A DNA stretch of 64,000 nt, from assembly GCF_000027125.1 (NCBI RefSeq), contig NC_017626.1; one strand, written 5' to 3'. Below the pieces are notes generated by a model. It had not been told where the DNA came from. It ran no database searches and worked only from the letters and a program-made list of their open reading frames with translations. Of the stretch, positions 1-64,000 are shown piece after piece (positions within the stretch are counted from its first letter, which is position 1; the number at the start of each line of letters is the position of its first letter). The translations under genes were made by a program, and so were the position numbers. The stretch is from Escherichia coli 042 (GTDB taxonomy: Bacteria; Pseudomonadota; Gammaproteobacteria; Enterobacterales; Enterobacteriaceae).

Positions 1-404
1 AAGGCACCAAAGGCAAGACCGATCTTATCTCTGTCGCCGTTGAGCCAACCGATTCTCCAGTTATCGCCCAGGCGCTGGCAGGTGAAGAGATTAAACCTGG
101 CCCGCATAAAATTCAGGGTATTGGCGCTGGTTTTATCCCGGCGAACCTCGATCTCAAGCTGGTCGATAAAGTCATTGGCATCACCAATGAAGAAGCCATT
201 TCTACCGCGCGTCGTCTGATGGAAGAAGAAGGTATTCTTGCAGGTATCTCTTCTGGAGCAGCTGTTGCTGCGGCGTTGAAACTACAAGAAGATGAAAGCT
301 TTACCAACAAGAATATTGTGGTTATTCTACCGTCATCGGGTGAGCGTTATTTAAGCACCGCATTGTTTGCCGATCTCTTCACTGAGAAAGAATTGCAACA
401 GTAA
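1..404 (+). CDS. cysK: Cysteine synthase A (O-acetylserine sulfhydrylase A), 3' portion; 5' end lies outside the window
   Basis: Open frame from window edge to stop at 402-404; C-terminal translation and position immediately upstream of ptsH fit CysK (recalled, not searched). Confidence 0.85.
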
Positions 405-431
405 TGCCAGCTTGTTAAAAATGCGTAAAAA

Positions 432-455
432 AGCACCTTTTCAGGTGCTTTTTTG
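432..455 (+). terminator. Rho-independent terminator downstream of cysK
   Basis: GC-containing inverted repeat (agcacct...aggtgct) followed by a T-run about 30 bp after the cysK stop. Confidence 0.6.
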
Positions 456-523
456 TGGCCTGCTTCAAACTTTCGCCCCTCCTGGCATTGATTCAGCCTG
501 TCGGAACTGGTATTTAACCAGAC

Positions 524-550
524 TAATTATTTTGATGCGCGAAATTAATC
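524..550 (+). promoter_or_regulatory. Mlc/NagC-type operator-like AT-rich palindrome in the ptsH upstream region
   Basis: Sequence ttattttgatgcgcgaaattaat about 240 bp upstream of ptsH resembles the Mlc operator reported for ptsH P0 (recalled consensus; placement approximate). Confidence 0.4.
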
Positions 551-787
551 GTTACAGGAAAAGCCAAAGCTGAATCGATTTTATGATTTGGTTCAATTCT
601 TCCTTTAGCGGCATAATGTTTAATGACGTACGAAACGTCAGCGGTCAACACCCGCCAGCAATGGACTGTATTGCGCTCTTCGTGCGTCGCGTCTGTTAAA
701 AACTGGCGCTAACAATACAGGCTAAAGTCGAACCGCCAGGCTAGACTTTAGTTCCACAACACTAAACCTATAAGTTGGGGAAATACA

Positions 788-1045
788 ATGTTCCAGCAAG
801 AAGTTACCATTACCGCTCCGAACGGTCTGCACACCCGCCCTGCTGCCCAGTTTGTAAAAGAAGCTAAGGGCTTCACTTCTGAAATTACTGTGACTTCCAA
901 CGGCAAAAGCGCCAGCGCGAAAAGCCTGTTTAAACTGCAGACTCTGGGCCTGACTCAAGGTACCGTTGTGACTATCTCCGCAGAAGGCGAAGACGAGCAG
1001 AAAGCGGTTGAACATCTGGTTAAACTGATGGCGGAACTCGAGTAA
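788..1045 (+). CDS. ptsH: Phosphocarrier protein HPr of the PTS
   Basis: 85-aa [26 protein letters not shown]... with the active-site His15 context; GGGG-rich RBS upstream; followed by ptsI. Confidence 0.97.
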
Positions 1046-1089
1046 TTTCCCGGGTTCTTTTAAAAATCAGTCACAAGTAAGGTAGGGTT

Positions 1090-2817
1090 ATGATTTCAGG
1101 CATTTTAGCATCCCCGGGTATCGCTTTCGGTAAAGCTCTGCTTCTGAAAGAAGACGAAATTGTCATTGACCGGAAAAAAATTTCTGCCGACCAGGTTGAT
1201 CAGGAAGTTGAACGTTTTCTGAGCGGTCGTGCCAAGGCATCAGCCCAGCTGGAAACGATCAAAACGAAAGCTGGTGAAACGTTCGGTGAAGAAAAAGAAG
1301 CCATCTTTGAAGGGCATATTATGCTGCTCGAAGATGAGGAGCTGGAGCAGGAAATCATAGCCCTGATTAAAGATAAGCACATGACAGCTGACGCAGCTGC
1401 TCATGAAGTTATCGAAGGTCAGGCTTCTGCCCTGGAAGAGCTGGATGATGAATACCTGAAAGAACGTGCGGCTGACGTACGTGATATCGGTAAGCGCCTG
1501 CTGCGCAACATCCTGGGCCTGAAGATTATCGACCTGAGCGCCATTCAGGATGAAGTCATTCTGGTTGCCGCTGACCTGACGCCGTCCGAAACCGCACAGC
1601 TGAACCTGAAGAAGGTGCTGGGTTTCATCACCGACGCGGGTGGCCGTACTTCCCACACCTCTATCATGGCGCGTTCTCTGGAACTGCCTGCTATCGTGGG
1701 TACCGGTAGCGTCACCTCTCAGGTGAAAAATGACGACTATCTGATTCTGGATGCCGTAAATAATCAGGTTTACGTCAATCCAACCAACGAAGTTATTGAT
1801 AAAATGCGCGCTGTTCAGGAGCAAGTGGCTTCTGAAAAAGCAGAGCTTGCTAAACTGAAAGATCTGCCAGCTATTACGCTGGACGGTCACCAGGTAGAAG
1901 TGTGCGCTAACATTGGTACGGTTCGTGACGTTGAAGGTGCAGAGCGTAACGGCGCTGAAGGCGTTGGTCTGTATCGTACTGAGTTCCTGTTCATGGACCG
2001 CGACGCGCTGCCCACTGAAGAAGAACAGTTTGCTGCTTACAAAGCAGTGGCTGAAGCGTGTGGCTCGCAGGCGGTTATCGTTCGTACCATGGACATCGGC
2101 GGCGACAAAGAGCTGCCATACATGAACTTCCCGAAAGAAGAAAACCCGTTCCTCGGCTGGCGCGCTATCCGTATCGCGATGGATCGTAAAGAGATCCTGC
2201 GCGATCAGCTCCGCGCTATCCTGCGTGCCTCGGCTTTCGGTAAATTGCGCATTATGTTCCCGATGATCATCTCTGTTGAAGAAGTGCGTGCACTGCGCAA
2301 AGAGATCGAAATCTACAAACAGGAACTGCGCGACGAAGGTAAAGCGTTTGACGAGTCAATTGAAATCGGCGTAATGGTGGAAACACCGGCTGCCGCAACA
2401 ATTGCACGTCATTTAGCCAAAGAAGTTGATTTCTTTAGTATCGGCACCAATGATTTAACGCAGTACACTCTGGCAGTTGACCGTGGTAATGATATGATTT
2501 CACACCTTTACCAGCCAATGTCACCGTCCGTGCTGAACTTGATCAAGCAAGTTATTGATGCTTCTCATGCTGAAGGCAAATGGACTGGCATGTGTGGTGA
2601 GCTTGCTGGCGATGAACGTGCTACACTTCTGTTGCTGGGGATGGGTCTGGACGAATTCTCTATGAGCGCCATTTCTATCCCGCGCATTAAGAAGATTATC
2701 CGTAACACGAACTTCGAAGATGCGAAGGTGTTAGCAGAGCAGGCTCTTGCTCAACCGACAACGGACGAGTTAATGACGCTGGTTAACAAGTTCATTGAAG
2801 AAAAAACAATCTGCTAA
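1090..2817 (+). CDS. ptsI: PTS enzyme I (phosphoenolpyruvate-protein phosphotransferase)
   Basis: 575-aa ORF with Enzyme I features and length; conserved ptsH-ptsI-crr order. Confidence 0.97.
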
Positions 2818-2857
2818 TCCACGAGATGCGGCCCAATTTACTGCTTAGGAGAAGATC

Positions 2858-3367
2858 ATGGGTTTGTTCGATAAACTGAAATCTCTGGTTTCCGACGACA
2901 AGAAGGATACCGGAACTATTGAGATCATTGCTCCGCTCTCTGGCGAGATCGTCAATATCGAAGACGTGCCGGATGTCGTTTTTGCGGAAAAAATCGTTGG
3001 TGATGGCATTGCTATCAAACCAACTGGAAACAAAATGGTCGCGCCTGTAGACGGCACCATTGGTAAAATCTTTGAAACCAACCACGCGTTCTCTATCGAA
3101 TCTGATAGCGGCGTTGAACTGTTCGTCCACTTCGGTATCGACACCGTTGAACTGAAAGGCGAAGGCTTCAAGCGTATTGCTGAAGAAGGTCAGCGCGTGA
3201 AAGTTGGCGATACTGTCATTGAATTCGATCTGCCGCTGCTGGAAGAGAAAGCCAAGTCTACCCTGACTCCGGTTGTTATCTCCAACATGGACGAAATCAA
3301 AGAACTGATCAAACTGTCCGGTAGCGTAACCGTGGGTGAAACCCCGGTTATCCGCATCAAGAAGTAA
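2858..3367 (+). CDS. crr: PTS glucose-specific EIIA component (EIIA-Glc)
   Basis: 169-aa [19 protein letters not shown]...; length and sequence fit Crr; AGGAG RBS upstream. Confidence 0.97.
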
Positions 3368-3380
3368 TTCTTGCCGCAGT

Positions 3381-3410
3381 GAAAAATGGCGCCCATCGGC
3401 GCCATTTTTT
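3381..3410. terminator. Bidirectional hairpin terminator between convergent crr and pdxK
   Basis: Inverted repeat aatggcgcc-catc-ggcgccatt flanked by A-run upstream and T-run downstream. Confidence 0.6.
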
Positions 3411-4260
3411 ATGCTTCCGCCAGCGGCGGCAAAATCAATTCATCGCTCTCATGCTGCTGGGTGTAGCGCATCACTTCCAGTACGCGCAACCCCGCACGGT
3501 GCACCGCATCGTTTAACGCCTTCCCTTTCAGCAAACCACTGATAAGCTGAGCACAAAACAGGTCGCCAGTCCCTTTCAGGTCGGTTTTTACCCGTGAATG
3601 GGAAATGACATTCACGCTGTCGGCAGTGACCACCACCACCTGCATCTCCTGATTTTCTTCATTACCGGAGGCGCTGGTAATCACCACCCATTTTAATGTG
3701 TCTGAAAGCAGACTTTTTGCGGCAGCAATGGCACTGTCGAGATCGCGGCAATTTTTACCGGTCAGGATTTCCAGCTCAAAAATATTGGGGGTAATTCCCT
3801 GCGCCAGCGGCAGTAAATATTGTCGATACGCCTCGGGAAGGTCAGGTTTGACATAAATTCCGCTATCAATATCGCCAATCACTGGATCGACCATGATCAA
3901 TAGGTCAGGATGATCTTTGCGTAGCGCAGTCAGCCACTCGGCAAGGATTTTGATTTGCGATGCCGTTCCCATATAGCCCGTGGTTACAGCACGAAGTTGG
4001 CGCAACGCATCACGCTCCTGAAGCGCACGCAAATAGCCGCTAAACCATTCGTCCGGAATCGCACCACCGTAGAAAGTGTCATAATGCGGTGTATTGCTCA
4101 GCAATACAGTCGGCACGGCAAAGACATTCAAGCCGTTCTGTTTGATAGCAGGCACGGCAATGCTGTTGCCTACGCTGCCGTACACTACCTGCGACTGCAC
4201 GGCGACGATATCCGCCTGCAATGCCCTGCTCTTATCGTTAAACAACAACAAACTACTCAT
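3409..4260 (-). CDS. pdxK: Pyridoxal/pyridoxine/pyridoxamine kinase
   Basis: 283-aa [35 protein letters not shown]...; ribokinase-family fold signature; position after crr as in E. coli. Confidence 0.93.
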
Positions 4261-4273
4261 TTAATTTTTTCTC

Positions 4274-4339
<66 letters not shown>

Positions 4340-4364
4340 CACAAAACAAGGATAAGGTAATTCA

Positions 4365-4739
4365 ATGAAGAAAATCATTTGTCTGGTCATTACGCTGCTA
4401 ATGACACTCCCCGTTTACGCGAAGTTAACTGCCCATGAAGAAGCCCGTATCAACGCCATGCTGGAGGGATTAGCACAGAAAAAGGATTTGATATTTGTGC
4501 GTAACGGCGATGAACACACCTGTGATGAAGCGGTTTCCCACCTGCGTCTGAAGCTCGGCAACACGCGCAACCGCATTGACACCGCCGAGCAGTTTATTGA
4601 TAAGGTGGCCTCGTCGTCATCGATTACCGGGAAGCCGTATATCGTGAAGATGCCCGGTAAAAGCGATGAGAACGCACAACCTTTTTTACATGCGCTAATT
4701 GCGCAGACGGATAAAACGGTGCCTGCGGAAGGGAATTAA
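4365..4739 (+). CDS. yfeK: Uncharacterised secreted protein YfeK (N-terminal signal peptide)
   Basis: 124-aa ORF with hydrophobic signal-like N-terminus [19 protein letters not shown]; RBS present; position fits yfeK. Confidence 0.8.
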
Positions 4740-4771
4740 TCCGCTCTGGCAAGGTAGTTACAGGAGGTAAC

Positions 4772-5506
4772 ATGAAAAAATGCTTTATTTATAACGATGA
4801 AAAATCGAATAAATTTTGGTGGATAGATTACAAAGAGGATAGTTTAGCGGTCAACTATGGCAAGGTAGGTAGTATTGGTAAATTCCAGACAAAAGAGTTC
4901 GATAATGAAGAACAGTGTCTGAAAGCAGCCAGTAAATTGATTGCCGCAAAAATGAAGAAAGGCTATCAAGAAGATCCAAACGTTAACTTCATGGATCGCT
5001 ACTATTTTGATGATGAAGAAATTGGGTTACATGTTAAAACGTCACACCCAAACTTCCAGTGCCATTTTACTGATCCACTTTATATGTGTTGCTGGGATGA
5101 AGAATCTCCTTTTGGCAGCGATGAAGGTGCTGATGCTCTAAACGTTCTTGAAAATAGCCTCCGTAAAGAGCCGGATCTGGACTGTGCTGATTTCCCTCAA
5201 ATGTTAATTGAAACTGTGTGGGGTATGAAATACATCGCTATGGACAGTATTCTTGAAGAGGATGTTCGTGCGCAATTACTAGTCGATGAAATGAGCACTA
5301 TCCAGAGCAATATGATTACCTACGCGACTGCATTCGGTCAGATTAAAGTCATGGGTAAAATCTCCCATAAACTTAAAAAGATGGGACTCAATGCACTAGC
5401 GCGTCATCAGCTTACCGCAAAAATTCTTCAATGGGGTGACGGTCAGGACTCACCAATACTTCAAAAAATGATTGACGATCTAACCGCTTTTCCACACGAA
5501 AATTAA
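4772..5506 (+). CDS. yfeS: Uncharacterised WGR-domain-like protein YfeS
   Basis: 244-aa ORF MKKCFIYNDEKSNKFWWIDY...; strong RBS (acaggaggtaacATG); AT-rich coding sequence. Confidence 0.8.
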   Translation: MKKCFIYNDEKSNKFWWIDYKEDSLAVNYGKVGSIGKFQTKEFDNEEQCLKAASKLIAAKMKKGYQEDPNVNFMDRYYFDDEEIGLHVKTSHPNFQCHFTDPLYMCCWDEESPFGSDEGADALNVLENSLRKEPDLDCADFPQMLIETVWGMKYIAMDSILEEDVRAQLLVDEMSTIQSNMITYATAFGQIKVMGKISHKLKKMGLNALARHQLTAKILQWGDGQDSPILQKMIDDLTAFPHEN

Positions 5507-5557
5507 ATACTGTATTTGCCGGCAGCAACAACTGTTGACAAAGTGCGCTCTGTTTAT

Positions 5558-5656
5558 GCCGGATGCGGCGCAAACGCCTTATCCGGCCTACAAAATCATG
5601 CTAATTCAATATATTGCAGAAATATCGTAGGCCTGATAAGCGTAGCGCATCAGGCA
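5558..5656. repeat. Two REP elements in opposite orientation (BIME-like) between convergent yfeS and cysM
   Basis: gccggatgcggcgcaaacgccttatccggcctaca and gtaggcctgataagcgtagcgcatcaggc match the REP family also seen at 6630, 26870-27352, 52003 and 56676. Confidence 0.7.
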
Positions 5657-5694
5657 GTTTTGCATTTGTCATCAATCTCAAGTGCTATTAATCC

Positions 5695-6606
5695 TTAAAT
5701 CCCCGCCCCCTGGCTAAAATGCTCTTCCCCAAACACCCCGGTAGAAAGGTAGCGATCGCCGCGATCGCAGATGATCGCGACCACCACCGCGCCGGGGTTA
5801 GCTTTTGCCACGCGCAGTGCTCCGGCAACCGCGCCGCCGGAGCTGACGCCACAGAATATTCCTTCCCGCACTGCCAGTTCGCGCATGGTGTTTTCCGCTT
5901 CTCGCTGATGAATATCCAGCACCTCATCCACCAGAGAAGCGTTGAAAATCCCCGGCAGATATTCCGCAGGCCAGCGGCGAATGCCGGGAATGCTACTGCC
6001 CTCTTCCGGCTGCAGGCCAACAATGGTCACCGGTTTGGATTGTTCGCGCATAAAGCGTGAAACGCCGGTGATAGTGCCGGTTGTTCCCATGCTGGAGACA
6101 AAATGGGTAATGCGCCCGCCAGTTTGCTGCCAGATTTCCGGCCCGGTGGTGGTGTAATGGGCGTAGGGATTATCAGGATTATTGAACTGATCGAGCAGCT
6201 TTCCTTCACCACGATTCGCCATCTCCAGCGCCAGATCGCGCGCACCTTCCATGCCCTGCTCTTTGGTGACAAGAATCAGTTCCGCACCATAAGCACGCAT
6301 CGCCGCACGGCGTTCCTGGCTCATGTTGTCGGGCATCAGCAATTTCATGCGATAGCCTTTAAGCGCGGCAATCATTGCCAGCGCAATGCCGGTGTTACCA
6401 CTGGTGGCTTCGATCAGCACGTCCCCCGGTTTAATTTCCCCGCGCTTTTCCGCCTCGACGATCATCGAAAGTGCCGCACGATCTTTTACCGAACCTGCCG
6501 GGTTATTGCCTTCCAGTTTCAACCAGATTTCACTGCCGTTATTCGGCCCCATTCGCTGCAACTTCACCAGAGGCGTATTGCCAATTGTTTGTTCTAATGT
6601 ACTCAC
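5695..6606 (-). CDS. cysM: Cysteine synthase B (O-acetylserine sulfhydrylase B)
   Basis: Track ORF 5695..6684; the CysM-like sequence begins at VSTLEQTIGNTPLVKLQR (GTG start at 6606), giving 303 aa; PLP-enzyme motifs; last gene of the cysPUWAM cluster. Confidence 0.93.
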   Translation of the reverse strand: MSTLEQTIGNTPLVKLQRMGPNNGSEIWLKLEGNNPAGSVKDRAALSMIVEAEKRGEIKPGDVLIEATSGNTGIALAMIAALKGYRMKLLMPDNMSQERRAAMRAYGAELILVTKEQGMEGARDLALEMANRGEGKLLDQFNNPDNPYAHYTTTGPEIWQQTGGRITHFVSSMGTTGTITGVSRFMREQSKPVTIVGLQPEEGSSIPGIRRWPAEYLPGIFNASLVDEVLDIHQREAENTMRELAVREGIFCGVSSGGAVAGALRVAKANPGAVVVAIICDRGDRYLSTGVFGEEHFSQGAGI

Positions 6607-6629
6607 GATCTCTATCCATACGTGGTGTT

Positions 6630-6668
6630 GCCTGATGCGACGCTTACGCGTCTTATCAGGCTTACAGG
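6630..6668. repeat. REP element in the cysA-cysM intergenic region
   Basis: gcctgatgcgacgcttacgcgtcttatcaggcttaca fits the REP palindrome family. Confidence 0.6.
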
Positions 6669-6685
6669 TTACAAACCTTGCCATT

Positions 6686-6718
6686 AAAAAGCCCGGATCG
6701 CGGGAAGCGCCTCCGGGC
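6686..6718 (-). terminator. Terminator-like GC hairpin with U-run inside the cys operon (between cysA and cysM)
   Basis: On the minus strand gcccggaggcgcttcccgcgatccgggc is followed by ttttt; probably a partial terminator or RNA-stability element. Confidence 0.4.
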
Positions 6719-6739
6719 GTTTAACATTCACTCAACCTA

Positions 6740-7837
6740 TCAGGCGCTTTGTGCGAGAGCAAGTTCCTCATCGCGGGTTTCAATACGCTCGTCGCCGTTA
6801 TACAGCCGCGCATGTTGCAGACCAACGAATAAACGCTCGCCACGTTGCGGGGCGTCGTCGCCGTGCATCACGACCGTCAGCGCTTCGTTGTACCACCCCA
6901 GCGGCTGCACGACTAATTGGGTGTAGTGGCCTTTCGGGCTGGCTTCCAGTACCTGTACCGGCAGCGGCGAATCGAGGCTGGTACGGCGGCTGATATCCAC
7001 TTCCCAAGGGCGCAGGAAGAGATCCACCGGCCCCTGATACGCAGGTGTGTAGCCCAGCGGCCAGCGATGCGCGCCAACATGGAACTGCCCGCCGCGAATG
7101 GTTCCCTGCAGGCGGTTCACTTCGCCCATAAATTCGAGCACAAAGCGGGTCGCTGGTTCGCGCCATACCTGATCCGGCGCATCAGACTGCTCGATATTGC
7201 CCTGGCTCATCACCACTACACGATCGGCTACTTCGGTCGCTTCTTCCTGGTCATGGGTAACGAATACGCTGGTAAATTTCAGTTCTTCATGCAGTTGACG
7301 CAACCAGCGACGCAGCTCTTTACGCACCTGCGCATCCAGCGCGCCAAACGGTTCATCAAGCAGCAGAATTTGCGGTTCCACAGCCAGCGCACGCGCCAGC
7401 GCCACGCGCTGTTTCTGCCCGCCGGAAAGCTGTGCCGGATAACGATCCGCCAGATGCGCAAGCTGCACCATCTCCAGCAATTTTGTCACTTTCGCTTTGA
7501 TGGCTGCGGCATTCGGGCGCTCGCGACGCGGCAGCACCGTCAGGCCAAAAGCGATATTGTCGAATACCGTCATATGACGGAACAGCGCGTAATGCTGGAA
7601 CACGAAACCGACTTTGCGATCGCGCGCGTGCAGACGGCTGACGTCGGTGCCGTGGAAGCGAATATGCCCGCTGGTTTGATGCTCCAGCCCAGCAATAATG
7701 CGCAGCAGCGTGGTTTTCCCGGAACCAGACGGCCCCAGCAATGCGACCATCTGACCAGAAGGAATATCCAGTGAGATATCGTTCAGCACCTGGGTGCGAC
7801 CAAAAGACTTCTTAATATTGGCAATCTCAATGCTCAT
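6740..7837 (-). CDS. cysA: Sulfate/thiosulfate ABC transporter ATP-binding protein
   Basis: 365-aa ORF with Walker [13 protein letters not shown] signature LSGGQKQR and Walker B LLLDEP; start overlaps the cysW stop. Confidence 0.95.
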
Positions 7838-8702
7838 GATGCTCCTCCTGCTGCGCGCGTTTTTCCTGATTCTCCAGACGCCACTGCAACATACTCTTTA
7901 AAAACAGGGTGATAATCGCCATCAGCGTCAACAACGCGGCAGCGGTAAAGGAGCCGACGGTGTTGTAGTCTTGCTCCAGCAATTCAATCTGTAACGGCAG
8001 CGAAAGTGTTTCGCCGCGAATCGAGCCGGAAACCACCGACACCGCACCAAACTCGCCAATCGCGCGGGCGTTGGTCAGCACCACGCCATAAAGCAGCGCC
8101 CAGCGAATGTTCGGCAATGTGACGCGGCGAAACATCTGCCAGCCAGACGCGCCAAGCAAAATCGCCGCTTCGTCTTCCTGGCTGCCCTGGCTTAACATCA
8201 CCGGCACCAGCTCGCGCACCACAAACGGACACGTCACAAAGATGGTGACCAGCACCATTCCCGGCCAGGAGAACATAATTTGCAGATTATGTTCATCCAG
8301 CCAGCCACCGAGCGGGCCGTTAGAGCCGTAAAACAGCAGATACACCAGACCGGCTACCACAGGCGACACGGCAAACGGAATGTCCAGCAGCGTCAGCAGT
8401 AACTGGCGTCCAGGGAAGTTAAAGCGCGTCACCAGCCAGGCCAGCAGAATGCCGAACACCAGGTTTACCGGTACGGCAATCAGCGCGATCATCACCGTCA
8501 GCCAGATGGCGTGCAGCATGTCCGGATCGGCCAGATTCTGTAAAACCGGCATCAGCCCTTTGCTGAACGCCTGTACGAAGATATAAATCATCGGCACCAG
8601 CAGGATGAACGCCGAAACCAGCATCCCGATACCAATCAGAAACCACTTGCCCCAGTTAATCGGGCGCGCGCCATAACGCTTCAATTGGGTAACTTCCGCC
8701 AT
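7827..8702 (-). CDS. cysW: Sulfate/thiosulfate ABC transporter permease
   Basis: 291-aa multi-pass membrane ORF; conserved position between cysU and cysA. Confidence 0.95.
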
Positions 8703-9535
8703 TAATGACCTACCACACGCCGACCAAAGCGACTTTGCAGAGTGTTAATTGAGAACAACAGCAGCAGGGATGCCGCGAGGATCACCGAAGCAATCGCGCT
8801 CGCCGCCGGGTAATCAAACTCCTGCAAGCGCACAAAAATCATCAGCGACGTCACTTCCGTCTTCCAGGCGATGTTCCCGGCGATAAAAATCACCGCGCCA
8901 AACTCACCAAGACTACGAGTAAACGACAGCGCCACGCCCGCCACCAGCGCCGGAGAAAGTTCCGGCAGCACCACTTTGCAGAAACTCTGCCAGCGCGTTG
9001 CACCAAGCGTTTCTGCAGCTTCTTCATATTCCGGGCCTAACTCTTCCAGCACCGGCTGCACGGTACGCACCACAAACGGAATACTGGTAAAAGCCATCGC
9101 CACCGCAATCCCCAGCCAGGTATAGGTAACTTTGATATCAAACTTCGCCAGCCATTCACCGTAAAAACCGTTCACGGAAAAGAGCGAGGCCAGCGTTAAA
9201 CCGGCGACTGCCGTTGGCAGCGCAAAGGGTAAATCCATCAGCGCATCAAGCAGCGTGCGGCCCGGAAAGCGATAACGGGTTAAGATCCACGCCATCAGCA
9301 GGCCGAAAACGCCGTTAAAAATTGATGCCACAAACGCCGACAGCAGCGTCACTTTGTAGGCCGCGACCACCTGCGGGTTGGTGATCACCTCCCAGTACTG
9401 CGCCCAGCTCATCTCAGAGAGCTGCATCACCAGCGCGGAGAGCGGCAGCAGCAAAATCAGGCACACAAACAGCAGACTGGTGCCGAGGCTTAAGGTAAAG
9501 CCCGGCAGCACGCGTCTTGATGAAACTGCAAACAT
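8702..9535 (-). CDS. cysU: Sulfate/thiosulfate ABC transporter permease
   Basis: 277-aa membrane ORF, paralogous to cysW; start/stop coupled to neighbours by 1-bp overlaps. Confidence 0.95.
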   Translation of the reverse strand: MFAVSSRRVLPGFTLSLGTSLLFVCLILLLPLSALVMQLSEMSWAQYWEVITNPQVVAAYKVTLLSAFVASIFNGVFGLLMAWILTRYRFPGRTLLDALMDLPFALPTAVAGLTLASLFSVNGFYGEWLAKFDIKVTYTWLGIAVAMAFTSIPFVVRTVQPVLEELGPEYEEAAETLGATRWQSFCKVVLPELSPALVAGVALSFTRSLGEFGAVIFIAGNIAWKTEVTSLMIFVRLQEFDYPAASAIASVILAASLLLLFSINTLQSRFGRRVVGH

Positions 9536-10551
9536 TAATTACGCCCCGCCGCTAACAGCTTGTCTAACTCGCCGCCGCTGGTGAAGTGGGTTTTCATCAC
9601 TTCCGGCCAGGAGCCAAATTTGTCTTCCACGCGGAACAGTTCGGTCTGCGGGAATTTGTCTTTCAGTTTGTCCATGACTTCCGGGTTATTTACGCGGTAG
9701 TAATAGTCGGTGATGATGGTTTGCGCCTGCGGGCTGTAGAGCCAGTTCAGGTAAGCTTTTGCTGCTTTTTCCGTACCGTTGGCCTGCACATTTTTATCGA
9801 CCCACGCCACCGGGAATTCCGCAAGAATGTTAGTTTTCGGAATAACTACTTCGAAGCCCTGCGCTTCATACTGTTTACGAATGTTGTTCACTTCCGATTC
9901 GAAGCTAATCAGCACATCGCCCAGCCCGCGCTCGGCAAAGGTGGTGGTCGCGCCACGGCCACCGGTATCGAACACTTCAACGTTTTTCAGGAACTGGGTC
10001 ATAAACTGTTCGGTTTTGGCTTTGTCGCCACCGTCAGCTTTATCCGCTGCGCCCCATGCCGCCAGATAGGTGTAACGTGCGTTACCCGACGTTTTCGGGT
10101 TCGGGAAAATCAGCTTCACGTCGGAGCGCACCAGATCGTTCCAGTCGTGGATATTTTTCGGGTTGCCCTTACGCACCAGGAAACCCATGGTGGAGTAGAA
10201 CGGCGAGCTGTTATTCGGCAGGCGCGTTTGCCAGTCGGCCGGGATCAGCTTGCCTTTGTCGTGCAGGATTTGTACGTCAGTCACCTGGTTATAAGTGACA
10301 ACGTCGGCTTTTAAGCCCTGCAAAATCGCCAACGCCTGTTTTGATGACCCGGCATGAGATTGTTTTATCGTCAGTTTGTCGCCGCCGTTATCTTTGGCCC
10401 ATTGTTGCTCAAACGGCGGGTTCAGGGCGGCAAACAGCTCGCGGGAGACGTCATAAGAACTGTTCAGCAGTTCCGTTGCCTGTACATGGCCCGCCAGCAG
10501 CAGAGAAGCGACCAGCGCGAGTGAGTTCTTTTTCAGTAAGTTAACGGCCAT
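9535..10551 (-). CDS. cysP: Thiosulfate-binding periplasmic protein
   Basis: 338-aa ORF with signal peptide [25 protein letters not shown]; first gene of cysPUWAM. Confidence 0.95.
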
Positions 10552-10721
10552 TGCGCACCCTTATAAATTTAATGACTTTCTAATAGCCATCATATTTATA
10601 ACGGACGTGAAAGGAGTAACGGTTTTATATACCGTTTGGTGATTTGGAAGTTGAAAAGGGAATAAGAACCGGGTTCAAGACGAAATCCTCCCCACAAATG
10701 CAGGGAGGAAACAGAGGTGAA

Positions 10722-11513
10722 TCAGATGCCGACGCTAACCGTCTCCGGCAGTGTGCTGCCGCCATCAATCACATTCTGTGTACCGGTTAAATAACTTGAT
10801 TCATCCGATGCGAGGAAGGCTGCCAGTTCGCCGACTTCCAGCGGATCGGCGAGGCGACGCATCGGGATTGCTTTTGCCATTTCAGTCAGCACCGATTCTG
10901 GATCTTCCGGGTTCGACTGGCGGGCAATGCTTTCCGCCATTGGCGTGCGTACGTATCCCGGGCAGATGGCGTTAACGCGAATACCAGACCGCGCGTACTC
11001 CACCGCCAGCGATTTAGTCAGGCCAACAATCGCCGCTTTCGTTAAGGCATACGCCGTTTCACCCGGATCGGCCACCATATCGCCAGTGACTGAAGACATC
11101 ATCACAATGCGACCATCTTTGCGGGCAATCATCTCCGGCAGCACCGCCTTCGTGACGTTCCATACACCTTTAATATTGATATCAATATGGAAATCGCGAT
11201 CTTCATCGCTCATATCGAGGAAACTGCCCAGACGACAAACGCCTGCGTTATTCACCAGGATATCAATGCGCCCTTCTTTTTCCTTCGCGCGCTTGATAGC
11301 TGCGGCGACCGACGCCGGGTCACGCACATCGGCGACAACCGCCGTACAGCGATGACCACGACCACACAGTTCGTCCGCCAGCTTTTCGATCTCAGGGGAG
11401 ATATCCAGCAAGATTAGGTTTGCGCCATGACGCGCAAAAGTTCTGGCAATTCCTTCGCCAATTCCCTGCAATGCGCCCGTAATCAGTGCTGTCTTGCCCG
11501 TGAGTTTACCCAT
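10722..11513 (-). CDS. ucpA: Short-chain dehydrogenase/reductase UcpA
   Basis: Track ORF is N-terminally extended; SDR sequence begins MGKLTGKTALITGALQGIGEGIA (Rossmann TGxxxGxG) and runs 263 aa. Confidence 0.9.
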   Translation of the reverse strand: MGKLTGKTALITGALQGIGEGIARTFARHGANLILLDISPEIEKLADELCGRGHRCTAVVADVRDPASVAAAIKRAKEKEGRIDILVNNAGVCRLGSFLDMSDEDRDFHIDINIKGVWNVTKAVLPEMIARKDGRIVMMSSVTGDMVADPGETAYALTKAAIVGLTKSLAVEYARSGIRVNAICPGYVRTPMAESIARQSNPEDPESVLTEMAKAIPMRRLADPLEVGELAAFLASDESSYLTGTQNVIDGGSTLPETVSVGI

Positions 11514-11641
11514 TTTAATGCTCTCCTTGTTAATACAGAGCGTTACACTCCATTCCCTCTGAAAATACAGGATAAACAAAATATTGCTGCGGATCAGCTC
11601 ACTAATTCAGGAAAATCTCAATTCAGTCGCTGCTTTATGCA

Positions 11642-12499
11642 TCATTTCAGGCGTTGCGTTAGCTCACTGCTGCGCTCAATCATTTTCAATGACTCCACAT
11701 CATTGAGTTGCACAAGGCCAACAAACAGTAAATCGGTAACAGAATTTTGCGCCGTGCGGGTAGACATCGACGAGCTACGCCATTCGGTTTCACCGGAAAC
11801 GGTATCGAGCGTGAAATGCGCCAGCCGCCGCAGCGGAGAATCGGTTAACGAGGTAATGGCAATCACCGTTGCCCCCTGCTTTCGTGCTGCCTCGGCGCAC
11901 AAGACAATCTCTTTTTTACTGCCGCTGTAAGAGATAGCGATTTGTACATCGCCTTTTTTTAGCGCCTGAGAAACGGTGGCTTGTACGTGCGTGTCGGCTT
12001 CACAGGCCACGCGATAGCCAATTTTCATCAGTTTGAACGACAGATCGCGCCCCACCAGCGCCGACCCGCCCAGGCCCGTTATCTGGATAAACGGTGCTTT
12101 ACTGATGGCCTCAATGATTTTTTGCAGCCGCGCGTAGTCGAACAACGCGCAGGTTTGCTCCAGCGCCAGCTCTTTTTCGCGATTCAGTTTGCGGGCAATC
12201 ACTTCCAGCGAATCATCACTGGTAATCGAACTGTGCAGGTGCAGCGCCGTGGCATTCGTTTTCTCCCGGCTGGCACTGTATTCGCCAATTAACGCCATAC
12301 GCAATTCAGTAAATCCTTGCGCGCCGAGCTTCTGGGCAAACTTCACAATACTCGACTGACTGATGCCGAGCTGTTTCGCCATCTTGCGCGAAGAGACAGA
12401 TTTCAGCTCACTCACGTTGGCCCGCAGAAAGTCAGCAATTTTTTGCTCGTTCCCGGTAAATTCACTTTCCGCATTGCGTATTTTCGTCAGGTACAACAT
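11642..12499 (-). CDS. murR: RpiR/MurR-family transcriptional repressor of murQP
   Basis: Track ORF 396 aa is an upstream extension; the 285-aa product starts at [14 protein letters not shown] (HTH) and carries a SIS domain; divergent from murQ. Confidence 0.9.
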
Positions 12500-12662
12500 C
12501 TTCCACTCTCCTGGGCTGGCAGCAAAAATTCCGCTTAAGTTCTTATGACGCTCTTCACACTCTGCGAGTGTAGACTCAATGATTCCTTTAAGTCTGTCAA
12601 TTCGGGATATATGATTCCATACATCTGCAATTATTTGATCGTAAATAGTAAGGTCACCACCG

Positions 12663-13559
12663 ATGCAACTTGAAAAGATGATTACCGAAGGCTCGAACGC
12701 CGCCTCGGCTGAAATTGACCGCGTATCAACGCTGGAAATGTGCCGGATTATCAACGATGAAGATAAAACCGTGCCGCTTGCCGTTGAGCGCGTACTGCCG
12801 GATATCGCCGCGGCGATCGATGTTATCCACACCCAGGTAAGCGGCGGCGGGCGTCTGATTTATCTCGGTGCGGGAACATCCGGTCGTCTGGGGATTCTGG
12901 ATGCCAGCGAATGTCCGCCCACCTACGGCGTGAAACCAGGCCTGGTAGTTGGATTAATTGCTGGCGGCGAATATGCCATTCAGCACGCGGTGGAAGGCGC
13001 GGAAGATAGCCGGGAAGGTGGTGTTAACGATCTGAAAAATCTTAATTTAACGGCACAGGATGTGGTGGTTGGGATTGCGGCCAGCGGACGCACGCCGTAT
13101 GTGATTGCCGGACTGGAATACGCGCGCCAGCTCGGCTGCCGCACAGTGGGAATTTCCTGTAATCCGGGGAGCGCCGTTTCAACCACCGCAGAGTTTGCCA
13201 TTACACCGATTGTAGGTGCCGAAGTAGTCACCGGTTCTTCGCGAATGAAAGCAGGCACGGCGCAGAAACTGGTGCTCAATATGCTTTCCACCGGGCTGAT
13301 GATTAAATCCGGCAAAGTGTTCGGCAACCTGATGGTCGATGTGGTCGCCACCAACGAAAAACTGCATGTGCGCCAGGTCAATATCGTCAAAAACGCTACC
13401 GGATGTAGCGCAGAGCAAGCGGAAGCGGCATTGGTTGCCTGCGAGCGCAACTGTAAAACGGCCATTGTGATGGTGCTGAAAAATCTCGATGCCGCAGAAG
13501 CTAAAAAACGCCTGGATCAACACGGCGGCTTTATTCGTCAGGTTTTAGACAAGGAATAA
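12663..13559 (+). CDS. murQ: N-acetylmuramic acid 6-phosphate etherase
   Basis: 298-aa [29 protein letters not shown]...; SIS-domain etherase; followed by murP. Confidence 0.95.
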
Positions 13560-13562
13560 CCC

Positions 13563-14987
<1,425 letters not shown>

Positions 14988-14991
14988 TAAT

Positions 14992-15109
14992 ATGAAACGG
15001 ACAATGCTCTGTCTTTCTCTGCTGGCTGTCAGCTGTAGCGTCAGCGCCGCAAAATACCCTGTTCTGACAGAAAGTAGTTGATCAAGTGTATGCGGCGTTA
15101 AAGCAGTAA
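14992..15109 (+). pseudogene. yfeW: Probable remnant of yfeW (PBP4B / DD-carboxypeptidase) after an internal deletion
   Basis: ATG at 14992 with RBS 5 bp after murP encodes a signal-peptide-like MKRTMLCLSLLAVSCSVSAAKYPVLTESS then a stop at 15079-15081; a different frame ends ...VYAALKQ* at 15107-15109. K-12 order as I recall it is murP-yfeW-yfeX with yfeW about 430 codons. Confidence 0.45.
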
Positions 15110-15113
15110 TAAA

Positions 15114-15146
15114 AAGGCCAGTCAGTTGTGATACTGGCTGGCCTTT
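15114..15146. terminator. Bidirectional hairpin terminator between the yfeW remnant and convergent yfeX
   Basis: aaaaaggccag-tcagttgtgata-ctggccttt: GC stem flanked by A-run and T-run. Confidence 0.55.
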
Positions 15147-15166
15147 AATCATCGAATCAGAAACGA

Positions 15167-16150
<984 letters not shown>

Positions 16151-16161
16151 TCAGACGCAAA

Positions 16162-16737
16162 TTAACGCCGCCAGATAATTTTACTGACTTTCCAGTTTTT
16201 CAGGGTATCGTCCGAAGGCATTAACCCTTCAGGACCACTCCATTCCCCGCTGAACTGGTAGCTAATATGTTGACTGCCTTCGGCTTTACATTCGACGGCA
16301 CGATTATCATCACCATCAGCTTTTTGGCAATTGCCAAATGCTTTGCTGTAAAGGTCGCTAAACGGTGTACCGATTTTAACACCGGTGTCAGCAGGAATAT
16401 CGCTATCCAGCACATCAATGCGGCTGATCGTACCCTGATCGCCGTTAATCACCATCGCCACGTTGTCGCCTTTCATCACTTCAAAAAAGCGCACCACGTT
16501 GCCGTTCGCGGTTTTCATTCCGCTGCGCAGGCGATAATCGCCATCAAGCGCATCGGCAATGGGTTGTTCTTGCAGTGGTGTGGACGCCGTTAATTCACCA
16601 ACGCCCTGCTCGCTCACTTTGGTGGACGACCCAAACCAGTTCCACGGGTTAGCGGCAGACCAGTTAACTGACGACATCGTGGAACAGCCGGTCAGCATCA
16701 GCGGCATAGCGCATAACATTAAACGCAGCGATTTCAT
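16162..16737 (-). CDS. yfeY: Lipoprotein YfeY
   Basis: 191-aa ORF with lipobox MKSLRLMLCAMPLMLTGCS. Confidence 0.9.
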   Translation of the reverse strand: MKSLRLMLCAMPLMLTGCSTMSSVNWSAANPWNWFGSSTKVSEQGVGELTASTPLQEQPIADALDGDYRLRSGMKTANGNVVRFFEVMKGDNVAMVINGDQGTISRIDVLDSDIPADTGVKIGTPFSDLYSKAFGNCQKADGDDNRAVECKAEGSQHISYQFSGEWSGPEGLMPSDDTLKNWKVSKIIWRR

Positions 16738-16797
16738 GTCACTTCCTTTGGTTATTCAATAACGTTGCTTGGAGTGCAAATTCACCAAAAAGTGCCG

Positions 16798-17247
16798 TTA
16801 TTCTTTTTCTTCATTAAAACAAGCGCGTAAACGTCGATTGGTCAGCAGCCAGATTAACGCCACAATATCCGCCACTACCAGCGCCAGCCCGATACCGCTA
16901 ACGGATTCACCGTTCAGCCACAGCCACGGTTGCCAGCAAAGTAAAACCACTTGCGCCAACAGCAACAGAAAATAGAGCACATGCCAGATACGGGGAAATG
17001 AAGCCCGCCGACCACTCAGCAAAAACGCCAGCACCGCCGGAATGCCGGGAATCAACCCCAGCCAGAAATTATCGTGATCGGGATAAAACAGATTTAGCAG
17101 CGCAGTACCCTGCTCGCGCGACGCACCGGCAATGACAAACAGCACCCAGGTTCGCGCCTGAAGCAATAGCACAAGCCAGAAGAGCAAGGGTAAACGCAGG
17201 CGACCGTGCGCATCATAATGGACAGGATGAAACTCAGTACTCTTCAT
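16798..17247 (-). CDS. yfeZ: Inner membrane protein YfeZ
   Basis: Hydrophobic roughly 149-aa ORF; the choice between the two adjacent in-frame ATGs (17253 or 17247) is uncertain. Confidence 0.85.
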
Positions 17248-17659
17248 CTTCAATCAAACGCTTACCCAGACTTAGCACGTCGGCGTGTTCATATCCCAGG
17301 CGTTCATACATTCCGAGCACCATGTCGTTATCTTCCGGCACGTTGATCTGAATTTTCGGGCAGCCGCGAGCAATCAGCTTTTTCTCCAGCCGATTAAGCA
17401 ACGCATTAGCAATCCCACGCCCACGAAACTCTGGATGCACGCCAAGATAATAAGCAGACCCGCGATGCCCGTCATAACCGCCCATCACCGTTCCGACCAC
17501 TTCACCGTTTACCTCAGCGACCAGAAACAAACTGACGTCATGGTTCATCTTACGCTCGATGTCCATTTCCGGATCGTTCCACGGACGCAGCAAGTCGCAA
17601 CGCTCCCAAAGGGTGATGACCTCTTCGAAATCTTCCTGGCGAAATACGCGTATCTCCAT
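17234..17659 (-). CDS. ypeA: GNAT-family N-acetyltransferase YpeA
   Basis: Track ORF is N-terminally extended; product from [21 protein letters not shown] is 141 aa with the GNAT acetyl-CoA motif ([10 protein letters not shown]). Confidence 0.9.
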
Positions 17660-17872
17660 GGTATTCGTTACCTTTTTGCGGGTTAAAAGGCTGATTATGG
17701 CGTGAACGGTCGAATTAGCCAATATCTGACGAAAATCGGTTGAAAAAGTGGCATAATGAGGAGTTGTCAACTATTGAAATGAAAAGTAAAACAATTCTCA
17801 ACAGCAAACGGTCGTAACGGATTACGCGATACGATATAACATCTGGAACTTTATTATTACAACTCAGGCCGT

Positions 17873-18742
17873 ATGAGCACTTTTAAACCACTAAAAACAC
17901 TCACTTCGCGCCGCCAGGTGCTGAAAGCCGGTTTGGCTGCCCTGACGTTGTCAGGAATGTCGCAAGCCATCGCCAAAGACGAACCTTTAAAAACCAGCAA
18001 CGGACACAGCAAGCCGAAAGCTAAAAAATCTGGCGGCAAACGTGTCGTTGTTCTCGATCCAGGCCACGGCGGGATTGATACCGGAGCGATCGGGCGCAAC
18101 GGTTCGAAAGAAAAACATGTGGTGCTGGCGATTGCTAAAAACGTCCGTTCCATTTTGCGTAATCATGGGATTGATGCGCGTTTAACGCGTTCTGGCGATA
18201 CGTTTATCCCACTTTACGATCGCGTTGAAATCGCCCATAAACATGGCGCAGATCTGTTTATGTCAATTCATGCCGATGGCTTTACCAACCCGAAAGCTGC
18301 CGGTGCTTCGGTATTTGCCCTCTCTAACCGTGGGGCAAGTAGCGCAATGGCGAAATACCTGTCTGAACGCGAAAACCGCGCCGATGAAGTTGCCGGTAAA
18401 AAGGCGACTGACAAGGATCACCTATTGCAGCAAGTGCTGTTTGATCTGGTGCAAACCGATACTATTAAAAACAGCCTGACGCTCGGCTCGCATATTCTGA
18501 AAAAGATTAAGCCGGTGCATAAACTGCACAGCCGCAACACCGAACAAGCCGCGTTTGTGGTGTTGAAATCGCCGTCGGTTCCTTCGGTGCTGGTGGAAAC
18601 CTCGTTTATCACCAACCCGGAAGAAGAGCGGCTGTTAGGCACGGCAGCATTTCGCCAGAAAATCGCCACAGCGATTGCCGAAGGCGTGATCAGTTATTTT
18701 CACTGGTTTGACAACCAGAAAGCACACTCGAGAAAGCGGTAA
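17873..18742 (+). CDS. amiA: N-acetylmuramoyl-L-alanine amidase A (Tat-exported)
   Basis: 289-aa ORF with twin-arginine signal (SRRQVLKAGLAAL) and an amidase_3 domain. Confidence 0.95.
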   Translation: MSTFKPLKTLTSRRQVLKAGLAALTLSGMSQAIAKDEPLKTSNGHSKPKAKKSGGKRVVVLDPGHGGIDTGAIGRNGSKEKHVVLAIAKNVRSILRNHGIDARLTRSGDTFIPLYDRVEIAHKHGADLFMSIHADGFTNPKAAGASVFALSNRGASSAMAKYLSERENRADEVAGKKATDKDHLLQQVLFDLVQTDTIKNSLTLGSHILKKIKPVHKLHSRNTEQAAFVVLKSPSVPSVLVETSFITNPEEERLLGTAAFRQKIATAIAEGVISYFHWFDNQKAHSRKR

Positions 18743-19645
<903 letters not shown>

Positions 19646-19650
19646 CTCCC

Positions 19651-20703
19651 TCACCCCCATTCCCGCATCCGCTGATGCAGCGTCAACGACGGCTTCTCGG
19701 CAAACAGCTGCTGGTAATCCGTGGCAAATTGCCCCAGATGCCAGAATCCCCACTGCATGGCGGCGTCTTTTACCGTTGTGCTTTGCGACCAAGGGCTTAT
19801 CAGTTCGCGGCGTACGGCGTTCAGGCGAATGCGTTTCAGCCACGCATTTGGGCCAATGCCTAAAATAGCGTGAAACGCGTTTTGTAGCGTGCGGCGGCTG
19901 ACATGCAGTTGATTACACAAGTCCAGCACCGTCACCGGTTCGGACATGTTTTCCAGCACATATTCACGGGCGCGGGAAAGCAACCGACGGTAACTCTGAT
20001 GACTGATGCTTTCCGCCGTCACCATTGGCTGCGCTTCTTCCAGCATCGCCCCCATCGCCATGAGCAAATTATCCCCCAGCACTTTACGCACAGCAGGCTG
20101 ATGAAGATTTTCCGGGTTCTCGCAAAATGTCGCCAGCGCCTGTTGGACAAAGCCCCACAGCGCGGCTTTATGCTGTTCTTTCACTTCCAGCGCCGACTGG
20201 CTACGCAGCATATGTAATACCCGATCCGGATTATGCAAAAAGTTAGCCTGACGGGTGATGACATCTTCAGAAAGCACTACGCCCAGGATCGTGTAATCGT
20301 CCGGCGTACTTAATTCAAACTCGGTTCCACCGGGGCGCGTCGCTATTTCTGCGCTTCCCAGACATTGCGAACCGATAAATCCCTGCTCACCGCGCGTCGC
20401 CGGAATGCCAAACCAGAACGAGTTCGGCCAGACCAGGCACGACTGACGCAGCGCCAGACCGGTGTATTCACGAAAAACCTGAATATCATCGAGTAGAATT
20501 TCCGTAAATTCACCATGAAACTTGCCCGGATGCAGCTGATCGTAAATCTGCTGCCAGGCGGTAATCGTTAAAGCATGTTCATAGACATCCGTTGTCTGTC
20601 GTTGATGAACATTATCCACTTCGACCTTCGGCGTGAGCTTCAGGTTTTCGGGTAAGGGTTCATGATAAAGATGGTGCAAATTGGCTGTACGGGTCTTTTT
20701 CAT
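19651..20703 (-). CDS. eutR: AraC-family transcriptional activator of the eut operon
   Basis: 350-aa ORF with a C-terminal AraC-type HTH; sits at the distal end of the eut cluster. Confidence 0.93.
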
Positions 20704-20748
20704 GATGTTAATGCCGGGTGTTGTAGGACACCCGGCACCTCCGACAGG

Positions 20749-21249
20749 TTAATGGGGCTTGAGACGATAACGACTACTGCGTTTACGTAACGTCCCGGCA
20801 GAAAAGAGCTGTTCGAGCGCATTTCTGGCTTTTTCGAGCGGCCAGCCAAAGTGGGCTGCCACTTCTCCTGCCGTCATTCCCTGACGTACTGATGTTAACA
20901 GCGCCAACAACTCGTCAGCAGATTCCGCGACGATAACTGGCGCGTCGGGTTCCTTTACGGGTTGCTTCGGCTGGCGGTTAAAGCCAGTAACCAGCCACTG
21001 GATGTCATCGTCTGGCCGACCGATCTCCTTGCGGCTGATGACACGCCCGGTACGCATCGCGGCAGCACAACCTGCGTCCAGCGCCGCACGACACGCCGCC
21101 AGATCGCCTTCCACCACCAGCGTTAGGCGACCAGGGTCAAGCACTTCGTGACTGAGCAGACGAACGTTAGCTGCTTTGAGCATGGCATCAGCTGCATCTA
21201 TCGCGGCGACCATGCCGTCCACTTCCAGCAATCCCAGTGCATTGATCAT
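20749..21249 (-). CDS. eutK: Ethanolamine microcompartment shell protein EutK
   Basis: BMC-domain N-terminus (MINALGLLEVDGMVAAIDAADAMLKAANV) with a C-terminal extension; start chosen at the MINALG ATG. Confidence 0.9.
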   Translation of the reverse strand: MINALGLLEVDGMVAAIDAADAMLKAANVRLLSHEVLDPGRLTLVVEGDLAACRAALDAGCAAAMRTGRVISRKEIGRPDDDIQWLVTGFNRQPKQPVKEPDAPVIVAESADELLALLTSVRQGMTAGEVAAHFGWPLEKARNALEQLFSAGTLRKRSSRYRLKPH

Positions 21250-21261
21250 CGGCAACCTCCG

Positions 21262-21921
21262 TTACGCACGCTGGATAGGATTACGCGCGATTTCCAGCAC
21301 TGCATCGGTAAAGGCGTTACAGGCTGCTTTACACGCTGCCTGGCTACCGGTTAAAAATGCTGCCGAGTAGTTGGTTTCAGACGGTGGCGGGACATAGGTC
21401 ACCAGCTGTACGTCGGCAGATTTCAGGGCTGCATCAATGCCATAGGTCGCTTCCAGCGGCGGTGCCACCAGATACGCCATCGGATCGCCAAGCGTGATCC
21501 CGGCGGTTGATGAGAGATAAGAACCGGTACGCGAAACTACATGTGCCAGGAAGGCTGTATTTTCTGCGTCATTAGCCCACTGGAAAGCAGCGCCATTTTC
21601 AATATGCGCAACCATCGCATCCAGACCAGCACGCACTTCCGCCGGGTTTGGCCCACCGAGCATAATCAGCACTTCACCGGCAGTCGGTGACGGTCCGTGT
21701 GCAGCGCCCGCATACAGCGAGCGGCCATACACCACTTCGACCATCGCCTGCTTGGTCGCTTCGTCAGCCGCAATGTAGGTGACGTCATCGGAATCAGCAG
21801 AAATCAGCCCGAGGCTACGAATATGCGGCGGCAATTTCAGTTCACGCGCAAATTCGGCGTTAACGGAGGCAATCACCCGCATGGCGGTGACCGACGGTCG
21901 AATCAAATCTAAAGCTGGCAT
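21262..21921 (-). CDS. eutL: Ethanolamine microcompartment shell protein EutL (tandem BMC domains)
   Basis: 219-aa ORF; position between eutC and eutK. Confidence 0.93.
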
Positions 21922-21930
21922 GATGCCTCC

Positions 21931-22818
21931 TTATCGGGTCATGTTGATGCCGGATGCTTTCTGCTCCAGCATACGTTTCGCCAAATCCACAATGACGGCT
22001 GCGGCTTCAACCGGCGGCGTGCCGCCCTGGTGAATGTTAGAAATACAGGTGCGATCGGCCTCAACGGTGGTCGCCATACGCGGCGAGTAAACGGCGTAGC
22101 AGGAGAGGCTTTCTGACTGCCCTAATCCCGGGCGTTCCCCCACCAGCAGGATCACTACTTTCGCGCCGAGGATCTCACCGATCTGATCTTCAATCTTCAC
22201 GCGACCATAACGAACAAAGAATGGCGTACCGACTTTCAGCCCGGCCTGTTTCAGGCCCGCCATCAGCGGCGGCAGGATCTCTTCGTAGTTCACGGTGATC
22301 GCATCAGTTGACAGGCCATCAGAAATAACGACCTGCACGTCCGGATTAGCAACACACTGTGCTTTCAGCGCTTCAACAGCTTCTGCACACAGGCGGCGGC
22401 CCATATCCGGACGAGTCAGGTAGAGATTTTTGTCGCTAATTTCAGAGCGGACTTCCAGCAAGCCCTGCGCTTTCACCCACTCTTCTGGCACTTCTTTCAG
22501 TACGGTATCTTTCGAACGAGAGTGATCGGCCAGGAAACGCAGCAACGCCTGGGTACGCGGACGCGGACCGGCACGACCGGTACAAACGCGGGCCACGGTG
22601 CTGCGACGCAGTTCTGTTAATACGTCTGCGCGATGCGGGTTTTCAACGCCAATCCACGCTTTTGCTTCCGCAGAGCCTAAATCCAGCGCGCAGCTTTCCG
22701 AGGTCACCGGTGCCGCACAGGTGGTGGTGGCGCACTTTGCTTCTGACGGCGCGGGGGCCGCTTGTCCCATTGACGCCATCACGCTGCGTACAATTTCTTC
22801 AATCTGTTTTTGATCCAT
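21931..22818 (-). CDS. eutC: Ethanolamine ammonia-lyase small (light) subunit
   Basis: 295-aa ORF immediately downstream of eutB. Confidence 0.95.
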
Positions 22819-22838
22819 GATGTGTTATCTCCGCGTCA

Positions 22839-24200
22839 TCAGAAGAACAGTGACGGATCGCCCGCCCGTTTGGTCAGGCGACCGTTTGCCATAATGCCCA
22901 TGCTTTCCAGCCAGCGTTCAAACTCCGGTGACGGGCGCAGGTTGAGTAACTGACGCACAGTGGCGGTATCGTGGAAGGCGGTGGTCTGGTAGTTGAGCAT
23001 GATGTCATCACCCAGCGGCATCCCCATGATGTAGTTACAGCCTGCGGTGGCGAGCAGGATCATCAGGTTTTCGTTGAGGTTCTGGTCAGCGTCAGCGTGG
23101 TTGGTGTAGCAGCAGTCACAGCCCATAGAGATGCCGCTCAGCTTACCCATAAAGTGATCTTCTAAGCCCGCACGGATAATCTGGCGGTCGTTGTAGAGAT
23201 ACTCCGGCCCAATAAAGCCGACCACGGTGTTGACGATAAACGGATCGTAATGACGCGCCAGCCCATAGTTACGCGCTTCCATCGTCACCTGGTCAGCGCC
23301 GAAGTTCGCGCCAGCGGACAGCGCAGAACCCTGCCCGGTTTCGAAGTAGAGGCAGTTTTCCCCGGCGATACGGTTGAACTCCGCGCCCACTGCGCGTGCT
23401 TCATCGAGCATCGCCAGCTCCACGCCAAATTCTTTCAGCCCTTTTTCGCTGCCGCAGATACTCTGGAAAATCAGCCCGCCTGGTGCGCCACGACGGATCG
23501 CTTCAATCTGGGTGGTGACGTGCGCCAGCACGCAGCCCTGGGTCGGAATGTTGAATTTGTCGATCACGCCGCAAATGGTGTCCAACACGCGGCTTAAGTT
23601 TTCCACGTCGTCAGTCACCGGGTTAACGCCGATCACCGCATCGCCCACCCCGAAGGAAAGCCCTTCGTAGATTTGCGCGGCGATACTTTGCACGTCGTCA
23701 CGGGTGTCGTTTGGCTGCAAGCGGGCGCTGAAGGTGCCCGGAATACCGATGGTGGTATTGGCCTTTTTGATCACCGGCATTTTCTTCGCGCCGTAGATCA
23801 GGTCCGCGTTGGAGCAAATCTTCGCTACCGCCGCGACCACTTCCGAGGTCAGCCCTTTGCGGGTAAAGGCAATGTCGTCCACGCTGGTTTCATCGCTCAG
23901 CACATACTCACGCAGTTCGCTGATGCTCCAGTTTTTAATCTGGTTGTAGGCCGTTTCGTTAACGTCGTCCTGAATCAGCCGCGTCACGCAGTCATCTTCA
24001 TAGGCAATCACCGGATTATTGCGGATGTCCGCTACGGTCATTTCCGACAACACCTGCTTTGCCGCCACGCGCTCTTGTGAGCTTGCCGCTGCAACGCCCG
24101 CCAGCACATCCCCCGAACGCAGTTCGTTGGCTTTAGCCAGCACCTCTTTTACATCCTTAAACTGATATACATTGCCGAACAATGTGGTCTTTAGTTTCAT
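22839..24200 (-). CDS. eutB: Ethanolamine ammonia-lyase large (heavy) subunit
   Basis: 453-aa ORF MKLKTTLFGNVYQFKDVKEVLAKANELRSGD...; only 11 bp from the eutA stop. Confidence 0.96.
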   Translation of the reverse strand: MKLKTTLFGNVYQFKDVKEVLAKANELRSGDVLAGVAAASSQERVAAKQVLSEMTVADIRNNPVIAYEDDCVTRLIQDDVNETAYNQIKNWSISELREYVLSDETSVDDIAFTRKGLTSEVVAAVAKICSNADLIYGAKKMPVIKKANTTIGIPGTFSARLQPNDTRDDVQSIAAQIYEGLSFGVGDAVIGVNPVTDDVENLSRVLDTICGVIDKFNIPTQGCVLAHVTTQIEAIRRGAPGGLIFQSICGSEKGLKEFGVELAMLDEARAVGAEFNRIAGENCLYFETGQGSALSAGANFGADQVTMEARNYGLARHYDPFIVNTVVGFIGPEYLYNDRQIIRAGLEDHFMGKLSGISMGCDCCYTNHADADQNLNENLMILLATAGCNYIMGMPLGDDIMLNYQTTAFHDTATVRQLLNLRPSPEFERWLESMGIMANGRLTKRAGDPSLFF

Positions 24201-24211
24201 AAGTCGTTCCC

Positions 24212-25615
24212 TCAGGAAGGAAATGCGAGTGATTTCACCGTCACCGGCACAACCGATCCGCCAAAAAGAGGCGTACCAATGTCGATATAGTCCCCCGCGC
24301 GGACAATCACTTCGTCAATGACTGCCAACGGGAGTTGCTGTAGCTGTGGGCGCAACAACATGCCCAGAGCTTTACCAAAGTCCTGCCCGGCCACCACCAG
24401 CAGGGGATGCGGATTCGGAAAACGCGCGACGAAATCGACCAGCGCGTTGATGACCGTCAGTACCGCGGCGTAACGCACAGGCAGCGAGGCGGGAAGCGCC
24501 AGCACGTACGCGTCAGTTTTGGGGCAAAGATCCAGCTGAATCAGCGCCTGTTGCCAGGCACTCACCAGATCCGTTTCATCAATTGGGATCGCCACCGGCA
24601 AATTGCGCAGCGGCAGTTGTACGCCCTCCAGCCAGATTGTGCTGCCAGAGAGCGAAAGGGTATGTGCACCCGCGCCAATCACCGTGGCACGTACGGTTTG
24701 CGCTGGAAACTGCACGTTCATCTCACGCAGGCGCGGATGGTCATGCAGCGCCGTTGCCAGAAGCGGGCCGATATCGGCAAAACAGAACGGATCGGCGGGC
24801 TGGTGGCGATAACATTCGCCCACGCCGCCAGAAAGCGTAATGATTTCGGGCGTAACACCTGCGGGCAGCAAACCGGTTTGCATCAATGCCTGCGCGAGCG
24901 GCGAGAGCGTTCCGTCGATCACTTCGACAATCAGCTCTGCCATCCGGCGGGTAACCTGCACCAGCTGCGCGCCGGTCAGCGAACGGGCGTCAGTGCCAGC
25001 ACCGAAGCACTCATCCACAATCATCTGCCCCGGTTTATGAGCGTAAACCACGCGCCCCTGGCTGTCGGTTTCCAGCAGGCGACCGCCGACGTTGAGGCAG
25101 GCGGTGCCGCTGATTTTTCCGGCATCGAACAGGGCGTAGTTCGCGGTGCCACCGCCGATATCGATATTCAGTACCCGACACAACCGTTGTTCAGAAAGGG
25201 TTTGCGCCCCGGCACCGTGACCGGCGATCACGGATTCGAGATGCGGCCCGGCGCTGGCGACGACAAAATCGCCCAGCGATTGGGAGAGCGTCATCACCGC
25301 CGGGCGAGCATTGCGGGTTTTCGCGCTTTCACCGGTGATGATGATGGCACCAGAATCAACGCTTTCCGGCGCAATGCCCGCAGCCTGGTATTGCTCGAGG
25401 ATTAAGGTTTTCAGTTCCGCTTCTTTTAAACCACCCTGTTTATCGACAGGGGTAAAGAACACCGGGCTTTGCCAGCTAATTTCGCGTTTGATGAATTCGT
25501 AGCGCGGCACCTGCGACACCGCCGCACGGTTAACCAGCTCCAGGTGGGAGAAGATCACCTGGGTGGTGGTGGTGCCGATATCGATACCGACGCTCAGTAG
25601 CTGGCGAGTGTTCAC
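24212..25615 (-). CDS. eutA: Ethanolamine ammonia-lyase reactivating factor
   Basis: 467-aa ORF with ASKHA/actin-like ATPase features; directly upstream of eutB. Confidence 0.95.
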   Translation of the reverse strand: MNTRQLLSVGIDIGTTTTQVIFSHLELVNRAAVSQVPRYEFIKREISWQSPVFFTPVDKQGGLKEAELKTLILEQYQAAGIAPESVDSGAIIITGESAKTRNARPAVMTLSQSLGDFVVASAGPHLESVIAGHGAGAQTLSEQRLCRVLNIDIGGGTANYALFDAGKISGTACLNVGGRLLETDSQGRVVYAHKPGQMIVDECFGAGTDARSLTGAQLVQVTRRMAELIVEVIDGTLSPLAQALMQTGLLPAGVTPEIITLSGGVGECYRHQPADPFCFADIGPLLATALHDHPRLREMNVQFPAQTVRATVIGAGAHTLSLSGSTIWLEGVQLPLRNLPVAIPIDETDLVSAWQQALIQLDLCPKTDAYVLALPASLPVRYAAVLTVINALVDFVARFPNPHPLLVVAGQDFGKALGMLLRPQLQQLPLAVIDEVIVRAGDYIDIGTPLFGGSVVPVTVKSLAFPS

Positions 25616-26838
25616 GATTGTGCCTCCGCTTCGGTTTTAGCCGCGGTCGCGTCTTCTTTTGGCACCAGCATCATCGCCACGCCAATCGCCGTTACGCCGC
25701 CGATCAATTTGCCGACAATCATCGGGAAAATCATGGCGTTCATGTTGGCAGCGGCGAAGCCTAAGTGGTCGCCCAGGGCGAAAGCAGCGGAAACGGCGAA
25801 GGCGCAGTTGATGACTTTGCCGCGGGTATCCATCTGCTTCATCATGCCGAACATCGGGATGTTGTTAGCAAGCGTTGCCACCATGCCAGCTGCCGCGATG
25901 TTGTTCATATTCAGCACTTTACCGACGCTCATCAGCGGTTTTTCAAACCAGCGGGTCAGCAGCAGCACCATCGGGTACGCCCCTAACAGAACGCAGGAGA
26001 TAGAACCGATAACTTCAATGGCGCGCATCACTTCACCGGGTTTGTCGCCAGGGGCCATAAAGATAGGATCCAGACCGGGGATCAGTTCCCAGCCAAGGAG
26101 GAATTTCACTACCGCGGCAGCAAGACCGAGGGTGATCAATGCAACGAGGAATTTGGCGAAGATCTGGAAGCCGTTGATCATTTTTTCCGGGATGAATTTC
26201 AGCCCCAGCGCCACCAGCACCGCAACGATAAGTACCGGGATCATGTTCATCAGGATCAGCGCAAAGGTGAATTCCACCGGCTGACCGTTGATCTGCACAC
26301 CGGAGTACATAGCAACCAGACCACCAGCAATACAGCCAATCGGAATGGTCACAATGCCCGCCAGCACGCCGAGCGCCAGATAACGACGGTCAGAAGGTTC
26401 GATAATGCCGAGCGCCACCGGAATGGAAAACACAATCGTTGGCCCCATCATCGACCCGAGAATTAACCCAGAGTATAGCCACGCTGCTACGTCGCCGCCC
26501 GCCAGCTCTTTGGCGAGGAAGAACCCGCCCATATCGCACGCCAGCAGTGTTCCGGCGAACATCGATGGGTTTGCGCCGAGCATTTCGTAAACCGGGATAA
26601 TCACCGGTCCGAGTACGTGGGCCAGAACAGGTGCCAGCGCGGTCATACCAACCATCGCCAGGCCCAGTGCGCCCATCGCCATAAAGCCTTCTTCAAACTG
26701 CCCGCCGGATCCTTCGATACTTTTACCGAACTTACCGAGGAAACGAGCAGAACCGCCGAACTGCGACAGGATCCTGTCTACGGCAGCTATCAGCATAAAG
26801 AACATCATGATGTACATGATGATTTCGTTAATTCCCAT
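25612..26838 (-). CDS. eutH: Ethanolamine permease/facilitator
   Basis: 408-aa polytopic membrane ORF; 4-bp overlap with the eutA start. Confidence 0.95.
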   Translation of the reverse strand: MGINEIIMYIMMFFMLIAAVDRILSQFGGSARFLGKFGKSIEGSGGQFEEGFMAMGALGLAMVGMTALAPVLAHVLGPVIIPVYEMLGANPSMFAGTLLACDMGGFFLAKELAGGDVAAWLYSGLILGSMMGPTIVFSIPVALGIIEPSDRRYLALGVLAGIVTIPIGCIAGGLVAMYSGVQINGQPVEFTFALILMNMIPVLIVAVLVALGLKFIPEKMINGFQIFAKFLVALITLGLAAAVVKFLLGWELIPGLDPIFMAPGDKPGEVMRAIEVIGSISCVLLGAYPMVLLLTRWFEKPLMSVGKVLNMNNIAAAGMVATLANNIPMFGMMKQMDTRGKVINCAFAVSAAFALGDHLGFAAANMNAMIFPMIVGKLIGGVTAIGVAMMLVPKEDATAAKTEAEAQS

Positions 26839-26868
26839 CGCCTTTACTCCCTGTTAGTTGTTATTTAT

Positions 26869-27352
<484 letters not shown>

Positions 27353-27353
27353 T

Positions 27354-28541
27354 TTATTGTGCCGCTGCGTACAGGCCGACAATCTGCTCCAGGCTGGCGG
27401 TACGCGGGTTGCTGCGCAGACAAATATCTTCCAGCGCGGCCTGCGCCCATGCGCCGTAATGTCCGGTGGTTGCGCCCACGTCTGCCAGCCGCTTGTTGAT
27501 CCCGACTTCCGCAATCAGCTCACTTACCGCGTTAATAGCGTCACGATCGTCGGATTTTTTAGTTCGCAGCGCCCGACCAATCTGACTAAAGCGTTCACGA
27601 CAAACCATCCGGTTAAATTCCATCACCGTTGGCAGCAACATGGCGTTCGCCAGACCGTGCGGAATATGCAGCGCCGCCCCCGTTTGATGCGCCATCGCGT
27701 GGCATATCCCAAGCCCCGCACTGGAAAACGCCATTCCCGCCATGCATGAAGCCAGCAACATACTCTCGCGCGCGGCAAGGTCGTGACCGTAGCCCACCGC
27801 TTTCGGCAGTGATTTACCAATCATCGCGATTGCGCCAATCGCCAGGCTGTCGGTAAACGGTGTAGCGTTCAGCGCGCTGTACGCTTCAATGGCATGGGTT
27901 AACGCATCAATGCCAGTCATCGCCGTGACATGCGACGGCACGCCTTCGGTCAGCGCGGCGTCGAGGATCGCCACATCCGGCATCAACGAGGCATGTGCTA
28001 ACACCTGCTTGCGCCCGCTCACCGCGTCGATAATCACCGTTACGTTGGTGGTTTCAGAACCGGTTCCGGCAGTAGTTGGAATGGCAATCAGCGGCAGGCG
28101 CGGTTGCAGAACGCTGGTTTCTGACATTTCTGCCAGCGTGCTATCCGGGTTCGTCACCAGTAGTGCCACCGCTTTCGCCGCATCCAGCACCGAGCCGCCG
28201 CCAAACGCAATCACCCCATCGCACCCCGATTCACGCAACTGCGCCACGGCTGCACACACGTCGGTGATGCACGGTTCGCCCACCGGACATGACCAGAGCG
28301 TCATGGCGATACCTTTAACGGCCAGGCTACGCGTCAGCCCGGCGGTCATCCCTGCCTGATGCAAAAAGCTGTCTGCCATCACGAACAGATGTTTCAGCCC
28401 ACGCGTTTGCGCTTGCTGTCCGCAACTGCTCACCGCGCCCGGACCGCAAAGCGTCACCGGTGGAACGCTAAATGTTTTTACCCGTTGCAGATTCAGGGTA
28501 TCGAACGCCTGAAAGAGCGCGGTCTGCAATTCATTTTGCAT
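27354..28541 (-). CDS. eutG: Iron-containing alcohol dehydrogenase of the eut pathway
   Basis: 395-aa ORF with Fe-ADH family features. Confidence 0.95.
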   Translation of the reverse strand: MQNELQTALFQAFDTLNLQRVKTFSVPPVTLCGPGAVSSCGQQAQTRGLKHLFVMADSFLHQAGMTAGLTRSLAVKGIAMTLWSCPVGEPCITDVCAAVAQLRESGCDGVIAFGGGSVLDAAKAVALLVTNPDSTLAEMSETSVLQPRLPLIAIPTTAGTGSETTNVTVIIDAVSGRKQVLAHASLMPDVAILDAALTEGVPSHVTAMTGIDALTHAIEAYSALNATPFTDSLAIGAIAMIGKSLPKAVGYGHDLAARESMLLASCMAGMAFSSAGLGICHAMAHQTGAALHIPHGLANAMLLPTVMEFNRMVCRERFSQIGRALRTKKSDDRDAINAVSELIAEVGINKRLADVGATTGHYGAWAQAALEDICLRSNPRTASLEQIVGLYAAAQ

Positions 28542-29367
28542 AGATCCCCTCCGCTTTCTCTCGCCCGCTACTGGCGATCGCCAGCGGGGTCATAAACAAA
28601 CTGTGCTGCGGTAGATGCACCTGTAACGCCGGGAATTGTTTGCAAAACAGTTCCGCTACGCCCGGTTGCATACAGGAGCCGCCCGCCAGCCATAAATCAG
28701 TAATGCCCTGCCCTTCAATATGCCGGGCGACAATGTCCGCCATTTTTTCGTACACCGGTTTCACCGCAGGCCAAATCTCTTCACCGTGACCGCGCTTGTA
28801 CTGCTCCGCCTCTTCCAGCGAAATACGGCGATTTCCGGCGAGAGTCAGAGAGATGTGATGTCCGCCAGTGGCTTCATCCGCCGAGTACGTCACCTTGCCC
28901 TTTTTCACGATGGCAATGCCGGTGGTGCCGCCGCCGATATCCACTACGCCTGCGTTGTCCAGTTGCAGCAGATCCGCGACTGCGGTTGGCTCATCCAGCA
29001 CATGGCTCACTTCCAGTCCAGCAGACTCCAGCACGTTGATGGAAATACGCGGGTCCGTACCTGGAGGAAATGAGGTCGCCGCATGGCTAAAACGGCGACC
29101 GAATTGCTGCTCAAGAGTGTCGAGATGGCGACGAACAATGGTGACCGCACCGAAGAAATCCCAGACGATGCCGTCGCGGACCACATCGGCCCAGTCGAGA
29201 CATACCGCCACCGGCTGACCGTCGCAGTCGACAACCATCGACACCACATCGCAGGTGCCCAGATCCACCCCCAGCCACAGCGGAGATTCCGTTGCGGCAG
29301 GTGTCTGGTTACACAGCGTTGCCGCCGTTTGCAGACGCGGGGTGAGCCATTGTTCGTCGTGCGCCAT
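28531..29367 (-). CDS. eutJ: Ethanolamine utilisation chaperone-like protein (Hsp70/actin fold)
   Basis: 278-aa ORF; overlaps the eutG start by 11 bp. Confidence 0.93.
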   Translation of the reverse strand: MAHDEQWLTPRLQTAATLCNQTPAATESPLWLGVDLGTCDVVSMVVDCDGQPVAVCLDWADVVRDGIVWDFFGAVTIVRRHLDTLEQQFGRRFSHAATSFPPGTDPRISINVLESAGLEVSHVLDEPTAVADLLQLDNAGVVDIGGGTTGIAIVKKGKVTYSADEATGGHHISLTLAGNRRISLEEAEQYKRGHGEEIWPAVKPVYEKMADIVARHIEGQGITDLWLAGGSCMQPGVAELFCKQFPALQVHLPQHSLFMTPLAIASSGREKAEGIYAK

Positions 29368-29377
29368 CGGTTACTCC

Positions 29378-30781
29378 TTAAACAATGCGAAACGCATCAA
29401 CTAATACACAGCGACGCAGACGGACAAACGTACGCGCGCTGGTTACCCCTTCACCGGTTGGCGTGGTGATGGTCATGGTGGTCCAGCCTTCCCCGCCCAG
29501 CCCCAGCCCGGCAATGCACGGTCCGTTCTTAACGAAAATGCTGGTATCAATGGCGTTCGCCATCTGGTTCATGTTCTCGATGTTGCGCGAGTGCATTGCC
29601 GCCGTGTGATGGCAACCGCCTTCCAGTTTCACCGCCAGCGCAATGGCATCCGCCACGTTGGCGACGCGCACGACGGGCAGCACCGGCATCATCAGTTCGG
29701 TCACGGCAAACGGATGTTCTGCAGTGGTTTCCACAAACAGCAAACGCGTTTCTTGCGGCACGTTCAGGCCGATTGCCGCCGCGATTTTCGCCGCATCGCG
29801 ACCTACCCAGTCACGGCTGACGGTGCCTTTTCCGCGCTCGTCGATATTTTTCAGCAACACCGGTTGCAGCTGCTGCGCCTGTTCTGCGGTCAGTTTCACC
29901 GCGTGCTGGCCTTCCATCAGACGCATCAGTTCATCGGCTACGCTATCAACAACAATCAGTACCTTTTCGTCGGCACAAATGATGTTGTTATCGAAAGAAG
30001 CGCCTTTGACGATGGACTGAGCGGCACGGGCGAGGTCGGCGGTTTCATCCACCACTACCGGCGGGTTGCCAGCGCCTGCGGCAATCAGACGTTTATTGGT
30101 GTGTTTACGCGCCGCTTCTACTACCGCTTCGCCGCCCGTCACCACCAAAAGGCCGATGCCCGGAAACTTGAATAAGCGTTGCGCGGTTTCGATATCCGGA
30201 TTTGCCACAGTAACCAGTAAGTTTTCCGGCCCGCCTGCGGCAACAATCGCCTGGTTGAGCAGCGTGATCGCCCGCTGGGAGACTTTTTTCGCCGCCGGAT
30301 GCGGGGCAAAAATGACGCTGTTGCCCGCGGCAATCAGGCTGATGGCGTTGTTAATTACGGTTGCCGCCGGGTTAGTGGAAGGCGTCACCGAAGCCACCAC
30401 GCCCCAGGGCGCGTTTTCAATTAAAGTCAGGCCGTTGTCGCCGGTCAGCACCTGTGGTGAGAGGCACTCAACGCCTGGTGTGCCGCACGCCTGAGCGACG
30501 TTTTTGGCAAATTTATCTTCGACGCGGCCCATGCCGGTTTCACTGACGGCAAGTTCCGCTAAATCTCTGGCGTGTTTTTCGCCTGCCTCACGAATGGCAG
30601 CAATGGCTAACTGGCGCATTGCCACGCTTTTTAACCCTTGCTGGGCAATTTTGGCTGCCGCAACGGCGTCATCCAGGGACGCGAAAACGCCCATCTCATG
30701 AACGGCGGCGGGCGGCGTATCACTGCTTTGCATTTTCAGCAGTACCGCTTTCACCACCTGTTCAATATCCTGTTGATTCAT
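29378..30781 (-). CDS. eutE: CoA-acylating acetaldehyde dehydrogenase
   Basis: 467-aa aldehyde-dehydrogenase-family ORF. Confidence 0.95.
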   Translation of the reverse strand: MNQQDIEQVVKAVLLKMQSSDTPPAAVHEMGVFASLDDAVAAAKIAQQGLKSVAMRQLAIAAIREAGEKHARDLAELAVSETGMGRVEDKFAKNVAQACGTPGVECLSPQVLTGDNGLTLIENAPWGVVASVTPSTNPAATVINNAISLIAAGNSVIFAPHPAAKKVSQRAITLLNQAIVAAGGPENLLVTVANPDIETAQRLFKFPGIGLLVVTGGEAVVEAARKHTNKRLIAAGAGNPPVVVDETADLARAAQSIVKGASFDNNIICADEKVLIVVDSVADELMRLMEGQHAVKLTAEQAQQLQPVLLKNIDERGKGTVSRDWVGRDAAKIAAAIGLNVPQETRLLFVETTAEHPFAVTELMMPVLPVVRVANVADAIALAVKLEGGCHHTAAMHSRNIENMNQMANAIDTSIFVKNGPCIAGLGLGGEGWTTMTITTPTGEGVTSARTFVRLRRCVLVDAFRIV

Positions 30782-30792
30782 GATGTTCTGCC

Positions 30793-31080
30793 TTATTTGT
30801 GGAAAATTACCTGACCGCCAGACACCACCTCATCGACGATGCCAATCACGCACAGATCGACCGGTGACGTTTCGCTTTTATGCGCCTGGCGGGCGGAACT
30901 GCCACTCACCAGCAACACCCACTCCCCGGTTCCCGCGCCAATATTGTCGATTGCGACGGCGCATTGCCCGTCAGGATTACCTTGTGGATCAATCATTTCC
31001 ACCATCAGCAATTTGTCATGCGCCAGTCCGTGATGGCGTACGGTACAAACAATTTGTCCAGTGACGACTGCCAGTTTCAT
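30793..31080 (-). CDS. eutN: Microcompartment vertex (pentamer) protein EutN
   Basis: 95-aa ORF MKLAVVTGQIVCTVRHHGL...; EutN/CcmL family. Confidence 0.93.
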   Translation of the reverse strand: MKLAVVTGQIVCTVRHHGLAHDKLLMVEMIDPQGNPDGQCAVAIDNIGAGTGEWVLLVSGSSARQAHKSETSPVDLCVIGIVDEVVSGGQVIFHK

Positions 31081-31186
31081 ACCCGCCTCCGTGGCGTATT
31101 TCAGGTAAAAGCTCCCCCTACCCTCCGCGGAAGGTAAACTGAAAAATGAGAGAGCGTGACGCCCGAATCGACGTCACACAGGGTGA

Positions 31187-31480
31187 TTACAGGTTGCTGC
31201 TATCGCCTTTCAGGCCGATCGGGAAGACTTCTTCCAGGTCGCCGTGCGGACGCGGGATAACGTGTACAGATACCAGCTCGCCGATACGCTGTGCCGCTGC
31301 AGCACCTGCGTCGGTCGCGGCTTTACAGGCTGCAACATCACCACGAACCATGGCAGTACACAGGCCGCCGCCAATCTGCTTAACACCAACCAGCTTGACG
31401 CGCGCAGCTTTCACCATCGCGTCAGAAGCCTCAATCAGTGCAACCAGGCCCCGGGTTTCGATCATTCCTAATGCTTCCAT
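31187..31480 (-). CDS. eutM: Major microcompartment shell protein EutM (BMC domain)
   Basis: Track ORF carries a 14-codon extension; the BMC sequence [28 protein letters not shown]... is 97 aa with RBS. Confidence 0.93.
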
Positions 31481-31518
31481 TGTGCTTTCCTCTTTATCAG
31501 GGTCCAGAACGGGACCGT

Positions 31519-32535
31519 TCATTCAACCAGTGTTTGTAAACTGCTTTCGCGGTTCACTTCTGTCTGACGCGGCACAGCTGCCACCAGCGCCAGTTCGATA
31601 ATTTCCTGCACGCTACAACCACGAGAGAGATCGTGCATCGGCGCGGCAAGTCCTTGTATCAATGGCCCGACGGCACGATATCCGCCGAGTCGTTGTGCGA
31701 TTTTGTAGCCAATATTTCCGGCTTCCAGCGACGGAAAAACCATCACATTGGCCTTGCCTTGTAGCGGGCTGGCAGGCGCTTTTTGCGCCGCCACTTCCGG
31801 CACGAAGGCGGCGTCAAACTGCAACTCGCCATCGACTACCAACTGCGGCGCGCGCTCACGGACGATTTCTGTCGCCTGCTGGACATTGGCAACGCAGGGG
31901 TGACGGGCGCTGCCGTTACTGGAAAACGACAACATCGCCACGCGCGGCTCTTCTCCGGTGATGGCGCGCCAGGTTTCGGCGCTGGCAAGCGCGATATCCG
32001 CCAACTGCGCCGCCGTCGGCTGTGGCACTACGCTGCAATCGGCAAAGCCCAATGCGGGGCCACTGTACTGTGGCAGCATCAGGAAAATGGAGGAGAGCGT
32101 TTTACAGCCTGGCTGTAAGCCAATAATGCGTAATCCGGCACGCAGCACATTCGCCGTGGAAGAGAGATTGCCCGCGATACAGACATCCGCTGTCCCGGCG
32201 CTGACCATTGCGGCAGCGAACATCAGCGGATCGGTGAGTTTTTCCAGCGCATCCGGCGGCGTTTTTTCGCCCGCACGGGCCAGCCAGCGATGAGCAAATT
32301 CTTCCCGCATTGCGAGGTTGCCATGCGGATCTATCACCTGTAGCCCGTCCATCGCTACGCCATGACTGAGCGCAAACTGACGAAGTTCAAACGGATTGGC
32401 GACCAGAATGGGCGTTGCCAGACCTTGTTGATGTAAATATTGCGCAGCTTTCAGCACACGTTGGTCTAACGCATCCGGAAATACCACTCTGGCGGGCGCT
32501 CGCAACGCCAGTTCACGACAACGTTCAATAATCAT
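31519..32535 (-). CDS. eutD: Phosphotransacetylase of the eut pathway
   Basis: 338-aa PTA-family ORF. Confidence 0.95.
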
Positions 32536-33329
32536 TGCGTTTCTCCCAGTCGTTGTTGGATCTGCTTCACCGTTAGCGGTTGTTTCGCTACGCTCAGGAT
32601 CATCATCACGTAAACCGTGCTGGAAAGGCGATTTAGCGCCTGCAAGATGTCCGGGCGTAATACTTCAAAACTGCGGGTGATAAAGACCTGCGCCGCTACG
32701 GTTTCACGCACTTTGGTGCGTAGCAGATTGAGCAACGCCGCATCGCGTCCGTGGCTGGCTTCCGGCACCAGATGATCGTGACCAAGATAGCGCAGCGGCT
32801 GGTGAGAAAGCCGATGCAGATCTTCGTCAGAAAGCCCGACAATCGCCTGGCAGGCCAGCGGTTCCCCCAGCGCATCAGCGCGCATAATGTTGCCAAGACG
32901 CGAGCGGATGTCCGCAAGCCATGGCTGCCACGGTTCTGCCAGTTCAATTTGCAGCCACACTGCCAGCGCAATGGTGCTGTCGAGAACAGCGCGAAAACCC
33001 AGGCGCGGATCGCTTTTGGCGACCATTTTTTCCGCCGACAGGTGAGTCAGCGTATCCGGCTTTTTTGCTACCGGCTGGCGGCACAGTTCGCAGCACGCCT
33101 GCGGATGTTCATCGCTACTGGTCAGCCCATGAACGGGCTGCGGCTGCTGCTGTTCATCGTCAACAAACAGGCGGCCCTGCTCGTCAATAAACTTGATGCG
33201 CAGATGGCGGCTTTCCAGCAACTCCCGGGCAGAGGGCGTCAGGCGACTGTCCGCAGGGAGATGGATCTCTGCGCCTTCGCTGAGCGTATGGTTCGCTCTT
33301 AGCCATGCTTCGGTGATGAAATCTTTCAT
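32532..33329 (-). CDS. eutT: EutT-type corrinoid (cobalamin) adenosyltransferase
   Basis: 265-aa ORF with a cysteine-rich HPQACCELC motif; 4-bp overlaps with both neighbours. Confidence 0.92.
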
Positions 33330-34027
33330 AGGGATTGCCAGTTAGCCGGCCAGGCGACATACAGGAATTTCACGCTGGATGTCGTACCAAATTCGATGCT
33401 GGAGCCTTTCGGGATAAACATCACGTCGCCTGCTTTGGCGATCATGGTTTCGCCTTCGTGGCGAACATGCAGCTCCCCTTCCAGCACCATGTCGATTTCG
33501 TCGTAGTTCAGGGTCCACGGGAAGAATGCGTTCTCCCACTGCATAAAACCGGCGGCCATGCTGCTGCCGTCGTCTCCGGTCACAAGATCAGTCAAGCCCA
33601 CGCAATGCGGCTCTGCGCCGTCGAAACGACCAAACTTGACGCTGCTGCCATCAATAACTTTGATGCCGCCTTTGCCGGTCACCGATTTGAAACTCGGCTG
33701 CATTGCACCCTGCTCCAGCGACAGTTTTTCCTTCATCACTTTTTCCATCAGCTGCGCGACCAGGCTTTCGGTAAACTGGCCTTCCGGTAGCTGGGCGATG
33801 ATGGTTTCGCGGATGCGCTGACTTTCGGTTTTATCGGCTGGCACGCTGGCGGGAACGGACGTCGTTACCGCAGTCGATTCATCACATTCGGTGATGGTAA
33901 AACCCAGTAGATCTGCCACTTCACGGGCTTCCGGGGTAATAATGCTGGCGCGCAGAACCACGGACATTGCCTGTTCGCCGCGCGCGTGTGCTTCACGAAT
34001 ATCATTCGCTGTGATGAGTTTTTTCAC
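33326..34027 (-). CDS. eutQ: Cupin-fold ethanolamine utilisation protein EutQ
   Basis: 233-aa ORF MKKLITANDIREAHARGEQAMSV.... Confidence 0.92.
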   Translation of the reverse strand: MKKLITANDIREAHARGEQAMSVVLRASIITPEAREVADLLGFTITECDESTAVTTSVPASVPADKTESQRIRETIIAQLPEGQFTESLVAQLMEKVMKEKLSLEQGAMQPSFKSVTGKGGIKVIDGSSVKFGRFDGAEPHCVGLTDLVTGDDGSSMAAGFMQWENAFFPWTLNYDEIDMVLEGELHVRHEGETMIAKAGDVMFIPKGSSIEFGTTSSVKFLYVAWPANWQSL

Positions 34028-34481
34028 CTGCTTCCTCCTGTTTGGTGAGAGATGCCAGATAATCCACCAGTTGCTGCACGCTTTGCGGGTCGTGGCTGTT
34101 TAGCTCGAAAATCGGCTCTTCGAAGCCCGTCTCAAGCAATAACTTTCGCGTTGCGGCGACGTCAGCATCTGGCATGTCCGTTTTACTGATGACGGCGATT
34201 TGCCGTTTGCTGACGCCAATATCCAGCAACCCGGCAGGCAATCGGCTTTCCGGGTCATTCGCGCCGTGGACATAGATCAGCATGTCCACATCCTGTAGCG
34301 TGGTAATTAAGGCGTGATACCAGCGGGGGTGGCTAAAATATTCACCCGGCGTATCAATATCACCCTTATCATTAAATTCTACGGCCTGCGTTTTTCTGGC
34401 GAGGGTATAATCTCCCTGCAACGCATTAAATAACGTTGTTTTTCCTGCCCCGACGGTACCCACAAACGCAATTCGTTTCAT
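34002..34481 (-). CDS. eutP: P-loop NTPase-like protein EutP
   Basis: 159-aa ORF with Walker A GTVGAGKTT; overlaps the eutQ start by 26 bp. Confidence 0.92.
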   Translation of the reverse strand: MKRIAFVGTVGAGKTTLFNALQGDYTLARKTQAVEFNDKGDIDTPGEYFSHPRWYHALITTLQDVDMLIYVHGANDPESRLPAGLLDIGVSKRQIAVISKTDMPDADVAATRKLLLETGFEEPIFELNSHDPQSVQQLVDYLASLTKQEEAGEKTHHSE

Positions 34482-34493
34482 GAATGCCTCGTA

Positions 34494-34829
34494 TTAACTT
34501 TTGGTCATTTCACAAAGCGTATAATTTAATAAACGCCCTAAACCGCTGACGGTTTGTGATAACGCTTCTTCTACTGCGCCCACCGAGCCATAAATCACCA
34601 GCGCGCCGCTAAAACGGTCGAGAAAACCGATATGCACATCGGCGGCTTTTAGTGCTAAATCACCGGCGATCATCGCCGTTTCGCCGGGAGTTAGCGTCAT
34701 AATGCCGATTGCGCCCGCATCAGGAACGCCGATTTTCTTCGCCAGTTCCTCGCCGGGATGCGCGATGAGATGCGCCAGTGTGACCTGTTTACCGGGCACA
34801 AATTCCTGAATGATGCGTTCTTTATCCAT
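34494..34829 (-). CDS. eutS: Microcompartment shell protein EutS (permuted BMC domain)
   Basis: Track ORF is extended; product from [25 protein letters not shown] is 111 aa; first gene of the operon. Confidence 0.9.
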
Positions 34830-35060
34830 GAGTCGCCGCCTGTGAAAAACTTTCGTGTATCGTGACAATTTTTCGTCAGAGTAAATAACAAAATTCGGCA
34901 AGCGCGTTTAAAAGGTGAGGTAGATCACTAAGAATGGAGAGATATTTACTGTTATGAATAAACTTTCATATGCGAGGCATGAATATAAATAAAATAATAT
35001 CGAGATATTTTATATACTGCTTTTTTTATTATTCGCAAACTCAGTAATAAGCTTTGCTAA
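34830..35060 (-). promoter_or_regulatory. AT-rich eut operon promoter/operator region upstream of eutS
   Basis: About 230 bp of strongly AT-rich sequence directly upstream of the first eut gene; the main eut promoter is expected here. No individual site assigned. Confidence 0.4.
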
Positions 35061-35076
35061 TATATTTCAGGAAAAC

Positions 35077-35104
35077 CGCTTACCCTGAATATTCAGGGTA
35101 AGCG
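35077..35104 (-). terminator. Rho-independent terminator downstream of maeB
   Basis: Palindrome cgcttaccctgaatattcagggtaagcg followed on the minus strand by a T-rich run, about 20 bp after the maeB stop. Confidence 0.55.
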
Positions 35105-35121
35105 TGAGAGTTAAGAATGAA

Positions 35122-37401
35122 TTACAGCGGTTGGGTTTGTGCTTCAACCACAGCCAGCGCCACCATGTTGACGATACGACGTACCGATGCGATCGGCGTT
35201 AACACGTGAACCGGTTTCGCCACGCCCATCAGCACCGGACCGACAGTCACACCTTCCGAGCTGGAAACGCGCAGTAAGTTGTAACTAATGCGGGCAGCTT
35301 CCATGTTCGGCATCACCAGAATATTAGCGGAACCTTTCAAAGGGCTGTCCGGCATACGGTCGCTGCGAATCGCTTCCACCAGCGCTGCATCGCCGTGCAT
35401 TTCACCATCAATCATCAGTTCTGGTGCACGTTCCCTGACCAGTTCCAGCGCCTGACGCATTTTGCTCGACGACGGGCAGTCAGAAGAACCAAAGTTGGAG
35501 TGCGACAACAGAGCCACGCGCGGTTCAATACCGAAACGACGAACAGTTTCTGCCGCCATCAAGGTGATCTCCGCCAGCTCTTCTGCGTCTGGTTCGTCAT
35601 TGACGTAGGTATCGGCAATAAAGGTGTTACCACTCGGCAGCAGCAGCGCGTTCATGGCACCTGCGGTGTGAACGCCATCGCGATAACCAAAGACATTTTT
35701 CACCACGCTAAAATGTTCATGATAATCGCCCACCGTACCGCAGATCATTGCATCGGCTTCGCCACGCTGAACCATGATCGCGCCAATCACTGTCGGGTTA
35801 CTGATCAATGCACGCTGCGCCTGTTCCTGAGTGACACCACGACGCTTCATGATCTGGAAGTATTCGGTCCAGTACTCTTTAAAGCGCGGATCGGATTCGT
35901 TATTGACGATCTCAAAATCAACACCCGCTTTGATCTGCAAGCCCAGTTTCTGAATGCGCATTTCGATCACATTCGGACGACCGATAAGGATCGGTTTCGC
36001 CAGCCCCAGTGTTACCAGTTCCTGAGTGGCATGCAGAACGCGCGCCTCTTCCCCTTCCGGCAGAACGACGCGCTTCGGCGCTTTGCGAGCCTGGGAGAAA
36101 ATCGGCTTCATAAACAGGTTGGTTTTGTAAACGAACTCCGTCAGCTTGTCGATGTAGACGTCGAAATCAGCAATCGGACGCGTCGCCACGCCCGACTCCA
36201 TCGCGGCTTTAGCGACCGCAGGAGCGATCTTAACGATCAAGCGCGGATCAAACGGTTTTGGAATGATGTATTCCGGACCAAAGCTCAGATCCTGATCGCC
36301 ATAAGCTGAAGCCACCACTTCACTCTGTTCCGCATGGGCCAATTCTGCAATCGCGCGTACCGCCGCCAGTTTCATCTCTTCGTTGATGGCGGTTGCGCCA
36401 ACGTCCAGCGCGCCACGGAAGATGAACGGGAAGCAAAGGACGTTGTTCACCTGGTTCGGGTAGTCGGAACGGCCGGTACAGATGATGGCATCCGGACGCA
36501 CTTCTTTCGCCAGCGGCGGCAGAATTTCCGGTTCCGGGTTCGCCAGCGCCAGGATCATTGGCGCTCGAGCCATTTTCTTCACCATTTCCTGGGTCAGCAC
36601 TTTCGGGCCGGAACATCCCAGGAAAATATCCGCGCCTTCAATCACATCATCGAGGGTACGTTTGCCGTCATCCACCACCGCATATGCGGCTTTGGTTTCC
36701 GCCATGTTTGGTTCACGGCCCTGATAGATAACGCCTTTTGAATCGCAAACCACGATGTTATGTTTTTGCAGACCCAGCGCTACCAGCAGGTTCATACAGG
36801 CGATTGCTGCGGCACCCGCGCCGGAAACCACCATCCGCACGTCAGAGATGTTTTTCTCCACCACGCGCAAACCGTTGAGGATGGCGGCAGTGCTGATGAT
36901 TGCCGTGCCGTGCTGATCGTCGTGGAATACCGGAATATTCATCCGCTCGCGCAGTTTCTGTTCAATATAGAAACATTCTGGCGCTTTAATGTCTTCGAGG
37001 TTGATGCCGCCGAAGGTCGGTTCAAGCGCAGCGACGACTTCAATAAATTTGTCCGGGTCGAGTTCATCAACTTCAATGTCAAATACATCAATCCCGGCGA
37101 ATTTCTTAAACAGAACGCCCTTGCCTTCCATCACCGGTTTGCCCGCCAGCGCGCCAATGTTGCCTAACCCCAGCACCGCCGTACCGTTAGAGATCACCGC
37201 CACCAGGTTACCGCGCGCGGTATATTTGTAGGCTTTTAACGGGTCTTTTTCGATTTCAAGACAAGGTGCGGCAACGCCTGGTGAGTAGGCCAGCGCCAGA
37301 TCGCGCTGCGTTGCCAGAGGCTTGGTTGGAGAAACCTGGATTTTCCCTGGAACTGGAAATTCATGGAAATCAAGTGCACTTTGTTTTAACTGGTCATCCA
37401 T
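35122..37401 (-). CDS. maeB: NADP-dependent malic enzyme (malic enzyme domain fused to a PTA-like domain)
   Basis: 759-aa [32 protein letters not shown].... Confidence 0.96.
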
Positions 37402-37689
37402 TTGGTTGTTCCTTTCACGTAACGTTCACAAATAAAGTGTGTGGGCAACAGCCCCTGCCCACAACGTGGCGCACATTATTACCTTGCCGGAGTCTACAGA
37501 CTTTGAGCAAGTCCAAACTCTCACCATTAATATAATGTTTTGGTAATAATCCTATAACACTGATGTTACCTGCTTAATCCAGCAATACCATGCCTGTCTG
37601 CTATGCTTTTTTGATGCGTTTAGCGAAATTTCTCAGAAGTGTGAATTAACGCACTCATCTAACACTTTACTTTTCAAGGAGTATTTCCT

Positions 37690-38640
37690 ATGAACGAGTT
37701 AGACGGCATCAAACAGTTCACCACTGTCGTGGCAGACAGCGGCGATATTGAGTCCATTCGCCATTATCATCCCCGGGATGCCACCACCAATCCTTCGCTG
37801 TTACTCAAGGCTGCCGGATTATCACAATATGAGCATTTAATAGACGATGCTATCGCCTGGGGTAGAAAAAATGGCAAAACCCAGGAACAACAGGTGGTCG
37901 CAGCGTGTGACAAACTGGCGGTCAATTTCGGTGCTGAAATTCTCAAAATCGTACCCGGTCGCGTGTCAACAGAAGTTGATGCACGCCTCTCTTTTGATAA
38001 AGAAAAGAGTATTGAGAAAGCGCGCCATCTGGTGGACTTGTATCAGCAACAAGGCGTTGAGAAATCACGCATTCTGATCAAGCTGGCTTCAACCTGGGAA
38101 GGAATTCGCGCGGCAGAAGAGCTGGAAAAAGAAGGTATTAACTGCAACCTGACGCTGCTGTTTTCTTTTGCACAGGCGCGGGCCTGTGCAGAAGCAGGCG
38201 TTTTTCTGATTTCGCCGTTTGTCGGGCGTATTTATGACTGGTATCAGGCACGCAAGCCGATGGACCCGTATGTGGTGGAAGAAGATCCGGGCGTTAAATC
38301 GGTGCGCAATATCTACGACTACTATAAGCAACACCACTATGAAACCATTGTGATGGGCGCGAGCTTCCGTCGCACCGAACAAATCCTCGCCTTAACCGGC
38401 TGCGATCGACTGACTATCGCACCGAATTTGCTGAAGGAGCTGCAGGAAAAAGTTTCGCCAGTGGTACGTAAATTAATCCCACCTTCTCAGACGTTCCCAC
38501 GCCCAGCTCCCATGAGCGAAGCGGAGTTCCGTTGGGAGCACAATCAGGATGCGATGGCGGTAGAAAAACTGTCTGAAGGCATTCGTCTGTTCGCCGTTGA
38601 TCAACGCAAACTGGAAGATCTTCTTGCCGCCAAACTTTAA
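37690..38640 (+). CDS. talA: Transaldolase A
   Basis: 316-aa [26 protein letters not shown]...; followed by tktB. Confidence 0.96.
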
Positions 38641-38659
38641 ACCAGCCACGGAGTGTTAT

Positions 38660-40663
38660 ATGTCCCGAAAAGACCTTGCCAATGCGATTCGCGCACTCAG
38701 TATGGATGCGGTACAAAAAGCCAATTCTGGTCATCCCGGCGCGCCGATGGGCATGGCTGATATTGCCGAAGTGCTGTGGAACGATTTTCTTAAACATAAC
38801 CCTACCGACCCAACCTGGTATGATCGCGACCGCTTTATTCTTTCCAACGGTCACGCGTCGATGCTGCTCTACAGTTTGCTGCATCTGACCGGTTACGACC
38901 TGCCGCTGGAAGAGCTGAAGAACTTCCGTCAGTTGCATTCAAAAACCCCAGGTCACCCGGAGATTGGCTATACGCCAGGTGTTGAAACCACCACCGGTCC
39001 ACTTGGACAAGGTTTGGCGAACGCCGTCGGGCTGGCGATAGCAGAGCGTACACTGGCGGCGCAGTTTAACCAGCCGGATCATGAAATTGTCGATCACTTC
39101 ACCTATGTGTTTATGGGCGACGGCTGCCTGATGGAAGGTATTTCCCACGAAGTCTGTTCGCTGGCGGGCACGCTGGGACTGGGCAAGCTGATTGGTTTTT
39201 ACGATCACAACGGTATTTCCATCGACGGTGAAACCGAAGGCTGGTTTACCGACGATACGGCAAAACGTTTTGAAGCCTATCACTGGCATGTGATCCACGA
39301 GATCGACGGCCACGATCCGCAGGCGGTGAAGGAAGCGATCCTTGAAGCGCAAAGCGTGAAAGATAAGCCGTCGCTGATTATCTGTCGTACGGTGATTGGC
39401 TTTGGATCGCCGAATAAAGCAGGTAAGGAAGAGGCGCACGGCGCACCACTGGGGGAAGAAGAAGTGGCGCTGGCACGGCAAAAACTGGGCTGGCACCATC
39501 CGCCATTTGAGATCCCTAAAGAGATTTATCACGCCTGGGATGCCCGCAAAAAAGGCGAAAAAGCGCAGCAGAGCTGGAATGAGAAGTTTGCCGCCTATAA
39601 AAAGGCTCATCCGCAACTGGCAGAAGAGTTTACCCGTCGGATGAGCGGTGGTTTACCGAAGGACTGGGAGAAAACGACTCAGAAATATATCAATGAATTA
39701 CAGGCGAATCCGGCGAAAATCGCCACCCGTAAGGCTTCGCAAAATACGCTTAACGCTTATGGCCCCTTGCTACCGGAGCTGCTCGGCGGTTCGGCGGATC
39801 TGGCTCCCAGCAACCTCACCATCTGGAAAGGTTCTGTGTCGCTGAAGGAAGATCCTGCGGGCAACTATATTCACTACGGGGTGCGTGAATTTGGTATGAC
39901 CGCTATCGCCAATGGCATCGCGCACCACGGTGGATTTGTACCGTATACCGCGACGTTCCTGATGTTTGTTGAATACGCCCGTAACGCCGCGCGGATGGCG
40001 GCACTGATGAAAGCGCGGCAGATTATGGTTTATACCCACGACTCAATTGGCTTAGGGGAAGATGGTCCGACCCACCAGGCTGTTGAGCAACTGGCCAGTT
40101 TGCGCTTAACGCCAAATTTCAGCACCTGGCGACCGTGCGATCAGGTGGAAGCAGCGGTGGGCTGGAAGCTGGCCGTTGAGCGCCACAACGGACCGACGGC
40201 ACTGATCCTCTCCAGGCAGAATCTGGCCCAGGTGGAACGTACGCCGGATCAGGTTAAAGAGATTGCTCGTGGCGGTTATGTACTGAAAGACAGCGGCGGT
40301 AAGCCAGATATTATTTTGATTGCCACCGGTTCAGAGATGGAAATCACCCTGCAAGCGGCAGAGAAATTAGCGGGAGAAGGTCGCAATGTACGCGTAGTTT
40401 CCCTGCCCTCGACCGATATTTTCGACGCCCAGGATGAGGAATATCGGGAGTCGGTGTTGCCTTCTAACGTTGCGGCTCGCGTGGCGGTGGAAGCAGGTAT
40501 TGCCGATTACTGGTACAAGTATGTTGGTCTGAAAGGGGCAATTGTCGGGATGACGGGTTACGGGGAATCTGCTCCGGCGGATAAGCTGTTCCCGTTCTTT
40601 GGCTTTACCGCCGAGAATATTGTGGCAAAAGCGCATAAGGTGCTGGGAGTGAAAGGTGCCTGA
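38660..40663 (+). CDS. tktB: Transketolase 2
   Basis: Track ORF starts upstream inside talA; product from [27 protein letters not shown] is 667 aa with RBS (acggagtgttatATG). Confidence 0.96.
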
Positions 40664-40688
40664 TGGTGATCGCCGGATGCTGTATGTT

Positions 40689-40726
40689 CCCCTCACCCTA
40701 ACCCTCTCCCCAGAGGGGCGAGGGGA
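40689..40726. repeat. GC-rich palindromic intergenic repeat between convergent tktB and ypfG
   Basis: cccctcaccctaaccctctccccagaggggcgaggggac forms an imperfect hairpin; element family not assigned with confidence. Confidence 0.45.
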
Positions 40727-40765
40727 CGGTCCGTGCGCTTTTTAGGGGCGCATCTGGGATTTTGT

Positions 40766-41809
40766 TTAACGGGTGATCCACAACGTGGGCCAGGCGTCTG
40801 GCCCATGCCAGTTATCACAGGTGGGTTCTGCGGCGTAACGCACCAGGCGAAAACGCTGACCGTCAAAACGCCAGCGCGCCTGAATGCCACAATCGCTTAA
40901 TCCGCGCCCTTTTGCTAAGGTCACCAGTTCACGCGATTTTTCATCGAATGTTGCGTTCATCAGTTCCAGTTCATTCGTCTCCTGACCGCTGTTGAACGGC
41001 AAACGTAACCGAACCGGGCGCGAGGCCAGTGGCTTTTTACGCGACACAATCCAGGCCAAATCAATGGTGTTATAGGCCCCTGCCTCACAGCTAATCATCA
41101 TCAGCGCTTTATCATCGGTCAGCGCAGTGACATTTACCTCTCGACGCAATGGATCAAGCGAGCAGCGCAGACCATTCATCCGCCAGTTTCCATAATCCAG
41201 CAAATCGTTGCGTTCTTCGAGTGAGAGTGGCGTCGGCGTTGGGTTAACCACCGCGACCTCTTTCAGCGCAGGCGCGGGCGGTACGCTGAGCGGCGGTTCG
41301 TCCCCTTTCTTGATCCACGCGGTTTCACTGCCAACGCGCTTTTGCTGAGCATCAATAAACAACAACGCCGCTTTTAAGCCGCTCAGAGAGATGGTCTGAT
41401 TGCCGTCGCGTAAGGTGATTGCCTTCCCTTCCTGAATCAGCTGCAAAAACGCGGTGATGGTTGCCGTATCATCGGTTACTAATAACCATGGTGAAATCCG
41501 CCACTTGTCACCACTTAACGCCAACGGCTCACCATCTAACAGCAGCCGTGGCGCTATCTCCCCTTCAGACGCATCCGGCGACTTCAACCCGCCGCGCTCA
41601 ATACGTAAAACGGCATCGGTATGCGCCCCGGCGCTGCGGCTCAGGGTCATCACCAGTCCGTTATGATCGCCCGTATTGCGCGCCACACAAAAATTTTGAT
41701 TATTACAGGTGACCTGCCAGTCGGAAAACGCCCGTTGCGCTGGTGCCGCCCACACCAAAGACGTCGGCAACAAAGCGAAAAAAAAGAGAAGGAAAATGCG
41801 ATAGCGCAT
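40766..41809 (-). CDS. ypfG: Uncharacterised periplasmic protein YpfG
   Basis: 347-aa ORF with signal peptide MRYRIFLLFFFALLPTSLVWA. Confidence 0.88.
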   Translation of the reverse strand: MRYRIFLLFFFALLPTSLVWAAPAQRAFSDWQVTCNNQNFCVARNTGDHNGLVMTLSRSAGAHTDAVLRIERGGLKSPDASEGEIAPRLLLDGEPLALSGDKWRISPWLLVTDDTATITAFLQLIQEGKAITLRDGNQTISLSGLKAALLFIDAQQKRVGSETAWIKKGDEPPLSVPPAPALKEVAVVNPTPTPLSLEERNDLLDYGNWRMNGLRCSLDPLRREVNVTALTDDKALMMISCEAGAYNTIDLAWIVSRKKPLASRPVRLRLPFNSGQETNELELMNATFDEKSRELVTLAKGRGLSDCGIQARWRFDGQRFRLVRYAAEPTCDNWHGPDAWPTLWITR

Positions 41810-41934
41810 GGACGGTACGACCCCAGAAGTTCAAACAAACAGCACAAGTCGTATCTTCGTTGCGCAGGTAGCGCGGCTCAATCGGATTTGTCGGATTGAG
41901 CCAATAATAAACAACGAAATATTATTGTTATTTT

Positions 41935-42510
41935 TCAGTCCATTAAATGTGACATTTGCAAATAGTTAAGCAATAACACCGTCTTACCGTCACGTATCTC
42001 GCCGGTTTTGATCATCTCCAGCGCCTGGCTGAACGGCAGCTCGAGCACTTCAATATCTTCATCTTCGACACCACCACCGGCGTTAGCGCGCTGGCTGTCA
42101 CTGTATTCGGCGATAAAGAAGTGGATTAGCTCAGTCACACCGCCTGGCGACATATACAGTTCAAATAATTTGCGCACTTCGCCAACTTCATAACCCGTCT
42201 CTTCAATTGCTTCTTTACGTATACACACTTCCGGTTCGTCGTTATCCAGCAGCCCGGCGCAGGTTTCAATCAGCTGCCCGCTTTCATTGCCATTAACCCA
42301 GGTAGCGACGCGGAACTGACGAATCAGAACCACGGTCTTTTTCTTCGCGTTGTACAGGAGGATCGTTGCACCATTACCGCGATCGTAAACTTCACGTTTA
42401 TGGCGGATAACTTCGCCATCTTTGCGCGTGAGATCGTAAGTAATGTTGTGCAGGGTGAAATAGTTATCGGAGAGAATTTTGTCTTTAATGAGGGTGATTT
42501 GTTGCGTCAT
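41935..42510 (-). CDS. nudK: GDP-mannose pyrophosphatase (Nudix hydrolase)
   Basis: Track ORF is extended; product from [15 protein letters not shown] is 191 aa with a Nudix box ([21 protein letters not shown]). Confidence 0.92.
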
Positions 42511-42577
42511 ACCGACTCCACAGCGCGAAATGAACAATTATCTTACGCTGTGAAGCCGGGTTTGTCTGCGCAGGCTA

Positions 42578-44557
42578 TCAGTGAGATTTGACTGATTTTA
42601 CCCCCAGCCAGTCAATAATCCCCTGTGCCGCATGACGTCCTTCTGCCATTGCGGTAACCACCAGATCCGCACCTCGCACGGCGTCACCACCGGCGAAGAT
42701 TTTCGGATTCGTGGTCTGGTAACGGTACTGGCTTTCCACATCCGCGATGATGCGGCCCCATTTGTCTACCGTTACACCGTGCGACTCCAGCCACGGCATC
42801 CCGTGCGGATTGAAGCCAAACGCCATAATCACCGCGTCGGCTGGCATGACAAATTCACTGCCTTCCACCGGTACTGGACGCCGACGCCCCTGGGCATCCG
42901 GCTCGCCAAGACGCGTACGCAGGAAACGAATCCCGCAAACGTGACCTTGTTCATTCAGCTCAAGCGCCACCGGCTGGACGTTAAATTCGAAGTTGGCCCC
43001 CTCTTCGCGGGCGTTCTTCACCTCTTTCTTCGAGCCTGGCATGTTAGCTTCATCACGACGATAAGCGCAGGTGACGTTACTCGCGCCGTGGCGCAGCGCG
43101 GTACGCACACAGTCCATCGCGGTGTCGCCGCCGCCCAGTACCACGACGTTGAGTCCGGCGGTATTGATAAACGGCTCTTCCGGTAGCTCTTCGAGTCCCA
43201 TCACCTGTTTAGTGTTGGCGATGAGGAACGGCAGGGCGTCATAAACGCCCGGCGCATCTTCATTGGGTAAACCCGCTTTCATGGAACGGTAAGTGCCTAC
43301 GCCAACGAAGACCGCGTCGTATTGTTCCAAAAGCGAATCCAAAGAGACATCTTTACCCACTTCACAATTGAGTTCGAAGTGAATCCCCATCGCGCTGAAG
43401 ATTTCCCGACGGCGTGCCAGCAGGGATTTATCCAGTTTGAAAGAAGGAATGCCGAAAGTGAGCAAGCCACCAATTTCTGGATGGCGATCGTACACCGTCA
43501 CCGCCATGCCATTGCGGGTCAGAACATCCGCACAGGCCAGCCCTGCCGGACCTGCACCGATAATCGCCACCCGCTTGTCCACTTTGGTGACATGGCTTAA
43601 GTCAGGACGCCAACCTTTCGCCAACGCCTGATCTGAAATGTAGCGTTCAATGTTGCCGATAGTTACTGCACCGTGCTCATCGCGAATAGTACAGGCTCCT
43701 TCACACAAACGGTCTTGCGGACAAACGCGTCCGGTAATTTCCGGCAGGGTGTTGGTCTGGTGAGAAAGCTCGACGGCGGCGTCGATGTTTCCGGCTTTCA
43801 CCAGTTCAATCCACTGCGGAATATGGTTATGCAGCGGGCAGGTCCATTCACAAACGCTGTGCTCGCCGCATTTAAGGCAGCGCGAGGCTTCCCGTTGTGC
43901 CTGATCGGCACGGAATGGCAGATAAATTTCATCAAAACCGGTTTTGCGCGCTTCAATCGCCAGTTTGTCCGGCTCGCCACGCGCGGGCGTTGCCTGCATT
44001 TGCTCGACTTTACTCATTACCGGCATTTCTTGTGCCGCGGTACTGGCATGCCACGGTTGATGTTCCTGACGTGCGGTGCGCAGGCGGCGGGATTTCGCCA
44101 TGCCGGAGAGTGCGGCATCAGTGACCAGTTGCAGCGCGTCCGCCGGGCAATTCTCGACACAGGCAGGACCGTTTTCGCGCCCTGCACAAAGGTCGCATTT
44201 ATGCGCCGTGGCTTTTACTTTGCCCGCCGCGACGGGTGTCAGGACGATTTGCATCGTACCAAATGGACAGGCCACCACGCAGGATTTACAGCCAATACAC
44301 TTTTGCTGATTGACCTGAATGCTGTCATCAACGTGGCTGATTGCGCCATTAGGGCAGCTACGGGCGCAGGGCGCATCTTCGCAATGGTGACAGGTCACTG
44401 CACTACGTTGCTGCTGATGTTTGATAACCGTAATTCGGGGATGAAAATGGTGTTGGCTCAGGACATGTTGCTCATCATTGTGAGCCATGACACAGGCGAT
44501 TTCACAAGCATGACAACCCAGACATTGCTGACTGTTGGCCATAATAAAACGATTCAT
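42578..44557 (-). CDS. aegA: Fe-S cluster and FAD/NAD-binding oxidoreductase AegA
   Basis: 659-aa ORF with N-terminal ferredoxin-like Cys clusters and a GltD-like C-terminal domain. Confidence 0.93.
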   Translation of the reverse strand: MNRFIMANSQQCLGCHACEIACVMAHNDEQHVLSQHHFHPRITVIKHQQQRSAVTCHHCEDAPCARSCPNGAISHVDDSIQVNQQKCIGCKSCVVACPFGTMQIVLTPVAAGKVKATAHKCDLCAGRENGPACVENCPADALQLVTDAALSGMAKSRRLRTARQEHQPWHASTAAQEMPVMSKVEQMQATPARGEPDKLAIEARKTGFDEIYLPFRADQAQREASRCLKCGEHSVCEWTCPLHNHIPQWIELVKAGNIDAAVELSHQTNTLPEITGRVCPQDRLCEGACTIRDEHGAVTIGNIERYISDQALAKGWRPDLSHVTKVDKRVAIIGAGPAGLACADVLTRNGMAVTVYDRHPEIGGLLTFGIPSFKLDKSLLARRREIFSAMGIHFELNCEVGKDVSLDSLLEQYDAVFVGVGTYRSMKAGLPNEDAPGVYDALPFLIANTKQVMGLEELPEEPFINTAGLNVVVLGGGDTAMDCVRTALRHGASNVTCAYRRDEANMPGSKKEVKNAREEGANFEFNVQPVALELNEQGHVCGIRFLRTRLGEPDAQGRRRPVPVEGSEFVMPADAVIMAFGFNPHGMPWLESHGVTVDKWGRIIADVESQYRYQTTNPKIFAGGDAVRGADLVVTAMAEGRHAAQGIIDWLGVKSVKSH

Positions 44558-44762
44558 AACGACCTTCTTTTTTGGTTGTAAAAACCTTATTCTTTATATG
44601 AGTGTTGTTATTACCCGACTTACAGGGGAATCGGCAATGTTCATGTGCCCAGAATAAGTAACTATTTCGCTATAAACTGTGGCAGATCAAATAATCCCAT
44701 CACTGACTAAATTGCGTTTCAGCGAACTGGAACATTAATGATTTTTTGTGGAGAAGACGCGT

Positions 44763-46463
44763 GTGATTGTTAAACGACCCGTCTCGGCCAGTCTGGCCCG
44801 GGCCTTTTTTTACATTGTGCTGCTGTCGATTCTTTCCACGGGTATCGCTCTGCTAACGCTGGCGAGCAGTTTACGCGACGCTGAGGCTATCAATATTGCC
44901 GGATCGCTGCGTATGCAGAGTTACCGCCTGGGCTACGACTTGCAAAGTGGCAGTCCACAACTCAATGCACATCGCCAGTTATTTCAGCAGGCACTGCATT
45001 CACCGGTATTAACCAATCTCAACGTCTGGTATGTGCCAGAGGCAGTAAAAACCCGCTATGCGCATCTGAATGCCAACTGGCTGGAGATGAATAATCGGCT
45101 CAGCAAGGGCGACTTGCCGTGGTATCAGGCCAATATTAATAATTATGTTAATCAGATAGACCTGTTCGTGCTGGCTTTACAGCACTACGCTGAACGCAAA
45201 ATGCTGCTGGTGGTGGCGATTTCCCTGGCTGGCGGCATCGGTATTTTCACGCTGGTCTTTTTTACTTTGCGCCGCATACGCCATCAGGTGGTTGCCCCGC
45301 TGAATCAGCTGGTTACCGCCAGTCAGCGTATTGAACACGGGCAGTTCGACTCGCCGCCGCTGGATACCAGCCTGCCGAATGAGCTTGGCCTGCTTGCCAA
45401 AACCTTTAACCAGATGTCGAGCGAGCTGCATAAATTGTACCGTTCGCTGGAGGCGTCAGTAGAAGAAAAGACCCGCGATCTCCACGAGGCCAAGCGTCGT
45501 CTGGAGGTGTTGTATCAGTGTTCGCAGGCGCTAAACACCAGCCAGATTGATGTGCATTGTTTCCGCCATATTTTGCAGATTGTTCGCGACAATGAAGCGG
45601 CTGAATATCTGGAGTTAAATGTCGGTGACAACTGGCGGATTAGCGAAGGGCAGCCAAACCCGGAATTGCCGATGCAGATTTTACCGGTGACAATGCAAGA
45701 GACGGTTTACGGCGAACTGCACTGGCAAAATAGTCACGTTTCATCATCAGAACCGCTGCTTAACAGCGTTTCGTCGATGCTGGGACGCGGTTTGTACTTT
45801 AATCAGGCGCAGAAGCATTTTCAGCAGTTATTGTTGATGGAAGAACGTGCGACCATCGCCCGCGAATTGCACGACTCGCTGGCTCAGGTACTTTCTTACT
45901 TACGTATCCAGTTGACGTTACTGAAGCGTTCGATACCGGAAGATAATGCCACCGCACAAAGTATCATGGCCGATTTTTCCCAGGCGTTGAATGATGCTTA
46001 TCGGCAGTTACGCGAGCTGTTAACTACTTTCCGCCTGACGCTGCAGCAGGCGGATCTCCCCTCCGCGTTGAGGGAAATGCTGGATACGTTACAAAATCAA
46101 ACCAGCGCCAAACTGACCCTCGACTGCCGTCTGCCAACCCTGGCGCTGGATGCGCAAATGCAGGTGCATTTGTTGCAAATTATTCGCGAAGCGGTGCTGA
46201 ATGCGATGAAGCACGCCAACGCCAGCGAAATCGCCGTTAGCTGCGTCACCGCGCCGGATGGCAATCACACAGTCTATATTCGAGACAACGGGATTGGCAT
46301 CGGTGAACCGAAAGAACCCGAAGGCCATTATGGTCTGAATATCATGCGCGAACGCGCGGAACGGCTGGGTGGGACGCTGACTTTTTCACAACCTTCCGGC
46401 GGCGGCACGTTAGTGAGTATTAGCTTTCGCTCCGCGGAGGGTGAGGAAAGCCAGCTGATGTAA
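44763..46463 (+). CDS. narQ: Nitrate/nitrite sensor histidine kinase
   Basis: Product from GTG-initiated MIVKRPVSASLARAFFYIVLL is 566 aa; HAMP domain and HisKA_3 H-box (ERATIARELHDSLAQ); track ORF begins 5 codons upstream. Confidence 0.93.
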   Translation: MIVKRPVSASLARAFFYIVLLSILSTGIALLTLASSLRDAEAINIAGSLRMQSYRLGYDLQSGSPQLNAHRQLFQQALHSPVLTNLNVWYVPEAVKTRYAHLNANWLEMNNRLSKGDLPWYQANINNYVNQIDLFVLALQHYAERKMLLVVAISLAGGIGIFTLVFFTLRRIRHQVVAPLNQLVTASQRIEHGQFDSPPLDTSLPNELGLLAKTFNQMSSELHKLYRSLEASVEEKTRDLHEAKRRLEVLYQCSQALNTSQIDVHCFRHILQIVRDNEAAEYLELNVGDNWRISEGQPNPELPMQILPVTMQETVYGELHWQNSHVSSSEPLLNSVSSMLGRGLYFNQAQKHFQQLLLMEERATIARELHDSLAQVLSYLRIQLTLLKRSIPEDNATAQSIMADFSQALNDAYRQLRELLTTFRLTLQQADLPSALREMLDTLQNQTSAKLTLDCRLPTLALDAQMQVHLLQIIREAVLNAMKHANASEIAVSCVTAPDGNHTVYIRDNGIGIGEPKEPEGHYGLNIMRERAERLGGTLTFSQPSGGGTLVSISFRSAEGEESQLM

Positions 46464-46538
46464 TGCCTCCGACTGACCAAAGAATACTGGCACTTTAGGT
46501 TCACTATAAAAGGGCATGATAATTTACATTAACTCCTT

Positions 46539-46556
46539 TTTTTCTCCACGATTGGC
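46539..46556 (+). promoter_or_regulatory. BaeR-box-like site upstream of acrD
   Basis: tttttctccacgattggc matches 17 of 18 positions of the recalled BaeR consensus TTTTTCTCCATDATTGGC, about 70 bp upstream of the acrD start. Confidence 0.5.
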
Positions 46557-46626
46557 TCGTACCTTGCCGCTACAGTGAAGCAAGTCAAGCCTACAACGAT
46601 ACGCAGAAACACGAGGTCCTCTTTTA

Positions 46627-49600
46627 ATGGCGAATTTCTTTATTGATCGCCCCATTTTTGCCTGGGTGCTGGCAATCCTGTTGTGTCTGACAGGGACCCT
46701 GGCGATTTTTTCATTGCCCGTTGAACAATACCCCGATCTCGCGCCACCGAATGTGCGAGTGACCGCTAACTATCCCGGCGCATCGGCCCAGACGCTGGAA
46801 AACACCGTGACCCAGGTTATCGAGCAAAATATGACCGGCCTCGATAATCTGATGTATATGTCATCTCAGAGCAGCGGCACCGGTCAGGCATCTGTCACTT
46901 TAAGTTTTAAAGCAGGCACCGATCCGGACGAAGCCGTGCAGCAAGTACAAAACCAGCTGCAATCAGCCATGCGAAAGTTACCGCAGGCGGTGCAAAATCA
47001 GGGCGTGACGGTGCGTAAAACCGGCGATACCAACATTCTGACCATTGCCTTCGTCTCTACCGATGGTTCGATGGATAAACAGGATATTGCCGATTACGTT
47101 GCCAGTAATATTCAGGATCCGTTAAGCCGCGTGAATGGCGTCGGGGATATCGATGCCTATGGTTCGCAATATTCCATGCGTATCTGGCTGGACCCGGCGA
47201 AACTCAACAGTTTCCAGATGACGGCTAAAGATGTCACTGATGCCATTGAGTCACAGAACGCGCAGATTGCGGTTGGGCAACTTGGTGGTACGCCTTCCGT
47301 CGATAAGCAGGCGCTCAACGCCACCATTAACGCCCAGTCACTGCTGCAAACACCAGAACAGTTCCGCGATATCACCTTGCGGGTGAATCAGGACGGCTCA
47401 GAGGTAAGGCTGGGCGATGTCGCCACCGTCGAAATGGGGGCGGAGAAATACGATTATCTTAGCCGCTTCAATGGTAAGCCAGCCTCCGGGTTGGGGGTAA
47501 AACTGGCCTCCGGCGCGAACGAAATGGCGACAGCGGAGCTGGTGCTCAATCGTCTTGACGAGCTGGCGCAGTATTTCCCGCACGGACTGGAATACAAGGT
47601 GGCGTATGAAACCACCTCGTTTGTTAAAGCCTCCATTGAAGACGTGGTGAAAACGCTGCTGGAAGCTATCGCTCTGGTTTTCCTCGTTATGTATCTGTTC
47701 CTGCAAAACTTCCGTGCCACGCTGATACCCACTATCGCCGTGCCGGTGGTGTTGATGGGAACCTTCTCCATACTTTATGCCTTCGGTTACAGCGTCAACA
47801 CCTTAACCATGTTCGCGATGGTGCTGGCGATCGGTCTGCTGGTGGATGATGCCATCGTGGTGGTGGAAAACGTCGAACGTATTATGAGTGAGGAAGGACT
47901 CACTCCTCGCGAAGCCACACGTAAATCGATGGGGCAGATCCAGGGGGCACTGGTCGGGATTGCGATGGTGCTTTCGGCGGTATTTGTACCAATGGCCTTC
48001 TTCGGCGGCACCACCGGTGCCATCTATCGCCAGTTCTCTATTACCATTGTTGCGGCGATGGTGCTGTCAGTATTGGTAGCGATGATCCTCACTCCGGCTC
48101 TGTGTGCCACGCTACTTAAGCCACTGAAAAAGGGTGAGCATCACGGGCAAAAAGGCTTTTTTGCCTGGTTTAACCAGATGTTTAACCGCAACGCCGAACG
48201 CTACGAAAAAGGGGTGGCGAAAATTCTCCACCGTAGCCTGCGCTGGATTGTGATTTATGTCCTGCTGCTTGGCGGCATGGTGTTCCTGTTCCTGCGTTTG
48301 CCGACGTCGTTCTTGCCACTGGAAGACCGGGGCATGTTTACTACCTCGGTACAATTGCCCAGCGGTTCAACCCAACAACAGACCCTGAAAGTCGTTGAGC
48401 AAATCGAGAAATATTACTTCACCCATGAAAAAGACAACATCATGTCGGTGTTTGCCACTGTTGGTTCTGGCCCTGGGGGTAACGGGCAAAACGTGGCGCG
48501 AATGTTTATCCGCCTGAAAGACTGGAGCGAACGCGACAGTAAGACCGGCACCTCGTTTGCCATTATCGAGCGTGCAACGAAGGCGTTTAACAAGATTAAA
48601 GAAGCTCGCGTTATCGCCAGCAGCCCGCCAGCAATTAGCGGTCTTGGCAGTTCTGCGGGTTTTGATATGGAGTTGCAGGACCACGCTGGAGCAGGTCACG
48701 ATGCGCTGATGGCAGCACGTAACCAGTTGCTGGCGCTGGCGGCGGAAAACCCGGAGCTAACCCGTGTGCGCCATAACGGCCTCGACGACAGTCCGCAGTT
48801 GCAGATTGATATCGACCAGCGTAAAGCTCAGGCGCTGGGCGTTGCTATCGACGATATTAACGACACACTGCAAACCGCCTGGGGTTCGAGCTATGTGAAT
48901 GACTTTATGGATCGCGGTCGCGTGAAGAAAGTCTATGTGCAGGCAGCTGCGCCATATCGCATGCTGCCAGATGACATCAATCTCTGGTATGTCCGAAATA
49001 AAGATGGCGGCATGGTGCCCTTCTCTGCTTTCGCGACCTCACGCTGGGAGACAGGCTCGCCGCGTCTGGAACGCTATAACGGTTATTCTGCGGTAGAGAT
49101 TGTCGGGGAAGCCGCACCGGGGGTCAGTACCGGTACGGCGATGGATATTATGGAATCGTTAGTGAAGCAGCTGCCAAACGGCTTTGGTCTGGAGTGGACG
49201 GCGATGTCGTATCAGGAGCGGCTTTCCGGCGCGCAGGCTCCGGCGCTGTACGCCATTTCCTTGCTGGTGGTATTCCTGTGTCTGGCGGCGCTGTATGAAA
49301 GCTGGTCGGTGCCGTTCTCGGTAATGCTGGTCGTGCCGCTGGGGGTTATCGGCGCGCTGCTGGCAACCTGGATGCGCGGGCTGGAAAACGACGTTTACTT
49401 CCAGGTGGGCCTGTTAACGGTCATTGGTTTATCGGCGAAAAACGCCATCCTGATCGTCTCGTTTGCTAACGAGATGAACCAAAAAGGCCACGACCTGTTT
49501 GAAGCGACGCTCCACGCCTGCCGTCAGCGTTTACGCCCGATTCTGATGACCTCGCTGGCATTTATCTTCGGCGTATTGCCAATGGCAACCAGCACGGGTG

Positions 49601-49740
49601 CCGGTTCCGGTGGTCAGCATGCGGTGGGTACTGGCGTAATGGGCGGGATGATTTCGGCCACTATTCTGGCTATTTACTTCGTGCCGCTGTTCTTTGTGCT
49701 GGTGCGCCGCCGCTTCCCGCTGAAGCCGCGCCCGGAATAA
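46627..49740 (+). CDS. acrD: RND-family multidrug (aminoglycoside) efflux pump
   Basis: 1037-aa [44 protein letters not shown]... with typical AcrB/AcrD architecture. Confidence 0.96.
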
Positions 49741-49751
49741 GCAATAAAAAA

Positions 49752-49779
49752 GGCGACATGCCAATGTGTCGCCCTTTTC
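49752..49779 (+). terminator. Rho-independent terminator downstream of acrD
   Basis: ggcgaca-tgccaa-tgtcgcc hairpin followed by cttttc, within 40 bp of the acrD stop. Confidence 0.6.
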
Positions 49780-49838
49780 AACTTTCCGATTAAGAACCTG
49801 CTCAGCAGGTTCTTGCTGTTTGTACTTTGTCTCAGGAA

Positions 49839-49898
49839 TTACTTACGAAGCATAACTTCGATAAAGTCTTTCCAGTTCCCCAGTTCACGTTCAATCAT
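49839..49898 (-). CDS. ypfM: Small protein YpfM (19 aa)
   Basis: Minus-strand ATG...TAA encodes MIERELGNWKDFIEVMLRK with an RBS (agaggttgttATG); too short to appear in the ORF track. Confidence 0.6.
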   Translation of the reverse strand: MIERELGNWKDFIEVMLRK

Positions 49899-50260
49899 AA
49901 CAACCTCTCTTATAATTATGGGTATTCTACGGAAACAATATACCGTGGTGAAGCTAATTTACTCGATTGCTGCGATGACTACCTCCGGGGGACAAACCTT
50001 ATGTAAATACTATGGTCCTGCGGTGATGATTTGTATGTGATACACAGCAACATTTCGAGATATTCATACGGCATCTAATACTGATTTAATTCTGGTTAAA
50101 ATACAGACAGATAACAAGATGAATATTCTTAATGTTTACGTTAAAAATGTTTAATATTATTTAATAGTTGTTAATTTGAATACTTCGATAATGTTATATT
50201 TCCTGATAATCATTTGCAGGCAAAATGTTTTCACCCTTAAATGAGTATTTATTCTCATAA

Positions 50261-50635
<375 letters not shown>

Positions 50636-50638
50636 TCT

Positions 50639-51766
50639 ATGTCGTGCCCGGTTATTGAGCTGACACAACAGCTTATTCGCCGCCCTTCCCTGAGCCCTGA
50701 TGACGCAGGATGCCAGGCTTTGTTGATTGAACGTTTGCAGGCTATCGGTTTTACCGTTGAACGCATGGATTTTGCCGATACGCAGAATTTTTGGGCATGG
50801 CGTGGGCAAGGTGAAACGTTGGCCTTTGCCGGGCATACCGACGTGGTGCCGCCTGGCGACGCCGATCGTTGGATCAATCCGCCGTTTGAACCGACCATTC
50901 GTGACGGTATGTTATTCGGGCGCGGTGCGGCAGATATGAAAGGCTCGCTGGCGGCGATGGTGGTAGCTGCAGAACGCTTTGTCGCACAACATCCCAACCA
51001 TACGGGACGACTGGCATTTCTGATCACCTCTGATGAAGAAGCCAGTGCCCACAACGGTACGGTAAAAGTCGTCGAAGCGTTAATGGCGCGTAATGAGCGT
51101 CTCGATTACTGCCTGGTCGGCGAACCGTCGAGTATCGAAGTGGTAGGTGATGTGGTGAAAAATGGTCGTCGCGGATCGTTAACCTGCAACCTCACCATTC
51201 ATGGCGTGCAGGGGCATGTTGCCTACCCACATCTGGCTGACAATCCGGTACATCGCGCAGCACCTTTCCTTAATGAATTAGTGGCTATTGAGTGGGATCA
51301 GGGCAATGAATTCTTCCCGGCGACCAGTATGCAGATTGCCAATATTCAGGCGGGAACGGGCAGTAACAACGTTATTCCGGGTGAACTGTTTGTGCAGTTT
51401 AACTTCCGCTTCAGCACCGAACTGACTGATGAGATGATCAAAGCGCAGGTACTTGCCCTGCTTGAAAAACATCAACTGCGCTATACGGTGGATTGGTGGC
51501 TTTCCGGGCAGCCATTTTTGACCGCGCGCGGTAAACTGGTGGATGCGGTCGTTAACGCGGTTGAGCACTATAATGAAATTAAACCGCAGCTACTGACCAC
51601 AGGCGGAACGTCCGACGGGCGCTTTATTGCCCGCATGGGGGCGCAGGTGGTGGAACTCGGGCCGGTCAATGCCACTATTCATAAAATTAATGAATGTGTG
51701 AACGCTGCCGACCTGCAGCTACTTGCCCGTATGTATCAACGTATCATGGAACAGCTCGTCGCCTGA
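50639..51766 (+). CDS. dapE: Succinyl-diaminopimelate desuccinylase
   Basis: 375-aa [29 protein letters not shown]...; M20 metallopeptidase family. Confidence 0.96.
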
Positions 51767-51793
51767 TGAGTGGTTCTGCAAGAGGAAATAAGC

Positions 51794-51994
51794 ATGGACT
51801 GGCTGGCTAAATATTGGTGGATTCTGGTGATTGTCTTTTTGGTAGGCGTCCTGCTGAACGTGATTAAAGATCTCAAGCGCGTCGACCATAAGAAATTTCT
51901 CGCCAACAAGCCGGAGCTTCCCCCGCATCGTGATTTCAACGATAAGTGGGACGATGACGACGACTGGCCGAAAAAGGATCAACCGAAGAAGTAA
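51794..51994 (+). CDS. ypfN: Small membrane protein YpfN (UPF0370)
   Basis: 66 aa from [21 protein letters not shown] with RBS (aggaaataagcATG); the track ORF begins at an upstream in-frame GTG. Confidence 0.85.
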
Positions 51995-52002
51995 GCTGAG
52001 CG

Positions 52003-52066
52003 GCCGGATAAGGCGTTCACGCCACATCCGGCCATGATGCCTGATACAGTCTTATCAGGCCTACCC
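52003..52066. repeat. Pair of REP palindromes between convergent ypfN and ypfH
   Basis: gccggataaggcgttcacgccacatccggc and gcctgatacagtcttatcaggcctac. Confidence 0.65.
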
Positions 52067-52074
52067 GGCTATTA

Positions 52075-52773
52075 TTACATCATTTCAATCACATCATCAT
52101 CGCCAGGCTTACCGCCGCTTAGCGCTTCGTCGAAATAATGTTTCGGAATGGTATAACGCAAGTGATCCAGGGCAAATTGCATACTGCGATTGTCGATCGC
52201 ATGGCCTAAATCCTCCACGATATCCAGCGTCACGTCACCACCGGCACTGATTAACGCTTCCTGCGCCGCAACCGCATGCGCCAGATCGATAACCGGATCT
52301 TCACCGCCATGAATCAAGTGAATTGTCGTGGCTGTAGACGCGGTTTCCGGCAGGCTCGCGTAGCGTCCGTTGAAGGCAATGACGCGCGAAGCAAGGCCCG
52401 GTTCGGCTTTAATGCTCTCCAGCGCCATAATCGCGCCTTGAGAGAAACCGATTAGCGCCGTGGCGTTAGCCCCTACTCCGCTCTGTTTCTGCCAGTAGCG
52501 CACCGTCTCAATAAACGTCGGCATGATGGCATCCACACGCGTCTGGCGATTATCTTCCGTAATACCCTGCACCGAAAACCACTGACGCCCCGCCGGATTA
52601 CCGCTCGGCTCCGCGCCACCGACACTCACCACCAGCGCATCAGGAAACAGCGGTGCAAACCAGCTACCTATTTCCCCCATTGCCACCGGGTTATCCCCGA
52701 CACCGTGGAAAAGCAGTAACAACTGTTGTGCAGGTTTATCCGGGCTTTGAACAACAAAATGGTCATGTTTCAT
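52075..52773 (-). CDS. ypfH: Esterase/carboxylesterase YpfH (alpha/beta hydrolase)
   Basis: Track ORF is extended by 8 codons; product from MKHDHFVVQSPDKPAQQLLLLFHGVGD is 232 aa with the nucleophile elbow GFSQG. Confidence 0.9.
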   Translation of the reverse strand: MKHDHFVVQSPDKPAQQLLLLFHGVGDNPVAMGEIGSWFAPLFPDALVVSVGGAEPSGNPAGRQWFSVQGITEDNRQTRVDAIMPTFIETVRYWQKQSGVGANATALIGFSQGAIMALESIKAEPGLASRVIAFNGRYASLPETASTATTIHLIHGGEDPVIDLAHAVAAQEALISAGGDVTLDIVEDLGHAIDNRSMQFALDHLRYTIPKHYFDEALSGGKPGDDDVIEMM

Positions 52774-52846
52774 GGCGAACTCCTTAACTGATGTCATTAA
52801 TTTTACGCCGCTGACTCACAATGACCATGGGAGAAAATTGAAGGAG

Positions 52847-54862
52847 TCAGTGAAAAAATTGCCATTGCGTTATGCGATCGCGCAAACGCTCAGTGCGAAT
52901 ATCATTAAGTGCGAACAGCGCCTGCGCGGCCTCTTCCCGCTGACGGACCAGTAACAGCTTGCGGCCTGAAAGTTTAAGTGTGGTACATAACTGCGCGTCA
53001 CTGACGTTTTTCTGTAAACGCCCACGCAGCGCCGGTAATGCCAGTTCGCTGGTTTGTAACAGACGCATTAAGCAACCTAACGATGTTAATAGCGGACGAT
53101 GAGCGAAAGCAAAACCGGCCAGTTCAAGCCAGTCGTCGTCAGAAAGGACGGCATCGTTTAGTGGATCAACAGGAAGCGTTTCGCCATTCCACTGCGCGAG
53201 AGCTTGCACATCGCGACGTAAACGGTAATGCTCACGTTCAGCCAGCTGTTTACCCGCATCACTCATCGGTAACAGCGCCATCGCCGTATAGCAACCGCTG
53301 CTGGCTTCACGATGATTACCCATCCGCACCAGCACAAAACCGCAGCGTTGCCAGAAACGCCATAACTCCCCGGTGTAACCAAAACTCACCGAAAGATAGT
53401 CGAGGTCACGCGTATATTGCAAAGCACCAGCAATAAGTTGCTGCCCTGTGCCTTCCCGCTGACGCGCCGGATGAACTGCTATCCGGCTTACCCGCCGTCC
53501 ACGCAATGTCGCTGCCAGTGGATTGCTGCCGTGCGCCGCCAGCGACTGGGCCACCAGATTACCCCGAGGGCGACGAAAACCTGCCCATACCGCCTGACTG
53601 AGTTGTTGAGATAATCCCCCCTCATCCACCAGCCACAGCGCCCCGGCAATCTCGTTGTCGCCAGCCGCCTGTAAAAAATGTTGCCCTGGTGCATCCATCA
53701 TGCGGCGTAAATCCAGCGGCGAGGTCCGGTAGTGCGCACCAGACAATAGCTGATAAACCTTTAACGGCGTTTCTGGCTCGCTTCGCCATAACGTTTGTTC
53801 AAATGCGGAAATGACAATATTGCCTTGTGGTGTATGGGTGAAGTTTTCATCGTCAAAAACCAGTGCCTCACTAACCATTTTTTCCAGCGGGCATCCCTGC
53901 GCCCAGCGGATCGGTTGTTGCAGTTCAAAACGGTGTAAATGTGGAAAGCGAGCGCAAAATTTCAGCAAAAAACCACGTCCGGTGCCTTCATAGCCCTGCA
54001 CCGTAGTGGTTAACAACGTTCGAGGAAAACGCGATACCAGTTGATGCAACAACGGCGCAGGTATGGCTGCGGCTTCATCGACCACCAGCCAGTCGGCTTG
54101 CTCATCGCTGGCTAACAAGGCATCCGGTGCAATAAAGCGAAACTTCTCGCCCGCAAATTGTGCCAGTACATCCGTTGCCGCTTTTGCGGGCGCGGTGACA
54201 ATCGCACTGCCCGCAATACGAGAAATGAGTTGCCCTGCCAACGCCGATTTACCGCGCCCACGCGCAGCCGTTACCGCTGCCACGCCCGGCGGCATGGTCA
54301 GTAACTGCTGTAAGAGTTGCTGTTGTTCTGGTTGTGGTGTGCCGGTCGCGGGGTGCCAGTCAGTACGGGGAGCAAAATGCACCAACGTGAACGGCTGGTT
54401 TTGCCGCCAGAGGATGGCGTCGTTATTCGCCGTAAGTACACGTTTGAGATGCTGGACAAAATGCGGCGTCGCAATAGGGTCAGGGCAATCACTCCAGCGC
54501 AGCGAGTCGGCATCAGGTTGGTTTTCCCACTCTTCCCATACAGGGAGTAACAACACCAGCCAGCTTCCCGCTTTCAACGTTCCGCTAAGTGCTGCAAAGG
54601 CAGCGGCATCAAAGCCGTGGCGGGCGTCGAATACCGCATGCCGGAATTCGCGCCCAAGTAAAGTTTGTAGCGCCGAGGGAAAACAGTGGTTTTCAGCGAC
54701 TGGCTGCGGCGAAATCCACAGCCAGTCGCCAGGTAAGGCATCACGCAACTTAAGCGCATGATCAAAACACCAACCCTCTTCCCCGCTCAACACCAGCAAG
54801 CGGCGGATCCCTTCACGTTTCATTTGCGCTGTTAATGTGTGAAGCGCAGTCAGTTCAGCCAT
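52847..54862 (-). CDS. tmcA: tRNA(Met) cytidine acetyltransferase
   Basis: 671-aa ORF with a helicase-like P-loop (ARGRGKSALAG) and a C-terminal GNAT domain. Confidence 0.93.
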   Translation of the reverse strand: MAELTALHTLTAQMKREGIRRLLVLSGEEGWCFDHALKLRDALPGDWLWISPQPVAENHCFPSALQTLLGREFRHAVFDARHGFDAAAFAALSGTLKAGSWLVLLLPVWEEWENQPDADSLRWSDCPDPIATPHFVQHLKRVLTANNDAILWRQNQPFTLVHFAPRTDWHPATGTPQPEQQQLLQQLLTMPPGVAAVTAARGRGKSALAGQLISRIAGSAIVTAPAKAATDVLAQFAGEKFRFIAPDALLASDEQADWLVVDEAAAIPAPLLHQLVSRFPRTLLTTTVQGYEGTGRGFLLKFCARFPHLHRFELQQPIRWAQGCPLEKMVSEALVFDDENFTHTPQGNIVISAFEQTLWRSEPETPLKVYQLLSGAHYRTSPLDLRRMMDAPGQHFLQAAGDNEIAGALWLVDEGGLSQQLSQAVWAGFRRPRGNLVAQSLAAHGSNPLAATLRGRRVSRIAVHPARQREGTGQQLIAGALQYTRDLDYLSVSFGYTGELWRFWQRCGFVLVRMGNHREASSGCYTAMALLPMSDAGKQLAEREHYRLRRDVQALAQWNGETLPVDPLNDAVLSDDDWLELAGFAFAHRPLLTSLGCLMRLLQTSELALPALRGRLQKNVSDAQLCTTLKLSGRKLLLVRQREEAAQALFALNDIRTERLRDRITQWQFFH

Positions 54863-54876
54863 CCCTGCCCCGGAAG

Positions 54877-55740
54877 TTAAATGCTTTTACCAAAAGTATT
54901 GCATTGTGCCGGATCACCGCTGTCGAAACCACGTTTAAACCAGCTGTAGCGTTGCTGAGAAGTGCCATGAGTGAAACTGTCTGGTACTACTCGCCCCTGA
55001 CTTTGCTGTTGTAAACGGTCATCGCCGATGGCCTGCGCCGCGTTCAGCGCCTCTTCCAGATCGCCGGTTTCCAGAACACCTTGCTGCTGCATACTATGCC
55101 CCCAGACACCGGCAAAACAGTCGGCCTGGAGTTCCATACGCACAGATAAGCGGTTCACTTCCGCCTGCGTCGCGTTTTGTTGCAGTTGACGAACTTTCGG
55201 CTCGATGCCTAACAGTTTCTGCACATGATGACCGACTTCATGGGCGATAACGTACCCCTGGGCAAAATCGCCATCCGCGCCAAGTTTGTCTTTCATGTCA
55301 TCATAGAAGGAGAGATCGATATAAACCGTGCCATCCGCCGGGCAATAGAACGGTCCCATAATGGACTGGCCCGCCCCGCATCCGGTGCGCGTCATTCCAC
55401 GGTACATGACCAGCTTCGGTTGCTGATAGGTCTTACCCATCTTCTCGAACTGCTGTCCCCAGGTGTCTTCCGTGGTTGCCAGAATCACCGAGGTGAATTT
55501 TGCGGCTTCGTCTTCATTTGGGCTAATTGACCGCGTTGATTGCTGTTGAGAAACCGGCTGTCCGGTCATCAACCCGGTTAAATCAACGCCATAGTAGCCT
55601 GCAACCAGCACGACAATCAGTAAAATCAGCCCGCCTTTACCGCTTGGCAGGCGAAAACCGGGACCGCCCATAGACGGACCACCAGAGCTGTTGCGCCTGT
55701 CTTCAACATTGTCACTTTCACGTCGCCCTTGCCAACGCAT
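54877..55740 (-). CDS. ypfJ: Putative membrane-anchored zinc metallopeptidase YpfJ
   Basis: 287-aa ORF with an N-terminal TM segment and an HExxH motif ([10 protein letters not shown]). Confidence 0.9.
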
Positions 55741-55907
55741 AGATACCTCAACAATATATTCATTATAGAAATGATCGTAGGTGGTTCAGAGGAAGATTAC
55801 CACAGGAAAGCGGGATGAAATGGCGGAGGAATGAGCGTTCAATGCACATCTTATGAGAGCGGTTGTCTTGCCGTGCCAGCTGCACGGCAAGATGATGAGC
55901 AGAAAAA

Positions 55908-56621
55908 TCAGTCCAGCTGTACACCCAGGCGGCGGGCGACGGCTTCATAGGCCTCGATCAGGCCACCGAGGCTCTGGCGGAAACGGTCTTTGTCCATTTT
56001 CTCCAGCGTTTCTTTGTCCCACAGGCGGCTGCCGTCCGGGGAGAACTCATCGCCCAGTACCACTTCACCTTTGTACAGGCCAAACTCCAGTTTAAAGTCG
56101 ACCAAAATCAGACCAGCATCATCGAACAGTTTTTTCAGCACGTCGTTCGCTTTGTAGGTCAGCTCTTTCATACGCGCCAGGTTCTCTTTGCTCACCCAGC
56201 CAAAGGTTTCGCAGTAAGATTCGTTGACCATCGGATCGTGCATGGCGTCGTTTTTCAGGAACAAATCGAACAGCGGCGGGTTCAGCTCAATACCTTCTTC
56301 GATTCCAAGACGTTTCACCAGAGAGCCAGCAGCACGGTTACGCACGACACACTCAACCGGCACCATATCCAGCTTTTTCACCAGACATTCGGTATCGGAG
56401 AGCAGACGCTCCATTTGAGTCGGGATACCCGCTTCAGCCAGTTTGCTCATAATGAAGTAGTTGAACTTGTTGTTCACCATACCTTTGCGATCAAACTGCT
56501 CAATGCGCGCGCCATCCCCTGCTGACGTATCATTGCGGAATTCGAGCACCAACAGGTCCGGGTTTTCCGTGCTGTATACGGTTTTCGCTTTACCACGATA
56601 CAACTCAGCTTGCTTTTGCAT
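55908..56621 (-). CDS. purC: Phosphoribosylaminoimidazole-succinocarboxamide (SAICAR) synthase
   Basis: 237 aa from [24 protein letters not shown]; the track ORF has a 3-codon extension. Confidence 0.96.
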
Positions 56622-56675
56622 CTTTATCACTCCTGGGTGTGAATTAACGTTTTAAAATCTTTTGCTGTCTGGTGT

Positions 56676-56728
<53 letters not shown>

Positions 56729-56774
56729 AAACAAATTTTGTGCGAATTACCGCTAAAATCGCATTTTTCTGCCG

Positions 56775-56790
56775 ACGCACACGTTTGCGT
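56775..56790 (-). promoter_or_regulatory. PurR operator (PUR box) upstream of purC
   Basis: The minus strand reads ACGCAAACGTGTGCGT, one mismatch from the recalled PUR-box palindrome ACGCAAACGTTTGCGT; it lies between the bamC terminator and purC. Confidence 0.5.
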
Positions 56791-56800
56791 ATCATATCAG

Positions 56801-56826
56801 AAAAAAGGGCCGGATGATTCCAGCCC
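56801..56826 (-). terminator. Rho-independent terminator downstream of bamC
   Basis: The minus strand reads gggctggaatcatccggccc followed by tttttt, directly after the bamC stop. Confidence 0.5.
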
Positions 56827-56833
56827 TGTATTT

Positions 56834-57868
56834 TTACTTGCTAAACGCAGCCTGGAAGACAGCTACCAGCGCGTCGTTCTGACTCTGAGTCAGAGTATGA
56901 CCTTTCGGATCGATGAACTGTAGGCTGCTGCGGTTATCTAAATCGCCAACCTGCAGTTTATAGTCACCGGATGCCAGGCCTGGATCGCTCGCGCCCAGTT
57001 CCTGCCAGTCGCTGTCAGACAGCGGCTTGTAAGTTACGGCCATGTTACCCTGCGAACGGGTGCTGTCGGTCACTTTCATGCCCACTTTTTCCAGCGCCGC
57101 TGGCAGACGTTGCCAAACCACATTGAACGGCCCGCGTACGACCAGCATCGGTAAACCGGTGTCATCAGCTGCACTTTGTACGTCCATAGTGGTGGAGGCA
57201 CGATTTTGCGCAGCGTTCGCGGCGTCAGTGGCAGATTTATCCAGACCGGCGGAAATAACGTTCATCATCTCCGTGCTGTAACGCTGCATGGAAGCCGCGT
57301 CTGCAACCGGTTTGCCCGCCTGTTCCAGGTTCAGCAGTTTAACCGTAACCGCCTGCTGATAACCCTGCGGCTTAACAGAGATTTGATAACGACCACGATA
57401 CTGCTCGTCTTCATCCAGACGGTTCCATTGTACCCAATCGGTGGTCAGTGTCTGACCAGCATCATCACGTTGGGTGATGGTGTAGTTTTTCGCCTGCAGC
57501 ACGCTAACCACCTGCGGCCACAGAGTATTGCCACGACCATTTTCCACCAGCAATGAAGCGGTATCGCCCGTGAACTGGGTACGCGCGCCAGAAACCAGTG
57601 CCAGCGGCTGGGCTGGTGGACGAATGTCCAGCGCCTTACCGACAGCACCACTACCGTTGGTCACCGGGATTGCATAATCACCGGAGGTCACCGGCAAAAT
57701 CATTCCAGCCGGGGCATGAAGCTCCGCAAGCGGTGCCGCTTCCAGGTAGGCTTCATCACCACTGACCTGACGCTTATAGCGTGAGTCAGAACTACAGGCA
57801 GCGAGTAATAAAACAAGCGAAACACCCGCAACCTTTGCCAGGCGCGACTTTTGAACAGAGTAAGCCAT
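56834..57868 (-). CDS. bamC: Outer membrane protein assembly factor BamC (lipoprotein NlpB)
   Basis: 344 aa from [27 protein letters not shown] (lipobox). Confidence 0.95.
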
Positions 57869-57884
57869 CAAATCTCCCTAAACT

Positions 57885-58763
57885 TTACAGCAAACCGGCA
57901 TGCTTAAGCGCCGCTCTGACCGTCTCACGACCACTGTCGGTGATTGGTGTCATTGGCAGGCGCAGCGTATCGGTCGCCACAAGACCCAGTTCCTTACATG
58001 CCCATTTCACCGGGATTGGATTGGGTTCGACAAATAGTTTGTTGTGTAATGGCATCAGACGCTGATTAATAACGCGTGCCTCGGCAAAATGCCCTTCTGC
58101 TGCCAGTTTGCACATCTGGGCCATATCACGCGCTGCGACGTTAGCCGTAACGGAAATAACCCCATGACCGCCTAATTGCATGAAGTCCAGCGCGCTCGCA
58201 TCATCGCCGCTCAGCAGAACAAAATCATCTGAAACCAGCTCTTTGATCTGGTTTACACGCGTTAAGTTCCCTGTTGCCTCTTTGATTCCGATAATATTTT
58301 TTACTTTCGCCAGACGGCCCACCGTTTCCGGGAGCAGATCGCAGCCAGTACGGGACGGCACATTATACAGAATTTGCGGCAGGTCAGTATGTTCAGCGAT
58401 GGCTTTGAAATGCTGATACAAACCTTCTTGCGACGGACGATTGTAGTAAGGGGTTACCGTCAGGCAGCCGACGATACCACTGTCATTGAAGCGCTGCGTC
58501 AGGCTAATGGCTTCCGCAGTAGCATTAGCGCCGGTCCCGGCAATCACCGGAATGCGCCCGTCAGCCAGCTCCAGCGTCATCATCACCACATCAGCATGTT
58601 CGTCATGATTTAAGGTAGCGGACTCGCCAGTGGTGCCAACAGAAACGATCGCCGAAGTACCGCTGGCGACATGATAATCAATCAGTTTTTTCAAGCTAGC
58701 CCGACAGACATTACCTTTTTCATCCATCGGAGTAACAATCGCGACAATACTTCCCGTGAACAT
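57885..58763 (-). CDS. dapA: 4-hydroxy-tetrahydrodipicolinate synthase
   Basis: 292 aa from [19 protein letters not shown]; the track ORF has a 6-codon extension. Confidence 0.96.
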
Positions 58764-58908
58764 GGGCCATCCTCTGTGCAAACAAGTGTCTCAATGGTAC
58801 GTTTGGTATGGCATTAAAAGCAAGCAGACAGAACCGTTCTGATTGTTGTATGCATGTTTTTTTTATGCTTTCCTTAAGAACAACTCACCCCTTAAAGGAA
58901 TAACCAGT

Positions 58909-59481
58909 TTGACACTGTCATCGCAACATTATCTGGTGATCACTGCGTTGGGTGCCGATCGCCCTGGAATTGTGAACACCATCACCCGTCATGTCAGTAG
59001 TTGCGGCTGTAATATTGAAGACAGTCGCCTGGCGATGCTGGGAGAAGAGTTCACGTTTATTATGCTGCTTTCCGGTTCATGGAATGCCATTACTCTGATT
59101 GAATCAACGTTACCGTTGAAAGGTGCCGAACTGGATCTTTTAATCGTGATGAAGCGCACGACGGCGCGTCCGCGTCCGCCAATGCCAGCATCTGTCTGGG
59201 TTCAGGTCGATGTGGCAGACTCCCCGCATTTAATTGAACGCTTCACAGCACTTTTCGACGCGCATCATATGAACATTGCGGAGCTGGTGTCGCGCACGCA
59301 ACCTGCTGAAAATGAACGGGCTGCGCAGTTGCATATTCAGATAACCGCCCACAGCCCCGCATCTGCGGACGCAGCAAATATTGAGCAAGCATTCAAAGCC
59401 CTATGTACAGAACTCAATGCACAAGGCAGTATTAACGTCGTCAATTATTCCCAACATGATGAACAGGATGGAGTTAAGTAA
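58909..59481 (+). CDS. gcvR: Glycine cleavage system transcriptional repressor
   Basis: 190-aa product beginning (M)TLSSQHYLVITALGADRPGIVNT from a TTG codon preceded by aaggaataacca; the track ORF is extended upstream. Confidence 0.88.
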   Translation: MTLSSQHYLVITALGADRPGIVNTITRHVSSCGCNIEDSRLAMLGEEFTFIMLLSGSWNAITLIESTLPLKGAELDLLIVMKRTTARPRPPMPASVWVQVDVADSPHLIERFTALFDAHHMNIAELVSRTQPAENERAAQLHIQITAHSPASADAANIEQAFKALCTELNAQGSINVVNYSQHDEQDGVK

Positions 59482-59951
59482 TGAATCCACTGAAAGCCGG
59501 TGATATCGCACCGAAATTTAGCTTGCCGGATCAAGACGGAGAACAAGTTAATTTGACCGACTTCCAGGGACAGCGTGTTCTGGTTTATTTCTACCCGAAA
59601 GCCATGACCCCCGGCTGTACCGTACAGGCCTGCGGCTTACGCGATAACATGGATGAGTTGAAAAAAGCGGGCGTTGATGTGCTGGGTATCAGCACCGATA
59701 AACCCGAAAAACTCTCCCGTTTTGCGGAAAAAGAGCTGCTTAACTTTACGCTCCTGTCTGATGAGGACCACCAGGTGTGCGAACAATTCGGCGTCTGGGG
59801 TGAAAAGTCCTTCATGGGCAAAACCTACGATGGTATTCATCGCATCAGCTTCCTGATTGACGCTGATGGCAAAATCGAACATGTCTTTGACGATTTCAAA
59901 ACCAGCAATCACCACGACGTTGTGCTGAACTGGCTGAAAGAACACGCCTGA
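59481..59951 (+). CDS. bcp: Thiol peroxidase Bcp (peroxiredoxin)
   Basis: 156-aa ORF with peroxidatic Cys context (PKAMTPGCTVQAC); start overlaps the gcvR stop. Confidence 0.95.
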   Translation: MNPLKAGDIAPKFSLPDQDGEQVNLTDFQGQRVLVYFYPKAMTPGCTVQACGLRDNMDELKKAGVDVLGISTDKPEKLSRFAEKELLNFTLLSDEDHQVCEQFGVWGEKSFMGKTYDGIHRISFLIDADGKIEHVFDDFKTSNHHDVVLNWLKEHA

Positions 59952-60146
59952 TTACTTTGCTCCATTCCGTGCTGGCTGCGCTTGCGGTCAGCACACCTCA
60001 CTTCTCGTGATCAAGATCACATTCTCGCTTTCCCCTGCGACACAGGTGTCGAATTCATTTTTTGCTGAACGTTAATGACCATCATTTTTGTACCGTTCAG
60101 AATCCAGTTAACACATAACTTATTGAATATATTAAATTAATCAGAC

Positions 60147-60162
60147 TGGCATCCTTTATGCA
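60147..60162 (+). promoter_or_regulatory. Sigma54 (-24/-12) promoter of the hyf operon
   Basis: TGGCAT-N5-ATGCA with GG and GC correctly spaced, about 40 bp upstream of hyfA. Confidence 0.5.
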
Positions 60163-60203
60163 ATATGAAATGCAATGTTTCATATCATTTTCAAGGAGCC
60201 GAC

Positions 60204-60821
60204 ATGAACCGCTTTGTGGTGGCCGAACCACTGTGGTGTACAGGATGTAATACCTGTCTCGCTGCCTGTTCGGACGTGCATAAAACGCAAGGTTTACAGC
60301 AACACCCGCGCCTGGCCCTGGCGAAGACGTCAACACTCACTGCCCCTGTCGTGTGTCATCACTGTGAGGAAGCCCCTTGCCTGCAGGTCTGCCCGGTCAA
60401 TGCCATCTCCCAGAGGGATGATGCGATCCAACTCAACGAAAGCCTCTGTATTGGCTGCAAGCTTTGTGCCGTGGTCTGCCCATTTGGCGCAATCAGCGCT
60501 TCAGGAAGCCGTCCGGTGAATGCCCCTGCGCAATATGTTTTTCAGGCTTTGGGCTCACTCAAAGACGGCGAAGAAAACGTGTCGACCCAACATGCTTTGC
60601 TGCGCTGGGAACCGGGTGTCCAGACCGTCGCGGTGAAATGCGACCTGTGTGATTTCTTGCCAGAAGGTCCGGCCTGCGTTCGCGCTTGTCCGAATCAGGC
60701 GTTACGGCTGATCACCGACGATAGCCTGCAACGTCAGATGAAAGAAAAACAGCGCCTTGCCGCAAGCTGGTTTGCCAATGGCGGGGAGGATCCCCTTTCC
60801 CTCACTCAGGAGCAACGCTAA
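60204..60821 (+). CDS. hyfA: Hydrogenase-4 component A (4Fe-4S ferredoxin-type subunit)
   Basis: 205 aa from MNRFVVAEPLWCTGCNTCLAACSDVH with RBS (aaggagccgacATG) and several CxxCxxCxxxCP motifs. Confidence 0.93.
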   Translation: MNRFVVAEPLWCTGCNTCLAACSDVHKTQGLQQHPRLALAKTSTLTAPVVCHHCEEAPCLQVCPVNAISQRDDAIQLNESLCIGCKLCAVVCPFGAISASGSRPVNAPAQYVFQALGSLKDGEENVSTQHALLRWEPGVQTVAVKCDLCDFLPEGPACVRACPNQALRLITDDSLQRQMKEKQRLAASWFANGGEDPLSLTQEQR

Positions 60822-62839
60822 TGGATGCCCTGCAATTATTAACCTGGTCGCTGATCCTCTATCTGTTTGCCAGTCTGGCTTCGCTGTTTTTACTCGGTCT
60901 GGACAGACTGGCTATTAAGCTTTCCGGCATCACATCGCTGGTGGGTGGCGTGATTGGCATCATCAGCGGAATTACGCAATTACATGCAGGCGTAACTTTA
61001 GTCGCCCGTTTTGCCACGCCTTTTGACTTTGCCGATTTAACCCTGCGAATGGATAGCCTCTCGGCATTTATGGTGCTGGTTATCTCCTTGCTGGTGGTGG
61101 TTTGTTCGCTCTATTCATTGACTTATATGCGCGAATACGAGGGCAAAGGCGCGGCGGCGATGGGCTTCTTTATGAATCTTTTCATCGCATCGATGGTTGC
61201 CCTGCTGGTGATGGACAACGCTTTTTGGTTCATCGTGCTGTTTGAAATGATGTCGCTGTCTTCCTGGTTTCTGGTCATTGCCAGGCAGGATAAAACGTCA
61301 ATCAACGCTGGCATGCTCTACTTTTTTATCGCCCACGCCGGATCGGTGCTGATTATGATCGCCTTCTTGCTGATGTGGCGCGAAAGCGGCAGCCTCGATT
61401 TTGCCAGTTTCCGCACGCTTTCACTTTCTCCGGGGCTGGCGTCGGCGGTGTTCCTGCTGGCCTTCTTCGGTTTTGGCGCGAAAGCCGGGATGATGCCGTT
61501 GCACAGCTGGTTGCCACGCGCTCACCCTGCCGCACCATCGCACGCTTCGGCGTTGATGTCTGGCGTAATGGTCAAAATCGGTATTTTCGGCATCCTGAAA
61601 GTAGCGATGGACCTGCTGGCGCAAACGGGTTTGCCGCTGTGGTGGGGCATTCTGGTGATGGCGATCGGCGCAATCTCCGCGCTCCTGGGCGTGCTGTATG
61701 CGCTGGCGGAACAGGATATCAAACGGCTGCTGGCCTGGAGTACCGTCGAAAACGTCGGCATTATTTTGCTGGCGGTCGGTGTGGCGATGGTCGGTCTGTC
61801 ACTGCACGACCCGCTGCTCACCGTTGTTGGACTGCTCGGCGCGCTGTTTCATCTGCTCAACCATGCGCTGTTCAAAGGGCTGCTGTTTCTCGGCGCGGGT
61901 GCGATTATTTCGCGTTTGCATACCCACGACATGGAAAAAATGGGGGCACTGGCGAAACGGATGCCGTGGACAGCCGCAGCATGCCTGATTGGTTGCCTCG
62001 CGATATCAGCCATTCCTCCGCTGAATGGTTTTATCAGCGAATGGTACACCTGGCAGTCGCTGTTCTCACTAAGTCGTGTGGAAGCCGTAGCGCTACAACT
62101 TGCGGGTCCTATTGCTATGGTAATGCTGGCAGTCACTGGTGGGCTGGCAGTAATGTGCTTCGTAAAAATGTACGGTATTACTTTCTGTGGTGCGCCGCGC
62201 AGTACACACGCTGAAGAGGCACAGGAAGTGCCAAATACGATGATCGTCGCCATGCTACTGCTCGCGGCACTCTGCGTATTCATTGCGCTTAGTGCCAGTT
62301 GGCTGGCACCGAAGATAATGCATATTGCCCATGCGTTTACCAATACCCCTCCCGTCACTGTCGCCAGCGGAATAGCACTTGTACCCGGCACGTTTCATAC
62401 ACGGGTCACTCCCTCATTACTGTTGCTGTTACTACTGGCGATGCCTTTGCTGCCTGGCCTTTACTGGCTGTGGTGTCGTTCGCGCCGCGCAGCGTTTCGT
62501 CGCACAGGAGATGCCTGGGCATGCGGCTACGGCTGGGAAAATGCGATGGCCCCGTCAGGCAATGGCGTGATGCAGCCGCTGCGTGTGGTCTTTTGTGCGC
62601 TATTTCGTCTACGACAACAGCTCGACCCTACGCTGAGGCTAAATAAAGGTCTTGCGCACGTCACAGCCAGGGCTCAGAGCACAGAACCCTTCTGGGATGA
62701 GCGGGTGATCCGCCCCATCGTGAGCGTCACCCAACGGCTGGCCAAAGAAATACAGCATCTGCAAAGCGGCGACTTTCGTCTCTATTGCCTGTATGTGGTT
62801 GCCGCACTGGTTGTGCTGCTAATCGCTATTGCCGTCTAA
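60821..62839 (+). CDS. hyfB: Hydrogenase-4 membrane subunit B (NuoL/MnhA-like antiporter subunit)
   Basis: 672-aa polytopic membrane ORF. Confidence 0.93.
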   Translation: MDALQLLTWSLILYLFASLASLFLLGLDRLAIKLSGITSLVGGVIGIISGITQLHAGVTLVARFATPFDFADLTLRMDSLSAFMVLVISLLVVVCSLYSLTYMREYEGKGAAAMGFFMNLFIASMVALLVMDNAFWFIVLFEMMSLSSWFLVIARQDKTSINAGMLYFFIAHAGSVLIMIAFLLMWRESGSLDFASFRTLSLSPGLASAVFLLAFFGFGAKAGMMPLHSWLPRAHPAAPSHASALMSGVMVKIGIFGILKVAMDLLAQTGLPLWWGILVMAIGAISALLGVLYALAEQDIKRLLAWSTVENVGIILLAVGVAMVGLSLHDPLLTVVGLLGALFHLLNHALFKGLLFLGAGAIISRLHTHDMEKMGALAKRMPWTAAACLIGCLAISAIPPLNGFISEWYTWQSLFSLSRVEAVALQLAGPIAMVMLAVTGGLAVMCFVKMYGITFCGAPRSTHAEEAQEVPNTMIVAMLLLAALCVFIALSASWLAPKIMHIAHAFTNTPPVTVASGIALVPGTFHTRVTPSLLLLLLLAMPLLPGLYWLWCRSRRAAFRRTGDAWACGYGWENAMAPSGNGVMQPLRVVFCALFRLRQQLDPTLRLNKGLAHVTARAQSTEPFWDERVIRPIVSVTQRLAKEIQHLQSGDFRLYCLYVVAALVVLLIAIAV

Positions 62840-62849
62840 GGAAATCACC

Positions 62850-63797
62850 ATGAGACAAACTCTTTGCGACGGATATCTGGTCATTTTTGCGTTAGCACAG
62901 GCCGTGATTCTGCTGATGCTAACCCCGCTTTTTACGGGTATTTCCCGGCAGATACGCGCGCGAATGCACTCCCGCCGCGGACCGGGGATCTGGCAGGATT
63001 ATCGCGATATCCACAAACTGTTTAAACGCCAGGAAGTTGCGCCGACATCTTCAGGTCTGATGTTCCGCCTGATGCCGTGGATATTAATCAGCAGCATGCT
63101 GGTGCTGGCGATGGCCCTACCACTATTTATTACTGTTTCCCCTTTTGCGGGCGGCGGCGATCTGATCACCCTTATCTATCTTCTTGCCCTGTTTCGTTTT
63201 TTCTTTGCTCTTTCAGGGTTGGATACCGGAAGCCCGTTTGCGGGAGTCGGTGCCAGTCGCGAGTTGACGCTCGGCATTCTGGTCGAACCCATGCTCATTC
63301 TCTCACTGCTGGTATTGGCGCTGATAGCGGATTCCACGCATATCGAGATGATCAGCAAGACGCTGGCGACGGGCTGGAACTCGCCGCTAACTACCGTACT
63401 GGCGTTACTGGCCTGTGGTTTTGCCTGCTTCATTGAGATGGGAAAAATTCCCTTTGATGTTGCTGAAGCAGAACAGGAATTACAGGAAGGCCCGCTGACC
63501 GAATATTCCGGTGCCGGGCTGGCGCTGGCGAAATGGGGGCTGGGGCTGAAACAGGTCGTGATGGCAGCACTGTTTGTGGCCCTATTTCTGCCCTTTGGGC
63601 GCGCGCAAGAACTTTCTCTCGCCTGCCTGCTGACTTCACTTGTCGTTACGCTGCTCAAGGTTTTGCTGATTTTTGTACTGGCCTCAATCGCAGAAAACAC
63701 GCTGGCACGCGGGCGATTTTTACTCATTCACCATGTGACCTGGCTTGGCTTCAGCCTTGCTGCGCTTGCCTGGGTCTTCTGGTTAACCGGTCTGTAA
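62850..63797 (+). CDS. hyfC: Hydrogenase-4 membrane subunit C (NuoH-like)
   Basis: 315 aa from MRQTLCDGYLVIFALAQAVILLMLTPLFTG; the track ORF has a 7-codon extension. Confidence 0.92.
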   Translation: MRQTLCDGYLVIFALAQAVILLMLTPLFTGISRQIRARMHSRRGPGIWQDYRDIHKLFKRQEVAPTSSGLMFRLMPWILISSMLVLAMALPLFITVSPFAGGGDLITLIYLLALFRFFFALSGLDTGSPFAGVGASRELTLGILVEPMLILSLLVLALIADSTHIEMISKTLATGWNSPLTTVLALLACGFACFIEMGKIPFDVAEAEQELQEGPLTEYSGAGLALAKWGLGLKQVVMAALFVALFLPFGRAQELSLACLLTSLVVTLLKVLLIFVLASIAENTLARGRFLLIHHVTWLGFSLAALAWVFWLTGL

Positions 63798-63813
63798 GGA
63801 GCACTGACGGAAT

Positions 63814-64000
63814 ATGGAAAATCTTGCTCTGACGACGTTAATGCTGCCTTTTATCGGCGCACTGGTCGTTTCGTTTTCGCCACAACGTCGGGCCGCCGAA
63901 TGGGGGATTTTGTTCGCCGCGCTGACCACGCTGTGCATGTTGTCGCTGATCTCCGCGTTTTATCAGGCCGATAAAGTTGCCGTCACGTTGACGTTGGTCA
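63814..64000 (+). CDS. hyfD: Hydrogenase-4 membrane subunit D, 5' portion; continues beyond the window
   Basis: ATG at 63814 with RBS encodes hydrophobic MENLALTTLMLPFIGALVVSFSPQRRAAEWGILFAAL...; open to the window edge. Confidence 0.85.
   Translation, partial: MENLALTTLMLPFIGALVVSFSPQRRAAEWGILFAALTTLCMLSLISAFYQADKVAVTLTLV

Follow-up and report, generated by a model that had tools for sequence, protein, structure and literature searches.

How envelope stress reaches the efflux gene acrD of Escherichia coli is a question that leads to a short stretch of DNA in front of the gene. acrD is regarded as a core member of the BaeSR regulon and as directly regulated by BaeR (PMC3160322; PMC4107485), and a passage of PMC10052836 citing Hirakawa 2005 likewise treats the regulation as direct. 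Overproduction of BaeR induces acrD in E. coli, and induction of the gene by tungstate is lower in a Salmonella baeR mutant (PMC3160322). Furthermore, BaeR overexpression raises acrD about 4-fold in Erwinia amylovora (PMC3915751, PMC4107485), and CpxR is said to co-regulate acrD, an effect reported to be BaeSR-dependent (PMC4107485).

However, a ChIP-exo study of MG1655 in 5% ethanol detected BaeR at spy and mdtA, with no peak at acrD; acrD also lay outside the BaeR iModulon, and the authors call the regulation of acrD by BaeR indirect (PMC7657598). The missing peak is evidence against direct control, for one condition and one method. Our literature search returned no mapped acrD start site or usable footprint. 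The question is whether a BaeR-like sequence between narQ and acrD is the operator of this promoter and, if so, which of its positions are constrained.

The BaeR-type box and its genomic setting

We analysed a 64-kb stretch of DNA, hereafter the window, whose positions are used throughout. The features needed at the outset are as follows.

44748..46463, + strand: narQ, upstream neighbour of acrD, given as context and outside the module (NCBIfam NarQ equivalog)
46539..46556, + strand: 18-nt BaeR box of the published type, TTTTTCTCCACGATTGGC (sequence, scan, K-12 identity, conservation)
46613..46616, + strand: Shine-Dalgarno sequence GAGG, 10 nt before the acrD ATG (sequence)
46627..49740, + strand: acrD, the regulated gene, an RND aminoglycoside/multidrug efflux permease of 1037 aa (NCBIfam NF007842)

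The interval 46464-46626, which a preliminary description had singled out, is exactly the narQ-acrD gap, lying between an open reading frame that ends at 46463 and one that starts at 46627. The downstream product scores 2262 bits against the NCBIfam AcrD equivalog NF007842 (cut-off 1854), the gene order around narQ-acrD is the standard one for E. coli, and a region annotated with narQ/acrD was found in 5424 of 5426 complete E. coli genomes. At the Shine-Dalgarno sequence, ACGAGGTC is conserved among Enterobacteriaceae acrD orthologues. The narQ start in the list of open reading frames (44748, GTG, 571 aa) is 15 nt upstream of that of the 566-aa RefSeq NarQ, at 44763.

A terminator scan of 46300-46750 gave no match, and the 3' region of narQ folded no better than its shuffles (z = +1.0). 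Transcription from narQ may read through into acrD, since neither an intrinsic terminator nor a stable hairpin follows narQ (46464-46520). This same segment is polymorphic in E. coli, with 4 differences from K-12. The baeSR genes lie outside the 64-kb window; of 5426 complete E. coli genomes, 5422 carry baeR, and the source strain therefore almost certainly does too.

Within the 163-nt gap of this E. coli chromosome, positions 46539-46556 (+) read TTTTTCTCCACGATTGGC, ending 70 nt before the acrD ATG. The BaeR consensus 5'-TTTTTCTCCATDATTGGC-3' is credited to Nishino et al. 2005 in a passage of PMC3799227, and the same 18-mer appears in a passage of PMC3915751, where it is tied to Nishino 2007. 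The preliminary description had reported 17 of 18 positions matching at this place, and the count holds: the sole mismatch is a C in place of T at position 11, and the letter D allows the G that follows at position 12. No other match with three or fewer mismatches occurs on either strand of the 64-kb window (shuffled sequences lead one to expect 0.16), so the site is unique there. With independent bases, the expected number of matches with at most one mismatch is 2e-4 for 64 kb (both strands) and 3e-7 for the + strand of the 163-nt gap.

The weight of this score depends on where the consensus came from. We fetched the corresponding K-12 regions, and the K-12 acrD 18-mer is identical to that of the window, while the K-12 spy and mdtA sites are TTTTTCTCCATAATTGGC and TTTTTCTCCCTTATTGGC, respectively. 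A column-wise summary of these three sites rebuilds TTTTTCTCCATDATTGGC exactly, and the G in the consensus letter D (A/T/G) is supplied by the acrD site itself. Evidently, to judge from this reconstruction, the BaeR consensus was built from this same acrD site; the score of 17/18 is thus partly circular and says mainly 'K-12 acrD site'. Scored against spy and mdtA alone, TTTTTCTCCACGATTGGC matches at 16/18, which is still far above chance. The acrD box and the E. coli spy and mdtA boxes are identical at 15 of 18 positions; each is on the strand of the gene that it regulates, and all three precede core BaeSR regulon genes.

Conservation of the acrD upstream region

Orthologues were collected in one scan of species-representative genomes, using the first 400 residues of AcrD as query. 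This gave 57 orthologue loci with 74-99% identity, from Escherichia to Yersinia, Serratia, Erwinia, Pectobacterium and Hafnia, together with 23 AcrB-like paralogue loci at 62-65% identity. In 55 of the 57 orthologue loci the best match to the consensus lies upstream on the acrD strand, nearly always with the core TTTCTCCACG; the upstream regions of the paralogues mostly offer only matches with 5-8 mismatches, scattered at random positions. One sequence in Pseudescherichia vulneris, TTTTTCGCCATGCTTGTC, has 3 mismatches to the BaeR consensus but lacks the TCTCC core; it ends 232 nt upstream of an RND paralogue with 62% identity and is probably there by chance.

The window and the 57 orthologue loci (58 sequences) were then aligned with the core as anchor. 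The core is kept in 56 of the 58 upstream regions and belongs to a longer conserved block, ATTTACAyTwTCTCCTywwTTTCTCCACGwTT, at window positions 46522-46555 (comparison with 55 other acrD orthologues). Across these 55, positions 3-12 and 14-15 of the 18-mer are 94-100% conserved and positions 1, 2 and 13 are conserved only as W; its terminal GGC (positions 16-18) is not conserved (29-45%). About 14 further positions upstream of the 18-mer are strongly conserved.

Downstream of the block, TAnAnT begins exactly 28 nt after the start of the proximal TCTCC in 51 of the 56 core-bearing sequences, in the form TAmAGT, and the 15 nt between block and hexamer are unconserved. The spacing of block and hexamer is fixed even though the acrD ATG may be as near as 78 nt or as far as 347 nt. 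The composite pattern CTCC-N6-TCTCCAYG-N20-TANANT occurs in 35 of the 57 orthologue loci, always once, on the + strand and upstream of acrD, versus 0 of the 23 AcrB-like paralogue loci; CTCC-N6-TCTCCAYG is itself unique in the window at 0 mismatches. The gene narQ precedes acrD in only 25 of the 57 orthologue loci and the module persists in the 32 loci without it; therefore, the module belongs to acrD. These alignments show the 18-mer core, along with the -10-like hexamer, to be under strong constraint.

The same segment stands out within the species. Positions 46519-46580 are 100% identical in 5332 of 5386 E. coli records, whereas the adjacent 62 nt (46457-46518) gave a megablast match in only 397 genomes, 33 of them at least 99% identical, a contrast that is partly due to the 28-nt exact word that megablast needs. 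Rfam gave no match in the region at E ≤ 1. An RNA element or terminator as the cause of the conserved block was considered and rejected, there being no Rfam match and no fold better than shuffles.

Half-sites and the ATTTACA element

The conserved block resolves into three parts.

46522..46528, + strand: ATTTACA element beside the repeats, outside the published box (TTTACA in 51 of 55 orthologues)
46532..46542, + strand: distal 11-nt half-site ACTCCTTTTTT, which repeats the proximal one in the same orientation, the period being 11 bp (orthologue alignment)
46543..46553, + strand: proximal 11-nt half-site TCTCCACGATT, at about -40 to -30 of the predicted start (55-orthologue alignment)

Of the 55 other orthologues, 48 carry TCTCCACG in the proximal half-site and the remainder carry near variants, always on the acrD strand. 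The distal pentamer reads TCTCC in 42 and TCTTC in 10 of the 55. The two direct repeats in the window can be written (A/T)CTCC-N6-TCTCC with an 11-bp period, and TCTCC or TCTTC followed by TCTCC is present in 52 of the 55 orthologues. Position 46532 is T in 53 of the 55 other orthologues; A is found in the window, in K-12 and in about 99% of complete E. coli genomes, and the distal repeat of E. coli is thus degenerate (ACTCC for TCTCC).

The ATTTACA element is as conserved as the BaeR core (94-98% at 46523-46528). Its minus strand, TGTAAAT, contains one GTAAA, i.e., half of a CpxR-type box. The full CpxR box GTAAA-N5-GTAAA was not found: the minus-strand GTAAA at 46523-46527 stands alone, and the pentamers at N5 distance agree with GTAAA in at most 1 of 5 positions. 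A putative CpxR site, GTAAA-agcgc-ATGAT, has been described in Salmonella (PMC4846824), and its counterpart here, aTAAAagggcATGAT at 46507-46521, is weaker still than the lone GTAAA match. The first pentamer of aTAAAagggcATGAT is without its G in this E. coli, and the element is only moderately conserved. ATTTACA was also compared by eye with the OmpR site (TTTACATTTT) and the EvgA site (TTCYTACA), and both assignments were rejected as it has no second half-site.

Comparison with other BaeR sites

The preliminary description had proposed a scan with a BaeR weight matrix. We trained such a matrix on 52 acrD sites, all from outside Escherichia, and it ranks the window site first with 37.8 bits, the runner-up in the 64 kb scoring -0.6. 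The matrix also recovers the BaeR box of K-12 spy (18.6 bits); it misses the K-12 mdtA site, which at -5.2 bits is not above background.

What the three K-12 promoters have in common is a geometry, as acrD, spy and mdtA all carry a [T/C]CTCCA hexamer 28 nt before TACA[G/C]T. They differ at box positions 10-12, which read ACG in acrD (near-invariant in its orthologues), ATA in spy and CTT in mdtA, and in the distance to the ATG (152 nt for the spy site, 84 nt for the acrD site). In mdtA, the core of the 18-mer lies 10 nt downstream of the hexamer that has the 28-nt spacing. This core, TCTCCCTTATTGGC, is lost in the mdtA orthologues of Klebsiella (TTTTTAAGCGGCGTTCGC) and C. freundii, and the conserved element of the Citrobacter and Klebsiella mdtA orthologues is TTTCATAATTCCTCCATTTTT with TAAACT at +28. 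The CCTCCA of TTTCATAATTCCTCCATTTTT has the same 28-nt distance to its TAmACT hexamer as is found in acrD. With its core lost from mdtA in Klebsiella and C. freundii, the published 18-mer describes the BaeR target imperfectly; judging by these alignments, it serves as a useful tag, although the unit that BaeR actually recognises is probably a different one.

The spy orthologues that we fetched have 89% column identity and are too close to part constraint by BaeR from constraint by CpxR. In K-12 spy, TCTCCA is exactly 28 nt before TACACT. The latter hexamer, which might mark a second, BaeR-dependent promoter, overlaps a TTTAC-rich region presumed to bind CpxR; downstream of it there is a sigma-70 promoter of better quality, TTGACG-N16-TAATCT. 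The 11-mer of the acrD proximal half-site, TCTCCACGATT, recurs in Citrobacter spy, where it precedes the box by 22 nt.

The half-sites can also be set against published BaeR sequences. The BaeR half-site of Yamamoto et al. 2008, TCTNCANAA, is quoted in a passage of PMC3799227. The proximal half-site, as TCTCCACGA, matches it at 6 of 7 specified positions and the conserved distal TCTCCTyww at about 5-6 of 7, the E. coli window copy starting with A and not T; the CTNCA core pointed out in PMC3799227 is present in the acrD site. For Erwinia amylovora, an acrD BaeR box TTCTTCACGATTACTGGC has been published, and BaeR shifts an acrD upstream fragment in EMSA (PMC3915751). Within that box, TTCTTCACGATT equals E. 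coli TTCTCCACGATT with one change. From the letters, the alignment of the E. amylovora box to the E. coli consensus in PMC3915751 appears to be 3 nt out of register; the register that pairs TTCTTCACGATT with TTCTCCACGATT agrees with the orthologue alignment of other Erwinia species. The box lies 148-166 nt from the ATG in E. amylovora and 71-88 nt in E. coli.

The BaeR protein itself matches OmpR/PhoB-type models, and its next-best family scores are for CreB and PhoB. Both the pho box of PhoB and the cre tag of CreB (TTCAC-N6-TTCAC) consist of direct repeats with a period of 11 bp and overlap a weak -35. By analogy, the acrD operator may be of the same design, with 11-bp direct repeats of which the proximal one would replace a poor -35. 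The acrD pentamer TCTCC differs from the pho/cre recognition pentamer.

These comparisons bear on the possibility that a different regulator, CpxR or another factor, reads the block and that BaeR acts indirectly, e.g., by cross-talk or through a BaeR-controlled regulator. Such a reading would agree with the lack of a BaeR ChIP-exo peak at acrD (PMC7657598), and it could draw on the near-invariant ACG at 46548-46550 and the ATTTACA at 46522-46528, both absent from spy and mdtA, as well as on the reported role of CpxR as acrD co-regulator and the GTAAA on the minus strand of ATTTACA. However, the likeness of TTTTTCTCC...ATTGGC to two undisputed BaeR targets is far beyond chance, a matrix made from acrD orthologues recovers the spy BaeR box, and BaeR binds the acrD upstream DNA of E. 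amylovora (PMC3915751). Furthermore, the block holds no complete CpxR box, and the CpxR effect on acrD is reported to be BaeSR-dependent. On balance, we consider control by a regulator other than BaeR improbable.

The predicted promoter

The conserved spacing places two further features downstream of the half-sites.

46571..46576, + strand: predicted -10 hexamer TACAGT (from the conserved TAnAnT spacing)
46582..46584, + strand: predicted transcription start, which would leave a 5' UTR of about 44 nt (placed by means of the -10-like hexamer)

A start at about 46583 would put the proximal repeat at about -40 to -30 and the distal repeat at about -51 to -41. A sigma-70 promoter scan of 46300-46750 gave no match; this fits an activator-dependent promoter and is not read as absence of a promoter. 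The sequence TTGGCT at 46553-46558 was considered as a -35 and rejected, being only 12 nt from the conserved -10 and containing the unconserved GGC.

The T-rich block might instead be a core-promoter feature that serves basal transcription, as an UP-like element, an odd -35 or a second promoter, TTTACA-N18-CACGAT. TTTACA does match the -35 consensus at 5 of 6 positions, and the block is indeed A/T-rich and immediately upstream of a conserved -10-like hexamer. However, CACGAT agrees with TATAAT at only 3 of 6 positions and the scan returned no sigma-70-type promoter. The most conserved parts are the C-rich TCTCC pentamers and not the A/T tracts, and the motif is common to three BaeR-regulated promoters. 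We regard this explanation as very improbable.

That the resemblance arose by chance and has no function is effectively refuted, as the circularity of the consensus and nothing else speaks for it, while only 2e-4 matches are expected per window and the motif is found at fixed spacing across about 30 genera.

Discussion

The conserved site between narQ and acrD is very probably the operator of a BaeR-activated acrD promoter. The earlier proposal that BaeSR induces acrD through this site is supported by the identity of acrD, the identity of the box with that of K-12, its conservation and the literature; it is qualified by the circularity of the consensus, the partial conservation of the 18-mer and the ChIP-exo result. 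The literature is our source for the dependence of acrD on BaeR and for the binding of BaeR to DNA upstream of acrD, while we infer the register of the half-sites, the -10, the start site and a class-II-like geometry of activation.

In the mechanism that we propose, envelope stress (indole, Cu/Zn, tungstate or flavonoids) would activate BaeS, and BaeR, a winged-helix regulator of the OmpR/PhoB family, would become phosphorylated. BaeR~P would then bind as a head-to-tail dimer to the distal ACTCCTTTTTT (46532-46542) and the proximal TCTCCACGATT (46543-46553). The proximal repeat is predicted to overlap the -35 position, where no good -35 exists, and therefore BaeR would recruit sigma-70 RNA polymerase to TACAGT at 46571-46576, with transcription from about 46583. 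The expected result is more AcrD, working with AcrA-TolC.

A broader version of the operator can be put forward, tentatively and with considerable doubt. Here the functional unit would be a composite of about 33 bp (46522-46555) in which ATTTACA and two TCTCC half-sites 11 bp apart are locked 28 nt upstream of the -10, following a [T/C]CTCCA-N22-TACAsT geometry common to acrD, spy and mdtA. ATTTACA would be a CpxR-type half-site standing alone, helically in phase with the BaeR repeats, and the A at 46532 would weaken BaeR occupancy. If this were true, the lone CpxR-type half-site would provide a physical explanation for the enhancement by CpxR that is reported to depend on BaeR, and the E. coli-specific T-to-A change at 46532, by weakening BaeR occupancy, could explain the absent ChIP-exo peak. 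Put as a hypothesis, a degenerate distal repeat in E. coli together with a helper role of CpxR could account for weak occupancy.

Returning to the BaeR operator itself, the site is one that has already been described and is known in the literature and in regulatory databases, so that the identification made in the preliminary description is correct but ordinary. The gain made here is modest: the circularity of the 17/18 score is exposed, the constrained positions are named, and a possible, testable cause is put forward for the absence of the site from one genome-wide binding study. In the resulting map of constraint, the GGC tail is unconstrained, while a second, upstream half-site and ATTTACA are constrained.

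The operator matters through the gene that it serves. acrD contributes to tolerance of aminoglycosides, beta-lactams (including temocillin) and metals/tungstate, and gain-of-function mutants of BaeS raise resistance via acrD. Given this role in resistance, knowing the exact operator helps to interpret promoter and baeS variants in clinical genomes.

Follow-up and report, generated by a model that had tools for sequence, protein, structure and literature searches.

The bcp–hyfA spacer of Escherichia coli 042: a sigma-54 promoter, a cAMP-CRP site and a putative FhlA/HyfR enhancer in the control region of hydrogenase-4

Introduction

The closest described counterpart of the region analysed here is the hyfA promoter of Escherichia coli K-12, hyfAp, which is documented in EcoCyc/RegulonDB. 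In a sigma-54 ChIP-seq study the site OS23 (ATGGCATCCTTTATGCA, FAT 16) was assigned to hyfA, flagged as 'experimentally Confirmed in EcoCyc' and given a predicted start 31 nt before the gene (Bonocora et al., 2015). In gSELEX with the RpoN holoenzyme and NtrC, the bcp/hyfA spacer was the top peak of the K-12 genome, and with the holoenzyme alone it reached 92% of the top peak (Shimada et al., 2021). Entries for hyfA are also found in published tables on two other regulators. In ETEC H10407, CGTGATCAAGATCACA is a high-confidence CRP ChIP-seq site for hyfA (Haycocks et al., 2015, Table 1), and hyfA is a listed known cAMP-CRP target that was recovered by genomic SELEX (2011). Exactly GTGATCAAGATCAC, at position 2599026 of MG1655 near hyfA, is a predicted FNR site (Myers et al., 2013, Table S6).

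Further related systems are the FhlA-dependent promoters of hyc, hyp, fdhF and hydN, which share with hyf a YGWCR array, an IHF-like box and a −24/−12 element. For the sigma-54 class of promoters, the closed complex, DNA looping and ATP-driven opening are established. Expression of hyf is reportedly dependent on sigma-54, FhlA and HyfR, and HyfR is said to bind the hyf control region. In addition, cAMP-CRP is reportedly needed for optimal expression of a hyf-lacZ fusion. Laboratory E. coli hardly expresses the hyf operon. At two other sigma-54 promoters, glnAp2 and dctA, CRP has been reported to be inhibitory. CRP and FNR recognise related half-sites, and a single G/T position within the half-site discriminates CRP (GTGA) from FNR (TTGA).

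Here, we describe the bcp–hyfA spacer in a window of E. coli 042 (contig NC_017626.1), i.e. the whole stretch of 64,000 nucleotides that was analysed, and compare it with these systems. An earlier note on this DNA, made from the sequence alone, had drawn attention to a sigma-54 element and to an upstream dyad in the spacer.

Materials & Methods

Candidate sites were scored with three matrices. The RpoN matrix (186 sites) and the FhlA matrix (13 sites) were both taken from PMC7658346. The CRP matrix was symmetrised and was built from the 105 other ChIP sites of the Haycocks table, with the hyfA site and a near-twin of it excluded; the strain of that CRP ChIP-seq study is ETEC H10407 and not the strain of the window. 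For the comparison between species, GTDB species-representative genomes were scanned for HyfA, which yielded 45 loci, and the upstream region of each locus was anchored on its best match to the RpoN matrix.

Results

The locus and its spacer

In a database comparison, positions 59400–60900 of the window matched complete E. coli genomes with an identity of 98.3–99.9%, and for the locus as a whole the identity to annotated E. coli chromosomes is 98-100%. The annotation of the matching complete genomes reads, in order, gcvR, bcp, hyfA and hyfB. The region under study is exactly the 253-bp spacer between bcp and hyfA, which is the known control region of the hydrogenase-4 operon hyfABCDEFGHIJR-focB. 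Its borders, and a first element next to bcp, are as follows.

59949-59951: stop codon of bcp, which ends at 59951
60204: ATG start codon of hyfA
59969-59994, plus strand: GC-rich hairpin after the bcp stop codon and upstream of the control elements (inverted repeat; RNA fold)

The spacer of K-12 differs from that of the window by strain-level changes only, namely 8 substitutions in 253 bp. The core motif bases are untouched, as 0/8 differences fall within the −24/−12 core, the CRP dyad or the half-sites of the upstream activating sequence (UAS) that are described below. One substitution lies directly 5' of TGGCA (C in the window, A in K-12) and another at the centre of the putative UAS (A in the window, G in K-12).

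The hairpin at 59969–59994 has a predicted folding energy of −20.2 kcal/mol (z = −4.27), and 0/200 shuffled sequences fold equally well. It is not followed by a T-run, and a terminator scan of the region made no call there. In strains that lack hyf, the hairpin is kept between the convergent genes bcp and yfgO. It is probably the bcp terminator or a 3'-end structure of bcp. A search of the spacer for structured RNA in Rfam returned 0 families at E ≤ 1.

The sigma-54 promoter hyfAp

Two features at the downstream end of the spacer concern the start of hyf transcription.

60147-60162, plus strand: sigma-54 promoter hyfAp, TGGCAT-CCTTT-ATGCA (pattern, matrix, published ChIP-seq and gSELEX)
60173-60203, plus strand: predicted transcription start at 60173 and 31-nt leader with the ribosome-binding site AAGGAG, followed by the ATG at 60204

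The GG doublet of the −24 element (60148-9) and the GC doublet of the −12 element (60160-1) are 10 nt apart, within a TGGCAC-N5-TTGCW type of context, and face hyfA. The pattern TGGCAY-N5-WTGCW has 2 occurrences in the 64-kb window, compared to 0.54 expected, and hyfAp scores 12.0 bits on the RpoN matrix, which places it at rank 7 of ~128,000 window positions. Judged by its sequence alone, hyfAp is suggestive, being neither unique nor decisive. The K-12 promoter recovered as OS23 has the same −24/−12 16-mer, the same 31-nt start distance and the same flanking genes as the promoter in the window, and in an 8-sequence alignment TGGCA...TT.TGC is invariant in the orthologous promoters. The GC at −12 puts +1 at 60173, in agreement with the predicted 31-nt distance to the gene (Bonocora et al., 2015). 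We conclude that hyfAp is a genuine enhancer-dependent sigma-54 promoter. The earlier note had given the element TGGCAT-N5-ATGCA at 60147-60162 with the right sequence and coordinates, and its proposal of enhancer-dependent hyf expression is borne out by the OS23/EcoCyc listing and by gSELEX, which confirm the sigma-54 promoter.

Some further sequence features were observed around the predicted start and elsewhere in the window. A direct repeat, ATGCAAT, occurs twice around the predicted start (60158 and 60170), an 8-bp inverted repeat (ATATGAAA/TTTCATAT, 60163-60185) spans it, and the hyfA leader contains a short AAYGTTT block that is conserved across genera. The window's best match to the RpoN matrix is CTGGCATTACTGTTGCA at 394-409 on the minus strand (15.5 bits); it corresponds to IA18, a sigma-54 ChIP-seq site that was published as intragenic and antisense within cysK (Bonocora et al., 2015). 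A second antisense match, CGGCACAAAGCTTGCA, lies within hyfA (60456-60471, minus strand) and scores above hyfAp with 15.1 bits; it is absent from the main-text tables of Bonocora et al. (2015).

The upstream dyad is a cAMP-CRP site

Further upstream, the spacer carries the following site.

60006-60021, no strand assigned: cAMP-CRP site cGTGA-TCAAGA-TCACA (consensus, matrix, published ChIP-seq and gSELEX, orthologues)

This 16-mer contains GTGATCAAGATCAC (60007–60020), which lies 140 nt upstream of the sigma-54 element. The earlier note had reported this 14-mer with correct sequence and coordinates (~140 bp upstream), and had described it as a perfect palindrome and as not a recognised site. 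The first description has to be corrected: the reverse complement of GTGATCAAGATCAC is GTGATCTTGATCAC, and the 14-mer is not perfectly palindromic but consists of perfect 6-bp inverted arms, GTGATC/GATCAC, that flank a non-symmetric AA. The second does not hold either, as the dyad already stands in published CRP and FNR tables.

The dyad pattern occurs once in the 64-kb window (0.14 expected). The 16-mer matches the TGTGA-N6-TCACA core at 9/10 positions and scores 18.68 bits on the CRP matrix. It is the best position of the window, 5 bits clear of the next, and its score exceeds 97% of the 106 published sites scored alongside and was reached by 0/2000 shuffles of the spacer. It is identical to the hyfA site of the Haycocks table (CGTGATCAAGATCACA), without any difference in sequence and with the same downstream gene. 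Thus, the dyad at 60006–60021 is a recognised cAMP-CRP site that is occupied by CRP according to published ChIP-seq. An alternative role of the dyad as an RNA hairpin was rejected (−3.9 kcal/mol, z = −1.0).

The site is unusual in its position. Its centre, 60013.5, corresponds to about −159.5 from the predicted start, which is atypical for CRP sites that usually centre near −40.5 or −92.5. Class I and class II CRP sites belong to sigma-70 promoters, whereas the hyf site is located at ~−160 of a sigma-54 promoter. When the literature was searched for papers stating outright that hyf depends on CRP, only mentions in reference lists turned up.

Loci collinear with that of E. coli were found in Citrobacter amalonaticus, three other Citrobacter and two Kosakonia species, and in these collinear loci bcp is directly upstream of hyfA. 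Escherichia relatives were represented by 0 loci in the scan of GTDB species representatives, the footprint of which consists of Citrobacter and Kosakonia; we assume that the E. coli representative lacks hyf. The orthologous CRP sites (TGTGATCGCAATCACA, TGTGACTAATATCACA and TTTGACCGCGATCACA) are located 139-141 nt upstream of the −24 TGG. The sites TGTGA-TCGCAA-TCACA, TGTGA-CTAATA-TCACA and TTTGA-CCGCGA-TCACA score 18.7, 17.1 and 15.8 bits, respectively. The half-sites are kept and the N6 centre is free to vary, a pattern of conservation that matches what would be expected of a CRP site. In more distant hyf/hyc-type loci scored with the CRP matrix, a comparable site is absent.

CRP sites were also noted at other loci. 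Within the window, TGTGAGCCATGACACA (44479-44494) is identical to a published ETEC CRP ChIP-seq site assigned to (aegA)/narQ. Outside the window, fdhF, which is FhlA- and sigma-54-dependent, carries like hyf a CRP ChIP-seq site, CGTGATGGCTGTCACG, upstream of the gene in ETEC H10407. The fdhF site hints that CRP input at formate-hydrogenlyase promoters is not unique to hyf.

FNR at the dyad

The earlier note had compared the half-sites of the dyad with those of FNR and CRP and had suggested anaerobic tuning of hyf. The assignment to the CRP/FNR family was correct, and within this family the evidence assigns the dyad to CRP and not to FNR. That the dyad is an FNR site giving direct anaerobic activation of hyf is very unlikely. 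GTGATCAAGATCAC does pass the published FNR matrix threshold (PatSer 13.04, ln p −11.53) and hyfA is one of five silent sites for which earlier work gives some indication of control by FNR, but an FNR ChIP-seq peak is absent at the hyfA site (Myers et al., 2013, Table S6). With the FNR site TTGAT-N4-ATCAA the dyad has its spacing in common and 8/10 core bases match; however, the discriminating base at the start of each half-site is G instead of T (GTGA vs TTGA), which accounts for both of the 2 mismatches, and FNR occupancy is not seen in vivo. In motif scans of the kind that the earlier note had proposed, the dyad is the best position of the window on the CRP matrix and is not recovered with the FNR consensus at ≤1 mismatch. 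In the Kosakonia orthologue the left half is TTTGA, which is in favour of FNR. Other GTGA..TCAC entries of the Myers table are mostly peakless as well (ycfQ/bhsA, tppB, flhD and yncI). One such entry, ppiA/tsgA, does have an FNR peak. Both the ycfQ/bhsA and the ppiA/tsgA sites double as CRP ChIP-seq sites, and the hyfA site is itself occupied by CRP in vivo as determined by published ChIP-seq. The earlier proposal of anaerobic (FNR) tuning via the dyad is therefore not supported, given the absent FNR peak and the GTGA-type half-sites.

A different 14-mer in the window, TTCATGGAAATCAA (37360-37373, within maeB/talA), is also listed as a predicted yet unoccupied FNR site (Myers et al., 2013, Table S6).

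A putative FhlA/HyfR enhancer next to the CRP site

Between the CRP site and the promoter, a second dyad was identified.

60038-60051, no strand assigned: putative FhlA/HyfR enhancer (UAS) CGACA-CAGG-TGTCG (half-site pattern, conservation)

This element is centred near −128.5 relative to the predicted start, and the CRP centre lies 31 bp further upstream. It is the sole YGWCR-N4-YGWCR match within the spacer. Half-sites of the YGWCR type fill the FhlA-controlled hycA–hypA and hycA–hycB regions of K-12, and a motif of the YGWCR-N4-YGWCR type is present upstream of 22/42 hyfA homologues. Across the 8-sequence alignment, CGACAC..TG.CG is invariant. The distance between the CRP site and the UAS is equally constant, with no indel in 8/8 aligned sequences, and amounts to 31 bp from centre to centre, i.e. 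~three helical turns. On the published FhlA matrix the element scores only 6.2 bits, less than the CRP dyad (9.9 bits). From its pattern and conservation, 60038–60051 is most likely the HyfR/FhlA enhancer. The hyf arrangement differs from that of the remaining formate regulon in having one clear 5-4-5 dyad with a strong CRP site upstream of it at an unchanging distance of 31 bp; this combination was found only in the hyf group of E. coli, Citrobacter and Kosakonia. The earlier note was incomplete in this respect, as it had paired the CRP dyad, as the upstream element, with the sigma-54 promoter and had overlooked the likely enhancer.

A terminator at this second dyad, called by the terminator scan from CGACACAGGTGTCG and a T-run, was rejected because its stem is weak (−4.9 kcal/mol, z = −0.25) and because in the orthologues the bases of the half-sites persist without the pairing.

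It is highly improbable that the dyad at 60006–60021 is itself the FhlA/HyfR enhancer, as a second UAS and not a CRP site. The distance of the dyad from the sigma-54 promoter downstream of it would suit an enhancer, and within the spacer TGATCAAGATCACA is the best match of the FhlA matrix, with 9.9 bits and rank 33 among the ~128,000 window positions. This score was discounted for two reasons: the G-W-C core of YGWCR is broken in both halves of the dyad (TGATC and TCACA), and conservation among the orthologues follows the CRP bases, with TGTGA/TCACA retained and a variable centre, as is characteristic of CRP sites. Most of the 9.9 bits are contributed by non-core columns, namely those of the A/T-rich middle and of the two ends. 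Moreover, a proper YGWCR-N4-YGWCR site is located 31 bp from the dyad, and CRP ChIP-seq assigns the dyad to CRP.

Loss of the upstream sites together with hyf

In ~1,130/5,426 complete E. coli genomes bcp is kept and hyf–focB is missing, with bcp directly facing yfgO. The junction, as seen in one such strain, falls in a GCTGAA(G) microhomology (window 60065–60071), copies of which flank the hyf region on either side. In the upstream remnant that is retained there, the CRP site lacks its left half and the UAS is no longer symmetric. This loss fits with the CRP site and the UAS serving hyf and not bcp.

Other conserved blocks and a sigma-70 promoter in the spacer

Two more elements are located between the putative enhancer and hyfAp.

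60077-60092, no strand assigned: conserved block TGACCATCATTTTTGT (8-sequence alignment)
60117-60129, minus strand: IHF-like box TAACTTATTGAAT, complement of WATCAANNNNTTR with 1 mismatch, located downstream of the putative enhancer and upstream of hyfAp

In the block TGACCATCATTTTTGT, 15/16 positions are invariant in E. coli, Citrobacter and Kosakonia, the exception being 60086 (T vs C); in the form TGACCATCA[T/C]TTTTGT the block at 60077-60092 is invariant across the three genera. It may be bound by a second activator or by some other protein.

The box at 60117–60129 was read from the sequence as IHF-like by comparison with the IHF consensus. Its ..AAC....TGA.. columns are kept in the alignment and in more distant hyf loci. 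Enrichment of IHF in ChIP-chip, and of Fis, overlaps the predicted FNR site at hyfA (Myers et al., 2013, Table S6). The IHF enrichment thus coincides with 60007-60020, which is ~100 bp upstream of the IHF-like box.

An RpoD 'constitutive promoter' with the hexamers ATGACC-17-CAGAAT was listed in the bcp-hyfA spacer (Shimada et al., 2014); TGACCATCATTTTTGT overlaps its −35 hexamer, and its −10 hexamer is not conserved. It is extremely improbable that the CRP site serves this promoter (60076-60104) or bcp instead of the sigma-54 promoter: sigma-70 promoters are the usual targets of CRP activation and the hexamers are published, but a sigma-70 consensus scan of the region gave 0 sites, the −10 hexamer varies in Citrobacter and Kosakonia where the CRP site, the UAS and −24/−12 keep a fixed spacing, the CRP centre, at ~−98 from the RpoD promoter start, is out of phase with the usual class I positions by half a helical turn, the CRP site is downstream of bcp, and its left half-site is lost in strains with bcp and without hyf.

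Discussion

We consider it very probable that the spacer joins the sigma-54 promoter hyfAp to a HyfR/FhlA UAS, an IHF-like bend and catabolite control by CRP. In such an arrangement, sigma-54 RNA polymerase would be positioned on 60147-60162 as a closed complex, with transcription starting at ~60173. The ATP-hydrolysing activator HyfR, or its paralogue FhlA together with formate, would contact the polymerase by DNA looping and thereby lead to opening, and the enhancer from which it acts would be CGACA-N4-TGTCG at 60038-60051. IHF may bend the DNA at ~60117-60129, between the enhancer and the promoter, and in this way aid the loop. Finally, cAMP-CRP at ~−159.5, on the side of the helix that the enhancer also faces, would add catabolite control; instead of contacting the alpha-subunit of the polymerase, it might bend the DNA beside the activator or stabilise the activator. 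The sequence elements, the binding of sigma-54, that of CRP both in vivo and in vitro, the missing FNR ChIP-seq peak and the conserved sites and distances come from the present analysis or from published data. Three parts of the arrangement are inferred, namely HyfR/FhlA at 60038-60051, IHF at the named box and the bending or stabilising role of CRP.

A more specific role of CRP can be proposed only tentatively, and we regard it as rather unlikely. From ~−159.5, CRP might be a co-activator in fixed geometry of the enhancer and not of the polymerase, i.e. it might bend the DNA or contact the activator and so aid the assembly of the ATPase oligomer. If true, this would mean that CRP acts positively at a sigma-54 promoter, in contrast to the inhibition reported at glnAp2 and dctA. 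If, in addition, the FNR-like but unoccupied nature of the site is considered, the dyad could switch partners under other conditions.

The promoter, its sigma-54 dependence, the occupancy by CRP and the failed FNR prediction are already contained in published tables. The locus may serve as a calibration case for reading regulatory DNA from sequence only: the sequence-only reader found both real elements, confused CRP and FNR, and overlooked the enhancer.

The question that remains is what CRP contributes from ~−160, in phase with the enhancer, at a sigma-54 promoter. It touches on an old puzzle, namely under which circumstances hydrogenase-4 is produced, which the present finding does not make newly testable.
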